A DNA stretch of 64,000 bases from an uncultured Desulfatiglans sp. (GCA_964499695.1 CAZCMD010000002.1:5423-69422), one strand, 5' to 3'. Positions 1 through 64,000 are shown, counted from the first letter of the stretch. Made by a program: numbers and translations. Notes: generated by a model not told the origin, from the letters alone.

Positions 1-226
1 CAGGATTACCGTAGACATCCACAACACGACCATCCTTTACCTGTACCTTAATCGTGCAACGGACCTGGCAGAACGGGCAGCAGCTGTCTATTTCGCGATC
101 CGCACCCGCTACCGGATAAGAAGAAGCCATCGCTTTAGTGGGTATGTCCAGGGAAGACGCTGCAAATCCCGCGCCGATAAGCGTTGCACCGGTTTTTAAA
201 AATTTCCTGCGATTTATTTTTTCCAA
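1..226 (-). CDS. Tat-exported molybdopterin (bis-MGD) oxidoreductase catalytic subunit, N-terminal fragment (gene continues past window start)
   Basis: Hand translation of the minus strand from TTG 226-224 (GAGGAAAGG about 5 nt upstream) gives MEKINRRKFLKTGATLIGAGFAASSLDIPTKAMASSYPVAGADREIDSCCPFCQVRCTIKVQVKDGRVVDVYGNP. It has the twin-arginine motif RRKFLK and the Cx2Cx3C motif of the N-terminal 4Fe-4S Mo/W-bisMGD domain. Confidence 0.65.
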   Translation of the reverse strand, partial: MEKINRRKFLKTGATLIGAGFAASSLDIPTKAMASSYPVAGADREIDSCCPFCQVRCTIKVQVKDGRVVDVYGNP

Positions 227-251
227 CTTTGCCTTTCCTCTTATATACTAT

Positions 252-692
252 TCAGCATGAAATGACCCTGCCCGGCGCTTTTCTCCTGAGATGCTGTTCC
301 ATGGTCCTCTTGAATATCGGAAACAGTTTCTTTTCCTCTTTCGGTAAATATATCTCATCGTAACCCTTTTCTGCCTCAGCAATCACCGTCGAAATCACAT
401 CATCCGTCTCTACCGGCTCAATTTCAAGGGAGATCCCCATCTCCTCTGCCTTCCTGATAAGTTCATTTGCTTCTATCCTGCCCTTTTCAAGGACATGCTC
501 GCGGATATACAGCAGGAATGTCCGCTTGTTCAGTCTGGGGGCAACCAGGTCATTGTGACCGTAATGGTAAAGCTCTGAATCGAGGATCTGCAGAACCTTT
601 ACCATTCCTGAATCGGATCGGGCAGTCTGAAATGCCTGTTCAATGACATTTTCACTATTGTATCCGTTTAACACAATAAGGATATCCTTCAT
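252..692 (-). CDS. Universal stress protein (UspA-like) family protein
   Basis: 146-aa ORF. It has a USP-like alpha/beta pattern (MKDILIVLNGYNSENVIEQAF...VKVLQILD...). It ends 25 nt upstream of the Tat-molybdoenzyme start, so the two are probably co-transcribed. Confidence 0.55.
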   Translation of the reverse strand: MKDILIVLNGYNSENVIEQAFQTARSDSGMVKVLQILDSELYHYGHNDLVAPRLNKRTFLLYIREHVLEKGRIEANELIRKAEEMGISLEIEPVETDDVISTVIAEAEKGYDEIYLPKEEKKLFPIFKRTMEQHLRRKAPGRVISC

Positions 693-777
693 GATCCTTC
701 CCTGTCCTCCTCAATTCTCATAACAATCATCTCAATCTCTGATTAGTCTCCATCCATAACTTTTTGTTTTTGAATGG

Positions 778-860
778 CAGCATTCATACATCAGCTTTCA
801 GTGAAATGGTTTTAAAACTTAATTTGAGCTGACGGCTGATAGCTGAACGCTGAAAGCTCA
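778..860. repeat. Imperfect palindromic intergenic element built from GCTGA(A/T/C)(A/G)GCTGA-type units; related copy at 21228-21317
   Basis: The left arm cagcattcatacatcagctttcag is reverse-complementary (about 18/24) to the right arm ctgacggctgatagctgaacgctg. The same word set (agctttcag, cattcagctatcag, ctgatagctga, gctgaaag) recurs at 21228-21317. Confidence 0.55.
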
Positions 861-888
861 ATCCGGTCTTTTCCCGGATTAATACTCA

Positions 889-1062
889 TTAGTAAAACCC
901 TGCATATTGTAAAAACCAAAGTATGGCTACAGCGCCCAGGGCGATAATCATCGCCATGTACTCATCCGCCCTGTGCCTGCGCTGCTTTGCATCCGCCGCC
1001 GCCTCAACCTTTTTCAAATCATCACTGCCCTGGTCCTGGTTACTGGCTATGTTATCAGACAT
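889..1062 (-). CDS. Small (57 aa) single-pass membrane protein, hypothetical
   Basis: Hand-translated: MSDNIASNQDQGSDDLKKVEAAADAKQRRHRADEYMAMIIALGAVAILWFLQYAGFY. AAGGAG lies 7 nt upstream of the ATG at 1062. The start is 16 nt after the stop of the YeiH-like gene. It is below the 60-aa ORF-track cut-off. Confidence 0.4.
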   Translation of the reverse strand: MSDNIASNQDQGSDDLKKVEAAADAKQRRHRADEYMAMIIALGAVAILWFLQYAGFY

Positions 1063-1077
1063 AATTAACTCCTTCTA

Positions 1078-2262
1078 CTAGCTTATAAAACCCATTTTTG
1101 ATGCAATATAAAGGAGAATCAGGCAGAGGCCTATTCTCAATGATCCGGCTGTATAACCAATCACAATCCCTTTGGCGCCTGCTTTCCTCAGATCCGACAG
1201 CTTGGTCAAAAGTCCCAGACCGACAAAGCTTAAGGAAAAAAACCATTCCATTACCTTGCCCATCGCCTCACTCGCTGGCAGAGGCCAGACCTTCAGGCAG
1301 TTGAGGGTCCAGACAATTGCAAAACCGATAATGAAGATTGGAAACTTCTCCCTGATAACCTGCCAGTAACTGACCGATGACCCACGTATCTCCTTGCCTA
1401 GCGTCATAAAATAGATAAAAAGAACACCCGCTGGAATCAAAACCAGGCGGCCGATATTCGTAAATCCGGCAATCCTCCCCGCTTCGAAACTAAAATTGAA
1501 GCCGGTGGCAATTACCTGGTTTGAGTTAGGTACCCCTGCTGCTGAAAGCAACCCGAATGCATCGTTTGTCATACTGATCAAATGACCGATGAAGGGAAGC
1601 GCAAACAGGCAAAAAAGACCGAAGGTAACCGATACCGCAATGGCATAAGCCACTTCCTCGCTTTTGGCCTTCACCATGGGGGATATGGCGATACACGCTG
1701 AAACGCCGCACATGGAAAACCCCGCTGCGAGAAGGGCTGTCATGGAGTCTCCCATCTTTACCCATCGGCCCATATAAGTAAAAATCAGCGCCCCTCCAAA
1801 AACCATGAATATCATGACTATGATACTCACAGCACCCAGCTTGATGAGGTCACTTAAAAGATATTGAGACCCGAGCATGATGATCCCCACGTTCATGAAA
1901 ATGCCGCTATAGGTAAGGCCTGGTTCCCACGAATTAGGAACACCAATAACATTCCTGACAATGATGCCGACAATCAAACAGTTGACAACATAGTTCATAT
2001 GCAAAAGATCTGTAAAGAAACCTTTGCCATAGATAGGTGGTAAAACAGCATCGATATAATGCAAAAAGGTATCAAGGGTTAAAGGAAAGTTAAGGCCGGG
2101 AAGACCGCAAAACAGGGCGAGCAACGCCATAGCCAGAAGCCCTGGCCAGCTCTTCCTGAAACTGGGGAGCGAACTCCACACCGAAGGCACCCTTGTATTA
2201 TCGGATATTTTTTCTACTGTTTGCCTGTTGGTTATTACTGTTTCCATACAATATTTCTCCAT
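1078..2262 (-). CDS. YeiH/UPF0324-family membrane transporter (annotated in databases as putative sulfate exporter family)
   Basis: 394-aa polytopic membrane ORF. Overall similarity recalled to the YeiH family (...AAGFSMCGVSACIAISP..., ...NSNQVIATGF...). Confidence 0.55.
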   Translation of the reverse strand: MEKYCMETVITNRQTVEKISDNTRVPSVWSSLPSFRKSWPGLLAMALLALFCGLPGLNFPLTLDTFLHYIDAVLPPIYGKGFFTDLLHMNYVVNCLIVGIIVRNVIGVPNSWEPGLTYSGIFMNVGIIMLGSQYLLSDLIKLGAVSIIVMIFMVFGGALIFTYMGRWVKMGDSMTALLAAGFSMCGVSACIAISPMVKAKSEEVAYAIAVSVTFGLFCLFALPFIGHLISMTNDAFGLLSAAGVPNSNQVIATGFNFSFEAGRIAGFTNIGRLVLIPAGVLFIYFMTLGKEIRGSSVSYWQVIREKFPIFIIGFAIVWTLNCLKVWPLPASEAMGKVMEWFFSLSFVGLGLLTKLSDLRKAGAKGIVIGYTAGSLRIGLCLILLYIASKMGFIS

Positions 2263-2266
2263 TATA

Positions 2267-5158
2267 TTACTGCAGTCGCCAGACTTCCCGGTAAGCCAAT
2301 CGATCCAGCACGGTTTCGCGTAAAAAACCTTCTATTGTTCCATTCACTCCTACCATCACATCTATATTATTCCTTTTGAATTCAGCCATATTAGATGTTT
2401 TATGGGTCTTGTTTTTATAAATGGTCTCGATATGCCATGCATTGATGGCCTCCCCGTCAAAATCATCAATAACGATCTTAAAATATCCTTTGGGACCTTC
2501 ATAGACAGGATGATCTGCGTCCAGTACGACAGGTTCGCTGTTTGAAAAAAGTACTTCATTCAGCTGGTAGCAGTGGCCGCAGACATCAGGTTTTACAAGA
2601 AACCTGGGATCCTCCGGCAAGGGCTCGTCCCGCTTGTAGGTTACCGCTCCCTTTGCGATATGGAAAGAAGCTCTTCCCTTTAAGAGATCGACAGGAACAT
2701 CAAGGGTAACGTACATATCCTGGTATCGCATGGTGATCTTTTCCTGGGACGGCCCATACTGTGGGAGTGTATCCAGCAGCTCCTCGTCCATGGGGCCGAA
2801 CGTCTTATCGGAAACCACTTGCCCGTTCGCGTCCGACAGACGGCATTCAACCACTCTCTTTTCAGGGTCAATCTTCACAACCTTGAACATATAACTTCCA
2901 AAGGCCGTCTCTTCACCTTCTCCAAGAACAGCCTGCCCGGGTTTTTCATAGGTTATGGTAAATTCGTCCATGCCCGGGGCGCCCATTTCCGCCACTTCCA
3001 CAAAATCCGGTGAAATGAATTTCGGGATCAGGTATGTGCTGCCCTCGGCAAATACATCAGGGATGTAGTATTTAAAATCCTGTTTATAAACGCCTTCTTC
3101 CGGAAGCGTTTCGGGAAGGTCATCATATGAGTTTAAGCCCTGTGCAACAAGAAGGTTGGCTCCCCAGTTATTCCCCGAATATTTCGTCACGCGAAGTTCC
3201 CCAATCGGCTTACCCCATAAAAAGTCGGTACCCGTGTAGCGAACGGCCTTGGCGCCGTCGCCGATAGCAACATCCTGCCAGAAAATCAGGTTGTCATCGC
3301 CCATGGGATATTCCTTCCAGAGGTCGATCTTAAAGTCCTTCTTTACTACCAGATAGCTTTTAAACCCCAGGAGATATGCATCCTTCCCGAGGATTGTAAG
3401 GGGTTCTCCCGGACGGATATTCCTGTTGTCACGCGAGCTGTAACAAAGCCCCCCGGGAGGGATGATGATTTTACGATTCCTATAATCCACGTAGCTTTTC
3501 CTGATTGTCATGGCTTCCTGGGCGATCAGACGATTGCCATCATTTGTTTTCATGTATTTGCGTATAAAACCATTCAGTTTCGGTACAAATGCACTCGAGG
3601 AGTCAGGGTTGAACCACTTTGCATCAGGAATAACCTCAGGATAGGATGTGAAACGTGACTGCACCACCGGGACACCATAGGTAGGATCAGCCAGTCGTTC
3701 GAGGAAGGTATCCTCCATCACAGGATAGAACAGCGGGCTCTTGCCGATGAAAAAGTCGATATTTTCTCTTCCCTCCTTCCAGAGTATAAGGTTGTCAGTT
3801 CTCTGGAAATAAGAATCTCGCACATAGCAATCCTTTACAACGTCGTCTTTAAAATCCCTGGCAACCACCTTGAAATAACTTCGGTCCCATACTTCTGAAA
3901 TCTTTACAGGACCGTTAAAACTGCTGTTGTTATCGCTCAGGACAAAGGCCTCCCGGTTTTCCAGCACAAGCCTTTTCAGCATGCCTGTCTTATAGTCCGC
4001 CTCAAGCCTCACGATATACCGGTCGTCTTTCGGCCATGGCTTTCCATCCTCAACCCTGATGAGGTCATTGTAGACGGCCAGGGAAAGGGTACCGTCCTTC
4101 CACCCATAAGGCACATCGTTGGCCCAGGGAACGAAGTCCGATGCCTTGTAGGAATAAGGATCAACAATAAGCTCGATATGCATGTCAAGATCGAAATCTG
4201 TCAGGCAATAATCATCCTGATTTTGAATCTTATATTCCTGCTGGGTAGCCGGCTTAAGAAGCTTGGATGCTAGTATTTTTTCCCCTGTCCAGTTCCTTAT
4301 CTCCACCAGGACGCCGTTCTCTTTCCTGAAGGTGTATATCCTTTTGTTGCCGTACCAGCGGAAAGTCTCCTGATATACATCCATCACCCATGGTCTTTCC
4401 ATCGAAAAAACGGCATCAGCGACAATGGGATATTCTATCATCGAAAAAACGGCCTTATCAAAACCGATATTTTTGGCAACCAGTTTTGTAAGTCCATAAA
4501 GATAAGAGTCGCTCATGAAAAAGGATTTAAGCTGAGGATTGATACCTTCATTCAGCTTCATCTCCTTCACATCATCCGCTTTACTAAAGGAGGTAGATAT
4601 AGGCCATTCATGAGGCCATGCCCCGGAAGGTGAAATGAGGGCAAACTCGCCGTATGGTTTTCCGTAATGATCCGTCGCGTAATCAAACCACAGCCGGTAA
4701 CCGGAGGCATCCAGGATCGCCTTTTCACCCTTTTTCACCTCTACATCCCGTTTAATTACTTTTTTATGGGTAGAGCGAAGAAGATAGGTGTGCTCCCCGA
4801 GAATTAAAAACGGTTCTCTCATCAGGGGTCTCGCATCATCTGAGGTCTCAGATACGTAATAAAGACCGCCCGCAGGTACATATGCCTTACCCTCTTTGAT
4901 CTTGCTTCCCCTTAAAATGAGACATTCCGAAAGACCTCGTTTCTCACCGTATTGGTTGTGGTATTCATTGTTAAGCAGGCCTCCAAGTTCGGGGATATAG
5001 GTCGCATCCCGTATTGGGGCCAACCCCCTTGGATTTTCCTCTCCGATGGAGGGAGTTGTGGAGTAAATTAAAAAGAAAGCTATTAAAATGGCCGCTAAAG
5101 ACCATTTCATTCCAGAAGCGCGTGAATGAAGGCATTTATCAATCCTTAGAAAAGACAC
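2267..5158 (-). CDS. Large secreted protein of unknown function (963 aa) with an internal duplication
   Basis: GTG start with GGAGGG 4 nt upstream. The N-terminal signal-like segment is MKWSLAAILIAFFLIYS. Two related segments are present (VPAGGLYYVSE...REPFLILGEHTYLL... and IPPGGLCYSSR...GEPLTILGKDAYLL...). I recognised no family. Confidence 0.7.
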   Translation of the reverse strand: MSFLRIDKCLHSRASGMKWSLAAILIAFFLIYSTTPSIGEENPRGLAPIRDATYIPELGGLLNNEYHNQYGEKRGLSECLILRGSKIKEGKAYVPAGGLYYVSETSDDARPLMREPFLILGEHTYLLRSTHKKVIKRDVEVKKGEKAILDASGYRLWFDYATDHYGKPYGEFALISPSGAWPHEWPISTSFSKADDVKEMKLNEGINPQLKSFFMSDSYLYGLTKLVAKNIGFDKAVFSMIEYPIVADAVFSMERPWVMDVYQETFRWYGNKRIYTFRKENGVLVEIRNWTGEKILASKLLKPATQQEYKIQNQDDYCLTDFDLDMHIELIVDPYSYKASDFVPWANDVPYGWKDGTLSLAVYNDLIRVEDGKPWPKDDRYIVRLEADYKTGMLKRLVLENREAFVLSDNNSSFNGPVKISEVWDRSYFKVVARDFKDDVVKDCYVRDSYFQRTDNLILWKEGRENIDFFIGKSPLFYPVMEDTFLERLADPTYGVPVVQSRFTSYPEVIPDAKWFNPDSSSAFVPKLNGFIRKYMKTNDGNRLIAQEAMTIRKSYVDYRNRKIIIPPGGLCYSSRDNRNIRPGEPLTILGKDAYLLGFKSYLVVKKDFKIDLWKEYPMGDDNLIFWQDVAIGDGAKAVRYTGTDFLWGKPIGELRVTKYSGNNWGANLLVAQGLNSYDDLPETLPEEGVYKQDFKYYIPDVFAEGSTYLIPKFISPDFVEVAEMGAPGMDEFTITYEKPGQAVLGEGEETAFGSYMFKVVKIDPEKRVVECRLSDANGQVVSDKTFGPMDEELLDTLPQYGPSQEKITMRYQDMYVTLDVPVDLLKGRASFHIAKGAVTYKRDEPLPEDPRFLVKPDVCGHCYQLNEVLFSNSEPVVLDADHPVYEGPKGYFKIVIDDFDGEAINAWHIETIYKNKTHKTSNMAEFKRNNIDVMVGVNGTIEGFLRETVLDRLAYREVWRLQ

Positions 5159-5193
5159 ATTACCCTCCGACCTGAAACCTGTTTAAGATTAAA

Positions 5194-5577
5194 TCAGCAT
5201 TTGGACGGGGACAGGGGAATGTCCTCATCTTCTTCTTGAAGCTCCTCACCCTGACGCGGAACAGTATAAAGGTCACCCTCTGTGCCTACCCTGGGGTTGA
5301 TCTCCTTATATATCTCCTGTGTAATCCCGGGTACTTTAAGCAGATCTTCCGCCTTCTTGAAAGGCCCGTTTTCATCCCGGTATTCTATTATGGACTTGGC
5401 GATCTCGGGTGTAATGCCCGGCGCTTTAGCAAGATTCTCTTCAGAAGAGAAATTAAATTGGATTCTTTGTTCTCCCAAACCGCCGGTATGCCCTTTTTCC
5501 TGAGCCAATGCCCATCCAGTAGAGAATATCCCCACTATAAACATCGTGGCCATAAAACTTAATACCCTGTACTTCAT
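5194..5577 (-). CDS. comEA: ComEA-like helix-hairpin-helix DNA-binding protein, exported
   Basis: Signal peptide followed by two HhH motifs (LAKAPGITPEIAKSIIEYR and LLKVPGITQEIYKEI). Confidence 0.65.
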   Translation of the reverse strand: MKYRVLSFMATMFIVGIFSTGWALAQEKGHTGGLGEQRIQFNFSSEENLAKAPGITPEIAKSIIEYRDENGPFKKAEDLLKVPGITQEIYKEINPRVGTEGDLYTVPRQGEELQEEDEDIPLSPSKC

Positions 5578-5636
5578 GATAACACTCCTTGTTTATGTTT
5601 TCTTGTCACATTATTAATTTTGTTTTTTTCCAATAC

Positions 5637-7016
5637 CTATTTTGCCGGTTTAAGGTCTTTGAGCCTGAGAAGGGAATTCTCAGGAGGAATTACAGCATTC
5701 TCTTTTGGCTTCTTAAGCTGCGGAACATAACTATATGGGACCCTGTATGCCCTGTATACCAGGTTAAAATTTTCAGACTTATCATAGTAAGGGCTGACAT
5801 ATTCCCATACTATCTTATAATCAGGTGTAACTTCAAAAATACGGCCAAATGAGCCTTCAGTTATAAGTGTATTACCGTTTGGCAGTCTCTGGGCTGAGCT
5901 TACATAATCACTGTAAAACCTTACGTTATCCCTTGAGCCCGCCTTATTCGCATTATATTCCCATACAATTTCTAGTGTAACAGGGTTTAATTCAATAACC
6001 CTTGAATAATCCCTTTTTAAATTATTAATGCCGGTCGGGGCGACGGGACTAGGTTCACCATATCCACCATAACCACCATTATCAAAAATAAGTATGTTTC
6101 CTTCACCGGGCAAACCTTTTGGGATCATGTGGGCATGATGCTGACCTATAATAGGCCCGATCTTTCTCAGTTCCTTTGTAGATTCATATTCAGGACCTAA
6201 ATGCCATACAATCTTGCCGGTTTTTCTATCTATGATTCCGGTCGTATTGGTCTGGCGCCCATCATATATGATATTGTCAGGGTTGAATCGTTCATCTCCC
6301 TGATCATACCACTTGTTTGGACCAAGCCATGACGCGGCATTAACATGTATCCAGTCGCCGCCAACAATACCCGGCGTCCTGGTCATCGCGTAATTTGGGT
6401 ATCTGTACATGACTATCTTTGCAATTTCATCAAATCCCATCTCTTTTACATGATCGCTGGCAATCCATCTGAAGATTTCTTTACCGCTGTAATCCACTTC
6501 CACGATAATATCATCACACAAAAGCTTGTCACTTATCTTCTTGTTCTCGACCATAAAATTGGAAAGGATCAGCGTTTTGCCCTTGTCCACGTATGAATCC
6601 ATTCCGGGCACATAATAGCCTACAGGGTTCCCCTCCCTCTGAAAATCATGGTGAACACCTGCCTTCTTAAATGTCCATACTATTTTTCCATCCCAGTCAA
6701 CGATTGAAAGATCATTTGATTCTTCATGACCCAGTATCCTGCCGCCCTTTCCTGTGGCACCCATTGCATATCCGCCGGGGAGTAATTTTGCAGGATGCTC
6801 CTCGTCACACATGTTGGCCCAGTGATGAACAACATTACCGTTCATATCTATCAGGATTGCCTGGTTTCCCTTTGTTGTAAGAATTGTGTAGCCGCTGTAT
6901 GTTTTATCAGGGTTAAAAATAGTTGTACCGTGGGGATACACAGTAGGAAACGCATATATTGATGAAGGTATTAAAAAACACAGCAACAAAATCGAATATA
7001 TATAGTATCTTTTCAT
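5637..7016 (-). CDS. Arylsulfotransferase (ASST)-like beta-propeller protein, exported
   Basis: Recurrent propeller-blade motifs (DMNGNVVHHW, DWDGKIVWTF, DRKTGKIVWHLG, LEIVWEY, YKIVWEY) typical of the ASST family. I chose the ATG at 7016 (AAGGAG 6 nt upstream) rather than the TTG at 7034. Confidence 0.5.
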   Translation of the reverse strand: MKRYYIYSILLLCFLIPSSIYAFPTVYPHGTTIFNPDKTYSGYTILTTKGNQAILIDMNGNVVHHWANMCDEEHPAKLLPGGYAMGATGKGGRILGHEESNDLSIVDWDGKIVWTFKKAGVHHDFQREGNPVGYYVPGMDSYVDKGKTLILSNFMVENKKISDKLLCDDIIVEVDYSGKEIFRWIASDHVKEMGFDEIAKIVMYRYPNYAMTRTPGIVGGDWIHVNAASWLGPNKWYDQGDERFNPDNIIYDGRQTNTTGIIDRKTGKIVWHLGPEYESTKELRKIGPIIGQHHAHMIPKGLPGEGNILIFDNGGYGGYGEPSPVAPTGINNLKRDYSRVIELNPVTLEIVWEYNANKAGSRDNVRFYSDYVSSAQRLPNGNTLITEGSFGRIFEVTPDYKIVWEYVSPYYDKSENFNLVYRAYRVPYSYVPQLKKPKENAVIPPENSLLRLKDLKPAK

Positions 7017-7043
7017 AACAGGCTCCTTAGTCAAAAGACAGGT

Positions 7044-7532
7044 TTAATAAACATGGAAACTTTCAGTATCATCTATATCAAACCACTCCTTGAGCATCTC
7101 AAACCATTTTTCCTTTTCATCCTTCCTGACAGTGGTTACAGACTCCTTATTTGGCCCTATTATCAGTATAACCTTCTGGCCCACATTCCATGCCTGGGGT
7201 TTGTAGAACATCTTTCCGGTGCTGCCCTCTGCAACGGCTTTGTATTCATCCGCAGTAAGGGCCTCCTTGGCGATATCCGCTATCTCCTTTGATTCATCAA
7301 AGCTCCCCAGCACAAAAATATACAACTCCTCCTTTACACCAGAAAATGAATCCGGGGTAACAACCTTAACAGGTATCTCCTTTGACTCAAGAAACCCGAG
7401 CCAGTCTTTTGAGGCATCCTGTGTGGCCTTTGTGGCAACCACTATAAGATCTGCAGCGGTTGTATTATAAGCAAGTAAGATGGCCATAAATACTGTGGAA
7501 ACCATTATTTTCCATACCGATTTTATCTTCAT
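7044..7532 (-). CDS. Exported hypothetical protein (162 aa)
   Basis: ORF with an N-terminal signal-like hydrophobic segment, in operon position upstream of the ASST-like gene. Confidence 0.5.
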   Translation of the reverse strand: MKIKSVWKIMVSTVFMAILLAYNTTAADLIVVATKATQDASKDWLGFLESKEIPVKVVTPDSFSGVKEELYIFVLGSFDESKEIADIAKEALTADEYKAVAEGSTGKMFYKPQAWNVGQKVILIIGPNKESVTTVRKDEKEKWFEMLKEWFDIDDTESFHVY

Positions 7533-7562
7533 GAAATCCTCCTCAATATTTTTATTGTTTAT

Positions 7563-7923
7563 TTATTTTTTTTTGATCCTGTCTCTATACTTCTTTTCCA
7601 TTTCAATGAGTCCGCTGGAGTATTTTTCAAGATGATTCCTCATGGAATCTGAGGCCTTGTCAGGGTTCCCTGAAATAACCGCCTCCAGTATTTCATTATG
7701 CTGCCCTGTACCATGCACTATCATATCACCCCCACAGTAACCTGCCACGATTATCTCCTGTGTTGAGGTATACGAAACATAATTTCCTCCGGTACAGGTG
7801 ATTTATTGACGTGTGCTTTTCAGAATTCATATTCTGTTTTTTATATATAGGGAGATAGTTCTTATGTGTCAATGAAAATCTAAAACCGATTTTGCCTGAT
7901 TCCTCCTGTAATACAATATTCAT
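7563..7923 (-). pseudogene. Remnant of a GntR/FadR-family regulator (only the FCD-domain C-terminus is intact; the upstream part is frame-disrupted and no wHTH is present)
   Basis: The 61-aa ORF ends with an FCD-like signature (QHNEILEAVISGNPDKASDSMRNHLE). The overlapping 65-aa ORF 7726-7923 is in another frame. No N-terminal DNA-binding domain is present. Confidence 0.35.
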
Positions 7924-7983
7924 AGGGACTGGTGCACGTCCCTGTTATTGCTCTACAATATACTGCAAATTCCGTAACATGTT

Positions 7984-8232
7984 TCATATTTTTTTAAGGG
8001 CCGTAAAAGTTCCCAGGCTGTTACCGCTGGCAAAGGCCAGGATATTCATCATCCCGTTGCTGGCGCTATCCTGCAGGATCATGGTCAGAAGCACGAAATT
8101 GACTACTGTAATGATCCCGCTCAGAAGCGTGGCCGCTGCGATTTTTTTTTCAGTTATGAATCTGGTGTACTTTGTGACCAAAAGATCGACAATAAACCCT
8201 GCCACAAAAATGATTAAAATTTTCCAGACCAT
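7984..8232 (-). CDS. Small membrane protein, DUF5698/UPF0316 N-terminal-like
   Basis: 82 aa with 3 predicted TM segments. It resembles the membrane part of the YebE/UPF0316 family (…GMMNILAFASGNSLG…). Confidence 0.4.
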   Translation of the reverse strand: MVWKILIIFVAGFIVDLLVTKYTRFITEKKIAAATLLSGIITVVNFVLLTMILQDSASNGMMNILAFASGNSLGTFTALKKI

Positions 8233-8741
8233 GGGTCACCTCCTTCCTTGGAGATTTAATGGAATGTGATCTTGACCGAACCGACGGACACCTATCGGGT
8301 TCCGGATATCAGAAACAAAGATATCTCTATCCGGATATCTAACCGGAAAAGCATTCAGCTTAATGATGAATTGGCTTAAAATTTTTCAAGTTGTAAAGAT
8401 TCATGATTGGATAAAAGAGAAGAGGTCGACACGAATCTTTATTACCCAAAGCCCGACGGAGGTTGATCTTTTAAATCCATAAAAATCTCCATTTTTAAGT
8501 GAATAATAAGCCTACAAAGGCTATTTTTGCTCCAATATAATATTAAACGGTTGGAATGTCAAGATTTAGCCGAAAACAGGCAAATATCGGAATTTTCTAA
8601 TTTTATAGCCACAGTCAGATCCGGCAGTCAAATAATATTCAGTAAACCGTAAAGGATTCCTGTCAGGGTCTGTAAAATAGGGCTTTACATTTTTCTATTT
8701 TTTATTTAAAGCGCTAATACTAATAGATGAGGTGCCTGTAT

Positions 8742-9299
8742 ATGAAACGATATTTACTATATTCATCAATTCTTATTGTATTAACCCTTAACATTTTTTC
8801 GGCTTCTGTATCCGGTGCTGTTGAATATAAATGGCTCAAGACATCAAACTATCAGACAGTTCTGGTATTTGCAGATATAAAGGAATGCGGGCAATTATCC
8901 GGATATATGAAAGATACTATAAAGGTTATCCTGTCGCGCTCGGATATCAAAGCGACCATCTCAGACAGCCTTGTTTTTCAGTCTGAAGAAGAAGGTGGTG
9001 GATTTACACTGGAGCTTATGAACAGTAAACTGATAGAAGACCGCAAGATACTCTTTTATGTGTATGGCAGATGTATTGAATATGGCTCGGCCCTTATTTA
9101 CCAGTTTGATATAAATTTCGCCACATATGATAATAAGAGCTCACAGGCACTTATCTATTCATCGCCCAGACACAGCGTGTTTGGCGCTGATTCAGTAAAC
9201 GGTATTAAAAGGAAATTTAAAAAGCTCATGGAAGATGCAACGATTGATTATCTCTCATCCAATAAAGAACAGTCAAAACCTTATAAAACAAATAGGTAA
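8742..9299 (+). CDS. Exported hypothetical protein
   Basis: ATG at 8742 with GAGGTG 7 nt upstream. Signal peptide MKRYLLYSSILIVLTLNIFSASVSG. Confidence 0.55.
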   Translation: MKRYLLYSSILIVLTLNIFSASVSGAVEYKWLKTSNYQTVLVFADIKECGQLSGYMKDTIKVILSRSDIKATISDSLVFQSEEEGGGFTLELMNSKLIEDRKILFYVYGRCIEYGSALIYQFDINFATYDNKSSQALIYSSPRHSVFGADSVNGIKRKFKKLMEDATIDYLSSNKEQSKPYKTNR

Positions 9300-9374
9300 A
9301 AACCGGTTGACTTTTATGGAGCAGCCATTTTAGATATCTTTACTATTAATAAAACATCAGGAAAGGAATGAACA

Positions 9375-9914
9375 ATGACACAAAGGAAATATGAGAGACT
9401 TGTATATGAGTTTAAACCTGAATACAACGAGGCAGCAGCTGAAGGCGTGGGAACGGATTTTGTCTATTCTCCACAGGCATATTTCAGGGGTGCATGTCAG
9501 ATACCCGGTTCAAAGTACAATGTGGGTTTTCAGATCTTTGTAAAACCCTTCTTTCTTGACAGGACTCCTCACCGACACCCTGTTGAAGAATATCTTATTT
9601 TTCTGGGTGGGACATTCCCCAATGTGTTTGAATTTGACGCTGATATTTCGCTCTGTCTGGGTGAAGAGATGGAGGAATATATCATTACCAAGCCAACCAT
9701 AGTGCGCATACCCGCCGGCGTGCTCCACTGCCCGCTTAATTTCAAGCGTGTTGATAAGCCGATCTTTTTTCAGGCAGCATGCATGCAGGGTATGTTCGGC
9801 GGCGTATATAATGGAAAGGAGATCTATTACAATGGGCCTGGCCAGTGTGTATATGATGCAGACAAGAAGTGCGATGCCTGCAAAAAATGCCTGGATGATG
9901 ACTGGGATAGATAA
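9375..9914 (+). CDS. Cupin-like hypothetical protein with a Cys-rich C-terminus
   Basis: HRHPVEEYLIFLGG resembles cupin motif 1. C-terminal CVYDADKKCDACKKC. AGGAAAGGA RBS. Confidence 0.35.
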   Translation: MTQRKYERLVYEFKPEYNEAAAEGVGTDFVYSPQAYFRGACQIPGSKYNVGFQIFVKPFFLDRTPHRHPVEEYLIFLGGTFPNVFEFDADISLCLGEEMEEYIITKPTIVRIPAGVLHCPLNFKRVDKPIFFQAACMQGMFGGVYNGKEIYYNGPGQCVYDADKKCDACKKCLDDDWDR

Positions 9915-9931
9915 TTTTTACATGATAAGCC

Positions 9932-9962
9932 TGTTGAGACTGGTTTGAAACCCGTCTCAACA
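9932..9962. terminator. Hairpin between convergent genes (possible bidirectional terminator)
   Basis: tgttgagac-N13-gtctcaaca forms a 9-bp perfect stem between the stops at 9914 (+) and 9991 (-). The flanking T/A runs are weak. Confidence 0.45.
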
Positions 9963-9990
9963 CCTCATTTTATAACCCTACTGGCCATTC

Positions 9991-12900
9991 TCAATTTTTA
10001 ATACTATTTATCTCAGAAATAGCCCATTCTGCACTTTTTCTTGAGAGTTCATTCTCATCTTTCAGGAGCTTTGTCAGTGCAGGTATGGCAGTTTTAGCAG
10101 GTTTTCCTATCTTTCCAAGGGCGAGAGCCACCTTTGATTTTACAAAATAGTTTTTATCATCAAGGGAATCGATCAATGCAGGAACAGCTTCGATGGTTGA
10201 GGGACTCCTTTTACCAAGTGCCGCTGCTGACCGTACCTTGACCATATTATCCCCATTATCAAGTTCATCAATTAGTATAGACACTGCCTCTTTTACAGAC
10301 TGATCTATGGCGATAAGTGCGTCGGCAGCGCTGATCCTGACCTTGGGGTCACTATCTTTTAATGCGTTAACAAGCTGACCTGCGCTTGATTTTGCCTCTT
10401 TTCCTATCTTGCCAAGGGCACGGGCTGCACATACCTTTACTAAAGGACTCGGATCACTAAGTGCATTAGCAAGTTCAGGTACAGCAGGTGCTGCCATCGG
10501 CCCTATGCTGCCCAAGGCATCAGCAGCTCCCCACTTTACACTCTCTATACTGTTAATATCGGAAAAAACCTTTTGAAGGTAAGGTACTACCTTTTTTCCG
10601 GTAGCACCGAGAAGAAATATACTGTTCCTGTGGACATATTCATCCTGATCTTTTAACAGCTCTATAAGTGCAAAAATATATGCCTCTGAATCCATACCAA
10701 TATTGATAAGCGAACGTACAGCAGCATACTGTACAGCAGAGCTGGAATCTTTAAGAGATGAGGTCAGGTTGATTGCCGCATCTTTTATTTCAGGACCCAT
10801 TTTACCAATGGATTCAGTTGCGCTTACCCGTACATTTTCATCCTGATCCTTAAGTGCAGCAATAATTTTTGAAATTACTTCTTTATTAACAGGCTTTATA
10901 TTCCCAAGGGCATAAACTGCACCAGACCTTACATCCGGGTTTGTATCCTTTGATGCCTCAATAAGGGGTTTAACAGCCTCAGGCCCTATCATGCCCAAAA
11001 TATATACAATATTTTCCGGCTGCCAGACAACAGGCTCAGGCCCTTTCTGATCTTGAATTGCTACAGCAGATTTATCCTTAAGGTACTGAATAAGCGCAGG
11101 AACAGCATCAGGGCCGATAATGATAAGGGCATCAGCAGCGGCAGACTGTACATTAGGATTTTTATCCTTCAGTTTAAGTATCAGTTCAGGAATAGCCGTC
11201 TTGCCAATAATTCCCAGTGCCTCCGAAACCCTGTAACGGATGGATTTGTCATCAAGGGCTTTAATAAGGTGAGGGACAGCCGAAGGCCCTATCTTTCCAA
11301 GGGTGTTAACAACCTTTGAGCGAAAATATTCATCATTTTTATGTTTAAGAGCTTCGATTAACAGGGGAACAGCATCCTTTGCTGCGCTACCAGTTTTACT
11401 AATTGCATATACGGCATATGACCTGACAAAGATATCCCTGTCTTTAATGGCATCCATCAGCGCCCCTAACGTCTCTTTTCCAGAAGGATCAATCTTGATT
11501 ATGGCACTTACGGCAAGCCTTCTTACAATCACATCTTCATCTTTAACTGCCATTATCAGGGCAGGAATGGCTGCCTTGTCAGATGAACCGATATGGTTTA
11601 TTGCCTCAACCCCTGCCCTGCGTATAATCACCTCCTTGTCTTGAAGGGCCTCAATAATGGCGGAAATGGCCTCTGAGGTAGGTGAACCTGACTTTCCAAG
11701 GACATTGATAACTGTATTTCTTAAAACAGGGTCATTATCCCTTGATGCACTTACAAGGGCAGCGGTTACATCATTTCCGGTTGCCCCAATTGATAAAATG
11801 GCATTTGCAGCAATTGCGCGCAAATAGGTCTCTTCATTTTTTGAAGTTATGATCTTTAATAATTCAGGAACAGCATCCTTTGCCTTTACTCCTTTTTTAG
11901 AGAGGGCTTCAACTGCATATGCCCTGATAGAGGGATCAGTATCCTTAAGATCTTTTATCAGTGATAAAACATCCCTGTCAGCTAAAGGAATTGAATCAGC
12001 ACCAGCGTCTATGGCCTGCATATCAGGTTGGAGCTTACTTTCTTTTAGTGTTTCAGAATCGGGTACGCTCTTCTCTCCATCATGCGAAGTACTATCAATA
12101 TAATCGTTAGATTTTAATCGGATAGCACTGTCATATGCATTCAATGCCTGGAGAGCCTCTGAGTTTGTGCTTTTTGATGAGATGATCTTTCTTAATGCCT
12201 CGGCTGCACTGGTATGAATGGAGACATCATTGCCTTTTAATATCTTCACCAGACCGGGTATGGCCCCTTTTGCTGGCGCCCCGATCTCACCCAGGGCATC
12301 AGCAGATAATTTTCTAATAGTTATATCCTGATCCGAAAGAGATGCAACGAGGTATGGTACAGCAGCATCAGCAGACGGACCGATATTAATAATGGCATTA
12401 ACAGCAGCCAGACGAACTGGTTTTTTACCATTGGTATCACCCAGTATCTTGCCAAGTTCAGTGACAGCACCCTTTGCATCAGCACCTATTACACCTAGTG
12501 CAATGGCCGCACCCTCCCTGATATTTTCATCTTTATTTTTAAGCGCACCTGTAAGGGCCGGTAGAGCCTTTGCCCCCATCCTGCCAATGATGTTTTCAGG
12601 GCTATAATATGAATTACCTGCGTTGCTTATCTTCATGGCATCTATTAAGGGCTGTATTGCATCCTGACCCATACGTGTCAATGCATAAGAGGCCCCCCAA
12701 TTTATTGAGCCATTAATATCTTTCTCATTAATTACATCAATCAGGACTGGTATGGCTGCCTTTGCCTTTGATCCCATTCTTCCTATGGTAACAGCAGCCC
12801 TGTATCTTAAGATATTGTCATTTTTATCCTTCAGGGCATTTACAAGGGCTGACACACTCTGAGCTCCTATCCTGATCAAAACGGTTGCAGGGCCCTCCAC

Positions 12901-13437
12901 ACTCCAGACAATATCATCATTCCCCTGTTTAAGGCTTTTTATCAGATCAGGAATAGCAGACAAACCAAAACCGGTAAGGGAGTCAACAGCGCATTTTCTG
13001 ATGTAAGGATCATTATCCTTCATCATGCGGATAAGCGCCTGAGCAGCATCTTTTGAATGAGAACCTGTTTTACCGAGCGCAACAAGAGAGGCGATGCGTA
13101 CAGAATCATCCTCGTCATCAAGGGCCTTTATAAGATAAGGAATCGCATCCTTTGCCTGTTCACCCATATCTCCAAGTACCTTTACCGCCCTTTCACGGAC
13201 AGCAGGGTCTTTATCCTTAAGGGAATCTAAAAGGGTAGATACAGTTTCTCCTCTTGTAGAATCTACGTTATTTATAAGATCTGCAACCTTCTCTTTATCT
13301 TTAATGTCCTTGGTATCTGTTATTTTACCGGGGCTGTCATTGCTGGTCATGGCCGGTAAAGGATGAATTAACACTGATATGGCAATGGTCACAAGAATTA
13401 AACAGATATTTGTGCCCTTTATAACTGCCCTGCTCAT
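9991..13437 (-). CDS. Giant HEAT-repeat (PBS-lyase HEAT-like) protein with an N-terminal signal/anchor, 1148 aa
   Basis: More than 25 tandem units of about 31 aa of the type D.D..VR..A..ALG.IG (e.g. DKDPAVRERAVKVLGDMG, DEDDSVRIASLVALGKTG). Hydrophobic N-terminus ICLILVTIAISVLIHPLPA. The start is 23 nt after the exbD stop. Confidence 0.85.
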   Translation of the reverse strand: MSRAVIKGTNICLILVTIAISVLIHPLPAMTSNDSPGKITDTKDIKDKEKVADLINNVDSTRGETVSTLLDSLKDKDPAVRERAVKVLGDMGEQAKDAIPYLIKALDDEDDSVRIASLVALGKTGSHSKDAAQALIRMMKDNDPYIRKCAVDSLTGFGLSAIPDLIKSLKQGNDDIVWSVEGPATVLIRIGAQSVSALVNALKDKNDNILRYRAAVTIGRMGSKAKAAIPVLIDVINEKDINGSINWGASYALTRMGQDAIQPLIDAMKISNAGNSYYSPENIIGRMGAKALPALTGALKNKDENIREGAAIALGVIGADAKGAVTELGKILGDTNGKKPVRLAAVNAIINIGPSADAAVPYLVASLSDQDITIRKLSADALGEIGAPAKGAIPGLVKILKGNDVSIHTSAAEALRKIISSKSTNSEALQALNAYDSAIRLKSNDYIDSTSHDGEKSVPDSETLKESKLQPDMQAIDAGADSIPLADRDVLSLIKDLKDTDPSIRAYAVEALSKKGVKAKDAVPELLKIITSKNEETYLRAIAANAILSIGATGNDVTAALVSASRDNDPVLRNTVINVLGKSGSPTSEAISAIIEALQDKEVIIRRAGVEAINHIGSSDKAAIPALIMAVKDEDVIVRRLAVSAIIKIDPSGKETLGALMDAIKDRDIFVRSYAVYAISKTGSAAKDAVPLLIEALKHKNDEYFRSKVVNTLGKIGPSAVPHLIKALDDKSIRYRVSEALGIIGKTAIPELILKLKDKNPNVQSAAADALIIIGPDAVPALIQYLKDKSAVAIQDQKGPEPVVWQPENIVYILGMIGPEAVKPLIEASKDTNPDVRSGAVYALGNIKPVNKEVISKIIAALKDQDENVRVSATESIGKMGPEIKDAAINLTSSLKDSSSAVQYAAVRSLINIGMDSEAYIFALIELLKDQDEYVHRNSIFLLGATGKKVVPYLQKVFSDINSIESVKWGAADALGSIGPMAAPAVPELANALSDPSPLVKVCAARALGKIGKEAKSSAGQLVNALKDSDPKVRISAADALIAIDQSVKEAVSILIDELDNGDNMVKVRSAAALGKRSPSTIEAVPALIDSLDDKNYFVKSKVALALGKIGKPAKTAIPALTKLLKDENELSRKSAEWAISEINSIKN

Positions 13438-13460
13438 TAATAACTCCTGTTAAATAAAAA

Positions 13461-13868
13461 TTACCGATCCTTTTCCGTGGCAAGGCACAATCTTCCAGCG
13501 CCGGCAGCCTTTGCAACATCCATCACCCTCACAGCCTTATTCAGGATCACACCCCTGTCTGCCTTGATAACGACAAGCCTGTCCTTGTCATTACCGATCA
13601 TCTTTTTCAGATCCTTGAACAGTGCATCAAGGGAGATCTCCTTATTCATCAAAAATGCCCTTCCCTCTTTATCCACATACAGGGTTATCTCCTGTTGGGT
13701 CTGGGGCGCTGCGGCATTTGCCTGGGGCAGCTTTATCTTGATACCCTCATCAACCAGAAAATTTGTTGTAAGGAGAAAATAGATAAGGAGCAGAAACACT
13801 ATGTCTATAAGCGATGTCAGGGGCGACTGAATTTCATATCTTCTTTTTTTACGAGGTTTTAATGACAT
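13461..13868 (-). CDS. exbD: ExbD/TolR-family biopolymer transport protein
   Basis: 135 aa. N-terminal TM segment (LTSLIDIVFLLLIYFLL) followed by a periplasmic ExbD-type domain. Confidence 0.85.
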   Translation of the reverse strand: MSLKPRKKRRYEIQSPLTSLIDIVFLLLIYFLLTTNFLVDEGIKIKLPQANAAAPQTQQEITLYVDKEGRAFLMNKEISLDALFKDLKKMIGNDKDRLVVIKADRGVILNKAVRVMDVAKAAGAGRLCLATEKDR

Positions 13869-13877
13869 GATTTACCT

Positions 13878-14489
13878 TTATTTTTTTAGTCTTCCAATGC
13901 CTTTAATAAATGTAACTGCACCTGACTGAAGTACTGCCTCATATTTGTCTATCCTGGAATAGAGGTAACTATAGGCGACCATTGTTGGGAGCGCTACACC
14001 AAGACCAAGGGCAGTTGTAAGCATTGCCTCCCAGATGCCTCCTGCAAGTACTGCTGCATTAACCTTTCCACCCATCTCCTGGATAACCATAAATGCCTTT
14101 ATCATCCCGAATACAGTACCCAGAAGTCCAAGAAGCGGGGCAATATTGCCCATTGTGGCAAGTGCCTGCACATACCGGGAAAGACTTCTAACCTCTTCAT
14201 CAGTGGAGTTGGAAATGACTGTCTCAAGGGTATCCCTGTCCTGGTCAATTACCTCTACTGCATGTAAAAGCACTCTTCCCATTGGAGAGTTGCTTTTTAA
14301 AAGCATATCCTGAAGATGTTTTTCATCGCCTTCCTTAAGCATCTGTACTGTCTTTAAGGCAAGATCAGTGCCATGGTTATTTATTTTTGAAAACCTTATT
14401 AGCCGCTCGACGAAAATGGCAAGTGCTATGACAGAACACAGTAAAATGGGAATTACCAGCACACCGCCTTTAGCAAGTAAATCAAACAT
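13878..14489 (-). CDS. exbB: MotA/TolQ/ExbB-family proton channel
   Basis: 203 aa with the conserved C-terminal TM pair (...GNIAPLLGLLGTVFGMIKAF...AGGIWEAMLTTALGL...). Confidence 0.85.
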   Translation of the reverse strand: MFDLLAKGGVLVIPILLCSVIALAIFVERLIRFSKINNHGTDLALKTVQMLKEGDEKHLQDMLLKSNSPMGRVLLHAVEVIDQDRDTLETVISNSTDEEVRSLSRYVQALATMGNIAPLLGLLGTVFGMIKAFMVIQEMGGKVNAAVLAGGIWEAMLTTALGLGVALPTMVAYSYLYSRIDKYEAVLQSGAVTFIKGIGRLKK

Positions 14490-14617
14490 CCTTTTTCCTC
14501 CTTGTTAATTACATTTTACCTTTCATAACCCTCTGTAGAGACAAGGCATGTTTACCCGCCAGTATTTTGGCGGGCCTTGCTTCTACTATTTATCCGGGCA
14601 ATTCATATCGCTATAAA

Positions 14618-16345
14618 TCATTCTGTCACCGCCCCCTGATCCTCTCCGGCCTCTTCAACAATATCAGGGGTTCCGTCATAATCCAGGTCCTTCTTTGTCT
14701 GGATAACAGCCTCTGTCTCATCATAGATTTCCCAGATATCGGGCTTGCCATCAAGGTTGGTATCCTCTTCAACAGAGGTCAAAATATTCTCTGCATAATG
14801 AAACCATGTATCAATCTTTCCATCAAGATTATCATCCTTTTCGGCCAGTACTGCCTTTTCACCTTCATAGTGCCAGATGATATTTATCTTTCCGGTATCC
14901 CCTTCATCCTTTTCGATCTTTGTTATCTTACCGTTTTTATCCAGATGGTCTATCTGCTCAAGCCTGCCATCACTGTTTTCATCAATCTCTTTTTTCTTGA
15001 GCAGTGAATCCTGATAAAAAAGCCGTGTCTCAGGATTACTATCATTATCAGCATCATTTTCCAAAATAACAGACCACTCCGGCCTGTTATACCAGTAGGT
15101 TATTTCGAATCTGCTGTCATGGTTTTCATCCTTTAAACGTTTGACCCTCTTTCCCTCAGTATAAAGCTCAATGATATCCACTACACCGCTGGCATTTGCA
15201 TCCTTTTCAACACGGGCAAGACCTTTCAGATTATAAAATGCCCAGGTGTCATATCGCCCATCAAGATTACTGTCATCCTCAGACATCTTTTTGCTCCCAT
15301 TATTATTTAAAAAGACCCTGTCATCAGCTATGCCGTCCATATTTTTATCCCTGGTCATCAAATATACTACGGCTCCTTTTGTGTTAAAAAATCTGATCCG
15401 GTCTATTTGACCCGTATGCATCGAGTCATCAAATATCTTTTTTAAAATTCCTTTATCATCATAAAAAGAAAATCTGTCAGGGGCCCCGTTAAAATTGCTA
15501 TCAGCCTCTTCTGAAAAAGGCTTATCCTTTTTGATTGCAACTGATGAGTCATATTTGCCGTCAAGGTTTTTATCCCTTTTCTGTATTACAGGAAGGGAAT
15601 TCACAAAGGATGTTAAGATTTCATACCTCCCGTCAAGGTCCCTGTCTCTTTTTTCTTCTTTGAGTTCACCGGCTTCATAAATGCGGAATATATCCATGAT
15701 CCCGTCCTTGTCTGAATCCAGACTGCGGCTATATAACTGCCCTTCACTGTCAAAGCGTGTTACATAATCAAGGATATTGTCCCCATCAGGATCTGACATC
15801 TGCATATAAGGTTTATCGTTTTTATAATCCTGCCAGACATTCACCTTTTTATCGTTGTCTGTATCATCTAAATAAGAGACAAGCTTTCCATCATTGTAGT
15901 AAACAACCTGGTTTAAATTCCCATCGCCATTTGTATCTATTCTCCTCCTGACCCACTTCTCATCTTCATCAAAATCAATTATTTCATATATTCTACCCTC
16001 TTTATTTATCTTTTCCTGACGTATGACTTTACCTTCTGAATAGTATATCCTTTCGTCTATTTTGTTATCAAAATCACTGTCAGTTTCAATCCTTAAATAC
16101 TTATCGTTTTTAACATAATAAAACTTATCCATTATCCCGTCTTCATTGTTATCAGACTCAACCAGATTGATAACGCCTATTGAGGCGTCCCTGTGGATAA
16201 TACTGTCAGCCTCACCATCAAGATCCCTGTCCTGAACAACTGTAACTGCCATTACCTGACTGCACAATAAATGCAGTAAAAAGATGATCAAAGGAGCTGT
16301 TGAAACAGCAGATAAAAAAGATAGTTTATTTCTGTTTTTTTTCAT
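14618..16345 (-). CDS. Secreted protein made of about 22 tandem 24-aa DxDxDG (EF-hand-loop-like) repeats
   Basis: Signal peptide MKKNRNKLSFLSAVSTAPLIIFLLHLLCSQVMA. Repeats include DTNGDGNLNQVVYYNDGKLVSYLD, DSDKDGIMDIFRIYEAGELKEEKR and DDNLDGKIDTWFHYAENILTSVEE. I preferred the ATG at 16345 over the ORF-track start at 16369. Confidence 0.75.
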   Translation of the reverse strand: MKKNRNKLSFLSAVSTAPLIIFLLHLLCSQVMAVTVVQDRDLDGEADSIIHRDASIGVINLVESDNNEDGIMDKFYYVKNDKYLRIETDSDFDNKIDERIYYSEGKVIRQEKINKEGRIYEIIDFDEDEKWVRRRIDTNGDGNLNQVVYYNDGKLVSYLDDTDNDKKVNVWQDYKNDKPYMQMSDPDGDNILDYVTRFDSEGQLYSRSLDSDKDGIMDIFRIYEAGELKEEKRDRDLDGRYEILTSFVNSLPVIQKRDKNLDGKYDSSVAIKKDKPFSEEADSNFNGAPDRFSFYDDKGILKKIFDDSMHTGQIDRIRFFNTKGAVVYLMTRDKNMDGIADDRVFLNNNGSKKMSEDDSNLDGRYDTWAFYNLKGLARVEKDANASGVVDIIELYTEGKRVKRLKDENHDSRFEITYWYNRPEWSVILENDADNDSNPETRLFYQDSLLKKKEIDENSDGRLEQIDHLDKNGKITKIEKDEGDTGKINIIWHYEGEKAVLAEKDDNLDGKIDTWFHYAENILTSVEEDTNLDGKPDIWEIYDETEAVIQTKKDLDYDGTPDIVEEAGEDQGAVTE

Positions 16346-16355
16346 TTGATAGGTC

Positions 16356-16991
16356 TCATAACAGTTCAAATGATAGATTTAATGGTATTACAACTCCGCC
16401 CTTGAAGATATTCTGCGGAGGTTTTGGAAAGGGAATACTGTCTTTTACTGCCTGAAGCGCAGCATGGTTCAGGGAATTATAAGGGCATGGTTTAACAATC
16501 TTCAGATTACTGACTGTACCATCAGGATTTATGATAAAGCTCAGGGAAACAACCGCCTCCTTGTACGTACCGTCCGCATCTTTAGGGTATTTTTTAACCC
16601 GCTCTATCCTGCGGAGGACCATCTCTTTATAGTCTTCACCCTTTGTAAGGCCAGACACACCTTCAATAAGGCTTGATGAAAGTGCTGTATCGCCATGCCC
16701 GGTCATAATACGGCTTACATCCGGAACTGATAGAGGGGCTGCCTGGCTGATATTTATCTTGCTGTCGTTCTGAAGCACAGGCTTTGGTATCATCGGGGGC
16801 CTCGGTATGCCGCGGCCAGGGGTCTTTTTTTCCTGCATCATATTCAATTCTATGAACTGGTATACCTTTGAGGAGAGTAACCCATTCATGTGGAGATATA
16901 TCGGGATGTGTACAACCATGGAAAAAATAATCAGCCATAACAAGAGCTTATTTGATTTTTTATCAGTATTATGTATAGATTCCATCAACAC
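16356..16991 (-). CDS. tonB: TonB-family energy transducer
   Basis: N-terminal TM segment (LLLWLIIFSMVVHIPIYL), Pro-rich linker (GRGIPRPPMIPKPV) and a C-terminal TonB_C-like domain (…AVVSLSFIINPDGTVSNLKIVKPCPYNSLNHAALQAV…). Confidence 0.8.
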   Translation of the reverse strand: MLMESIHNTDKKSNKLLLWLIIFSMVVHIPIYLHMNGLLSSKVYQFIELNMMQEKKTPGRGIPRPPMIPKPVLQNDSKINISQAAPLSVPDVSRIMTGHGDTALSSSLIEGVSGLTKGEDYKEMVLRRIERVKKYPKDADGTYKEAVVSLSFIINPDGTVSNLKIVKPCPYNSLNHAALQAVKDSIPFPKPPQNIFKGGVVIPLNLSFELL

Positions 16992-17232
16992 TATCCTAAA
17001 ATCAATGTTTTAAACAATATGGTTTTTAATGCAGATAAAAAAACTGAAAAGCTTATAAAACTTATAACAACAGGAAAAGGTGAATGTAAAGAGAAAAAGA
17101 TTTATTACTTCCCTAATTGTGCTCAATACAATCACTTTATAAATTTAATTGGCTGTTTTTAAGAATAAAATCCCGCTAATCTATAAACGATCGTAATATA
17201 ATTGCCACGATCTATATATTTTATAAATGTTG

Positions 17233-17775
17233 TTACTTGATTATTTTAACTATATCCCTGAACTTTGGATGCTCTGCTGTCTTTATCAGTTCAAAAAGGG
17301 CCATCTCAACACAAGTCATATTTGCGCCCATGTGTTCCATCTTTTTTAAGGCAAGCTTCCTGTTTTCAGGGTCTCTTGATGCTACTGCATCTGCCACAAT
17401 ATGAACCTCATAGCCCATATCAAGAAGGTTCATTGTGGTTTGATAGATACATATATGGCTTTCTATCCCGGAGATGAGTATCTGTCTTTTACCAATCCTT
17501 TTGATCTCCTCCATAAATGCCTTTTCATCACAGCAACTAAAACTGATCTTTGGGATAGCCGTTAAATCAGGTATAAGTTCCCTGATTTCGGGTATCGTAG
17601 GGCCAAGCCCCTTCGGGTTCTGTTCAGTAAGTATCATGGGTATTTCAAGGCACTTAATACCTTTTATCAACTGCCCGGTGGCCTTAAAGAGAGACTCCTT
17701 ATCATGCATGGCATGGGCAAGGTTTCCCTGAATGTCAATAACAGTGAGCAATGTGTTTTTCAGTTCAAGCGTCAT
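17233..17775 (-). CDS. Isochorismatase-family cysteine hydrolase
   Basis: 180 aa. LLTVIDIQ…, …ILISGIESHICIYQT… (catalytic Cys context) typical of the isochorismatase/YcaC family. Confidence 0.8.
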   Translation of the reverse strand: MTLELKNTLLTVIDIQGNLAHAMHDKESLFKATGQLIKGIKCLEIPMILTEQNPKGLGPTIPEIRELIPDLTAIPKISFSCCDEKAFMEEIKRIGKRQILISGIESHICIYQTTMNLLDMGYEVHIVADAVASRDPENRKLALKKMEHMGANMTCVEMALFELIKTAEHPKFRDIVKIIK

Positions 17776-17787
17776 TTGTTCTCCTTT

Positions 17788-17982
17788 TTAATCGTCCCAG
17801 AATATACATGACATGGGGCATTCACCCATTGCATCCAATATACAGTCCTCATCACCACCTTCAGCCATTATCACAAAGGCCTTTTCAAGTTCATGATTTA
17901 ACTCAAATACTTCCGGACATATATCAGCGCAGCTTCCACATCCTATGCATTCATTTTTATCTATCCGAACCTTTCTGCTCAT
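17788..17982 (-). CDS. Small 4Fe-4S ferredoxin
   Basis: MSRKVRIDKNECIGCGSCADICPEVF…CPMSCI carries a CxxCxxCxxxCP motif. The internal ATG at 17982 is more plausible than the ORF-track start. Confidence 0.8.
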   Translation of the reverse strand: MSRKVRIDKNECIGCGSCADICPEVFELNHELEKAFVIMAEGGDEDCILDAMGECPMSCIFWDD

Positions 17983-18210
17983 AAAAGCTCCATATATATG
18001 ATTGCAAACGGGGGGCACTATACCATATTAACCGGTATTATCCATTTATTTCTATCAGGAAACTTAAATAATTGCTTGAAATAATGAACAGTTTTTTATA
18101 TCTCTATTATAATCGGATTTTTTGGGGCTGAACTCACACTGACAGCCTTTGAAAAGTATAGAAAAAAGTTTATTTAACTAAAATATACCAAACACAATAA
18201 GGAGAACCAG

Positions 18211-19296
18211 ATGACAAACAGAGTTTATAATTTTAACGCAGGCCCGTCGGCTCTTCCACTGCCAGTACTGGAAGAGGTAAGAGAGGAATTTCTTGATTTC
18301 AAGGGATCAGGGATGTCTATAACAGAGATCAGCCACAGATCAACTGCCTTTGATGAAGTGATAGATACAGCCATAGCAAGGGCAAAAAGGCTCTTAAATC
18401 TTGATGACAACTATAGTGTGCTCTTTATTCAGGGCGGGGCAAGCATGCAGTTTTGCATGGTACCAATGAACCTGAATGTCAGCGGCAAACCCGTTGACTA
18501 TATAAATACGGGCACATGGTCTACAACTGCTATAAAAGAGGCAAAGATCCAGGGACTTAATACAAGGGTTCTCGCCTCTTCCGAGGACAGAAATTTTGCT
18601 TATATCCCATATAATGTAAAAGAGGATGGCAATGCCGCATACCTTCACTTCACCTCCAATAACACCATTAAGGGTACACAGTGGGCAAAATTTCCGGAAC
18701 CAAACGGGGTGCCCCTTATATCTGACATGTCTTCGGATTTTTTAAGCCGGACCTTTGATGCAAAACCCTTTGGCCTGATCTACGCCGGAGCCCAGAAGAA
18801 TGTGGGCCCTGCCGGTGCGGCAATGGTTATTATAAGAAAGGATATGCTTGAAAGGACCCCTGCTAATCTCCCGACCTTTCTCAAATATACCACCTTTTCT
18901 GAACATAATTCCATGTTCAATACACCGCCGTGCTTTGTTGTCTATGTAACAGGCCTTGTACTTAAATGGCTTGAAGAAACCATAGGCGGCCTTAAAAATA
19001 TGGAAAAGCTGAACAATGAAAAGGCTGAAACCCTTTACTCATTCCTCGACAGTTCCAGCTTTTACAGGGGGACGGCAGATAAGGACAGCAGGTCAAAGAT
19101 GAATGTCACATTCAGGCTGCCTACGGAAGATCTTGAAAAACGATTTGTCTCCGCTGCAACAAAGGCTGGTCTGGAAGGGCTAAAAGGCCACCGCTCTGTT
19201 GGCGGATGCAGGGCATCCATATATAATGCCACTGCCATAGATGCGGTAAAAAGCCTGATTAACTTCATGAAGGACTTTGAAAAGAAAGAGGGGTAA
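18211..19296 (+). CDS. serC: Phosphoserine aminotransferase
   Basis: 361 aa. N-terminus [18 protein letters not shown]… and overall SerC architecture. AAGGAG RBS. Confidence 0.9.
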
Positions 19297-19300
19297 TCTT

Positions 19301-20692
19301 GTGATACATACAAGGGTCGACCGGCTCCTCTCCCTTGAAAAAGGAGAGGATAATATCACAGTAATGGGATGGGTAAGAACCAGACGGGACTCAAAGGGAG
19401 GATTTTCCTTTATTGAGATTAATGACGGCTCCTGCCTGGGGAATCTCCAGGTTATCGCTGACTCAAACCTGCCTAATTACAAAAATGAGATCATTAATCT
19501 CCAGACCGGCTGCTCTGTAAAAGTGACAGGGGCAATCGTGCCTTCGCAGGGTAAAGGTCAACACATGGAGATGCAGGCAAAAAGCATAGAGGTGCTTGGA
19601 TGGGCAGACCCTGAAACATACCCAATGCAGAAAAAAAGGCACTCATTTGAATTTCTTCGCACTATTGCCCACTTAAGACCACGCACAAATACCTTTGGCG
19701 CAATAGCCAGGGTCAGAAATGCCATGAGCATGGCTATACACAACTTCTTTCAGGAGAGGGGTTTTCTGTATATACATACACCTATCCTTACAGGAAGCGA
19801 TTGCGAAGGGGCTGGCGACATGTTCCGGGTTACCACATTCGAACTGGATAAAATACCATTTAAAAATGGAAAACCCGACTTTGAACAGGACTTTTTTGGC
19901 GCTCCCTCTCACCTGACCGTAAGCGGTCAACTTGAGGCAGAGATTTATGCCCTAGCTATGGGTGATGTATATACCTTCGGCCCTACATTCAGGGCTGAAA
20001 ATTCCAACACATCCCGCCATCTTGCAGAGTTCTGGATGATTGAACCTGAGATGGCATTCTGTGACCTTGAAGACAATATAAAGGTAGCCACGGAGTTTAT
20101 TAAATATGTATTAAAGTATGTGCTTGAAAACTGCCGCGAAGACATGGATTTTTTTAACAGTTTTATTGATAAGACCATTATCGATACACTTGAAGCCATC
20201 ATAACCAGAGATTTCAGGATACTGACCTATACAGAGGCAGTTAATATTCTTGTCGCATCCGGTGAAACATTTGAGTACCCGGTAAAATGGGGAGAGGATC
20301 TTCAGGCAGAACATGAAAGATATCTCTGTGAAAAGACCTTTAAATGTCCTGTAGTACTTATAAATTACCCTAAGGATATCAAGGCCTTTTACATGAAACT
20401 TAATGAAGATAATAAGACAGTAAAGGCCATGGATGTACTATTTCCAAAGCTGGGCGAGATAATAGGCGGAAGCCAGAGGGAAGAAAATTATGATGTACTC
20501 CTTTCAAGGATCAAAGCGACTGGCCTTAACCCTGACGATTACTGGTGGTATCTTGAATTGAGAAAATTCGGTTCAGTACCCCACTCGGGTTTTGGTCTTG
20601 GGTTTGAACGGTTAATCCAGTTTGTTACAGGCATGGGGAACATCAGGGATGTCATCCCCTTCCCCCGTACACCGGGTAATATATCCTTTTAA
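19301..20692 (+). CDS. asnS: Asparagine--tRNA ligase
   Basis: Class IIb aaRS with AsnS-type motifs (…[22 protein letters not shown]…, …[21 protein letters not shown]…, …[15 protein letters not shown]…). I preferred the GTG at 19301 (AGAGGGG upstream) because it begins after the serC stop. Confidence 0.9.
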
Positions 20693-20696
20693 AAGA

Positions 20697-21122
20697 CTAT
20701 TGATCCATAGAAACCTTTACTTTCTCTTTAATATCTATCACCCTGTCATTGCTGACAGTTTTATCATCCATCTGATAAATGACAGCTACAAGGTGTTTGC
20801 CTTTTTTGAACCTGTCCACCGGGCTTATTATAAGGGTACCCATACCAAAAGTGGTAAAATCCATCACATCAAAACTAAGGAGATCCTTTGAACTCAACTC
20901 AGAACGATATTCATATATCCCGCTGTACTGGTTATCGTTAAGACGTGAAATAAACATGGGGGTTCCCAGGTGTCTTTCAGCCTCACCCCTTTTCATACCC
21001 AAGAATACCGGTCCCCATTCAGGTGCAGTTGAATTCTTCTTTACATATACCCCTGTTGAACAGGCTGTAAAAAACAGAGAAATTCCCAGAAAAAAAACAA
21101 AAGGGATCAATCTTCTATGCAT
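20697..21122 (-). CDS. Lipoprotein, hypothetical
   Basis: Signal peptide with lipobox LFFTAC. 141 aa. Confidence 0.6.
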   Translation of the reverse strand: MHRRLIPFVFFLGISLFFTACSTGVYVKKNSTAPEWGPVFLGMKRGEAERHLGTPMFISRLNDNQYSGIYEYRSELSSKDLLSFDVMDFTTFGMGTLIISPVDRFKKGKHLVAVIYQMDDKTVSNDRVIDIKEKVKVSMDQ

Positions 21123-21168
21123 TTATGACTTTCTCCTTTATGTTAAAAGATATCCTCTATTAAAATAT

Positions 21169-21184
21169 TCAAATACCATGCCAA
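21169..21184 (-). promoter_or_regulatory. Weak sigma-54-like promoter candidate upstream of the lipoprotein gene
   Basis: The minus strand reads TTGGCATGGTATTTGAA. The GG and spacing are correct, but the -12 element is TTGA rather than TTGC. Confidence 0.25.
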
Positions 21185-21227
21185 TTAATGGATTGTGTCC
21201 ATTCGGAAAGAGGCTATTTTTTGATGA

Positions 21228-21317
21228 AGCTTTCAGCATTCAGCTATCAGTTGTAAGCCAAATCTTAGTATTAGATACCCTTTGCTGAAAGTTGAACGCT
21301 GATAGCTGAGCGCTAAG
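21228..21317. repeat. Second copy of the GCTGA-unit palindromic intergenic element (see 778-860)
   Basis: agctttcagcattcagctatcag … tgctgaaagttgaacgctgatagctgagcgctaag. The arms are reverse-complementary (ctgatagctga core). Confidence 0.55.
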
Positions 21318-21501
21318 ATCCAAAAAACGATAGTTTTTGGATGCAAGCTAGGTAATATTTGCCGGCCACAGGGAAACTACTTCATATCTGACACTCTGAC
21401 AAAATTTACCATAAATTGACCAGCCTGCTTATTTTATTTATTATTCTTTATTTTCAATATGTTACACACACGAAACAGGATATCCTGAAGCCAAAAATGA
21501 A

Positions 21502-21517
21502 TGGTATGATAATTGCT
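21502..21517 (+). promoter_or_regulatory. Sigma-54 (-24/-12) promoter candidate for the flgF operon
   Basis: TGGTATGATAATTGCT against consensus TGGCACG-N4-TTGCW. The GG-to-GC spacing is exact. It lies about 40 nt upstream of the flgF ATG. Confidence 0.55.
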
Positions 21518-21556
21518 AATATCAATCGCAGTAATCATTCTTATGTGGAGGCAGAG

Positions 21557-22270
21557 ATGATAAACGGAATGCTTGAAGCTTCCAGAGGTTGCATGAAAGA
21601 AGAATTCAGGATGGATATAATATCCAGCAACCTTGCAAATATCAATGTTATCGGTTTTAAAAAAGACAGGATTTCCTTTCAGAATGTCCTTGATAAAACA
21701 TCCATGTCAGCAAATGCACCTGCTAATATAACAATAAGACCGGATATGGAACAGGGTGACCTTAATTCCACGGGCAACGAGCTTGATATTGCCATTACAG
21801 GTAAAGGCTTTTTCAAGATCAACACGGAAAACGGCATAAGATATACCAGAAAAGGCAATTTTACCCTTGATCCCGATGGCACACTCATAACACAGAGTGG
21901 CGACAAGGTCATGGGTAAATCAGGCACCATAAAGATTACAGGCAAAAACATAAGTATTGACAGCAAAGGTAATATCCAGACCGATGATGGTAACATCGGA
22001 CAACTGGATGTTGTGGATTTTGAAAATTACAAAGGGCTCATCAAGGAAGGGAAAACCCATTTCAAAAACCAGTTGGATGAGTCTGAAATTGAGATCCCTG
22101 CTGAGAGCATTATATCCCAGGGATACACAGAAATCTCAAATGTTAATGCCGCTGATGAAATGGTCAACATGATTCATTCATTGAGGGCATTTGAAACATA
22201 CCAGAAATCCATGAGAACTATTGATGATCTGAATAACCAGGCCATAAACCAGGTTGGCAGATTGAGATAA
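21557..22270 (+). CDS. flgF: Flagellar basal-body rod protein FlgF
   Basis: Rod-protein N-terminus (…DIISSNLANINVIGFKKDR…) and C-terminus (…ISNVNAADEMVNMIHSLRAFETYQK…). ATG at 21557 with GGAGG upstream. Confidence 0.85.
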   Translation: MINGMLEASRGCMKEEFRMDIISSNLANINVIGFKKDRISFQNVLDKTSMSANAPANITIRPDMEQGDLNSTGNELDIAITGKGFFKINTENGIRYTRKGNFTLDPDGTLITQSGDKVMGKSGTIKITGKNISIDSKGNIQTDDGNIGQLDVVDFENYKGLIKEGKTHFKNQLDESEIEIPAESIISQGYTEISNVNAADEMVNMIHSLRAFETYQKSMRTIDDLNNQAINQVGRLR

Positions 22271-22300
22271 TACCGAAAACAAGGAAGAAGGAGAAAAAAA

Positions 22301-23086
22301 ATGATAAGAAGCCTTTGGACATCCGCATCAGGGATGTCAGCACAGAAACTGAATATGGATGTGATCGCACAGAACCTTGCAAACGTAAATACGAGCGGAT
22401 TCAAGAAAAGCCGTGCGGATTTTGAAGACCTCCTGTATCAGAACATGAAATCGCCGGGTGCTGACACAAGCTCCGGCGGACAGATACCCACAGGCATCCA
22501 GATCGGTATGGGTACAAGACCTGTATCAGTACAGAAGATATTCACCCAGGGTGATTTCCAGCAGACAGGAAATAATACTGATATGGCCATTGAAGGAAGT
22601 GGCTTTTTCAAGGTAATAAGCAATGGCGAAGAGGTTTATACCCGTGCCGGCTCTTTTAAACTGGACAATGAAGGATATCTTGTAACATCACAGGGTGACA
22701 GACTTCAGCCTGAAATATCCATACCTCCAACGGCAGTGACATTCACAGTCGACGGTGGAGGAACCCTTGCTGCCATGGAAGAAGATGGCAATACTGTTGT
22801 AGCTAGCGGGCAGATTACCATATACAACTTTATTAATCCGTCAGGGCTTAAGAGTCTGGGCGGCAACTATTACACTCCGACACCTGCATCAGGAGAACCC
22901 ACAGAAGGTAACCCCGGTGTTGATGGCCTTGGCACGCTTGTTCAGGGTTCGCTTGAAATATCAAACGTTGATGTTGTTGAAGAAATGGTAAATATGATCG
23001 CTTGCCAGCGCGCCTATGAAATATCATCGAAATCAATCAGGTCTGCTGATGACATGATGCAGATAGCAAACAATATAAAGAGATAG
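22301..23086 (+). CDS. flgG: Flagellar distal rod protein FlgG
   Basis: MIRSLWTSASGMSAQKLNMDVIAQNLANVNTSGFKKSRADFEDLLYQ… and a C-terminal …SNVDVVEEMVNMIACQRAYE…. Confidence 0.95.
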   Translation: MIRSLWTSASGMSAQKLNMDVIAQNLANVNTSGFKKSRADFEDLLYQNMKSPGADTSSGGQIPTGIQIGMGTRPVSVQKIFTQGDFQQTGNNTDMAIEGSGFFKVISNGEEVYTRAGSFKLDNEGYLVTSQGDRLQPEISIPPTAVTFTVDGGGTLAAMEEDGNTVVASGQITIYNFINPSGLKSLGGNYYTPTPASGEPTEGNPGVDGLGTLVQGSLEISNVDVVEEMVNMIACQRAYEISSKSIRSADDMMQIANNIKR

Positions 23087-23096
23087 GACAAAGGTT

Positions 23097-24074
23097 ATGA
23101 TCAGTAATACTTTCAAATCAGTAAAATATCCGTTGACTCTGTTTATTGCATGCATGTTGCTTTCATCCTTATGCTTCTCACTCGAAATCAAGGTAAAGAA
23201 TACGGCAAAGATCAATGGTGAAACAGTCTCCCTTGGCGACATCGCCTCTTTCCAGCCATCAGATGATATACGTGTTGACAGATTAAAGGCAATAGAAATC
23301 TCAGCATCCCCTGCCCCTGATACAATACGCAAGATTGAAAAAGAGTTGATTATGTACAGGGTTGCCGCCCTTATAAAAGGTGATAGGGATATCACGATTA
23401 ACATGCCTGAAAGTATTATGGTCGAAAGGGATTCGCAGGTTATCTCAGGCAAAACCCTTGAGAAAATATTCACCAATTATGTGCTTGAAAATTCACCCTG
23501 GGATCAGGATCAGGTTGTTTTTGAAAATATAAATACACCATCATCCATAGCATTCCCTATGGGAAAGCTGGATTGGGAAATAACTGAAAAACAGAACAAT
23601 AATTTCTCAGGAAACCTCTCAATTACCGTAGAGTTTTACCTGGATGGGGAATCACAAAGAAAAATAGTCCTCTCCGGAAAATTAGGGATTATCAAAGATG
23701 TAGTAAAAGCCGCCAGAACCATCAATAAAGGCGAGATCATCTCATCGAAAGATATCATCCTTGTCACGGAAAAGGGAAAAAACAATAATAAAAACTCGAT
23801 AACCAGCATTGAGGATATAATAGGGAAAAGGGCAATCAGAAGAATACAGGCTGATCAGCTTATATGTGACAGCATGGTAATGGTCCCCCCTGCTATCGAA
23901 AAGGGAGCACGCATAATGATAAAGGCTGAAAATGATGACCTGATTATAACCGCTTCAGGAAAGGCACTTGAAGAGGGAGGCCTCGGTGACCAGATAAGGG
24001 TTATGAACATAGTGAGTGGCAAGGAAATAATAGCCACAGTAAAAAGATCAGACCTTGTTGTGGTTCAATTCTGA
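23097..24074 (+). CDS. flgA: Flagellar P-ring assembly chaperone FlgA
   Basis: Position between flgG and flgH. Signal peptide. C-terminal SAF/FlgA-like segment (…GKRAIRRIQADQLICDSMV…GDQIRVMNIVSGKEIIATV…). Confidence 0.75.
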   Translation: MISNTFKSVKYPLTLFIACMLLSSLCFSLEIKVKNTAKINGETVSLGDIASFQPSDDIRVDRLKAIEISASPAPDTIRKIEKELIMYRVAALIKGDRDITINMPESIMVERDSQVISGKTLEKIFTNYVLENSPWDQDQVVFENINTPSSIAFPMGKLDWEITEKQNNNFSGNLSITVEFYLDGESQRKIVLSGKLGIIKDVVKAARTINKGEIISSKDIILVTEKGKNNNKNSITSIEDIIGKRAIRRIQADQLICDSMVMVPPAIEKGARIMIKAENDDLIITASGKALEEGGLGDQIRVMNIVSGKEIIATVKRSDLVVVQF

Positions 24075-24124
24075 TTACAGGATGCGATAAAGAATAACAA
24101 CAGGGATATTTTTAGGAGTAAAAA

Positions 24125-24868
24125 ATGGTAAAAGCAACATATAAAATAATACTCATCCTCTGCCTGACAGCATTAGCGGGCTGTGCATCAAAACAACCTC
24201 AGAGGCAGTCAATGATGCCTGCTTCAAATCCATCTTTAAATGCTGTTCCCTATAACAGGGATATTAATAAGAGAGATCCTGAGTCACTTTCAGATATTTA
24301 TTCTGATGAAGCTTCAAGGGATTTTTATCAGGACATGCGCGCCTATAAGGTAGGAGACCTTGTTACTGTTAATATTGCAGAGACATCCGCTGCAAACAAA
24401 TCAGCATCAACACAGACAGGAAGATCTTCATCCATTGATGCAGGTATAGAGAATATGCTGGGCTGGGAAGGCAAAATTAAAAATGTCACATCACTTGGTA
24501 ATGCTGATGCACGTAATGCCTTTAATAATTCAAGCATGCTGAAGGGTTCGCTTTCCAACAGTTTCAATGGCACAGGTCAGACTTCAAGGGGTGACAGCAT
24601 GACAGCATCCATAACCGCAAAGGTTATTGATGTCCAGCCAAATGGAAACCTGCTCATAGAGGGGATAAGGGAGATCAGGGTCAACAGTGAAACACAGGTT
24701 ATAATACTCTCCGGTTTTATCAGACCGGTGGACATATCACCGGATAATACTGTTCTTTCAAGCTATATAGGTGATGCAAAAATACAATACCTGGGAACAG
24801 GAGCAATAAGTGACAAACAACGTCCGGGCTGGCTGTCAAGGGCAGCAGATATTATATGGCCATTCTAA
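24125..24868 (+). CDS. flgH: Flagellar L-ring lipoprotein FlgH
   Basis: Lipobox LTALAGCAS. FlgH core (…YKVGDLVTVNIAE…NGNLLIEGIREIRVNSETQ…). Confidence 0.9.
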   Translation: MVKATYKIILILCLTALAGCASKQPQRQSMMPASNPSLNAVPYNRDINKRDPESLSDIYSDEASRDFYQDMRAYKVGDLVTVNIAETSAANKSASTQTGRSSSIDAGIENMLGWEGKIKNVTSLGNADARNAFNNSSMLKGSLSNSFNGTGQTSRGDSMTASITAKVIDVQPNGNLLIEGIREIRVNSETQVIILSGFIRPVDISPDNTVLSSYIGDAKIQYLGTGAISDKQRPGWLSRAADIIWPF

Positions 24869-24879
24869 TGGAGGCAACG

Positions 24880-26004
24880 ATGAGACCAGTTAATAAAAAC
24901 AGGTTTATAAAACTTATTATCCTTACATGCCTTATTATTACAGGATACGCAACATGCGTTTCAGGCGCAAGGATAAAGGATATCGCATCTTTTAAGGGTG
25001 TAAAGAACTACCAGCTTGTGGGGTATGGACTTGTAATCGGTCTGAACGGAACAGGTGATGGCAATTCTACACAGTTTACAACACAATCCCTTGCAAATAT
25101 GATGGAACGTCTTGGAATCCATACCCAGTCTGATAAAATCAAGGTAGACAATGTAGCAGGTGTTATTGTTACGGCAAATCTTCCTCCCTTTTCAAAAAAG
25201 GGGAGCGCACTTGATGTTCTCGTTTCATCAATTGGCGATGCAAAAAGCCTTCAGGGTGGCACTCTTATAATGACACAACTTAAGGGTGTTGATAACAATA
25301 TATATGCAACAGCTCAGGGAGCACTTCTGGTAGGAGGTTTTGCCTCTTCAGGTGCGGCTGGAGGTGGTGTCCAGAAAAATCATCCAACAGTCGCAAGGAT
25401 ACCCGGAGGTGGCCTTATTGTAAGAGAGATAGCCTTTGATTTCAATACACTTCCAGATATAACCATAGCCCTTGACCGTCCGGATTTTACAACCGCCCTC
25501 AGGATGTCTGATGCCATTAATAATACACTCGGGACTGTAAATGCTATTCCTGTGGATGCCGGAACAGTAAAGATTAATATTCCGGAAGCCTATACCGGAA
25601 ATCATGTAACCCTGGTATCATCACTTGAGCAGATAGAAATACAACCTGATCTTGAGGCCAGAATCGTGCTCTCTGAAAGAACAGGTACGGTTATAATGGG
25701 TGAAAAGGTAATGATTTCTCCTATTGCCATAGCACACGGGAACCTGAGTGTTGAGATCAAGGAAAAAAAGGATGTAAGTCAGCCTGCTCCATTCTCAGAT
25801 GGTGAAACAGTTGTTACACCGGATACTGAAGTAAATGTTACAGAAGAAAAAAACAAGCTCCTGCTGGTCAGTCCTGAAAAGGCAGATATCGGTAGTTTAG
25901 TAAAGGCATTGAATGCCATAGGGGTTTCACCTAGAGACCTTATAACAGTATTCCAGGCCATAAAGGCTAGCGGGGCTTTGCAGGCTGAACTTGAGATTAT
26001 CTAA
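24880..26004 (+). CDS. flgI: Flagellar P-ring protein FlgI
   Basis: …RIKDIASFKGVKNYQLVGYGLVIGLNGTGD… ATG at 24880 with GGAGG upstream, just after the flgH stop. Confidence 0.9.
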   Translation: MRPVNKNRFIKLIILTCLIITGYATCVSGARIKDIASFKGVKNYQLVGYGLVIGLNGTGDGNSTQFTTQSLANMMERLGIHTQSDKIKVDNVAGVIVTANLPPFSKKGSALDVLVSSIGDAKSLQGGTLIMTQLKGVDNNIYATAQGALLVGGFASSGAAGGGVQKNHPTVARIPGGGLIVREIAFDFNTLPDITIALDRPDFTTALRMSDAINNTLGTVNAIPVDAGTVKINIPEAYTGNHVTLVSSLEQIEIQPDLEARIVLSERTGTVIMGEKVMISPIAIAHGNLSVEIKEKKDVSQPAPFSDGETVVTPDTEVNVTEEKNKLLLVSPEKADIGSLVKALNAIGVSPRDLITVFQAIKASGALQAELEII

Positions 26005-26038
26005 GTTTTAAAAAAGGCAGGCCATAACAGGGAGCATA

Positions 26039-26773
26039 ATGCTAATGAAAGATATATCCATAAAATCAACAGATCAGCCCTCAGTAATAAAAACTGCTGA
26101 TCAAAAAGATGCCAAATTAAAAAAGGCCTGCAAAGATTTTGAAGCAATATTTACATATGAGATGCTTAAGAGCATGAGAAAAAGCATAGAAAAGTGTGAT
26201 CTCTTTCATGGCGGACAGGCAGAAGAGATATATGAATCAATGCTTGATCAGGAACTCTCGGAAAATATGGCTGGAAAAGGGAGTAACAGCATAAGCGAGA
26301 TTTTATATAATCAGTTGAAAGATATTTATCAATTAACCGAAAATGCTGAAACGGTGAGAAGCACTGAAAAAAGCAGAGAGATCAGCACACGTCCGCTAAT
26401 GCCTGTGAATGCAGAGGTATCATCATCCTTTGGCTTCAGAAAAGATCCATTTACAGGGAAAAAGAAATTCCATGCAGGAATGGATATGGCTGCAGATGCG
26501 GGTACAGAAGTAAAAGCAGCTATGGCTGGAAGAGTCCAGATGACAGACGATCAGAAAGGATATGGCAAGGTGGTCGTTCTTGATCATGGACAGGGTTATA
26601 CAACACTTTATGCACATAATAGCGACATTACGGTAAAAGCCGGTGACTGGGTACAGAAAGGCACAACAATAGCAAAGGTCGGTTCAACAGGTCGAAGCAC
26701 AGGTCCTCATCTTCACTTTGAGGTAAGAAAGGACGGGCAGAGGCTTGATCCTGAAAATTTCTTTAAATCATGA
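26039..26773 (+). CDS. flgJ: FlgJ-like rod-binding protein fused to an M23 (LytM-type) peptidase domain
   Basis: N-terminal rod-binding motif (ACKDFEAIFTYEMLKSMRKS). C-terminal M23 signature (HAGMDMAA…GYGKVVVLDHGQGYTTLYAHNS…GSTGRSTGPHLHFEVR). Confidence 0.8.
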   Translation: MLMKDISIKSTDQPSVIKTADQKDAKLKKACKDFEAIFTYEMLKSMRKSIEKCDLFHGGQAEEIYESMLDQELSENMAGKGSNSISEILYNQLKDIYQLTENAETVRSTEKSREISTRPLMPVNAEVSSSFGFRKDPFTGKKKFHAGMDMAADAGTEVKAAMAGRVQMTDDQKGYGKVVVLDHGQGYTTLYAHNSDITVKAGDWVQKGTTIAKVGSTGRSTGPHLHFEVRKDGQRLDPENFFKS

Positions 26774-26843
26774 TGTTATGCCGGTGATTAAAGGATATTT
26801 CAGAATTTGCATTCTTTTACCGATATATAAGTTAAGGAGCAAT

Positions 26844-27299
26844 ATGGAAAAGGACATAATAAGACTAAAAAATCTATACCTTAAAAGGGTATCACTGTAT
26901 GAAGAGCTGCTTGGTTGTATAAAAAGGGAGAGTGATAACCTTATAAACCAGGACATAAAGGGTATCTGGTCATCTCTCGATGAAAAAAAGGAGATTTTAG
27001 AGGCTATTGAAGAAAATAACATGAGTTTTCCGGGAAATCATGCTGCAAGTCCTGTACCAGCAGATATTTTAAGGAATGACAAGGATTTAATAATGGGTTT
27101 CAAGAGAAAACTCATGGAGTTAAAACAGGAAATCGGCACAAGGGTCAAAGAAAACATATCATTTATCAATGATACGCTTTCTTTTATTAACGACGTGTTC
27201 AACACCATCACAAATAACGATAAAAAACCTGATATATATGGACGTGACCTGAAAAGAAGAAACGGGACCTCTAACCTTATTTACCATAACGAGGTTTAA
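26844..27299 (+). CDS. flgN: FlgN-like export chaperone for FlgK/FlgL
   Basis: 151-aa helical protein immediately upstream of flgK. ATG at 26844 with AAGGAG upstream. The family call rests mostly on position and composition. Confidence 0.5.
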   Translation: MEKDIIRLKNLYLKRVSLYEELLGCIKRESDNLINQDIKGIWSSLDEKKEILEAIEENNMSFPGNHAASPVPADILRNDKDLIMGFKRKLMELKQEIGTRVKENISFINDTLSFINDVFNTITNNDKKPDIYGRDLKRRNGTSNLIYHNEV

Positions 27300-27301
27300 A
27301 A

Positions 27302-29038
27302 ATGAGTGGAATTGGCCTTGTACTTAATCTGGCAAAGGATGCCATACTTACACAGCAATATGCTATTGATGTGATTTCACATAATATTGCCAATGTGAGC
27401 ACTGAAGGGTATGCAAGACAGGTCCCCATGCTTGAGGCACAGGACGCTGCACCCTATGGAGGCCATCTGTTCGGCAGAGGAGTAAAGCTGAGTGAGATTC
27501 AGAGCGTGACAAACGCATTCATAGAAAGGCGTTTACAGTCAGCAACAAGCAACCTCTCCATGATGTCAGAAAAAGAGACATACATGAATATCATGGAGAC
27601 TATCTTTACTGAAAATTCAAGCAACAGTATAAGCAATCAGTTAAGCGAGTTCTGGAATGCCCTTAATGACCTCAATAACAATCCTTCAGGAATACCCGAA
27701 AGAAATATGGTTACAGAATATGCCTCGCTTCTTGCCCAGAGTTTTCAGGATACAAGCAGTGATCTTCTAAACCTGAGCAAAGAGATTAACAATTCGGTAG
27801 AGGTAAGTATAAACTCCATAAATGAGATACTTGATCAGATAGCAGATGCAAATAAACAGATACAGGTGGTAGGAATTACAGGAAATCCAAATGACCTTAT
27901 AGATAAAAGGAATCTCCTGGTAAAACAACTATCAGAGTATATGGATGTCAATACCTATGAATATGAGGATAGAACCATTTCAGTCAGCAGCAATAAGGGT
28001 TTTATGCTGGTCAACAAGCAGTCATCATACCACCTTGACTTTACTGGGACAGATATAACCTGGTCAACCAATTCAAGCCCTATAACTAATGAAATCAATG
28101 GGGGCAAACTTGGCGGATGGCTCGATATAAGGGATGAGATAATCCCGAAATTCAAGTCTGACCTTGATGAACTTGCCAAGGAAATAATATGGGAAGTGAA
28201 CAAACTTCACAGCCAGGGAGTGGGGCTTAACGGATTTTCCTCTGTCACAGGCACCTATGATGTAGATGATTCATCTCAGGCGATTGGGAACCCTATTCCA
28301 CCTAGTTCAGGCCTGGACTATTATGACAGGATAACGAATGGGAGTTTCAGAATATCGCTGTATGATGCAACAGGAAATTTTGTGGGAGATACCACAATAG
28401 CTGTTACCGCAGCCTCTACCAACCTTGATGACCTCGTATCTGTAATAAACGGGTATACTGGCCTGAACGCCTCAATTACAGATGGATTACTAAATATAAA
28501 GGCAGACCCCGGTTACACCTTTGCCTTTTCAGATGATAGCAGCAATACCCTTGCAGCGCTCGGTATAAACACATTTTTTACATCCTCAAACGCAAGGGAT
28601 ATGGGGATAAATGATATGATTCTTGCTGACAAAAACTATATTGCAGCAGGCACAATAAGCGATGACGAAATTTATCCCGGCGACAACACAAACTCCCTGA
28701 AACTGGCAAACCTCCAGTATGAAAATGTATCTGTAAAAAAATGGATATATTCGCGGGGTGAGAGCCCAACCTCACTTGATGTGACAAATATTACACTTGA
28801 TAATTATTTTCACCAGATGGTAGGCTCAATAGGGATAGAGAGCCAGAGCGTACAGCGCGAAAAGAGCTATAATGAGGCAATACAGGAAGAGATGAAGGCA
28901 ACAAGGGACAATATATCCGCTGTCTCCCTGGACGAAGAGATGACCAACCTGATCAAGTTTCAGCATGCCTATATGGCCGCTGCCAAATTAATAACAACCG
29001 CACAGGAGATGCTTGATGAGATTCTCCAGACGGTATAG
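27302..29038 (+). CDS. flgK: Flagellar hook-associated protein 1 FlgK
   Basis: N-terminus …QYAIDVISHNIANVSTEGYARQ… and C-terminus …SGVSLDEEMTNLIKFQHAYMAAAKLI…. Confidence 0.9.
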   Translation: MSGIGLVLNLAKDAILTQQYAIDVISHNIANVSTEGYARQVPMLEAQDAAPYGGHLFGRGVKLSEIQSVTNAFIERRLQSATSNLSMMSEKETYMNIMETIFTENSSNSISNQLSEFWNALNDLNNNPSGIPERNMVTEYASLLAQSFQDTSSDLLNLSKEINNSVEVSINSINEILDQIADANKQIQVVGITGNPNDLIDKRNLLVKQLSEYMDVNTYEYEDRTISVSSNKGFMLVNKQSSYHLDFTGTDITWSTNSSPITNEINGGKLGGWLDIRDEIIPKFKSDLDELAKEIIWEVNKLHSQGVGLNGFSSVTGTYDVDDSSQAIGNPIPPSSGLDYYDRITNGSFRISLYDATGNFVGDTTIAVTAASTNLDDLVSVINGYTGLNASITDGLLNIKADPGYTFAFSDDSSNTLAALGINTFFTSSNARDMGINDMILADKNYIAAGTISDDEIYPGDNTNSLKLANLQYENVSVKKWIYSRGESPTSLDVTNITLDNYFHQMVGSIGIESQSVQREKSYNEAIQEEMKATRDNISAVSLDEEMTNLIKFQHAYMAAAKLITTAQEMLDEILQTV

Positions 29039-29051
29039 GTAAAGGTGTAAC

Positions 29052-29948
29052 ATGAGAGTAGCCAATAAATCTATATATGACGGCACCATAAGGAACCTCA
29101 GCATGACCTCATCAGGAATGGTTGAGGCAAATGAAACTGTATCAACAGCAAAGAGGATAAATAATCTTTCCGATGACCCTGTAGGCCTTGTTGCCGTGCT
29201 GGGACTGAGATCATCCCTGTCCAATCTCAATCAGATGGAAAGAAATATCTCCATGGGAAATTCATGGCTCAAGGCATCCGAGTCTGCGCTTACTCAGGTA
29301 AATAATATACTCACATCCACAAAGGAACTGACTGTTGCAATGAGCAGCGCAAACACCAATGCCTCGCAGAGAGCAAATAGTATGGATCTTGTTGACGGGT
29401 ATCTAAAAGAGATCATCTCTCTTTCAAACAGCACCACCGGAGGAAGGTACATCTTCGGAGGCACAAATACTGATACAATACCCTTTGAACTAGATACTGC
29501 CGGCACACAGGTTACATACGCAGGGAATGATACTGCCTTCTCAATAAATATCGGCAAGGACTCTGTCGTTCCGGTTGGGAGAGACGGCAAGGATGTGTTT
29601 GGCGAAGACTGGGATGATTCAAATATATTCAAGACTTTAGTTGACCTTAAGACAAGCCTTGGAAGCAATGATATAGCCGGCATACAGAATGCAATGACAA
29701 AACTTGACTCGCATGTAAAAAGCGTCAGTGCCACCATATCAGATATAGGTGGAAAAACAATAAGGCTTAATGTAAAACAAGAGGTAGTAACGGATCTCAA
29801 ACTCACAGATACTGAAAGGATGTCAGAACTTGAAGATGCTGATCTTGCAGCGGCAGTTATAAACCTTAAGTCAAAGGAGCTGGCATATAATGCGGCACTC
29901 TCTTCATCAGCAAAAATGATGGAGTTGAGCCTGGTTAATTTTATATAG
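29052..29948 (+). CDS. flgL: Flagellar hook-associated protein 3 FlgL
   Basis: Flagellin-like N- and C-termini (MRVANKSIYD…; …DLAAAVINLKSKELAYNAALSSSAKMMELSLVNFI). Confidence 0.85.
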   Translation: MRVANKSIYDGTIRNLSMTSSGMVEANETVSTAKRINNLSDDPVGLVAVLGLRSSLSNLNQMERNISMGNSWLKASESALTQVNNILTSTKELTVAMSSANTNASQRANSMDLVDGYLKEIISLSNSTTGGRYIFGGTNTDTIPFELDTAGTQVTYAGNDTAFSINIGKDSVVPVGRDGKDVFGEDWDDSNIFKTLVDLKTSLGSNDIAGIQNAMTKLDSHVKSVSATISDIGGKTIRLNVKQEVVTDLKLTDTERMSELEDADLAAAVINLKSKELAYNAALSSSAKMMELSLVNFI

Positions 29949-30026
29949 CTGCATTCTCGGGTATCTGAGTTTTTACTTAAGAGGATTATTAGATAAATTA
30001 TATTTCTGGAGCCATGGAGGGTACCA

Positions 30027-30266
30027 GTGCTTGTACTAACAAGAAAAGTGGATGAAAGTATAACAATAGGGCATTTTATCACCATATCGATCCTGGAGGT
30101 CAAAGGGAATCAGGTAAAACTGGGCATCAATGCGCCAAAAGATGTCCATATAAACAGGACCGAGATATATGAAAAGATCATGAGTGAAAATATAAAGGCA
30201 TCACAGACAGAGATCGATCTTGATAAATTCCTTAACTCTATTGAAACAGGTGAAAAAGGAAAGTAA
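30027..30266 (+). CDS. csrA: Carbon storage regulator CsrA (FliW-partnered type)
   Basis: [15 protein letters not shown]…[25 protein letters not shown] start with GGAGGG upstream. Confidence 0.95.
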
Positions 30267-30703
30267 TGAATATAAAAACTTCAAGATTTGGCGAGATAGA
30301 AATTGATAAAGAAAGGATTATCCAGTTTACTGATGGCCTGATTGGGTTTCCTGATGAAAAGGAATATATAGTCATGGAACACAGGAGTGATTCCCCTTTC
30401 ATGTGGCTCCAGTCTGTAAATAAGCCTGACCTGGCCTTTGTTATAATGAATCCTTTTCAGGTTTTTCCTGAATACCTGAAGGATATCCCGCAAGAAGAAG
30501 AAAATGCCCTGAAGCCGGACAATAATGAAACAGTAATGATATTTGCGATTGTCACCATACCAAATGGAAAGCCTCAAGAATCAACCTTAAACCTGATGGG
30601 GCCGGTTGTAATAGACCCTGTTACAAATAAAGGCAAACAGGTAATCCTTGCAAATTCGGGATACAGTCACCGGCACCCGATCATGTTTAAAACTGACAAG
30701 TAA
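30266..30703 (+). CDS. fliW: Flagellar assembly factor FliW (CsrA antagonist)
   Basis: …FGEIEIDKERIIQFTDGLIGFPDEKEYIVME…PFMWLQSV…FVIMNPF… The start overlaps the csrA stop. Confidence 0.9.
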   Translation: MNIKTSRFGEIEIDKERIIQFTDGLIGFPDEKEYIVMEHRSDSPFMWLQSVNKPDLAFVIMNPFQVFPEYLKDIPQEEENALKPDNNETVMIFAIVTIPNGKPQESTLNLMGPVVIDPVTNKGKQVILANSGYSHRHPIMFKTDK

Positions 30704-30758
30704 GAGAATATTTTTATCATTTTTTTATGGCAAAAGTAAAAATTACTGCATAATATCC

Positions 30759-30787
30759 TTGAAAAAATAGTACTTACGTATTATATT
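30759..30787 (+). promoter_or_regulatory. Sigma-70-type promoter candidate (TTGAAA-17 nt-TATATT)
   Basis: -35 TTGAAA at 30759-30764 and -10 TATATT at 30782-30787, about 30 nt upstream of the 74-codon ORF. Confidence 0.45.
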
Positions 30788-30818
30788 TTGTGTTACTTTT
30801 CTTAGTCAGGGTTCAGTA

Positions 30819-31043
30819 ATGAAAACAAATACGGGTCTTGCGATTATTCCGGTGAATTATGAGATCAAGCCTGTGAGGGGGATTTCCAGCAGAGCTATAG
30901 GCGCATATAATAATGATAAGGATAAACTTGTAAAACTCCCTTTTACTGACACAAAATATAACCGTGTTGGCAGCACCTATGGCAGGGCAGGCAATGAAAA
31001 GGATACCAGGGGCATGGGAGAAAATATTGACCTGTATGTATAG
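30819..31043 (+). CDS. Small Gly/Asn/Lys-rich hypothetical protein (74 aa), or a GGA-rich transcript
   Basis: ORF with its own promoter-like element. No family recognised. The RBS is weak. It contains several A(A/G)GGA motifs. Confidence 0.3.
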   Translation: MKTNTGLAIIPVNYEIKPVRGISSRAIGAYNNDKDKLVKLPFTDTKYNRVGSTYGRAGNEKDTRGMGENIDLYV

Positions 31044-31052
31044 CAACTGACC

Positions 31053-31769
31053 CTATTCATCAAAACCTCCCCTTTCCTTGAGCACCCTTCTCTGACAATA
31101 ATAGGTAAATTTTGTAAGTTCGTTCTGGTCATCCTTTTTTATTTCAAGGATCTTAAGTCCAAAATCCATTTTCCCTGTTTCCACATATTTTATCATTCTT
31201 ACAATCTCAGCAGAACCCATCTTGATATTAACAGAGTTTTCTTCCTCTTCATATAAAAGAGAGATGGCCAACAATTTTTCACCCTTGAACAGGATATCCT
31301 TATTATACCGGTTTAGATCAGCCTCTATCTGGATACCCTCTTCACTTATATTTGTAACCGTAAAGGTCATTTGAGTGTCAGCACATTTGCAGGATAACTT
31401 TACTCCTGAAGGGACAGGCACCCTGAAACAGTTACGTCTCTGTACCCTTTCTATGTATTCGGGAAAAGGGAACTTGATTCTTCTACCAAATATCCTGTCA
31501 ATGGTCGTCTTGAAACTGTACTGTATCTTTTCACTATCACTGAACTGGAAATAACATTTTTTACCTTCGGCAATAGGGGTAACAGAATCGGCGCTTCCGG
31601 GGTAATCAATGAAGAATCCCCTGTTTTCAGTATCAGACAGGCCCAGCACAATTGTCAGGCCATCGAAATTTGTACCCATCACATGTATGTTCAGTATGGT
31701 ATGATCCTGTTTTAATCTCTCAAGGATAGCAAGCATCTTTTTCCCGCTGATCTTCTCCGTTTCTTCCAT
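31053..31769 (-). CDS. PilZ-domain c-di-GMP receptor, YcgR-like flagellar brake architecture
   Basis: PilZ motifs QRRNCFR(VPV) and NISEEGIQI in the C-terminal half. The N-terminal half resembles a YcgR-N (PilZN) domain. Confidence 0.75.
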   Translation of the reverse strand: MEETEKISGKKMLAILERLKQDHTILNIHVMGTNFDGLTIVLGLSDTENRGFFIDYPGSADSVTPIAEGKKCYFQFSDSEKIQYSFKTTIDRIFGRRIKFPFPEYIERVQRRNCFRVPVPSGVKLSCKCADTQMTFTVTNISEEGIQIEADLNRYNKDILFKGEKLLAISLLYEEEENSVNIKMGSAEIVRMIKYVETGKMDFGLKILEIKKDDQNELTKFTYYCQRRVLKERGGFDE

Positions 31770-31816
31770 AACTGTACCCCATTAATTCCCTGCCCTGATC
31801 ATACATATCTTAGAGA

Positions 31817-31832
31817 TGCAATACCTGTGCCC
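31817..31832 (-). promoter_or_regulatory. Sigma-54 (-24/-12) promoter candidate for the PilZ gene
   Basis: The minus strand reads GGGCACAGGTATTGCAT against TGGCACG-N4-TTGCW with exact spacing. It lies about 45 nt upstream of the ATG at 31769. Confidence 0.55.
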
Positions 31833-31853
31833 TGCAATACTGATCCCGGGTGA

Positions 31854-32540
31854 TCAGGAAATGGTTCCATGATTTTTACCAGATTTCATTACCAAACGAT
31901 GTATGAATACATATGCTACAATTACTACTGCAATAAAAAGCAGAATCCATATGTAATGTTCTGCTATCATAGCCTTTCCGCTGTGAACCAGGTCACTGTA
32001 TGACATATCACCGGATAGACTCCCGAGATAATAGCCAACCCATAATAAAATTATAGACCATATACCAGCGCCAAGACCGGTAAATAATGTAAACTTCGCA
32101 AAAGGCATTCTAGCAATACCTGCGGGTATTGAGATCAACTGCCGAATAGCTGGAAGGAGACGGCATATAAATGTGGCAATCTCTCCATATTTTAAAAATA
32201 TCTCTTCCGACCTTGTAAGCACCACTGGTTTTAGAAAAAAGCATTTACCATAACAATAAAGAAAAGGCCTGCCCAGACGAATTGCCAGATAATAGTTTAT
32301 ATACGCCCCGGTAAGGGATCCGGCCAGACCGCATACAAACACAACAGCGATGTCAATACAGGGTTCACCGAAAAACAGCTCACCCCTATATGCCATGAAA
32401 CCAGCAGGGATCAAGACCACCTCACTCGGGAAGGGGATAAATGAGCTTTCTATGGTCATAAATATGAAGACCATTAGAAAACCCCATACATGTGCATATT
32501 GCACTGCCCATTCAATATGTCCTATTATTATCTCTGTCAT
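31854..32540 (-). CDS. dedA: DedA-family membrane protein
   Basis: …ESSFIPFPSEVVLIPAGF… and an overall DedA/SNARE-associated pattern. Confidence 0.8.
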   Translation of the reverse strand: MTEIIIGHIEWAVQYAHVWGFLMVFIFMTIESSFIPFPSEVVLIPAGFMAYRGELFFGEPCIDIAVVFVCGLAGSLTGAYINYYLAIRLGRPFLYCYGKCFFLKPVVLTRSEEIFLKYGEIATFICRLLPAIRQLISIPAGIARMPFAKFTLFTGLGAGIWSIILLWVGYYLGSLSGDMSYSDLVHSGKAMIAEHYIWILLFIAVVIVAYVFIHRLVMKSGKNHGTIS

Positions 32541-32550
32541 CTCTATTCAT

Positions 32551-34110
32551 TTACTCCGGCTGATGCTCATCCCTTATAAGATCAAAAACAGTTTTTACAG
32601 GACTGAAGGTTGCAGCAGGCACTTCAATAAAAACAGTATTCCAGAAAGCCATAGAGCCATTCCAGAGCCCGGGCAGTTCAAGTGCCTTCACTTCCCTGCC
32701 ATTCTGTGATTTTAAGGAAATAAAGCCTGCATCATTATCTACATACTCTCCCAGGTTATATGGATTCCCACAATAATCCCTAAGGCCGCATACAAGATCA
32801 ACCGGGTTAAAATGGGTTGCAGACTCAAATGCCTTTTTCTGATCCTTCTTATTCAGGTCTATCTGTGATGATTCGACTATTTGTATTGAGGTGCCTTTAC
32901 CTGTCTTTTCAACCCAGAATGGTCCGCCTCCAGGTTCACCTGCATTCTTTACCATCCCGCATACTCTTAACGGCCTGTTAAGAATACCAATAAGATATTC
33001 TCTTTGTATACTGACAGGACTCTCTGTTAATCCATTATCAGGTGTGATACAAAGGCGTTTTTGTAAATATGTGAATAGTGATTTTATATATTGATCATCA
33101 TGGTTACCCTCTATCAGGGTTTTTAAATGTCCGAATATTTCATTCTGAAGATAAATCAGGAAACCCCCGATGGCCTTTTTATACCTGGAGGTGATATCCT
33201 TAAACCTGTCATGGCTGACATTATCTATATTCTTGATAAAAACAATATCACCCTTAAGGTTTGAAAGATTTTCTATCAGGGCACCGTGGCCTCCAGGCCT
33301 GAAAACAAGGGCCCCATTTTCATCCCGGAATGGCATATTATCCATATCAACTGCGATTATATCTGTATGAGGCATCTGGCATGAATACCCTATTTCAAAT
33401 TTAGCCCCTTCCCTTTCATACTGGTCAAGGACAGAGTCAATGTATCCCCTTACCCGTGCCTCATGTTCAGGGGAGATGGTAAAATGAATCTTTACCCTGC
33501 CAGCCCTGTCATATGTATAATTGAATGCCTCAACAAGGTGCTCCTCAAATGGAGTTCTCGAATGGGTATCATACCTGTGAAACGGTATCAAACCCTTGGG
33601 GATATTGGGTAAGTTAAGGCCTTCATCAGACAGGAGGCAATCAAGTATCCGGCTGATATTTTGATCTTTAACAGCATCATCAATGTTAATGCCGTTTTCT
33701 TTCATTTTTATTTTAAGATCATCATAGAAGGCGTATCTTTTTAGATCACCTGTGAATGAAATGAGAGGTTTATGTCTTTCATCAGATAATATTTTTCCGA
33801 GATCATCCACATTTTTTATTTCGTTATAAACCTCAAGCAGATATTTAAACATCCTGCTGGCTGCCCCTGATGCAGGCACAAATTTCATGCACCTGCCCTG
33901 CTTCCGGGCAGTATCAAATGTACTGATATATTTTTCGATATCATTATTATCCAGGGTTGTAATGCCATCATTGATAGTACAGGGTCTTAAGATCTTTGTG
34001 AATGGTATCCCTTTTTTAAATATGTTAATTTGAGAGATAACCTTTTCAGGCGTCATCCCATGTGCGGATATCTGTGTAAGATCTGCTTTTGAGAACATTG
34101 ATGTATCCAT
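32551..34110 (-). CDS. DUF4301-family protein (nucleotide-sugar pyrophosphorylase-like fold)
   Basis: …KFVPASGAASRMFK… and …RPGGHGALI… motifs recalled from DUF4301/UDPGP-like proteins. 519 aa. Confidence 0.5.
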   Translation of the reverse strand: MDTSMFSKADLTQISAHGMTPEKVISQINIFKKGIPFTKILRPCTINDGITTLDNNDIEKYISTFDTARKQGRCMKFVPASGAASRMFKYLLEVYNEIKNVDDLGKILSDERHKPLISFTGDLKRYAFYDDLKIKMKENGINIDDAVKDQNISRILDCLLSDEGLNLPNIPKGLIPFHRYDTHSRTPFEEHLVEAFNYTYDRAGRVKIHFTISPEHEARVRGYIDSVLDQYEREGAKFEIGYSCQMPHTDIIAVDMDNMPFRDENGALVFRPGGHGALIENLSNLKGDIVFIKNIDNVSHDRFKDITSRYKKAIGGFLIYLQNEIFGHLKTLIEGNHDDQYIKSLFTYLQKRLCITPDNGLTESPVSIQREYLIGILNRPLRVCGMVKNAGEPGGGPFWVEKTGKGTSIQIVESSQIDLNKKDQKKAFESATHFNPVDLVCGLRDYCGNPYNLGEYVDNDAGFISLKSQNGREVKALELPGLWNGSMAFWNTVFIEVPAATFSPVKTVFDLIRDEHQPE

Positions 34111-34309
34111 AACCGTTCCGATAATTAGTAATTTACTCGTACAATAAAAGTAAACAGAGGATATTTTAAAGGAAGATTCATGTCAATATGATCTTGGGAA
34201 AGTTTCGCATTACTGTTATGTTTTTTAAAATTGCTTTTATTTCTTGTATAAAAGTAATTTGTCTCGCTGGCCTTAATAGAAAATGAGAATTTAATACTGA
34301 AATCTGCTC

Positions 34310-34347
34310 TTGACATAAGAATATTATTTGGTTATTTTACCAAATAA
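34310..34347 (+). promoter_or_regulatory. Sigma-70 promoter (TTGACA-17-TATTTT) with an overlapping 9-bp inverted repeat; probable ArsR operator
   Basis: TTGACA at 34310-34315 and TATTTT at 34333-34338. The inverted repeat TTATTTGGT-N6-ACCAAATAA at 34324-34347 straddles the -10. Confidence 0.6.
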
Positions 34348-34366
34348 ACAAACATGAGGTGACATA

Positions 34367-34690
34367 ATGAATCAGAAGAATAAATCTTTATACGAGGCAA
34401 AGTCCAGGGTTCTTAAGGCCCTTGCCCACCCCACACGGTTGTGGATGGCTGAAGAACTTTCAAAAGGGGAGCGATGCGTGTGTGAATTTGTCGAAGTTAT
34501 TGATGTTGATTTTTCCACCATTTCAAAGCATCTCACTGTTTTGAAGCAGGCAGGTATTGTGGAGGATGACAAACGCGGTAAACAGGTATTTTACCGCCTG
34601 AAGGTTCCCTGTGTTCTAAATTTCATGAGTTGTGTTGAGGCTGTAATTGAGTCACAGATCAAAACACAGAAAGGTCTGATCAAAAAATAA
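34367..34690 (+). CDS. arsR: ArsR/SmtB-family metalloregulator
   Basis: …LKALAHPTRLWMAEELSKGERCVCEFVEV… (wHTH with a CVC metal(loid) site). Confidence 0.85.
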   Translation: MNQKNKSLYEAKSRVLKALAHPTRLWMAEELSKGERCVCEFVEVIDVDFSTISKHLTVLKQAGIVEDDKRGKQVFYRLKVPCVLNFMSCVEAVIESQIKTQKGLIKK

Positions 34691-34786
34691 TTAACTATAG
34701 GGTATTCAGGTCGTAGGCATTTGGCGTTTCCAATCCTACACTATAAATAAAGTCAGATGTGAGAGTAAATAATTTTGAGGTAAATT

Positions 34787-36208
34787 ATGAAAAATAAAAA
34801 AGCTATATTTATGACGCTTTTCTCAATTATATCTATTGGTCTTACCGGGTGTGTAATGAAACCATCCACTGATGCCTATTATCCGATCCCGCTTAGTTAT
34901 CATACTGAACCAGATCAACCGCAAACAATAACAGCAAGATATCCTGCTGTATTAAATCCTGAAGGCATGATGCTTCCGGAAATTATCAAAATCGCACTGG
35001 AAAACAACTTTGAAATTGCTGTGTCAGTTCATGAATCCGATGCTTCTATGGCACGCATTGATCAGTCAAAAAGCGTAACCCGCCCTGTGTTAACAGCAGA
35101 GGGAGGATATTCGCTTTATCTGGATGATCAGCGTCTTATACCTGCAAGATCAAATGGTGACCCCGGGGCATTCAGCAATTCAATTTTTTCCGGGGATATG
35201 GTTGTAAGAATGCCTTTATATGCAGGAGGAAGATATGTAAATGCCATAAAGGCCGAAGAGCTGCTCGGAGATGCATCGGAATACAATGTGAACCGCATAA
35301 AAAATGAGGTTGTATTCAATGTTACAAGGGTTTTTTATAATATCCTTGCGCAGGATAAAATCCTTGAGTCATTGTCCTTCTCAAAGGATGCCCTTGAATC
35401 CCATATAAAGAGGGTTAACAATCTTATTGACCTGAAAAAGGCTGCAAAGGTTGATCTCTTACGCACAGAGGTAAGGCTTGCTGATATCAATCAACGTATT
35501 TTAGCGGAAAACAATACCCTGATGATACTTAAAAGGACACTGATAAACCTTATGGGGATTAACCCCGGAGAGGGGGAGGTCAAACTTAAAGGGGATTTTA
35601 CAGAAAACACTTATCAGCCATTTTCACCTGAAGAATCTCTCCAGACTGCTTTAGAGCAAAGACCTGATTATCTTGCTGCAAAAAAAATTCTCGAATCCCA
35701 GGCAAAAAAGGTTGATATGGCCAGGTCAGGCCATTACCCCTCCATTAATCTTTTCGGATCATACGGGGGACGATGGGCCGCAGGCGGAAGCGCCCAGGGT
35801 TCATCAGATGAATTTTCCGATACTGGGAAAATAGGCGTTGGCATAGAAGTGCCACTCTTTAACTGGGGCCGTGTTGACGCCCAGATAAGGGAAGAATACG
35901 CAAAACTTGAAGCATCACGAAAACGGCTTGATAAACTGAAGGATATGATACGTCTTGAAACAGAATCGGCCCTTTTGCTCTTTAATTCCATATCTGAGCG
36001 TATTCAGATGCTTAAAAAGGCGATTGAGCAGGCGCGTGAAGGACTGCGCATTGAACAGCAGAAATATGAGCTTGGAAAGGGTGTTATTGTTGATGTCCTT
36101 GATTCGCAGACCGCGCTGCTGGAATCGGAGACAAACTATTATATTGCACTTGGAGAGAGCCACGTCGCACTGGCACAGATCAATCTGGTTACTGGAGGAT
36201 TAAAATAA
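34787..36208 (+). CDS. TolC-family outer-membrane efflux lipoprotein
   Basis: Lipobox GLTGC. Duplicated OEP repeats. 473 aa. Confidence 0.85.
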   Translation: MKNKKAIFMTLFSIISIGLTGCVMKPSTDAYYPIPLSYHTEPDQPQTITARYPAVLNPEGMMLPEIIKIALENNFEIAVSVHESDASMARIDQSKSVTRPVLTAEGGYSLYLDDQRLIPARSNGDPGAFSNSIFSGDMVVRMPLYAGGRYVNAIKAEELLGDASEYNVNRIKNEVVFNVTRVFYNILAQDKILESLSFSKDALESHIKRVNNLIDLKKAAKVDLLRTEVRLADINQRILAENNTLMILKRTLINLMGINPGEGEVKLKGDFTENTYQPFSPEESLQTALEQRPDYLAAKKILESQAKKVDMARSGHYPSINLFGSYGGRWAAGGSAQGSSDEFSDTGKIGVGIEVPLFNWGRVDAQIREEYAKLEASRKRLDKLKDMIRLETESALLLFNSISERIQMLKKAIEQAREGLRIEQQKYELGKGVIVDVLDSQTALLESETNYYIALGESHVALAQINLVTGGLK

Positions 36209-37371
36209 TGATCAATTATTCTATGCATTTAAACAATAAAATAAAAACCTGTATCAGCTCACCTGGATTTTTGATAGCTCTTGCGATTATTATATTTTTA
36301 TCAGGGTGCGGAGAAAATAAAGAGGCTTCTGAATCAGCATCTGCAAAAAAAAACATACCCAGGGTAAAGGCCGTCAAGGTAGCGCCTTCATTTATCTCAA
36401 AAACAATAGAGCTGACAGGTTCGGTTGTTCCCTATCGTGTTGCGGCACTTTCGTCCCCTGCTGAAGGTCCGGTTGCAGGGCTTCGTGTGCGTGAAGGCGA
36501 TCGTGTTTCCGCTGGGGAGGTATTGCTTACAATCGGAAGAAAGATGGGGGTTGAGGCATCAATTGTTTCCCTCAGAGAAGAGTTGAAAAAAGAGGAGGAC
36601 AACCTTAAAAGGGTCCGCCAGCTTGTTGAAAGCGAAGCGATCCCCAGTGAACAGCTTGATCAGGCAAAGGCCGCTTATGAAAAGGTTCTGGCACTGCTTG
36701 TAAAGGCTGAAGAAACCGCCAACGATTATATTATAACAGCCCCCTGGCCAGGAGTGGTATCAAGTGTAAATGTCAAAGATGGCCAATTTGTTTCACCGCG
36801 TACTGCGCTTCTTGAGATATATGACCCTGCGAGCATGGTTATAAACACAGAGGTTCCGGAGGATTATTCAACTGAAATTATAAGAGGAATAGCGGTTGAG
36901 GTGAGGCTGGATGCCTATCCCGGAAAAATATTTAATGGAAAAATTGAGAGGGTTTACCCTTATCTGGACAGTCAAATGAGAACAAGGAGAGTGGAGGTAA
37001 ACATAGAAAAATCTGTCAACCTGCTTCCTGGCATGTTTGCCAGGTTGAAAGCAATGCTTGAAACATTTGAGGATGCGATCACAGTGCCTTCAGAGGCGTT
37101 GATCAATACAAAAAAAGGTATTACCGCCTTTGTGATAGAAGATAATAAGGCAGTATCAAGAATAGTCAGCACAGGTATTGAATCAGGTAATAGTGTGCAG
37201 ATCCTGTCTGGCATCAAAGCCGGTGATTCGGTCATTGTTTCGGGAAACGACAAACTCAAGGAGGGAATGGAAGTCGGGCTTATAAAAGATGAAAAGACCG
37301 GGGATAAAAAAGCACAGGAGTTAAGCGACATGCCAATGAAGAAAACAGGCGAGGGGGACGAGGACAAATGA
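36208..37371 (+). CDS. RND efflux periplasmic adaptor (MFP/HlyD family) lipoprotein
   Basis: Lipobox FLSGCG with lipoyl, coiled-coil and beta-barrel pattern. TAATG overlap with the upstream gene. Confidence 0.85.
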   Translation: MINYSMHLNNKIKTCISSPGFLIALAIIIFLSGCGENKEASESASAKKNIPRVKAVKVAPSFISKTIELTGSVVPYRVAALSSPAEGPVAGLRVREGDRVSAGEVLLTIGRKMGVEASIVSLREELKKEEDNLKRVRQLVESEAIPSEQLDQAKAAYEKVLALLVKAEETANDYIITAPWPGVVSSVNVKDGQFVSPRTALLEIYDPASMVINTEVPEDYSTEIIRGIAVEVRLDAYPGKIFNGKIERVYPYLDSQMRTRRVEVNIEKSVNLLPGMFARLKAMLETFEDAITVPSEALINTKKGITAFVIEDNKAVSRIVSTGIESGNSVQILSGIKAGDSVIVSGNDKLKEGMEVGLIKDEKTGDKKAQELSDMPMKKTGEGDEDK

Positions 37372-40300
37372 AACTTACAAAATATGCGGTAACACGTCCA
37401 TTGGCAACCAGTGCAATATTACTTGCATTGACTGTCCTTGGCCTCTACGGGTTATGGCGGCTGCCTGTGGATTTTCTCCCCAGCATAACCTATCCAATGA
37501 TCAAGGTGCATATCTGGTGGAGGGGCGCAACACCGGAAGAGATAGATAAAAACATTGCTGACCCTGTTGAGCGGCAGATGGCCACTGTTGATGATCTGGA
37601 TTATCTTGAGTCTTCATCAATAGAGGGCATGTATACGCTTCAGGCAAACTTCAAATATGGTGTGAATGTTGATGTAGCCTACCAGGATGCAATGGCTGCA
37701 ATGGCCCGTGTGGCAAGGGAACTCCCTAAAGAGATGGACCCGCCTGTAATAATAAAGTCTGACCCATCGCAACTACCGGTTGTCCAATTGACAATAAGCG
37801 GCGATAAATGGGACCTTGTACAATTACGCACATGGGTGGATGACTGGCTTCAGGATCAGTTGCTTGCGGTTCAGGGTGTGGCTGGAACAGAAGTTGTTGG
37901 AGGGCTCAAGCGTGAAATACGTGTTCATCTTAACCGTGACGCACTCGAAAAATTCGGTATTGGCCTCAATGATGTATTGAAACGGCTGAGGGAGGAAAAT
38001 ATTGAGCAGTTCGGCGGACGCATAACAGTCGGCACCAAAGAGATCATAGCCCGTACCATGGGAGAATACAAATCTCTTGATGAAATAAGGAATGTCCTCG
38101 TATCAAGAAAAGGGGACTCAAAGATATATGTAAGGGACGTGGCAGAGGTCCTGGATTCCAATGAGGAGGTGCGTGTTATTACCCGCCTTGATGGTAACGC
38201 ATGTGTCAAGCTGAGCGTGCTGAAACAGTCCAGTGCAAATACTGTAGAGGTGGCAGAGGCGGTAAACAGGAGGATAAAGGAACTAAGGCCGGAATTACCT
38301 GAAGGGTTAACCCTGGGAATGGTGGAAAATCAGGCAGATTATATCGGAGCGGCTATTGACGGGGTCCGCAATGCCGCGTTTGAAGCTGCACTGCTGGTAA
38401 TTTTAATAGTCTGGCTTTTCCTTGGCTCATTCAGGCAGGTGCTTGTGATAACGGCCGCATTGCCGTTAACCCTGCTTTTAAATTTCGGGCTCATGAAACT
38501 TGGTGGTTTCTCTCTGAACATCTTCTCTCTTGGCGGCCTGGTTATTGCTATCGGTGTTCTGGTGGATAACTCCATAGTTGTAATCGAGACAATCACACGT
38601 AAAAGGCATGAAAACCCGGATGAACCGATCAGTGCGGTGGTGACAGGTTCCACATCTGAGGTAGGCCCCGCAATAGTAGCTGCCACACTTTCATTTCTGG
38701 CCCTGTTTCTTCCATTTTTACTTGTGCCGGGGCTTGTCAGTCTGCTTTTCAGGGAACTGATTCTTGTAATCGCGGGTATCGTCATTGTAAGCCTTATAAT
38801 GGCTGTTACTGTAACTCCGATGATTTCATCAATACTTATCGGAAAACATCGTAAGCAAAGGCTTTCACGTTTTGAACTTGCCTTTGACCGGATAACCGGT
38901 GCATATGGGCGTATCCTGGAAACAGCCATCAAAGGGCGATGGATCGTTGCTGCTATATTTTTTATTATCTTAGTCCCAGGGATAATGGTTATAGGCCGTA
39001 TCGGAAGCGAGTTTCTGCCTCAGATGGATGACGGCCGCATCATGGTTAAGGTAAAACTTCCGACCGGGGCATCACTGGCTGAGACCAACAGCGTCCTCTC
39101 ACAGCTTGAAAAGGCAATCGGCAAAGATGATCGTATTGAAAGCATCTTCACTCTCTCTGGCGGAAAGGTATGGGGACTCTATACATATGAAATAGCAAAT
39201 GAAGGGGAGCTTAACATACAGCTTGTCCCGAGGCATTCTCGAAATGTTTCGACCAGCGAATATATTGAGTACCTCAGGCCTGTTGCAGACAAAGTGCCCA
39301 TTGCAGGGGCAAAGGCTATGGTCTCACAGATGAAGCTGAAAGGCATTAGAAAGCTGGGTGACGCCGACATTGAGGTAAAAATTAAAGGCCAGGAAATCGG
39401 GCAGTTATATGCCATTGCCGGAGAGATGGCTGCTGTTATGAACAGGCTGAAACACTTCACCAATGTTTATGTATCCATGGATATGACCAAACCGGAATAT
39501 CAGGTGGTTGTGGACAGGGTCAGGGCAGCGGAACTTGGCATACAGGTTTCGGATGTAGCAGAGTCTCTGCGTACCCTTGTTTCGGGTAGTGTGGCAACAC
39601 GTTTCAGGGATGGTGATGAGTATTACAATATCCGGGTTATGATTCCTGAAAAAGATATTGTCTCCAGGTCTGACCTTGAAAATTTGCCATTAAAATCCTT
39701 ACATAGCGGATATTTACGCGTTAAGGATGTGGCAAGGGTGCTTAAAGCAGCAGGGCCAGTTGAAATTGTGCGTGAAGATCAGATCAAACAGGTCATTGTC
39801 CGGGGTGATGCATCCGGCGTCAATGTCGGACAGGCGCTGGAAGAACTTAAGAGGTCAATGGCTAATATAAGTATACCGGTCGGTTATGACCTGACATACG
39901 GCGGGCAGGCGCAGATGATGGACGAAATGAAACAGAACGTTCTTTCTGTCCTTGTATTTGCGGTCTTCTTCTCCTTTATTGTCCTTGCTGTCCAGTTCAA
40001 TAGTATCAGGCTTCCAGCTCTTATTCTGGGAAGTGTCCCATTTTGTCTGGCGGGTCTTGTCTTTATCATGCTTTCAACCGGTTTGCCATTTGGAGCCACG
40101 GTGATTATAGGCGTTCTTGTTATTATAGCAGCGGTTGTAAACGATGGAGTTCTTTTGCTTAGCTTTGCCAATGAGATGCAGTCACAGGAAAAAATAACAC
40201 CGGCAGAAGCAGTAGTAAGGGCGGCAAAGATACGTCTTAGGCCAAGGGTAATGACAACAATAAGCGTTATTGTTGGTTTCATTCCGCTTGCGCTTGCCAT

Positions 40301-40460
40301 TGAAGAGGGAGGGGACATGCTCCAACCCATGGCAGTTGCCGCTATCGGGGGGTTAATCATGGAAATGCTTGAGGCCTTGTTTTTAATGCCATGCATGTAT
40401 GTCATGGCATCGGGAAAAATTAAAAAAGGAGAGTTTGATAATGCCGCAAATCAAAATTAA
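37368..40460 (+). CDS. RND efflux transporter permease (AcrB/HAE-like)
   Basis: 1030 aa with 12-TM architecture. TM4 motif …AIGVLVDNSIVVIE…. Confidence 0.9.
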   Translation: MKLTKYAVTRPLATSAILLALTVLGLYGLWRLPVDFLPSITYPMIKVHIWWRGATPEEIDKNIADPVERQMATVDDLDYLESSSIEGMYTLQANFKYGVNVDVAYQDAMAAMARVARELPKEMDPPVIIKSDPSQLPVVQLTISGDKWDLVQLRTWVDDWLQDQLLAVQGVAGTEVVGGLKREIRVHLNRDALEKFGIGLNDVLKRLREENIEQFGGRITVGTKEIIARTMGEYKSLDEIRNVLVSRKGDSKIYVRDVAEVLDSNEEVRVITRLDGNACVKLSVLKQSSANTVEVAEAVNRRIKELRPELPEGLTLGMVENQADYIGAAIDGVRNAAFEAALLVILIVWLFLGSFRQVLVITAALPLTLLLNFGLMKLGGFSLNIFSLGGLVIAIGVLVDNSIVVIETITRKRHENPDEPISAVVTGSTSEVGPAIVAATLSFLALFLPFLLVPGLVSLLFRELILVIAGIVIVSLIMAVTVTPMISSILIGKHRKQRLSRFELAFDRITGAYGRILETAIKGRWIVAAIFFIILVPGIMVIGRIGSEFLPQMDDGRIMVKVKLPTGASLAETNSVLSQLEKAIGKDDRIESIFTLSGGKVWGLYTYEIANEGELNIQLVPRHSRNVSTSEYIEYLRPVADKVPIAGAKAMVSQMKLKGIRKLGDADIEVKIKGQEIGQLYAIAGEMAAVMNRLKHFTNVYVSMDMTKPEYQVVVDRVRAAELGIQVSDVAESLRTLVSGSVATRFRDGDEYYNIRVMIPEKDIVSRSDLENLPLKSLHSGYLRVKDVARVLKAAGPVEIVREDQIKQVIVRGDASGVNVGQALEELKRSMANISIPVGYDLTYGGQAQMMDEMKQNVLSVLVFAVFFSFIVLAVQFNSIRLPALILGSVPFCLAGLVFIMLSTGLPFGATVIIGVLVIIAAVVNDGVLLLSFANEMQSQEKITPAEAVVRAAKIRLRPRVMTTISVIVGFIPLALAIEEGGDMLQPMAVAAIGGLIMEMLEALFLMPCMYVMASGKIKKGEFDNAANQN

Positions 40461-40935
40461 AACCATTGTGAAAGGGAATAGAATTATTAAGGCGTTTAAC
40501 AATAAAACAGGTTTAGCGCATAAAGGGCTGTTAATTAATTCCGCACTTTTAGCGGCTCTGCTTTGCTGCCTTTTATTTATCACTTCCTGCGGAGACAGCT
40601 CCAAAGGGGAAATCCAGAATTCTTCGCCTATAAAGGCCGGTCAAAAACTTCCCAGGCTTCTTGACCTGGGTTCCGGCACCTGTATTCCATGCAAGATGAT
40701 GGCTCCTATCCTTGATGAGCTTTCAGCAAAATATAAAGGTGTTTTTGATGTTGAATTTATTGATGTAAGGGATGAACAAAGCAGGCCCCTTATTGATTTA
40801 TATAGAATAAGGGCAATCCCAACCCAGATATTTCTGGATTCCAATGGAAAGAAACTGTGGAGGCATGAAGGTTTTATTTCAAAGGATGATATCCTTAACA
40901 AATGGAAAGAGCTTGGATACTCATTCAAAATATAA
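40441..40935 (+). CDS. Thioredoxin-fold lipoprotein (CxxC = CIPC)
   Basis: ATG at 40441 (AAGGAG upstream) overlaps the RND gene end. Lipobox FITSCG. …GSGTCIPCKMMAPILDEL… It is a paralogue of the 56383-56775 product. Confidence 0.7.
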   Translation: MPQIKIKTIVKGNRIIKAFNNKTGLAHKGLLINSALLAALLCCLLFITSCGDSSKGEIQNSSPIKAGQKLPRLLDLGSGTCIPCKMMAPILDELSAKYKGVFDVEFIDVRDEQSRPLIDLYRIRAIPTQIFLDSNGKKLWRHEGFISKDDILNKWKELGYSFKI

Positions 40936-40953
40936 AGATGCATCTAAATTCAT

Positions 40954-41742
40954 ATGATTAATTTCCCGGACATCAGCCCATATATTTTAAAAATCGGCCC
41001 CTTCCAGTTGAGATGGTACGGCCTTATGTACCTGCTTGGGTTTCTGGCTGCATATTTCCTGATAAAATATCAGGAGAAAAAGAGGCCTGTTGGCCTGACT
41101 ACTCCCTTGATTCATGACCTCCTGTTTTATCTCATACTGGGGCTAATGGCAGGTGCAAGACTCGGATATATCCTTTTTTACCAACACATGAATTTAATGG
41201 ATTATGTTTTAAATCCTGTTGAGATCATAGCGGTCTGGCATGGAGGCATGTCCTTTCATGGCGGGCTTTTGGGCACAATTGCTGCCGGATTGCTGTTTGC
41301 GAATAAAAACAGATTCTCATTCTGGAAAATAGCTGACCGGGTAATTCTTGCAGCGCCTATCGGCCTTGGTCTAGGCAGGATCGGAAATTTCATAAATGGA
41401 GAACTCTATGGCCGCGTTTCAGATCTGCCATGGGCTATGGTATTCCCGGATGGAGGCCCTCTGGCCAGGCACCCATCTCAACTATATGAAGCATTTTTCG
41501 AAGGACTTGTATTGTTTCTGATACTGTTCTGGTTAAGCATGAAGAAAATACCGGGAGGTTTTCTTCTGGGCGTATTTTTTCTAGGATATGGGATGTTTCG
41601 TTTTTGTATAGAATTTTTCAGAGAACCGGACGAACAGATAGGCTTTATCCTGGAGCATTTATCAATGGGGCAGATACTTTGTATTGTTATGGTTGTTCTT
41701 GGAATCTTTATCTTATTATTAAAAACAGGAAAAAGAAAATAA
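40954..41742 (+). CDS. lgt: Prolipoprotein diacylglyceryl transferase
   Basis: …LRWYGLMYLLGF…HGGLLG…GRIGNFINGELYGR…HPSQLYEA…. Confidence 0.9.
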   Translation: MINFPDISPYILKIGPFQLRWYGLMYLLGFLAAYFLIKYQEKKRPVGLTTPLIHDLLFYLILGLMAGARLGYILFYQHMNLMDYVLNPVEIIAVWHGGMSFHGGLLGTIAAGLLFANKNRFSFWKIADRVILAAPIGLGLGRIGNFINGELYGRVSDLPWAMVFPDGGPLARHPSQLYEAFFEGLVLFLILFWLSMKKIPGGFLLGVFFLGYGMFRFCIEFFREPDEQIGFILEHLSMGQILCIVMVVLGIFILLLKTGKRK

Positions 41743-41958
41743 GATGAGATTGCAGTTTAATTTTTTTTTTAAATAAGCCACAGGAATTCACAGAGGTTTG
41801 TATAAATCCCCTGCTTTAATATCACCTCTTGTGTGTGTCGAAAACCTTTTAAAGGAAAGCGCCATTTTATCGAGCTTTTAAATTTACACAAAATGTTTTA
41901 TACTATTTCATTTCATGGTAGGTATCGATTTACTTAATGGTCAGGAAGGAAGGATATA

Positions 41959-43242
41959 ATGTTGTCCAGATTATTTCCGCTAGATATCAAACTGAGAAGC
42001 TACATTCCATATTCAACATTTGAAAGAATACCTCTAAAAATCCCAATATACCTGATTATCTTCTTTAACATTCTTGGGAGCTTCTCGTTTCAGAGCTGCT
42101 CTTCAGAAGGAAGCAAGAATGAGTATAAAACAATTCGAGCTGCTAAGCAAACCTTCTCCCTTACAGTTACCGCCCTTGGTACAGTTAAACCTCAGGTAGG
42201 CGCGGAGGTGCGCCTTGGCTCTCGCATATCCGGTAAAGTCGAGCACCTTCGTGCCAATGTAGGCAATTTTGTAGAGAAAGGACAGATCATTGCAGAGATT
42301 GAAAAAGATGAATTAAAGGCGACTGTCGAAAAGCAGCAGGCTTTGCTGAGCATTGCCGAAATCAATCTTACAACAAGGACAACACTAGGCCCTGTAGTAA
42401 TAGAGAAGGCCGAAGCCGATTTAAATCAATTCAGGTCGATCTATGAACTGAAAGCTATAGAATATGAAAGGGAAAAGATCCTTTTTGATGAAAATTACAC
42501 ATCCAAGCAGGTTTTCGACCAGTCAAGTGAGGCCCTCTTAGTGGCTAAGGCTCAGTTTGAGGCTAGTTCCAAAACGCTGGAGTTGGCAAGAAATACGCTC
42601 AATGAAGATTTAAAATTACTAAACGCTGAGGTTGAAAGTGCTCGGGCTTCTGTGAAAATCTCTGAGGCGGCATTGTTGTACGCAACCTTGCGTGCCCCTA
42701 TTTCAGGAATTATTGCCTCTGTCTCAACGCAAGAAGGTGAAACTGTAGCCGCAGGTTTAAACGCACCCACATTTGTGACAATTATTGATCTTGATCGACT
42801 TCATGTTGAGGCGTATATAGATGAGATCGATATCGGCAAGATCAAGATTGGCCAGAAGGCCTCATTTACGGTTGAGGCTTTTCCTTCAATTGACATAGAG
42901 GGAGAGGTTGTTGGGATATATCCAGAGGCAATTCTCAAAGAAAATGTTGTTTTCTACAATGTTATGATTAAGAGCATGAAATCTTCTTCAGTTGATCTCC
43001 GGCCGGAAATGACTGCTAATGTTTCAATATTCCTCGAATCTCGCGAGGATGTTCTTGTAATAACAGCGAGTTCCGTTAAAAAATCGGGGGGTGTCAACTT
43101 TGTATATTTAATGGAGAATGGAAAACCGATAAGACGTGAGGTGAAAATTGGCTGGAAACAGGGTCGCTTCCTGGAAATAACAGAGGGTCTTAATGAAGGG
43201 GATGAGGTGCTTGAAGATCAAAGCGCCTTTGAAGGAGGATAA
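41959..43242 (+). CDS. MacA/HlyD-family periplasmic adaptor
   Basis: Lipoyl, coiled-coil and barrel pattern (…LGSRISGKVEHL…LRAPISGIIASV…). Possible lipobox SFQSCS. Confidence 0.8.
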   Translation: MLSRLFPLDIKLRSYIPYSTFERIPLKIPIYLIIFFNILGSFSFQSCSSEGSKNEYKTIRAAKQTFSLTVTALGTVKPQVGAEVRLGSRISGKVEHLRANVGNFVEKGQIIAEIEKDELKATVEKQQALLSIAEINLTTRTTLGPVVIEKAEADLNQFRSIYELKAIEYEREKILFDENYTSKQVFDQSSEALLVAKAQFEASSKTLELARNTLNEDLKLLNAEVESARASVKISEAALLYATLRAPISGIIASVSTQEGETVAAGLNAPTFVTIIDLDRLHVEAYIDEIDIGKIKIGQKASFTVEAFPSIDIEGEVVGIYPEAILKENVVFYNVMIKSMKSSSVDLRPEMTANVSIFLESREDVLVITASSVKKSGGVNFVYLMENGKPIRREVKIGWKQGRFLEITEGLNEGDEVLEDQSAFEGG

Positions 43243-43244
43243 TA

Positions 43245-44465
43245 ATGACCCGAATAATACGAATTACCAGAGAATCATTTCGGATGGTGAGAAACAACAG
43301 GGTCCGGGGATTCATTATGATCCTGGGCATAGCAGTTGGAGTTGCTTCCCTCACAATGACGATCTGTGTGAGTCAGGGTGTGTATGAAAAAGTAATGGAC
43401 ACTGTCAACAAGCAGGGGCTGGATCTGATACAGATACGGCCTGGTTCGGACAAATTTACCGGGGCTCCTTCGGGCAGCAGGGATGTTGTATCACTAGTCG
43501 AGGAGGATGTCGATGTTATCCGCCAACACGTTGGAAATATTGTAGCTATCTCGCCCGTAAAAGACCGCAAGGAAATTGAGGTAAAATATGGAGATAAGTT
43601 CACCTTCACCAGGGTATTCGGTGTTACTCCGATATGGGCGCAGATCCGTGATTTTGACGCAAATAAAGGAAGCTTCATATCCGAGGAAGACATGTCTTTT
43701 TCTGCAAGGGTATGCCTCATCGGACAGATTGTAAAAAAGACCCTGTTCGGCGATGCTGATTCAATCGGTCAAACAATCAAAATCATGGATGTCCCGTTCA
43801 CTGTCAAGGGAGAACTAGAGACAAAAGGAACAGGCGCTGAAGGGAGGGATCGGGACGACCGTATCATCATCCCAATTACTACTTACACAAACAGACTCTT
43901 CAGAGATATTCCTCTGACACAGATAGTTGTTACCGTGAAGGATACCGACAAACTCAACAAGACTGTCAAAGATATAAGCGCCGTGCTTCGCGAACGCCAT
44001 AAGATCTCCCCCGGTGAATCGGATGATTTTGCCATGAGAACTCCCCAGGACCTTATCGACATGACCTATGGCGCCTCTCGATCCTTGTTACATGTGCTGA
44101 TGGTAATCGCCGGAATAACTTTACTGATCGCTGGCATTATGATTATGAACATAATGCTTGCATCTGTTTCCGCGAGAAGGAGTGAAATAGGAGTTCGCAG
44201 GGCGCTTGGTGCGCGGAAGAATGATATACTCCGCCAATTTATAATAGAGTCTCTCCTCATCTCATTAATGGGGGGCATATTAGGAACTATCCTGGGATAC
44301 AGCGGTTCTATTATACTTTCGAGCATGAACGTAGCTGCAAGCAATCTTACACCCCTGGCTTTTGCAGCCGCCATTGTATCATGCAGTCTCATTGCGGTTA
44401 TTTTCGGAATATACCCTGCAAGGAAGGCGGCAAACCTTAATCCTGTCGACATTTTGAGAGGTTAG
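43245..44465 (+). CDS. ABC transporter permease, MacB/FtsX type (1 of 2)
   Basis: MacB_PCD-like periplasmic domain and a C-terminal FtsX 3-TM module (…GVRRALGARKNDILRQF…). Confidence 0.85.
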   Translation: MTRIIRITRESFRMVRNNRVRGFIMILGIAVGVASLTMTICVSQGVYEKVMDTVNKQGLDLIQIRPGSDKFTGAPSGSRDVVSLVEEDVDVIRQHVGNIVAISPVKDRKEIEVKYGDKFTFTRVFGVTPIWAQIRDFDANKGSFISEEDMSFSARVCLIGQIVKKTLFGDADSIGQTIKIMDVPFTVKGELETKGTGAEGRDRDDRIIIPITTYTNRLFRDIPLTQIVVTVKDTDKLNKTVKDISAVLRERHKISPGESDDFAMRTPQDLIDMTYGASRSLLHVLMVIAGITLLIAGIMIMNIMLASVSARRSEIGVRRALGARKNDILRQFIIESLLISLMGGILGTILGYSGSIILSSMNVAASNLTPLAFAAAIVSCSLIAVIFGIYPARKAANLNPVDILRG

Positions 44466-44486
44466 TGAGAAAGTGAGGGACGAAGC

Positions 44487-45149
44487 ATGATCAATATAAA
44501 AGACATTGAGAAAACCTATATAAAGACTTCTGTCGAAACCCATGTACTGCGCGGTGTAACCTTTTCTATTCAGCGCGGGGAATATGTGGCAATCATGGGA
44601 GCATCAGGTTCCGGCAAATCCACACTTATGAACATTATCGGTTGCCTCGATAAGCCTACGAATGGCCAGTTTGAACTGGACAACATTAATGTATTACAAC
44701 TGGACGATGATGCCCTTTCCGCGCTGAGGAACAAAAAGTTCGGGTTTGTATTCCAGCAGTTTTTTCTTTTGGAACGAACCACTGTGCTTGATAACGTTCT
44801 CTTACCGCTTATCTACACAGACAAATACCCTACTGATGCGATGCAACACGCTATGAAACTTCTGGCCAAAGTTGGACTGGAAGACAGGATGCAATATTAT
44901 GCCAATGAATTGTCTGGGGGGCAACAACAAAGGGTAGCTATCGCTAGATCCCTGATCAATGATCCTGATATAATTCTGGCTGATGAGCCAACCGGCAATC
45001 TTGATTCGGAGAACGCGGCCGAAATCGTGGAAATTTTCAGTCGTCTTCATAAAGAGGGACGAACTATCATCGTTGTGACGCATGATCGGGCGGTAGCTGA
45101 GCATGCGCAACGAATACTGGAACTCAAAGATGGACAGCTAAAGGGATAA
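44487..45149 (+). CDS. ABC transporter ATP-binding protein (MacB/LolD type)
   Basis: Walker [10 protein letters not shown], signature [13 protein letters not shown], Walker [12 protein letters not shown]. Confidence 0.9.
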
Positions 45150-45204
45150 AGCACATTATCTGTGATTTTTTTGAGTTTCTTTGTAAGATAAACTCAATAG
45201 CAGA

Positions 45205-46443
45205 TTGTCAATCCCGGAGATTTTCTTGAAAATATCAAAAAACATCACCTTATCATGTAAGCTCCTTGCCGTTCATAAATTACGCACTGCCCTGTGTATG
45301 TCAAGCATGACCATAGGGGTCGCGGCCGTAATAGTTATGGTGTCCATGGGACGAGGTGCACAAAAACACGTGCTTGATATGATCCGCGATATGGGCACTA
45401 ACTTGATTGTAGTGAATGCAGGACATGTTACCCTTGTTGGTGGTCGGGAGACCCAGACAGCGATCGTTACTTCATTGCAAATCACGGATGCTGATGCCAT
45501 AAAGTCTCAGTGTGCATCTGTTGTCGATGCGGCTCCAGAGACCAGCAGCAAAATGAGTGTACAGTGGGAATCGGAAAATCTAAAAACAGAGATTGTTGGA
45601 GCTACTCCATCTGCTTTTCGGATACGCAATATAGAGATAGCAAAAGGTCGTGCATTCGATGAGGTAGATAATGATACAGCCCAGAGAGTCGCAATCATCG
45701 GTGAAGTGATCGTTGAAAAAATATTCCATGGCGAAAATTCTATTGGATATCTAATACGAATCGGCGGCGCGCTCTTCGAAGTTGTGGGAGTTATGAAAGC
45801 AAAAGGGATAGATGCCAATGGAGTGGATCGGGATGATAGAATTCTCATCCCGTTAAATACTGCGATGCATCGGCTTATACGCACTACCTTCATACAAAGG
45901 ATACACATCCAGGTCACAGATTCTACGCAATTGAAAAGTGCCGAGACCGAAATAAGAGAGTTGTTGCGTGAGAGGCACAGACTGCGTGACAAACCTGATG
46001 ACTTCACTATTCAGAACCAGGCAACCCTGATAGAGTCAGAGAGAGAATCCTCTCGCGTCTTGTCTCTTTTAGTTGCAAGTGTTGCCGCAATATCGCTTCT
46101 TGTTGGTGGTATTGGGATTCTTGCGGTCATGCTTACAGTAGGCCGGGAGAGAAGGCAAGAAATTGGATTACGCCGAGCCATTGGCGCCCGTCGACGTGAC
46201 ATTCGAACCCAGTTCCTGCTGGAATCTCTCATTATTGCCGGACTGGGCGGATTTTTTGGAGCTTTCTTCGGAATGCTCTCGACCTTTCTCGCCTCGAAGA
46301 TTGGTAATTTGCCTGCGGTTCAATCATGGGACGCAATGGGTGCGGGATTGACTCTTTCATTTATTATTGGGCTGATTTTTGGAATTTATCCTGCTTCCAA
46401 GGCTGCGACATTAGAGCCTATCGAGGCACTAAGAGCCGAATGA
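45205..46443 (+). CDS. ABC transporter permease, MacB/FtsX type (2 of 2)
   Basis: TTG start. Same architecture as 43245-44465 (…GLRRAIGARRRDIRTQF…). Confidence 0.85.
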   Translation: MSIPEIFLKISKNITLSCKLLAVHKLRTALCMSSMTIGVAAVIVMVSMGRGAQKHVLDMIRDMGTNLIVVNAGHVTLVGGRETQTAIVTSLQITDADAIKSQCASVVDAAPETSSKMSVQWESENLKTEIVGATPSAFRIRNIEIAKGRAFDEVDNDTAQRVAIIGEVIVEKIFHGENSIGYLIRIGGALFEVVGVMKAKGIDANGVDRDDRILIPLNTAMHRLIRTTFIQRIHIQVTDSTQLKSAETEIRELLRERHRLRDKPDDFTIQNQATLIESERESSRVLSLLVASVAAISLLVGGIGILAVMLTVGRERRQEIGLRRAIGARRRDIRTQFLLESLIIAGLGGFFGAFFGMLSTFLASKIGNLPAVQSWDAMGAGLTLSFIIGLIFGIYPASKAATLEPIEALRAE

Positions 46444-46858
46444 GAACTAATACTAGTCCTCCTGTTAAGAGAAAAATAAATATTTATAATATCAATTAGC
46501 TGGAGGGAACTAATTCCCAGGGCATATTTCCCCTATAGTCGAAATGTTTAAAAAATCAGCGAGTCTCTCGCGAAAGCAAATTCCCTACCTAATCGTTATA
46601 AATCGATAATATACCCGAAGGAAACGTGTCGGCTGGAAATGAACCGGTTACTATTGTCAGGTATTCATTAAACACACCATCCTTGAACGAGGTTTCTTAC
46701 CCATGAACCACCATGTATTATGCGATGACTGTCTGGAGACTTGCAACAAACCATTGAAATGTTATAGCATAACCAGTTATTTGGGCAACTGGACGAATGA
46801 TAATGCTATTTATTGGGATATGGTTTTGAAATATCCAGCTTAGGTTTCTTTAATTTTA

Positions 46859-47179
46859 TTATTTCCCCGGTTTATTCTTAAACCATCCCCTGTCTGAGTA
46901 ATATTTTATTACAGCTTCTCTGAGGGATTGAAATGGGTGATCCTGCATTGCAGAAACAGAGATATTTTGCCATTGATTTTCTGCTGTTTGATCAGAATGA
47001 AAATTTTGGCTTACCAAAAAATCATATGCCTGTTGAATCTCTTTGAATCTTTCTTCTGCCTCAGGATTGTCCGGATTTTTATCAGGATGATATTTCATGA
47101 CCAGTCGCCGGTATGCCTTTTTTATCTCCTTTTTTGTTGCGTTTGGAGATATTCCTAAATGTCTATATGGATCATTCAC
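46859..47179 (-). CDS. J-domain (DnaJ-like) protein, 106 aa
   Basis: …[53 protein letters not shown]… (HPD motif). Confidence 0.85.
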
Positions 47180-47204
47180 TATATTTATCCGACTTTCGTA
47201 TTAT

Positions 47205-47972
47205 TTAAAAAATCCCCAAAAGTTTTAATACTATCTGTACCCCGAAAAACCACATGATGCACGCGAAGGCCACCTTGACGAATCCTGGGTTTGCCCTCAC
47301 TGTAATCTGAGATCCGATGGCAGAACCGAGTATGCATGCCAAGGCAGTAGCCGCAAGAAACCGAAGATCAACCTTACCAAGGGTAAAATGACCAATGGTT
47401 CCGATCAAAGAGCTGACAGTCACGATAAGCGAGTTGGCTCCAGCCGCCTTCTGAGCCCCGTATTTCATGAAAATAACAAGGAATGGAAAGATTATCAATC
47501 CACCCCCCACTCCGATAAGGCTGGACAAAACTCCGACACCAAAAGAAAAAAACAGTATAAATATGATCATCCCTGCATTAAGGGCCTTCACTTGCCGGGC
47601 AACCTTATCCTTACCGGAAATGAACAGGAGAAGGCCAGCGGCAAAAAGGAATGCAGAAAATATCCCAAGCAGCAGGTTTTTGGGGGCTATGCTGGAGAGT
47701 AACGCCCCAATAAATGAGCCTATTATTGTGCCTGGAAGAAAGACGAGACAAAAACGAAAGTCCACCAGCTTGTTCCGCTGAAATACAATTGTTGCAGTCA
47801 ACGCGGTCAGTAGGTTCAAAAAAAGCGCAGTGGATATTGCGGGCCCGACTGCCATACCTAGCATTATTAGGACAGGCGTGTAAAGCGACCCTCCTCCTTT
47901 CCCGAACATTGAAAAGACACCTGAAATTACCAAAATAGTGATAAAGCTGACAATAACTGATGACAGATTCAT
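47205..47972 (-). CDS. TauE/SafE (TSUP, DUF81) family anion exporter
   Basis: 255 aa with 8 TM segments. …GKGGGSLYTPVLIML… and …GVGGGLIIFPFLV… repeats. Confidence 0.8.
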   Translation of the reverse strand: MNLSSVIVSFITILVISGVFSMFGKGGGSLYTPVLIMLGMAVGPAISTALFLNLLTALTATIVFQRNKLVDFRFCLVFLPGTIIGSFIGALLSSIAPKNLLLGIFSAFLFAAGLLLFISGKDKVARQVKALNAGMIIFILFFSFGVGVLSSLIGVGGGLIIFPFLVIFMKYGAQKAAGANSLIVTVSSLIGTIGHFTLGKVDLRFLAATALACILGSAIGSQITVRANPGFVKVAFACIMWFFGVQIVLKLLGIF

Positions 47973-48016
47973 GACAGTTTACCTTTCAATGTCATGCACA
48001 AAACGCGAGCAACAGA

Positions 48017-48628
48017 TTAATTCTTATCTTCATAGCCGGAGCAGGGAATACATACCGGATTGCCTTCCGCTGTTTCCCTGATCTTGTTCACGAAGGTCAG
48101 CTCACCGCACTTTGAGCACCGCTTTGTTGTGAACACACCCTTGCCCTTTTTGATCTCCACCGTGTGAACCGGCCCCACCTGCAGAAAATCTTCTTCCTTG
48201 AGACCAAGAATGCGATTTACAAGCGGGTCAGTGATCTGTTGTTCAATGTCCTGAGGAGGAACCCCGGCCTTGCGCTTTTGAACAAACGGTGAGTTCAACG
48301 CCTTTTCAAAGAAGTCCGGCTTGAGTGACACACGCACCGCCCTGCCGGTTTTCTGGTCGATAAGGGTAAAGGCCATTTTATTATAATAACGTTTCTGGAT
48401 ATTGGACTTTCCATAGGTGCATCCTGTGGCGGTCATGATACCGTCCAGAAAGCAGCCGGCAGCATGGTCTTTGCCGGTTTCCGCATCAACGAAAAGCTCC
48501 TTGTCCTTTGACCTCTCCACACCGAGCGCTTTCATGGCTGCAAGCCCAGCCTTGAGCCCCATGGGCATGGCGGGGCATTTGTGGCCGTGAAACGCTAATC
48601 CAATCTCAAAAAGTTTTTCAAATTCCAT
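48017..48628 (-). CDS. FmdE-family protein with a C-terminal zinc ribbon
   Basis: …[12 protein letters not shown]… and a C-terminal CSKCGE…CIPC. Confidence 0.75.
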
Positions 48629-48651
48629 AGGTGTTCTCCTCTAAATAGTTA

Positions 48652-49917
48652 TTAATTTCCTGGTAATAGATCCGAAATACTTCCACCCATCAGGTAGAAA
48701 TAGGTGACAATCCAGTTGCAGAGTATTGTAACAATACCAAACAAAATATTTCCCACACTCATAAGCGCCCATCCTGAGAGGATATTACCTATGACACATC
48801 CACCTGCAAACGCAGCGCCTGCACCCAATAATATACCCCCTATAAATGCAACCAGTGTCTGAGATGGCGGCCTTGGTGTAAAGGTCAGAGTGCCTGAGAG
48901 TCTGCCTGAAACCCATGCGCCTATCATAAGACTTACAACAAGAAACAGCAACCAAAGGTTGATCTTTTTTGGCGCCGGGGTAGAAGGTGTAATTGGTTTT
49001 TCAGCAGCTGAGACCTGCCCGGTGGCTGTTGTTTGAGTTATAGCAGCAGGGTTTGTTTCAGACTTTTTGTAGACATATGTCGGGTTATTTTCAGTAAAGA
49101 TCTGCTGCATATGAAGAACACCGTGGGTCACACCCAGGGGATAATTTCTTCCTGTAGGGGCTGATGAGAGATAGGCAAACAATGCAAGGATGCCAATAGC
49201 AATACCGGCCTTCCAGGGTTTCCATGGGTGCGTGATCGTCCTTGATATTGCTCCTGTATCATCCTGTTTTAGTTTGCTCTGTTTTTTATTCTTTTTGTTG
49301 CTAATAATAATGCCAATTATCGTCAATACAGCAAAGATAGCTGCCAGCATCCAGTAGGGCATACCTGTAATGGATGATAAAGTAACAGGCCCGCCATCCT
49401 GTGTTTTAAGCACAAACCCGTTCATATATTTTTGTAAGCCATTAAGATAACCGAACTCCACAATGGATATCCCGAGTGGAATACCAATAAGACCGGCCAT
49501 TGAATTGATGTTACCGGCAGCAGATTTGAACAGGCACCCGCTTATACAGCCTCCGGCAAGCACTATGCCTGTACCAAAGAGCACCCCGCCAACAATATAG
49601 TTAAGATAGATAAAGGGTTTTGGTGACAATTTTATAATCCCCATAAGGTCAAATATGGCAAAAAGCGCCATGCTCACAACTATCGCTATCCAGAGACCAA
49701 GGGCCTTTGAGCGGTCTCGCATGAGAATAACTTCACTAATGGCGCTTGCACCGCACAACTCTCCTTTTTTCAGGAAAAACCCGAATAGAAAACCGACAGG
49801 GATAGCGGTTATTACCCATAGACGTGTATATATGGCAATCATGATAATAGCTGCCATTATTACAATACTTGCAATCGAATAACCTTTCCAGTTGATATCT
49901 CTTACTGCTGCTGACAT
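48652..49917 (-). CDS. YeeE/YedE-family sulfur(selenium)-compound transporter-like membrane protein
   Basis: Duplicated halves carrying conserved Cys motifs (…KKGELCGASAISE…, …AGGCISGCLFK…, …AGGCVIGNILSG…). Confidence 0.7.
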   Translation of the reverse strand: MSAAVRDINWKGYSIASIVIMAAIIMIAIYTRLWVITAIPVGFLFGFFLKKGELCGASAISEVILMRDRSKALGLWIAIVVSMALFAIFDLMGIIKLSPKPFIYLNYIVGGVLFGTGIVLAGGCISGCLFKSAAGNINSMAGLIGIPLGISIVEFGYLNGLQKYMNGFVLKTQDGGPVTLSSITGMPYWMLAAIFAVLTIIGIIISNKKNKKQSKLKQDDTGAISRTITHPWKPWKAGIAIGILALFAYLSSAPTGRNYPLGVTHGVLHMQQIFTENNPTYVYKKSETNPAAITQTTATGQVSAAEKPITPSTPAPKKINLWLLFLVVSLMIGAWVSGRLSGTLTFTPRPPSQTLVAFIGGILLGAGAAFAGGCVIGNILSGWALMSVGNILFGIVTILCNWIVTYFYLMGGSISDLLPGN

Positions 49918-49994
49918 TTGATCTCCTCCTTGTTAATATCGATTTTCATTCTGTCTACAGCCTATAGCCTAAAAAGCTACAGCCTCTTTCTCCA

Positions 49995-51272
49995 TCACGG
50001 ACATCTTATTATACCCTGCGCCCAGAGACATGCTCCGCAGGTGGGGTGTTTGTTACCGATGCAATCCTCCTCATTCTTTTCTGAAAGATCACAGCCCCCG
50101 CAGGTGATGCATGGTGAAAAATCAAAATCCATTACACGCTCTCTGAATGCCTTGTGTTCAGGGGTGTTCCACAGGTCATAGAGTTTTTTATCAACCACAT
50201 TGCCTATTGCCCATTTTTGAGAATGACGACTTCCATAATTAAGAAAGCCAAGGTACCCTTCATGGTTGTGCAGCAGGGGAAGACATGGGCTCAAGTCACC
50301 GTTCCAGGCAATTGCCCCGGCACTATCCTCGATAAAAGGGCAACGGTTTCGTAATTTCTCAGCAGATATGAATGGTATTGTCATGTGGATACTCTCTGCT
50401 GCCTTGCGTATTGCAGAAAGAGTGGCATCGTCCATATCCATTAGAGGCAGATCCAGGTCGAAACTATTCCTGTTTATTGACCTGTAATACATGGCCCCCT
50501 GAGTCATGCCTTCTGTATAAGGAAGCAGGTTCGTAACAAGCACACTGCTTGCCCCGATATTTTTACCGATATCTATTACAGCCGGTAATTCAGCTATGTT
50601 CCGTTTCATAGCAACAAAAGCAATACCTATTTTCATATGCTTTAAAAAGCCAAACCTGCCCCCCTTTTCGTTATTCATCCTGTTTAACATACTCAGGTTT
50701 TCAAGTATATTTGGCAGCTGGGCTCCCATTCGTATATCTGAAAAACTTTCTGGTGTTGCGCCGTCAAGAGATATCCACAGGGTATCAAGGCCCGATTCTA
50801 TCAGGGATTTTATCATCTCCTTTTTAAGAAGGGTCCCGTTTGTGATCAGCTCTGCTTTCATATTCATTGACTTGACGCGTGAAATCATGTCAATGATCCA
50901 CGGATGGGATAAAGGCTCACCGAAACCGCCAAAGAATATCTTTTCCGGTAATGCTGAAAATTCCATCAGCCCATCAAGTATAGCCTTAAAAACCCCTTCA
51001 GACATCATGCCCGGGGTTTCATCCCAGACATTCCTTATACAGGTGCGGCAATTGAGGTTACACTGATTTGTAACCTCAATGTAAAGTTTTGTGAGTCGCA
51101 TTGGAAGGCTCAAGGTTAAAGAGCTTCCCCTTTCTGAATATTTTACATGATCGCCAGGTTTTATTCCCAATCCAGCGGCAATTTTTGCAGGAATGATGAG
51201 GTTGCCTGATGAATCTGATTTTAAAAACTGATTTTGATCTTCTATTGTATTAAGTTTAGTACTGCTTTGCAT
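49995..51272 (-). CDS. Radical SAM / SPASM-domain protein with an N-terminal SpoVT/AbrB-like swapped-hairpin segment
   Basis: CNLNCRTC (CxxxCxxC). C-terminal Cys clusters (…NRCPFIEDSAGAIAWNGDLSPC…, …CITCGGCDLSEKNEEDCIGNKHPTCGACLWAQGIIRCP). The N-terminus …GNLIIPAKIAAGLGIKPGDHVKY… is AbrB-like. Confidence 0.8.
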   Translation of the reverse strand: MQSSTKLNTIEDQNQFLKSDSSGNLIIPAKIAAGLGIKPGDHVKYSERGSSLTLSLPMRLTKLYIEVTNQCNLNCRTCIRNVWDETPGMMSEGVFKAILDGLMEFSALPEKIFFGGFGEPLSHPWIIDMISRVKSMNMKAELITNGTLLKKEMIKSLIESGLDTLWISLDGATPESFSDIRMGAQLPNILENLSMLNRMNNEKGGRFGFLKHMKIGIAFVAMKRNIAELPAVIDIGKNIGASSVLVTNLLPYTEGMTQGAMYYRSINRNSFDLDLPLMDMDDATLSAIRKAAESIHMTIPFISAEKLRNRCPFIEDSAGAIAWNGDLSPCLPLLHNHEGYLGFLNYGSRHSQKWAIGNVVDKKLYDLWNTPEHKAFRERVMDFDFSPCITCGGCDLSEKNEEDCIGNKHPTCGACLWAQGIIRCP

Positions 51273-51437
51273 TTTAAAACACTTATATTATTTTTTATTG
51301 AACCCTGTATCCATATCTTAACAAATGACTTTATCTAGTAGTATACCAATCTTAAAGGTTCAATGCCTCTATCATCTGCCCGCGGCATAATTGCCCGGTT
51401 TATTAAAACAGATTATTTTTTATCATGATACTCATAA

Positions 51438-54086
51438 TCATTCGTTACTTTCAACCTCAGGATGATTTTCCTTTAACCATTTTCGGCTTACCTTTCCTCC
51501 AAATATACTGCGCATCGACTGAGGATTAACTATAGTGCTTAGATAAAGATGCGCTACAATCAGAATTAGGATTAACAATGCTGCCAGATCGTGAAGTGTA
51601 TAAAGCATAGCAAGATTGGTATTTATGTTATCCTTAAGTATAGCCAAAGAGACACCTGTGATGACCAGGAAAAAACCGCATGCGGCTATCATCCAGAATA
51701 ATATCTTCTGGCCTGCATTGAACTTGCCTGCAGGTTGTTCTCCGCGATAACCAAAATATCCACCCAGCGCCTTAAGCCACTTTTTGTCACTCTTGTTGAA
51801 AAGCATATCCCTGAACCAGATAAGCATCATCGCTATCCATGCTACACCAAATACAATGCCTATCCACATATGGAGGTTACGTGTCGGCATGCCATTTAGC
51901 CCCCGATTATTCTGTAAAAACAGTATGCCGGTTATTGCAAGGACAAGAAAAGCGGCGAGAGAAACATAATGTGCCAACCTTTCGGAGAGTGTGAATCGCA
52001 TAGTGAGGTCAGTCTCTTCGAGCGATGATCTAATGCTCCTCTGTCCATAGATCACAAAATGGAGCAACAAAACAAGTATCTCTATAAAAATTATCCAGAG
52101 ATTAGCGGGTTTTAAAATGGCCTCCCTGAACGAGCCAAGCCAGGCCTCAAGTGAAGTGATGCCCAGAATCGCATAGTTGGGTATCCATTCAGGTTGAGCA
52201 TCAGTACCAGTGAACAGTGCATCAAGAATAGCCCCATTAAAAAAGGCAGAGTCTCTGCTATGGCAATCAATACAGCCCCCTGACCCCAAAGCTGCCTTTG
52301 AGGGTGCAATATCATGAGAAAACTTATAAACCGATGCATATGCAGTAGCCTCATACTCCTCACGGTGAAGCTCTCTGACCTCTGTTGATGAAAAATATGC
52401 CTTGCTATCTGATACCCATACCAGCCGACGATTCTCAAGAGGAAAAGATGTTGCTGTAAGATAATCCTTTGTCGCTGTAAGTAGAGCCTCTATTTCCTCA
52501 TCACGATTAACCTCAATAATACCGTCCTTATTGTCGTCTGTTATCTTTGAAAGTTCAGGATATTTTTTTCCCGGATCTGCCTGATGTTGCGCCCACATCT
52601 GGTAAAAGTCCTTCATAAAAAGCTGGTTCAGCCCGGTCTTGCCTTGTTCTTCAAATCCAACCCATGAGCTGTGGACACGGTTAGCAGGGAAAATTTTACC
52701 CTTGTATCTTATAAGAGTGGGCCGGGTTATGTCAGTCGGCTGATCTTTGTTAGTAAATAGTTCCAGTTCCCCATAGTGGTTCCAAAAGTTCATCTCCTGG
52801 TCATAAAATGTCCATATGTGTTTCCCGGCAGGGTTAATCCTTGGCGCTGGGTTATAAACATCACTGGCCTGAACTAATGCGCTTTTTACTGAACGTGCCG
52901 GTATATGGCATGCCTGGCATGATATTTTATCTAGGTGCAGATCAGGAAGCCAGTCATGCCTTGCACGCGGGGCATTACCCCATCCTTCTATATGACATCT
53001 CTCACATGATCGAACCGTATTATCAAGGTCATTGCGGACAGAACCGGACGGGTCATCACCCTTCCCTATCTGGTGCACCTCTTTACCTCGGATTATCGGG
53101 TCAGCAGCATCGCTGCCAGCCGTATGGCAATCCACACAACGAAGTCCGGCAGCCATGTGGATATCCGTGCGGGTAGAGAATGAAGCCCCTCGCTTTTTCC
53201 AGCCAGGTTTGGCATGACATTTAAGACAGGTCTCATTTCGCGGTTCAGGAGTCATATGCAGCATGACATTGCCTTCGGCATCAAACCTGCTTTTATCATA
53301 GGAAATGGTTGGTTTTTCACCTGTGTTTACTTTTCCAATTATCTCCCCTAAACCTGCCCCTGCCGTCGCGGCCCAGCGAAAGTTCAGGTTGGCAAGCTCT
53401 TTGTTTCGTTTTGTATAGTCATACTCAGGCATATGACATAGAAGACAATCTGCCTCGATCACGCCAGTCTCTGCCCAACGCGCCTTGAAATAATCGCCAT
53501 CAAAATTATTCTCTCCGCCAGAGACCAGGCCTGATGCGGGATCTTGCATATTTATGTCATAGCGTTTGCCGTCACGGTCATACTCAAGAGGCCCTCCTCC
53601 TGGATGGCAATTACCACAGGAGGCGGTCACAAATTCAAAGGAGGTCATATCAATTATGCGTGCGTTTGTGTTATTTTTAGAGGCAAGCTGCCGATAAAGG
53701 GGAGCAGGTGAGCACCAGTTTCCGCCATAATTTCCGGGCGAACTTACCCAGTTGTAGCGTTTGGCCATGGCATCAGGGACTTTCTCCCCCTTACCCTGAG
53801 TAAAGTGAAAACCCTCGGTGATTTTTTCATAGTTGTGACATCCGCTAACACCGCAGGTCTGCTTGGGGGAATATGGTACAGTATCGTTTATACCTTTAAC
53901 AGGGTCAATTATATTTCCAGCCTCATCGCGTAGTTGAAAAGGTGGGCAGACATCAATGGCCTGGGGCACATCTTCATCATTAGAGGAATGATTACGAGTT
54001 TCTCCTATAGTCACATCAGGACTTACTCCCGCAAATAACATTATCATAAGGCCAATGCTTATAAAAGAAGTATAAATATATTTCAT
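51438..54086 (-). CDS. Fusion cytochrome: periplasmic octahaem c-type domain plus C-terminal FdnI/HydC-like b-type membrane domain (CbcL-like)
   Basis: Seven CxxCH motifs (SCGNCH, DCLLCH, TCLKCH, RCVDCH, SCERCH, SCQACH, GCIDCH) plus one CX4CH (CGVSGCH). The last 250 aa or so carry 4-5 TM helices with conserved His residues. I preferred the ATG at 54086 (GAGGGGG upstream). Confidence 0.8.
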   Translation of the reverse strand: MKYIYTSFISIGLMIMLFAGVSPDVTIGETRNHSSNDEDVPQAIDVCPPFQLRDEAGNIIDPVKGINDTVPYSPKQTCGVSGCHNYEKITEGFHFTQGKGEKVPDAMAKRYNWVSSPGNYGGNWCSPAPLYRQLASKNNTNARIIDMTSFEFVTASCGNCHPGGGPLEYDRDGKRYDINMQDPASGLVSGGENNFDGDYFKARWAETGVIEADCLLCHMPEYDYTKRNKELANLNFRWAATAGAGLGEIIGKVNTGEKPTISYDKSRFDAEGNVMLHMTPEPRNETCLKCHAKPGWKKRGASFSTRTDIHMAAGLRCVDCHTAGSDAADPIIRGKEVHQIGKGDDPSGSVRNDLDNTVRSCERCHIEGWGNAPRARHDWLPDLHLDKISCQACHIPARSVKSALVQASDVYNPAPRINPAGKHIWTFYDQEMNFWNHYGELELFTNKDQPTDITRPTLIRYKGKIFPANRVHSSWVGFEEQGKTGLNQLFMKDFYQMWAQHQADPGKKYPELSKITDDNKDGIIEVNRDEEIEALLTATKDYLTATSFPLENRRLVWVSDSKAYFSSTEVRELHREEYEATAYASVYKFSHDIAPSKAALGSGGCIDCHSRDSAFFNGAILDALFTGTDAQPEWIPNYAILGITSLEAWLGSFREAILKPANLWIIFIEILVLLLHFVIYGQRSIRSSLEETDLTMRFTLSERLAHYVSLAAFLVLAITGILFLQNNRGLNGMPTRNLHMWIGIVFGVAWIAMMLIWFRDMLFNKSDKKWLKALGGYFGYRGEQPAGKFNAGQKILFWMIAACGFFLVITGVSLAILKDNINTNLAMLYTLHDLAALLILILIVAHLYLSTIVNPQSMRSIFGGKVSRKWLKENHPEVESNE

Positions 54087-54128
54087 TTTACCCCCTCTTT
54101 TAAAAACCATTTTCTGAAACACAGTATC

Positions 54129-54557
54129 CTACCTGCCAAGCTCTTCCTCTAGATTTTCCACAAATGCCTTTATCTCATTCCTTACCCTTCTGTAATTGTT
54201 CAATGCCTTCTCCTCATCCTTTTCACCTTCAGAAAGCCTTGGCGGATCATCAAAACCCCGGTGCATCAATTTTGTCTTTGCAGGGAAATAGGGACATGCC
54301 TCATGGGCATTGTCACAAAGGGTTACCACATAATCAAATTGCATATCTCCGAGTGAATCTATATCTTTTGATTTCTGACCTGATATATCTACCCCTGCTT
54401 CAGACATTACCTTCACAGCTCTGGGGTCAACCCCTTTTGGAGATATCCCGGCAGAGTATGCATTGAATTTAATCTTTTGCAGATAATTTGTCCACCCTTC
54501 TGCCATCTGGCTTCTGCATGAGTTCCCAGTACATAGGAAGAGTATCTTTTTAGGCAT
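54129..54557 (-). CDS. arsC: Arsenate reductase, LMW-PTP / thioredoxin-coupled type
   Basis: MPKKILFLCTGNSCRSQMAEGW… with downstream TLC…EACP cysteines. The ATG lies 1 nt after the acr3 stop. Confidence 0.9.
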   Translation of the reverse strand: MPKKILFLCTGNSCRSQMAEGWTNYLQKIKFNAYSAGISPKGVDPRAVKVMSEAGVDISGQKSKDIDSLGDMQFDYVVTLCDNAHEACPYFPAKTKLMHRGFDDPPRLSEGEKDEEKALNNYRRVRNEIKAFVENLEEELGR

Positions 54558-54558
54558 G

Positions 54559-55659
54559 TTAACCCTCACACCTCACATGACACACACCTGTCAGTGTTTT
54601 AACTTCATATGGGAAATATTTTCTTTTTAACCATAATGCCACATTAACCAGTGCAATCAGTACAGGTACTTCAACAAGCGGCCCAATGACAGCGGCAAAT
54701 GCCTGCCCTGAGTTAATACCGAATACTGCTACTGCAACGGCAATGGCCAGTTCAAAATTGTTGGATGCCGCAGTAAAGCTTAAGGTTGTTGACTGCTCGT
54801 ATGTGGCCCCCGCCTTCATGGAAAGGAAGAAAGAGGCAAAAAACATTATTACAAAATAGATACAGAGCGGAATAGCAACCCGAATCACATCCATTGGGAG
54901 CTGAACAATATATTCGCCTTTAAGGGAGAACATGACCAGTATGGTAAACAATAGTGCAATCAGTGTAATGGGGCTGATCTTTGGGATGAATTTTTTCTCA
55001 TACCATTCCTTTCCTTTTGTATTAAGACCTATAACACGTGTAATAATGCCCGCAATAAAGGGAATACCGAGGTAGATAAATACACTTTCGGCTATCTGAC
55101 CGATTGATATATTAACAACAATACCCTTTAATCCAATCCACTGTGGTACAACAGTTATAAAGATGTAGGCATACAATGAAAAGAAGAGCACCTGGAATAT
55201 TGAATTGAACGCAACAAGACCGGCACAGTATTCGGTATCGCCTGATGCGAGTTCATTCCAGACTATAACCATTGCTATACATCTTGCGAGGCCAATTAGT
55301 ATCAGCCCAACCATGTACTCATGGTGCCCTGATAAAAAGGCGATTGCCAGCAGAAACATCAGGATTGGCCCTATAACCCAGTTCTGCACGAGCGAAAGAA
55401 CAAGTACCCTGATATTTTTGAATACACTGCCAAGCTGTTCGTATTTGACCTTTGCGAGAGGCGGATACATCATCAATATAAGACCTATCGCTATTGGTAT
55501 ATTGGTTGTTCCAACCTGAAAGATATTAATGACATCTTTAATTTTCGGAAACAGATATCCTGAAAAAACCCCAATTATCATTGCTGCAAAAATCCACAGC
55601 GTAAGGAACCTGTCAAGAAAAGAGAGTCTTTTAGTAATTGATCCACTCATTTTATTCAC
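54559..55659 (-). CDS. acr3: Arsenite efflux permease, ACR3 family
   Basis: …[21 protein letters not shown]…[22 protein letters not shown]…. Confidence 0.9.
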
Positions 55660-56359
55660 CTATAAATGGTTTAACAATAAAATAGAGACCCAACAGGATG
55701 ATAACTACACCTGCCCCCCTTCTAAACCATCTCCCGGTACCCTGCCACCTGCTGTTTTCCATTATACTTTTAACAAACCCGGTTGAGCTCCCTGCAATAA
55801 CAATGGGCAGACAATGGCCTATAGCAAAAAGGATTATGTAAATAATGCCAACAATGATCTTTTGCTGCACAGTAATAATGGCAAGCACAGGGGCAATAAA
55901 TCCAAAGGTGCAGGAGCCTGAAAGAATGCCATATGCAAGCCCTAAACCCAGTGCCCCAAGAAATCCCCTGAAGTTTAATTTATACAGCAGGCTGCCGGAT
56001 GCGGAGCATTTATCTACCCCGAGCATACCAAGTGCAATCCATATCAGAATAATTCCAATAATAACCTGCCAGTAATTACCTATATCTCCAAGCATCCTGC
56101 CAAGAAAGGCGCATATGATACCCACAAGAGCTATAGAGATAAAAAGTCCGGTGGAAAATAATAAAGAATATATGGCTGCCTTCCGGGGTGTTAAAAGGGT
56201 CTCCTGGCCCCCTACATATGCAACTATAAGAGGTATTGATGCCAGGTGACAGGGGCTGAACAGAACGCTTATCACACCCCACAGAAAACAACCCAGTGCC
56301 GCTATTGCAGGGCCTGCTGTTATCCATTCATTAACAGTAAGGAAAAAAGAATCAAACAT
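55652..56359 (-). CDS. ccdA: CcdA/DsbD-type transmembrane thiol-disulfide electron transporter
   Basis: …[16 protein letters not shown]… and …[13 protein letters not shown]… (two essential TM cysteines). Confidence 0.8.
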
Positions 56360-56382
56360 CAGATATTACTCCGAAACACCAA

Positions 56383-56775
56383 TTATTTTTCAACACCCAT
56401 TTTAGCAAGCTGGGCTACAATATCCTTTTCACTCATGAACCCGATGTGTCTGAAGACCTCTTCTCCACTTGGGTTAAAGAATACCTGGGTGGGAAGAGCC
56501 CTTAATTTGTATACATATTGCTGTTCAGGATCATCAAGGAGATTTATAAAAACAATGGCGGCCTTTCCCTCATAACTAGTTTTGAGTTTTTCCAGTATCG
56601 GAGACATCATTTTGCATTGAGTGCAGGTTTTTTTACCAAGTGCGACCATTGTCACCATACCCTTGACAGGAAGGTTTTTTAGGAATTCCTCATGCTCTTC
56701 AGCAGGCGTTTTACCTGATACAATTCCTGGCACAATAAGAATGGCTATAAGTATTGTAATTAATAAAGACTTCAT
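56383..56775 (-). CDS. Periplasmic thioredoxin-fold protein (TlpA/ResA-like, CxxC = CTQC)
   Basis: ATG at 56775 with GGAGG upstream. Signal peptide. …KKTCTQCKMMSPILEKL… It is a paralogue of the 40441-40935 product. Confidence 0.75.
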   Translation of the reverse strand: MKSLLITILIAILIVPGIVSGKTPAEEHEEFLKNLPVKGMVTMVALGKKTCTQCKMMSPILEKLKTSYEGKAAIVFINLLDDPEQQYVYKLRALPTQVFFNPSGEEVFRHIGFMSEKDIVAQLAKMGVEK

Positions 56776-56791
56776 TTTTATCCTCCACAAA

Positions 56792-57583
56792 TTATTTAAC
56801 AGCCTGTATATAAGCAGAGAAAACCAAGTTTTCAGCCCCTTTGGCCACATTCCAACTACTGATTATTTCATGACTCTTAGGTTTATTTATAATTGTTTTT
56901 TCTTTAAACCCATTGTCTGTAAGAATTTTTTCCACCTCACCGGGTGAAATAGCCCCGGACACTCAGCCAGTGTAGGCTTCAGGATCATTCAGAACCTGCG
57001 CTGGCAGATCTCCTGATCGTAATACATCAGAGATAATCATCCTTCCACCAGGTTTAAGGGCGCGGAATATCTCACCGAACACCCTGTTTTTATCGGGTGA
57101 AAGATTAATTACACAGTTGGATATTACCACATCAACAGAGCTGTCAGGTACGGGCAGTTCTTCTATTTTTCCCCACCTGAAATCAACATTCTTAAAATTT
57201 AATTTTTGAGCGTTTTCTTTGGCCCGTTCAACCATTTCGGGGGTCATGTCCACGCCAATCACCTTTCCTGATTCACCCACAATCCTTGCTGCAAGAAATG
57301 CATCAAACCCGGCGCCGCTTCCCAAATCCAGTACTGTTTCACCGGGTTTGAGTTTTGCCTGGCTTAATGGATTTCCGCATCCAAGCCCCAGGTTTGCCTC
57401 ACCGGGGGCAAGACGAAGCTCTTCATCAGTGTAATCAAGGGCCCTGCCTAGTTCTTCAATAGAGATATCCTGCCCTGTTTCTCCGCAGCATGAAGAACAG
57501 GCAATGCCACCTGATTTAGCAATATCAGAGTATTTTTTAATTACAATCTGATGAATTTTTTCTTTTTGTATTTCAATGCCCAT
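56792..57583 (-). CDS. arsM: Arsenite S-adenosylmethionine methyltransferase (ArsM-like) with in-frame UGA (56965-56963) read as selenocysteine, Sec207
   Basis: The ORF track stops at …NDPEAYTG(TGA). My hand translation continues in frame: VSGAISPGEVEKILTDNGFKEKTIINKPKSHEIISSWNVAKGAENLVFSAYIQAVK, ending at TAA 56794-56792. The upstream part carries the ArsM cysteines (CSSCC, GLGCGNP, SNCVINL) and the SAM motif VLDLGSGAG. The UGA sits where ArsM has the conserved G-C-(V/L)-(A/S)-GA cysteine. The extension closes an otherwise 187-nt gap to the next gene, leaving 16 nt. Confidence 0.7.
56924..56962 (-). promoter_or_regulatory. Candidate bacterial SECIS hairpin(s) immediately 3' of the UGA
   Basis: The mRNA reads UGA GUGUCCGGGGCUAUUUCACCCGGUGAGGUGGAAAAAAUU. 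Alternative 1 is CCGGG/CCCGG (5 bp, 9-nt loop). Alternative 2 is UUUCACC/GGUG(G)AAA with apical loop CGGUGA (containing GGU) starting 20 nt after the UGA. Confidence 0.4.
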
Positions 57584-57590
57584 ATATTAT

Positions 57591-57971
57591 CTATGCACCC
57601 CCGCAACACACCTTTTTAATCTCATCTTTTACCCTCTGAATCTCAAGGTGTTTCAGATCAAAGTCCTTGCTCTTTTTGATTCCCAGATCAGTTAGAACAA
57701 TATAATCTTTTAAAGGAACATCTGCCCGAGCAAGCGTAGCCTTTGCGCAGCCCACTTCACATCCATCAATGGCTATCATGCGGGGCGTATCCTTTGCCGA
57801 CTGTACAAAACCCGAAAGACCGCCACCTATCCCTGCAAGACAGAACATCTTTCCAAAACCTTCCTGCGTAAGTTCAACAGCAGCCCTGTTGGCTAGCTGA
57901 CCCACATTTGATGCGCCTGAACAGGCAAGAATCATAATATTCCCATCAGTTGTACAGCAATTTTCTGCCAT
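57591..57971 (-). CDS. DGC-domain putative metal(loid)-binding protein
   Basis: …ILACSGASNVGQLAN…AIDGCEVGCA… and a C-terminal CCGG. The family is commonly found in ars clusters. Confidence 0.65.
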   Translation of the reverse strand: MAENCCTTDGNIMILACSGASNVGQLANRAAVELTQEGFGKMFCLAGIGGGLSGFVQSAKDTPRMIAIDGCEVGCAKATLARADVPLKDYIVLTDLGIKKSKDFDLKHLEIQRVKDEIKKVCCGGA

Positions 57972-57992
57972 TTTTTTATCCTCCTTAAATGA

Positions 57993-58226
57993 TTATTGTT
58001 GTATCCAACCTTTGATCTCATCCTTGGTTGGTATCTTTCCTACGCTTTTTACCTTGCCATCCACAACAATAGCAGGTGTCCCGAACACACCGTGTTTAGC
58101 TATCTCAAGGGTGTCAGTGATTTTTTCAACATTTACATTTATTCCTGCCTCTGCCACGGCATCCATCACGTTTTTCATGGTAGCCTCGCATCTTTTACAT
58201 CCCGGTCCTAATACCTTTATTTCCAT
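57993..58226 (-). CDS. Thioredoxin-family 'redox-active disulfide protein 2' (Thioredoxin_3)
   Basis: MEIKVLGPGCKRCE…GVFGTPAIVVDGKV… 77 aa. Confidence 0.85.
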   Translation of the reverse strand: MEIKVLGPGCKRCEATMKNVMDAVAEAGINVNVEKITDTLEIAKHGVFGTPAIVVDGKVKSVGKIPTKDEIKGWIQQ

Positions 58227-58255
58227 AATTACCTCCTTTTTAATATTACTTATTA

Positions 58256-58327
58256 TTCACCGCAAAGGCGCAAAGAGTGCTAAGTTTTTTTTGTTTTTCT
58301 CTGCGTCCTTGGCCTCTTTGCGGTGAA
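58256..58327. repeat. REP-like imperfect palindrome (CGCAAAG units) inside the ars operon
   Basis: ttcaccgcaaag…(about 48 nt with a T-rich centre)…ctttgcggtgaa forms a 12-bp perfect outer stem. Inner arms are cgcaaaggcgcaaagag and ctctgcgtccttggcctctttgcg. Confidence 0.55.
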
Positions 58328-58330
58328 ACT

Positions 58331-59503
58331 TTACATAGTTAACCATCCATAGGTCATACCCGCTATAGTGGATAGAATCACAATTATTGAACAGAACACG
58401 GCTGTCTTTTTAACTCCCATAATCCCGTTTATGACCAGCATGTTAGGCAGAGACAAAGCCGGCCCTGCCAGAAGCAGCGCAAGCGCAGGCCCTTTGCCCA
58501 TGCCTGCCCCAATAAGCCCCTGCAATATGGGGACTTCAGTAAGGGTTGCAAAATACATTAACGCCCCTGCTACTGAGGCAAAAAGGTTTGCCCATAGAGA
58601 ATTGCCACCAACCAGGCTCTCTATATAGTGTTCAGGTATAAGCGCCGGATGACCCGGTCTTCCAAGTAAAAAACCAGCAACAAGTACACCTGCGAAAAGA
58701 AGCGGGAAAATCTGTTTCATGAACCCCCATGTTGATTCGACCCAGTTTATTCTTTCATCTTTTTTGAACCACTGTTTGATCATAAACCCTAAAACAATCA
58801 GCAAAATAAAGGTGATGTACCATTTTATTGAAAATATGAAGGGCCAGATCCCTATTTCCCCCTGGGCTGGTCTGGCAAAGGCGGCAAATATAAGTATGAG
58901 AACCATTGTAAATATAAACATGGCATCTTGTGTCAGTGTCCGGCCCTTTTCCTCTTCATCAGGCAGATATATCTGCCCTGCCTCTCTTGCCGCATCATCC
59001 TTTCTGAAGATAAATGCCATCAGAATGCCTGTTATTATAGCAAATAGCACCGCTCCGACAGCCCTTGCTAAACCAAGCTGCCAGCCAAGGATTCGCGCAG
59101 TCAAGACAATGGCAAGTACATTTATCGCGGGCCCTGAATAAAGAAAGGCAGTAGCAGGACCAATACCCGCACCCCTTGTATATATACCAGCAAAAAGGGG
59201 AAGAACCGTACATGAACATACAGCAAGTACTGTCCCGGACACGGAGGCAACAGAGTATGATAATATCTTATTTGCCTTTGAGCCAAAATATTTAAGGACA
59301 GATGCCTGGGATACAAATACTGCTATAGCACCGGCAATAAAGAAAGCCGGTATAAGGCATGTGAGCACATGCTCCCTTGCATACTCCTGAAGCATAAGAA
59401 ATGCCTCAAGACCTGACCTGCGGACAATTTCACTGTGCCAGGGTATATAATATGCCCCTAAAAATATAACGATTATAAGTAATAATTTATTACGTTCTTT
59501 CAT
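58331..59503 (-). CDS. arsP: ArsP-like permease (DUF318 family; putative organoarsenical efflux)
   Basis: 390-aa polytopic protein. Vicinal Cys pair in a TM segment (…GTVLAVCSCTVLPLF…). It is linked to Thioredoxin_3 and ArsR, as is typical for this family. Confidence 0.75.
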   Translation of the reverse strand: MKERNKLLLIIVIFLGAYYIPWHSEIVRRSGLEAFLMLQEYAREHVLTCLIPAFFIAGAIAVFVSQASVLKYFGSKANKILSYSVASVSGTVLAVCSCTVLPLFAGIYTRGAGIGPATAFLYSGPAINVLAIVLTARILGWQLGLARAVGAVLFAIITGILMAFIFRKDDAAREAGQIYLPDEEEKGRTLTQDAMFIFTMVLILIFAAFARPAQGEIGIWPFIFSIKWYITFILLIVLGFMIKQWFKKDERINWVESTWGFMKQIFPLLFAGVLVAGFLLGRPGHPALIPEHYIESLVGGNSLWANLFASVAGALMYFATLTEVPILQGLIGAGMGKGPALALLLAGPALSLPNMLVINGIMGVKKTAVFCSIIVILSTIAGMTYGWLTM

Positions 59504-59515
59504 GGTATTATCCCC

Positions 59516-59539
59516 AATATCTATATTCTAATATAGATA
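59516..59539. promoter_or_regulatory. 11-2-11 perfect inverted repeat between arsR and arsP (operator-like)
   Basis: ATATCTATATT-CT-AATATAGATAT. It shares the CTATATT/AATATAG half-site with the repeat at the arsR promoter. Confidence 0.5.
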
Positions 59540-59552
59540 TATAGCGCATTTA

Positions 59553-59897
59553 TCATCTGCAGCAGACTTCATCCCTTCGGACTGATGGAAGCTTATCCAT
59601 AAGGGATATGATATCTTTTTCATTCTTGAGCCAGTGTTTAAGGTTACCCAGAAGGCTTGCAGCATAGGGTGATCCATTCCCATCGGACAGATAATAATCC
59701 ACCCATAACCCATCCTTTCTGCTTTCGACCAGACCTGCTTCTTCAAGTATTTTAAGGTGTTTTGATGCGCTCGGCTGGGCAATCTGGAGCGCCTCCCTTA
59801 TTTCGCAGACACACATTTTCTTATGTTGAAGCATTTTTACTATCTTAACCCTGTTTGGATCAGACAGGGCCTTCATTACCTTTATAAAATCTTTCAT
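59553..59897 (-). CDS. arsR: ArsR/SmtB-family repressor (second copy)
   Basis: MKDFIKVMKALSDPNRVKIVKMLQHKKMCVCEIREAL…SKHLKILEEAGLV… I preferred the ATG at 59897 (GGAG upstream) because a promoter lies inside the longer TTG-initiated ORF. Confidence 0.85.
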   Translation of the reverse strand: MKDFIKVMKALSDPNRVKIVKMLQHKKMCVCEIREALQIAQPSASKHLKILEEAGLVESRKDGLWVDYYLSDGNGSPYAASLLGNLKHWLKNEKDIISLMDKLPSVRRDEVCCR

Positions 59898-59911
59898 TCG
59901 TATCTCCACAT

Positions 59912-59957
59912 CTATATTCTTTTTATGGAATATAGTCTCCACATATGCCATTGTCAA
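59912..59957 (-). promoter_or_regulatory. Sigma-70 promoter (TTGACA-17-TATATT) with an overlapping 8-bp inverted repeat; probable autoregulatory ArsR operator
   Basis: The minus strand reads TTGACA(59957-59952)-atggcatatgtggagac-TATATT(59934-59929). The inverted repeat CTATATTC-N8-GAATATAG at 59912-59935 overlaps the -10. Confidence 0.6.
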
Positions 59958-60031
59958 CAGCTATATTATCTACTTAAAATTGGTATGTAATATGATGTTA
60001 AAAGGAATAATTTTCCTGGAAGGTTGTTCCC

Positions 60032-60058
60032 GGGAATCGGCCATTACGGCTGATTCCC
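60032..60058. terminator. Intergenic hairpin between the PiT stop and the arsR promoter (no U-tract)
   Basis: gggaatcggcc-attac-ggctgattccc forms an 11-bp stem with one mismatch/wobble. Confidence 0.3.
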
Positions 60059-60065
60059 AGTATTA

Positions 60066-62342
60066 TTAATGGCTGTCAAGCTGTGGGTAGGATTTTACGA
60101 GATCTTTATCAAGCTTAAAGGATTCATTCAGTATCTCAAGCAGTTTTATATTCTGCCTGACTGCCATCAAACAATCACCCACAATTGCATAGAAAAGAAT
60201 GCTAAGTCTTGTTTTTGATGAATTATCCTGTATCCTTTTGATCTGCTCGATATTCGCCCTGTCTGCAATCTGATTTAATCTGTTATATTGCTCAACAATG
60301 TTCTGATATTCACTGATATCCTTATTTATGAAGGCAGTCTCTACCTTTATAAATACATCCATCACAATATCTTTTATCTCCTTAAGCTCTTCGATCTGAA
60401 CACCAAGCAGCCCTTTATGCTTATTTGCGATATGTATATATGACCTCAACACAATATCTCTGAACCCGTCAGAAAGTTTCTGGAGGATACGGATTGTCCG
60501 TGCATAATTATGAGAGAGTTTATGATCTTCCTTCTGCTGAAGCCTCAACACCTTGAAGACATTTGCCATAATGATATTGACCCACACCTGGTGTTTTTTA
60601 ACCACTTTTCTTTGTATATTTAATGTGCTGATATCCTGCATGAAAAGGGCATCAAGTGTTGTATCAAAACATCTCCTGAATTCACCAATCAAGATGGCCA
60701 GGTGATTGAAGGTTATTGATATAGCCGCTTTAGGATCAGAGATCTTCTTCAGGTTTAATATCTCTGTTTCTTTAATCTCTTCTGACCGTGTCTTATGCTT
60801 TTTATGATTGCGGTAGATAATCAATATGGATATGACAAACAGTAGTGCAATCCCTATAATCTCCAGTGATGCTATTATGTAGCAGAAGAGAAATGCAAAT
60901 ATAAAGGCAACCAGGGCGGTCATAAACCACCCGCCTATTACTGTCAGCACCCCTGTAACCCTGTAAACAGCGCTTTCTCTTCCCCAGGCCTGATCAGCAA
61001 ATGAGGTACCCATGGCAACCATAAATGTTACATATGTGGTAGAAAGGGGAAGTTTCATCGACGTGGCATATGCTATGAGGGCGCTCGAGACCATCAGGTT
61101 TACCGAGGCGCGCAGCATATCGAACTGTGGTCTTCTGTCCAGGTCTGGAGTTGCCTTTCTACTTGACGGGTCTATTCTTCTGTCAACGATCTCCTTTACC
61201 CTTTCAGGTATAAAGCAGCACAGATTGTTGAAGAGTGCATCGGTCATGCTCACAATCTTTCTTGAGATCCACATGGATTCAAAAAGTTCAGTCCCTTCAT
61301 CCTGCTGCCCCAGGCTTATCTCTGTACGTGTAACAGTGCGGCCTTTTTTAGAAAACCAGAGAGTAAGCACCATAATTATACCTGACAACACCAGGAGCAT
61401 CCCCTGGGTATGCACCTTGTCACTTAATGCGCCCATCATCTGAGTCATCGGGTTTCCTGATGCCACTGCTATCTGATATGCATTAAGTCCGGCAAGGGGC
61501 ACTCCAATGAAATTTACAAGGTCATTGGATGCAAAGGCCATTGCCAGGGCAAAGGTGCCAGCGAGGACAATTATCTTTAATATTTTAATCCTGAATAAAA
61601 TCAGGGCCTGGAATATTATTGCTGAACAGATAAAAATGTAGGCCATCAGTCTGAAGGTATGCTCCTTTATCCAGAGAGCTATCTCAGGTGTTATAAATGT
61701 TGCCCCTTTTACCCCGTTAATCAGCATGAAATATATAATCAGCACCATTGCAAGGCCACCCCACAGCGCGCCATATCGTTTGATTTTTTTCTCATAGTTA
61801 AAAGTAAAGATAAGGCGTGTAAAAAACTGGATGACTGTACCGAAAAAGAAGGCAACAATAATTGATAATAGAATACCGAATATGATAACCATTGCCTTTG
61901 ATGTGTTGATGTATGAAATAACATCGACAAAACTTGCGCCTGAATCCTGTACCTTTAAAAAGGCCATTGCAACGGCGGCACCAAGCAGATCAAAAACAAT
62001 AGAAACTGTTGTTGATGTTGGAAGACCATAGGTATTGAATACATCAAGGAGGAGTATATCGGTGAACATAACCGCAAGAAAGACCGTGATCAGCTCCGGC
62101 ATGGTAAAAAACTGGGGATGAAAAATACCCTTTCTTGCCACCTCCATCATCCCGCCTGATGCAGCGACTCCGGTAAGGATACCAATGCTCGCAATAATAA
62201 GTATTACGAAAAATGGGGCAGCCTTTGAACCTATGGCTGAATTTAAAAAATTAACCGCATCATTTGCCACGCCAACTATCAGATCAAAAAAGGCAAAGAG
62301 CAGCAAGAGACCGACAAGTATATATATAACTTCTATTCCCAT
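60066..62342 (-). CDS. pit: PiT (PHO4) family inorganic phosphate transporter with a long C-terminal PhoU-like helical domain
   Basis: N-terminal GVANDAVNF (GANDxxN) and a second …SNDLVNFIGVPLAG… PiT repeat. The last 230 aa or so are soluble and helical (PhoU-like pattern). 758 aa. Confidence 0.75.
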   Translation of the reverse strand: MGIEVIYILVGLLLLFAFFDLIVGVANDAVNFLNSAIGSKAAPFFVILIIASIGILTGVAASGGMMEVARKGIFHPQFFTMPELITVFLAVMFTDILLLDVFNTYGLPTSTTVSIVFDLLGAAVAMAFLKVQDSGASFVDVISYINTSKAMVIIFGILLSIIVAFFFGTVIQFFTRLIFTFNYEKKIKRYGALWGGLAMVLIIYFMLINGVKGATFITPEIALWIKEHTFRLMAYIFICSAIIFQALILFRIKILKIIVLAGTFALAMAFASNDLVNFIGVPLAGLNAYQIAVASGNPMTQMMGALSDKVHTQGMLLVLSGIIMVLTLWFSKKGRTVTRTEISLGQQDEGTELFESMWISRKIVSMTDALFNNLCCFIPERVKEIVDRRIDPSSRKATPDLDRRPQFDMLRASVNLMVSSALIAYATSMKLPLSTTYVTFMVAMGTSFADQAWGRESAVYRVTGVLTVIGGWFMTALVAFIFAFLFCYIIASLEIIGIALLFVISILIIYRNHKKHKTRSEEIKETEILNLKKISDPKAAISITFNHLAILIGEFRRCFDTTLDALFMQDISTLNIQRKVVKKHQVWVNIIMANVFKVLRLQQKEDHKLSHNYARTIRILQKLSDGFRDIVLRSYIHIANKHKGLLGVQIEELKEIKDIVMDVFIKVETAFINKDISEYQNIVEQYNRLNQIADRANIEQIKRIQDNSSKTRLSILFYAIVGDCLMAVRQNIKLLEILNESFKLDKDLVKSYPQLDSH

Positions 62343-62453
62343 AGAAATACACCTTTCTAACTATTTGTTATCGTATAAAATATCTTTCAATGATATTTTT
62401 CTAACAATTTTTGAATAGTATTTTAGCCGGGTATTTCAGTCAACCCTAAACAG

Positions 62454-62475
62454 AATTCTAACACAATTCTAACAA
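62454..62475. promoter_or_regulatory. Tandem 11-bp direct repeat upstream of the PiT gene (response-regulator / Pho-box-like geometry)
   Basis: AATTCTAACAC AATTCTAACAA, with a third TTCTAACAA at 62400-62408. Confidence 0.4.
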
Positions 62476-62508
62476 TTGGTTTGTAAGGCAGATTTTACGG
62501 AGATAGAG

Positions 62509-62552
62509 TAAGAAAAGATGCGATATCAGTTATGAAAAAGATATCGCATCTG
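62509..62552 (-). terminator. Rho-independent terminator after the DRTGG-domain gene
   Basis: agatgcgatatc-N12-gatatcgcatct forms a 12-bp perfect stem, followed on the minus strand by CTTTTCTT. Confidence 0.75.
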
Positions 62553-62560
62553 TGTGATTA

Positions 62561-63628
62561 TCAAGCCAGCAATTCACTGATACTAGTGTGTTTCTCAATA
62601 AGATGAGATAGAAGTTTTAACTTCACATCATTATCCTTTGTAAGAAGCGCCTCCATATCATCCACCTTCTTTACTGTCTGGAATGTATCCATGGTAACGA
62701 GCAGAAGAGGGACCTTCTTATCCATAGCCTTAGAAATAACATGCTGTGGAGGCATAATATCGTTAGTGATTATTATGCATGCAGTATCACGTTCAAGCGC
62801 TGCAAGGATCATGTCGCTCCTGTCACCACCTGTGATCATGAGCTGGTCCTCCCTGTTAAGGGTAGGCAATGTAAAAAGGGGATTTTTATGGGGATCGCTT
62901 GTAGACATGGCGCCTACTATCATGTTCTTGACTGTATTCTTGATATTCTCCTCACCGGCAAGCACCTTGGCCATCAGCTTTTCAGCGAGAAAATCGACAG
63001 TAAAATAGGTCAGTTGCTCTTTGTATGGAATAAGTCCAAGTATCTCTATACCCATTTTTTTAATTTCAGGCACAAATATTTCTTCAAACTCATCTACTTC
63101 ATTTACCTTGTTGATTATTATTCCGCCAAAGTTCTTGCCTTTCACATCCAGATACTTATCTATGAACTTTATATCATCCAGTATAGTATCCCTGTTCCCG
63201 CTTAATACCATAATAAGTTTTGCATCCAGGTATTTTGACACTGAGATGGAATCAAGATTCTCCCATGACCCGAAAAACAGATCCCTGCCTCCTTCGGAAA
63301 AAAGGATATCATTACCGGTGCCTATCTCTTTCACCATATCGAAAAGCGCCTTTTTGATACCCTCTTCATCATACATATATCTTATTTTTGACTGGTCAAA
63401 ACCCAGGGTTATCTTCTCAAAACGGGATTCCAGCTCTCCCTCACGCCCCAGGAGTTTTACAATAAGGCTTGCGTCATAATCCCAGCTTTTTTTCCTGCGA
63501 TAGATCAGCCTGTCACCGAGAGGTTTAATATATGCAAACTTTTTATCTTTTATCGAAGAAATAATACCGGCGATAATGCTTGTTTTCCCGGCGCCGTCTC
63601 TCATTGAAGATATCACTACCTTTTTCAT
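62561..63628 (-). CDS. Phosphotransacetylase-N-terminal-like protein (P-loop AAA_26 plus DRTGG domains)
   Basis: MKKVVISSMRDGAGKTSIIAG… (P-loop-like) and …ITGGDRSDMILAALE… (DRTGG-type motif). ATGA overlap with the upstream gene. Confidence 0.6.
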   Translation of the reverse strand: MKKVVISSMRDGAGKTSIIAGIISSIKDKKFAYIKPLGDRLIYRRKKSWDYDASLIVKLLGREGELESRFEKITLGFDQSKIRYMYDEEGIKKALFDMVKEIGTGNDILFSEGGRDLFFGSWENLDSISVSKYLDAKLIMVLSGNRDTILDDIKFIDKYLDVKGKNFGGIIINKVNEVDEFEEIFVPEIKKMGIEILGLIPYKEQLTYFTVDFLAEKLMAKVLAGEENIKNTVKNMIVGAMSTSDPHKNPLFTLPTLNREDQLMITGGDRSDMILAALERDTACIIITNDIMPPQHVISKAMDKKVPLLLVTMDTFQTVKKVDDMEALLTKDNDVKLKLLSHLIEKHTSISELLA

Positions 63629-64000
63629 CTGTTTCCCTCCTTTGGTTTTGCAATCAAGATCCTTGCGTCCACAGCCTTAAGTCCGCTTTTATCTGTATAG
63701 ACTACAACCGGATTAATTTCTATATCAGTTATCCTGTCACATTTTTTTATAATAGAGCTTATTTTTATAATTGTATCGATCACAGAATCAATATCCTTCT
63801 TTTCTTCACCCCTTGCGCCCAGGAGCAGGGGATATGACCTGATATCCTCAAGCATAGAAAGGGCAATGTCACGATTCATAGGCATTGTCCTGAAGGAGAC
63901 ATCCTTCATGACCTCAACGTATATTCCTCCAAGCCCGCACATGATCACAGGGCCAAATGAAGGATCTCTTCTGGCCCCAATGATAAGCTCTGTTCCCTTC
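63625..64000 (-). CDS. Acetate--CoA ligase (ADP-forming) family protein, C-terminal ATP-grasp part (gene continues past window end)
   Basis: The reading frame is open to the window edge: …KGTELIIGARRDPSFGPVIMCGLGGIYVEVMKDVSFRTMP…INPVVVY… This is typical of the ADP-forming acyl-CoA synthetase beta region. Confidence 0.6.
   Translation of the reverse strand, partial: KGTELIIGARRDPSFGPVIMCGLGGIYVEVMKDVSFRTMPMNRDIALSMLEDIRSYPLLLGARGEEKKDIDSVIDTIIKISSIIKKCDRITDIEINPVVVYTDKSGLKAVDARILIAKPKEGNR

Follow-up and report, generated by a model that had tools for sequence, protein, structure and literature searches.

An ArsM gene of an uncultured Desulfatiglans with a probable selenocysteine codon at an arsenic-ligand column

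The arsenite methyltransferase (ArsM) gene of an uncultured Desulfatiglans sp. carries an in-frame UGA at codon 207, which very probably encodes selenocysteine (Sec) at an arsenic-ligand column of the enzyme. The gene lies on the minus strand of a 64,000-nucleotide stretch of DNA (CAZCMD010000002.1:5423-69422 of GCA_964499695.1), which we call the window. The Sec reading, put forward in an earlier note on this DNA, is supported by the alignment of the UGA with Cys224 of CmArsM, by a column that holds only TGA or TGY among relatives, by the coverage of the NCBIfam profile NF008823 and by a conserved hairpin after the UGA. Sec-containing ArsM has been on record since 2007, and the gene in the window is a mis-annotated member of this known family.

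Results

The reading frame continues past the UGA

The frame is opened by an ATG at 57583 on the minus strand. The annotated ORF (56963..57583) encodes 206 aa and ends ...DPEAYTG, directly before the TGA at 56965..56963, just as the earlier note had it. The note had also described 56 further open codons, and translation gives exactly these, running from VSGAISPGEVEKILTDNGFKEK to NLVFSAYIQAVK and closed by a TAA at 56794..56792. The full translation of this extension is VSGAISPGEVEKILTDNGFKEKTIINKPKSHEIISSWNVAKGAENLVFSAYIQAVK, and it is homologous to the C-termini of Cys-containing ArsM proteins. All three cysteine motifs pointed out earlier (CSSCC, GLGCGNP and SNCVINL) occur in the product. 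The coordinates likewise agree with the earlier statement that read-through closes most of the gap to the next gene. The ATG of that gene, which encodes a secreted, signal-peptide-bearing thioredoxin, is at 56775, and the intergenic gap measures 187 nt (56776..56962) without read-through versus 16 nt (56776..56791) when the UGA is read through; the shorter gap contains the GGAGG of the thioredoxin gene. The coordinates of all features are collected in Table 1.

We then asked how the arsM TGA compares with others in the window, and scored codon usage on either side of every in-frame TGA on both strands of the 64 kb. The arsM TGA ranked first for a two-sided coding signal, and the scan found no second convincing selenoprotein candidate in the window. 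Elsewhere in the window TGA ends 13 of 41 long ORFs; it is therefore an ordinary stop codon here, and the genetic code is the standard one.

Table 1. Features of the arsM locus, in coordinates of the window.
Feature	Position	Strand	Evidence or remark
arsM, complete coding sequence	56792..57583	-	206 codons + UGA (Sec207, probable) + 56 codons + TAA; product 263 aa
In-frame UGA, probably read as Sec207	56963..56965	-	PDB alignments to 4kw7/4fr0 and 5evj: Cys at the same column
C-terminal 56 codons missed by gene callers	56792..56962	-	covers the final helix-strand-helix-strand part of the methyltransferase fold
SAM-binding motif VLDLGSGAG, residues 84-92	57308..57334	-	GxGxG-type; translation, Pfam and alignment
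Cys69 codon (GLGCGNP), equivalent to CmArsM Cys72	57377..57379	-	structure alignment; invariant in A1, A2 and the 80 loci
Cys157 codon (SNCVINL); CmArsM counterpart: Cys174, an As(III) ligand	57113..57115	-	alignment; invariant in A1, A2 and 80/80 loci
N-terminal cluster C29-x-x-C32-C33 (CSSCC)	57485..57499	-	invariant in A1 and A2; inside the NF008823 match
Putative bacterial SECIS hairpin in the coding sequence	56930..56949	-	stem starts 13 nt past the UGA
Hairpin 5' arm UUUCACC	56949..56943	-	
Hairpin loop CGGUGA	56942..56937	-	
Hairpin 3' arm GGUGGAA	56936..56930	-	
GGAGG ribosome-binding site of the downstream thioredoxin gene	56782..56786	-	inside the 16-nt gap
Surrounding ars cluster	54129..59957	-	all genes on this strand; NCBIfam and Pfam matches
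ArsR	59553-59957	-	NCBIfam/Pfam
ArsP_1-family permease	58331-59503	-	NCBIfam/Pfam
ArsE-type thioredoxin-like protein	57993-58226	-	NCBIfam/Pfam
DGC-domain protein	57591-57971	-	NCBIfam/Pfam
Secreted thioredoxin	56383-56775	-	NCBIfam/Pfam
DsbD_TM (CcdA-like) membrane protein	55652-56359	-	NCBIfam/Pfam
ACR3	54559-55659	-	NCBIfam/Pfam
Thioredoxin-type ArsC	54129-54569	-	NCBIfam/Pfam

The read-through product is a complete ArsM

Read through the UGA, the product matched the NCBIfam arsenite methyltransferase profile NF008823 with 328.3 bits (cutoff 263) over residues 6-263, spanning profile positions 3-267 of 272; the score rose above the cutoff only with read-through. Since the match covers residues 6-263, the 56-codon extension belongs to the ArsM homology. 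Thus the earlier suggestion that the downstream codons are ArsM-like stood up both to formal alignment and to this profile match, which continues through residue 263. Pfam placed a class I SAM-methyltransferase domain (Methyltransf_31) at residues 79-225 (8.5e-44). The 263-aa product is, by these matches, a putative arsenite S-adenosylmethionine methyltransferase.

The best matches among solved structures were Chlamydomonas ArsM (5evj), Cyanidioschyzon CmArsM (4kw7 and 4fr0/4fs8) and human AS3MT (8xt7). In phmmer alignments to CmArsM (4kw7/4fr0) and CrArsM (5evj), position 207 fell on the column of CmArsM Cys224, C157 on that of Cys174 and C69 on that of Cys72, so the earlier placement of the UGA at the Cys224 column is confirmed by formal alignment to solved ArsM structures. 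Position 207 is also equivalent to Cys206 of human AS3MT. The fourth conserved ArsM cysteine, Cys44 in CmArsM, presumably has its equivalent in the N-terminal C29/C32/C33 cluster. Full-length Cys relatives that are 63-67% identical to the window protein read ...AYTG-C-VSGAISPGEV...VFSAYIQAVKP, and they align to the read-through product free of gaps.

The role of the extension can be judged from a structural model and from a mutant. We used the AlphaFold2 (AF2) model of the closest Cys homologue (P0003, 67% identical to the window protein), which has a mean pLDDT of 69 with a confident core and whose best PDB matches were the ArsM/AS3MT structures 4fr0, 6cx6, 5evj and 8xt7. Past the Cys, this model forms helix 219-229, strand 232-238, helix 242-247 and strand 259-267, mostly at pLDDT 90-97. 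The segment after the Cys is thus part of the fold, so that a 206-aa product would stop before the fold is complete and would also lack the essential ligand. The C206S mutant of human AS3MT is inactive (PMC3877260), which argues that a 206-aa product without residue 207 could not methylate arsenic.

Only TGA or TGY occupies the column among relatives

To follow the column among relatives, one genome per species was scanned (185,579 species), the 80 closest loci were taken and the codon under residue 207 was mapped in each. The column held TGA in 19 loci (L001-L018 and L026) and TGT or TGC in the other 61, while TAA or TAG occurred in none of the 80. The earlier note had proposed this comparison of orthologues, Cys or UGA on one side and UAA/UAG on the other, and its outcome is on the side of Sec. 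The hosts of the TGA genes are Desulfobacterota MAGs (Desulfatiglans, Desulfobacteraceae, Desulfosarcina, Desulfatirhabdium and Desulfobulbaceae) and Nitrospirota/Thermodesulfovibrionales MAGs. The closest genome relatives of the window gene, 75-78% identical, come from MAGs labelled 'Deltaproteobacteria' or Desulfatiglans.

Past the TGA, every TGA gene has at least 56 further open codons, which reach about the C-terminus of the Cys forms. Over 20 TGA genes, the downstream substitutions at codon positions 1, 2 and 3 numbered 3361, 2370 and 6377. Because the substitutions fall mostly on third positions, the frame past the UGA is, by this measure, evidently translated and under purifying selection.

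A neighbour-joining tree was built from the 150 residues before the column, with loci L001-L080 and the proteins of the P series. All TGA forms fell into one clade, in which Cys forms were nested at at least five places. This suggests repeated Sec-to-Cys replacement in the ArsM clade, although the tree, having no bootstrap values, is only indicative. A separate observation concerns two sister JGI metagenomes, 3300057056 (L081) and 3300057050 (L082). Their arsM alleles are 99.5% identical as protein, with TGA at L081:1632-1634 versus TGC at L082:1772-1774, and the hairpin is still intact in the Cys allele (AUUUCACC-CGGCGA-GGUGAAA, L082:1787-1806). The pair points either to a standing polymorphism or to a Sec/Cys switch that happened very recently.

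A hairpin after the UGA is conserved in the TGA genes

A hairpin occurred in 20 of 20 TGA genes, with 5-8 bp, a G-rich loop of 4-6 nt and a start 10-13 nt past the UGA, and it was absent from that place in the 61 Cys (TGY) genes. The mean folding z-score was -1.5 in the 20 TGA genes versus +0.13 in the 61 Cys genes (Mann-Whitney p = 6e-8, a value that overstates independence, because the TGA genes are kin and represent only two or three clades). Among 13 Desulfobacterota genes, all seven stem pairs were 100% paired, compared with 50-58% when the partners were slid. Two compensatory changes were found (A-U to G-C and U-A to C-G), one of which costs a Val-to-Ala substitution. The Nitrospirota-type genes encode another peptide and have another stem (GUUCC/GGAAC), with the hairpin at the same spacing; the hairpin of locus L018 is GGUCUC-GGUC-GAGACC, with a GGUC loop.

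The earlier note had proposed folding the RNA downstream of the UGA as a check on read-through, and the two ways of doing so gave different answers. Folded alone, the 69 nt from the UGA in the window had a z-score of -0.10 and could not be told from shuffles, so the single-sequence check was uninformative, whereas the comparative one was positive in all 20 TGA genes with fully paired stems. For the window hairpin, an alternative register is nearly isoenergetic. Rfam gave no matches at gathering thresholds over the whole window, and permissive thresholds around the UGA returned noise only.

Another hairpin, CCGGG...CCCGG at +8..+26 (56940..56958, minus strand), was considered as the SECIS. It overlaps the first, so that the two are mutually exclusive, and Gly (GGN) and Pro (CCN) codons account for most of it. 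With 77% pairing in the 13 sequences and a position too near the UGA, it is probably not the SECIS.

The gene sits in an ars cluster

The order of genes is ArsR, ArsP_1, ArsE-type, DGC, ArsM(Sec), secreted thioredoxin, DsbD_TM, ACR3 and ArsC. ArsP is a family reported to export methylarsenite, and the placement of ArsM beside ArsP is functionally coherent. Several features of the neighbourhood deserve a record of their own. Four thiol-redox or metal-binding accessory genes flank arsM (55652-56775 and 57591-58226, minus strand), and a similar set is present in L082. The listed ORFs of the CcdA-like protein and ACR3 (55652-55659) and of ACR3 and ArsC (54559-54569) overlap by 8-11 nt, which would suggest translational coupling. 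Directly downstream of arsC, 51438-54122 (minus strand) encodes an 894-aa protein whose CxxCH-rich N-terminal part matches multihaem c-type cytochromes and whose C-terminal part matches a formate dehydrogenase gamma / cytochrome b556 domain (122 bits); such a fusion next to an ars cluster is unusual. Just upstream of arsR, 60066-62342 (minus strand) encodes a phosphate transporter of the PHO4 family (758 aa); arsenate might enter the cell this way, and the gene adjoins the resistance cluster.

The Sec-insertion machinery was also sought. tRNA scans of the 64-kb window and 19 related loci found no tRNA-Sec, and neither the window nor the flanks of these 19 loci contained selA, selB or selD. An NCBIfam scan of those window ORFs that have the size of SelA, SelB or SelD returned AsnRS, SerC, TolC, FlgK, FlgI and others, and no Sec machinery. 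Sec use is established for Desulfobacterota, and we assume from this lineage that the host is competent for Sec insertion.

Discussion

Alternatives to selenocysteine

A UGA in the middle of a conserved gene can also arise by inactivation, and a pseudogene would be easy to make here: one base change turns TGC or TGT into TGA, after which the 56 downstream codons would be a decaying remnant. Near-identical Cys and TGA alleles do exist in sister metagenomes, and the GenBank-derived annotation gives the protein 206 aa. However, the same TGA recurs in 19 species-level genomes of two phyla, the sequences in 110 of the 120 closest protein clusters stop here, and the downstream frame is intact, with changes mainly at third positions and neither TAA/TAG nor frameshifts. 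The hairpin is conserved as well. We thus consider inactivation extremely unlikely. The recurrence of the TGA in independent assemblies from many studies speaks also against a sequencing or assembly error in one contig, for which one could cite the metagenome-type contig and the fact that one NCBI contig is the recorded source of the exact 206-aa protein; its chance is close to nil.

If the stop were genuine, a 206-aa protein would be made together with a separate 56-aa peptide starting at a GTG right past the TGA, and in the window the codon after the TGA is indeed GTG, a possible start. This codon is ATT, ATC or ATA in 8 of 20 TGA genes and GTT or GTA in one more; there is no conserved restart, which disfavours a separate downstream start. 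No ribosome-binding site precedes the GTG, and such a split would lose the essential arsenic ligand and cut the Rossmann fold ahead of its last two strands, so we give a split gene hardly any credence. Alternatively, the UGA might be read through as something other than Sec, by a reassigned code (Trp or Gly), by near-cognate suppression with Trp or Cys, or by insertion of Cys via the Sec machinery. The amino acid that a UGA specifies cannot be read off from the sequence by itself. Nevertheless, the use of TGA as a regular terminator in the window shows that the code is not reassigned, the homologues have Cys and never Trp or Gly at the column, and the hairpin with SECIS-like spacing is conserved only in TGA genes. 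Read-through without Sec is accordingly very unlikely, and selenocysteine is the reading that we adopt.

A proposed mechanism

Under the selenocysteine reading, the 7-bp hairpin with its G-rich 6-nt loop, 13 nt past the UGA, would recruit SelB-GTP-Sec-tRNA(Sec), and Sec would be inserted in place of termination at codon 207. As(III) would then be held by Sec207 and Cys157; for the first methylation Cys69 would join them as a third ligand. The N-terminal Cys cluster may serve as redox partner. The methyl groups would come from SAM bound at VLDLGSGAG, and the methylated trivalent product would be exported by the ArsP-type permease, whose gene lies upstream, two genes away. An As-Se bond may bring a catalytic benefit.

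Consequences for annotation

Gene callers truncate this anaerobic ArsM subfamily systematically. In a collection of 5.8 billion proteins, 110 of the 120 closest clusters (P0001-P0120) end in AYTG, AFTG or AYTA and so stop just one residue short of the column. The ArsM subfamily is therefore recorded as fragments of about 205 aa, which lack the essential ligand and the two final strands of the fold. The exact window protein on public record is the 206-aa form, which stops before the Sec column. Several clusters that end before the Sec column are still named 'arsenite methyltransferase'. When arsM is counted or modelled in anoxic sediments or paddy soils, the UGA should be read through.

It is possible, though we hold it rather doubtful, that the Sec form is the predominant and not a rare ArsM of anaerobic sulfate-reducing and Nitrospirota-type sediment bacteria, systematically truncated by callers; that an As-Se bond at the ligand which holds arsenic through all methylations gives a distinct chemistry (for example tighter As(III)/MAs(III) binding, or activity under sulfidic conditions); and that frequent Sec/Cys switching tracks selenium availability. 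If the Sec form were both predominant and truncated, arsM surveys may under-count or mis-score Sec-ArsM. The Sec here sits at an arsenic-binding position, not in a classical thiol-oxidoreductase motif. The phenomenon is not new, and the properties of the Sec-ArsM enzyme are a modest and well-defined question; the earlier remark that such an enzyme had not been characterised biochemically appears to hold, as our literature search found no such paper.

Comparison with known systems

The SECIS of E. coli fdhF lies about 11-13 nt after its UGA and has a G-rich apical loop with GGU. By these rules the window hairpin resembles it, lying within the coding sequence at similar spacing with GGU in the loop, but it differs in its stem sequence, in having no evident bulged U and in the lack of an Rfam match.

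With the structurally characterised enzymes, namely CmArsM (4fr0, 4fs8, 4fsd and 6cx6), CrArsM (5evj) and human AS3MT (8xt7), the window protein shares the SAM-binding core. It shares the ligand columns of CmArsM as well, where Cys72, Cys174 and Cys224 correspond to C69, C157 and U207. Unlike these characterised Cys enzymes, the window protein would carry Sec at the Cys224-equivalent ligand. It is about 110-120 residues shorter than the eukaryotic ArsM/AS3MT proteins, whose C-terminal domain it lacks, and its identity to them is about 33%.

NCBIfam also describes fused ArsM selenoproteins: NF041537 (ArsM/AhpD), NF041536 (ArsM/DUF2284) and NF047649 (methyltransferase/UXPK-star). Their ArsM domain has the same UxxG Sec motif (PMC13188914). 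These models are homologous to residues 6-233 of the window protein, with scores of 171-188 bits where the cutoffs are 460-575. Whereas each fused protein carries two or three Sec and a further domain, nothing follows residue 263 in the window protein, which has no additional domain. A fused double or triple selenoprotein was thus rejected, the scores being far below the cutoffs and a second domain missing.

The closest counterpart is the published single-domain family. 'Arsenite methyltransferase' (PRK11873/NF008823, WP_011987699.1) is listed as an experimentally verified selenoprotein family in PMC9312934 and PMC13188914, both of which cite Fomenko et al. 2007 (Science 315:387) for it. arsM was named among selenoprotein families in a 2008 paper (PMC2398784), and a 2026 review (PMC13188914) gives the motif UxxG for the NF008823 arsenite methyltransferase. 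Secondary sources credit Fomenko et al. with the proposal that Cys157 and Cys207 form the redox-active site of mouse AS3MT; as we read these sources, the experimental verification would concern cysteines in the mammalian protein and not selenium in a bacterial ArsM. In the window protein, the context G-U-V-S-G-A is UxxG in an NF008823-type protein, and UxxG fits only the Cys224/Cys206 column, because C157 reads C-V-I-N and C69 reads C-G-N-P. That WP_011987699.1 has its Sec at the same column is judged from the motif in the reviews and from secondary citations. Like the published UxxG selenoprotein, the window protein belongs to NF008823 and is a single domain with one (probable) Sec in the same motif. 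It differs in nothing of kind; the window copy comes from an uncultured Desulfobacterota-like organism and stands in the public record at 206 aa.
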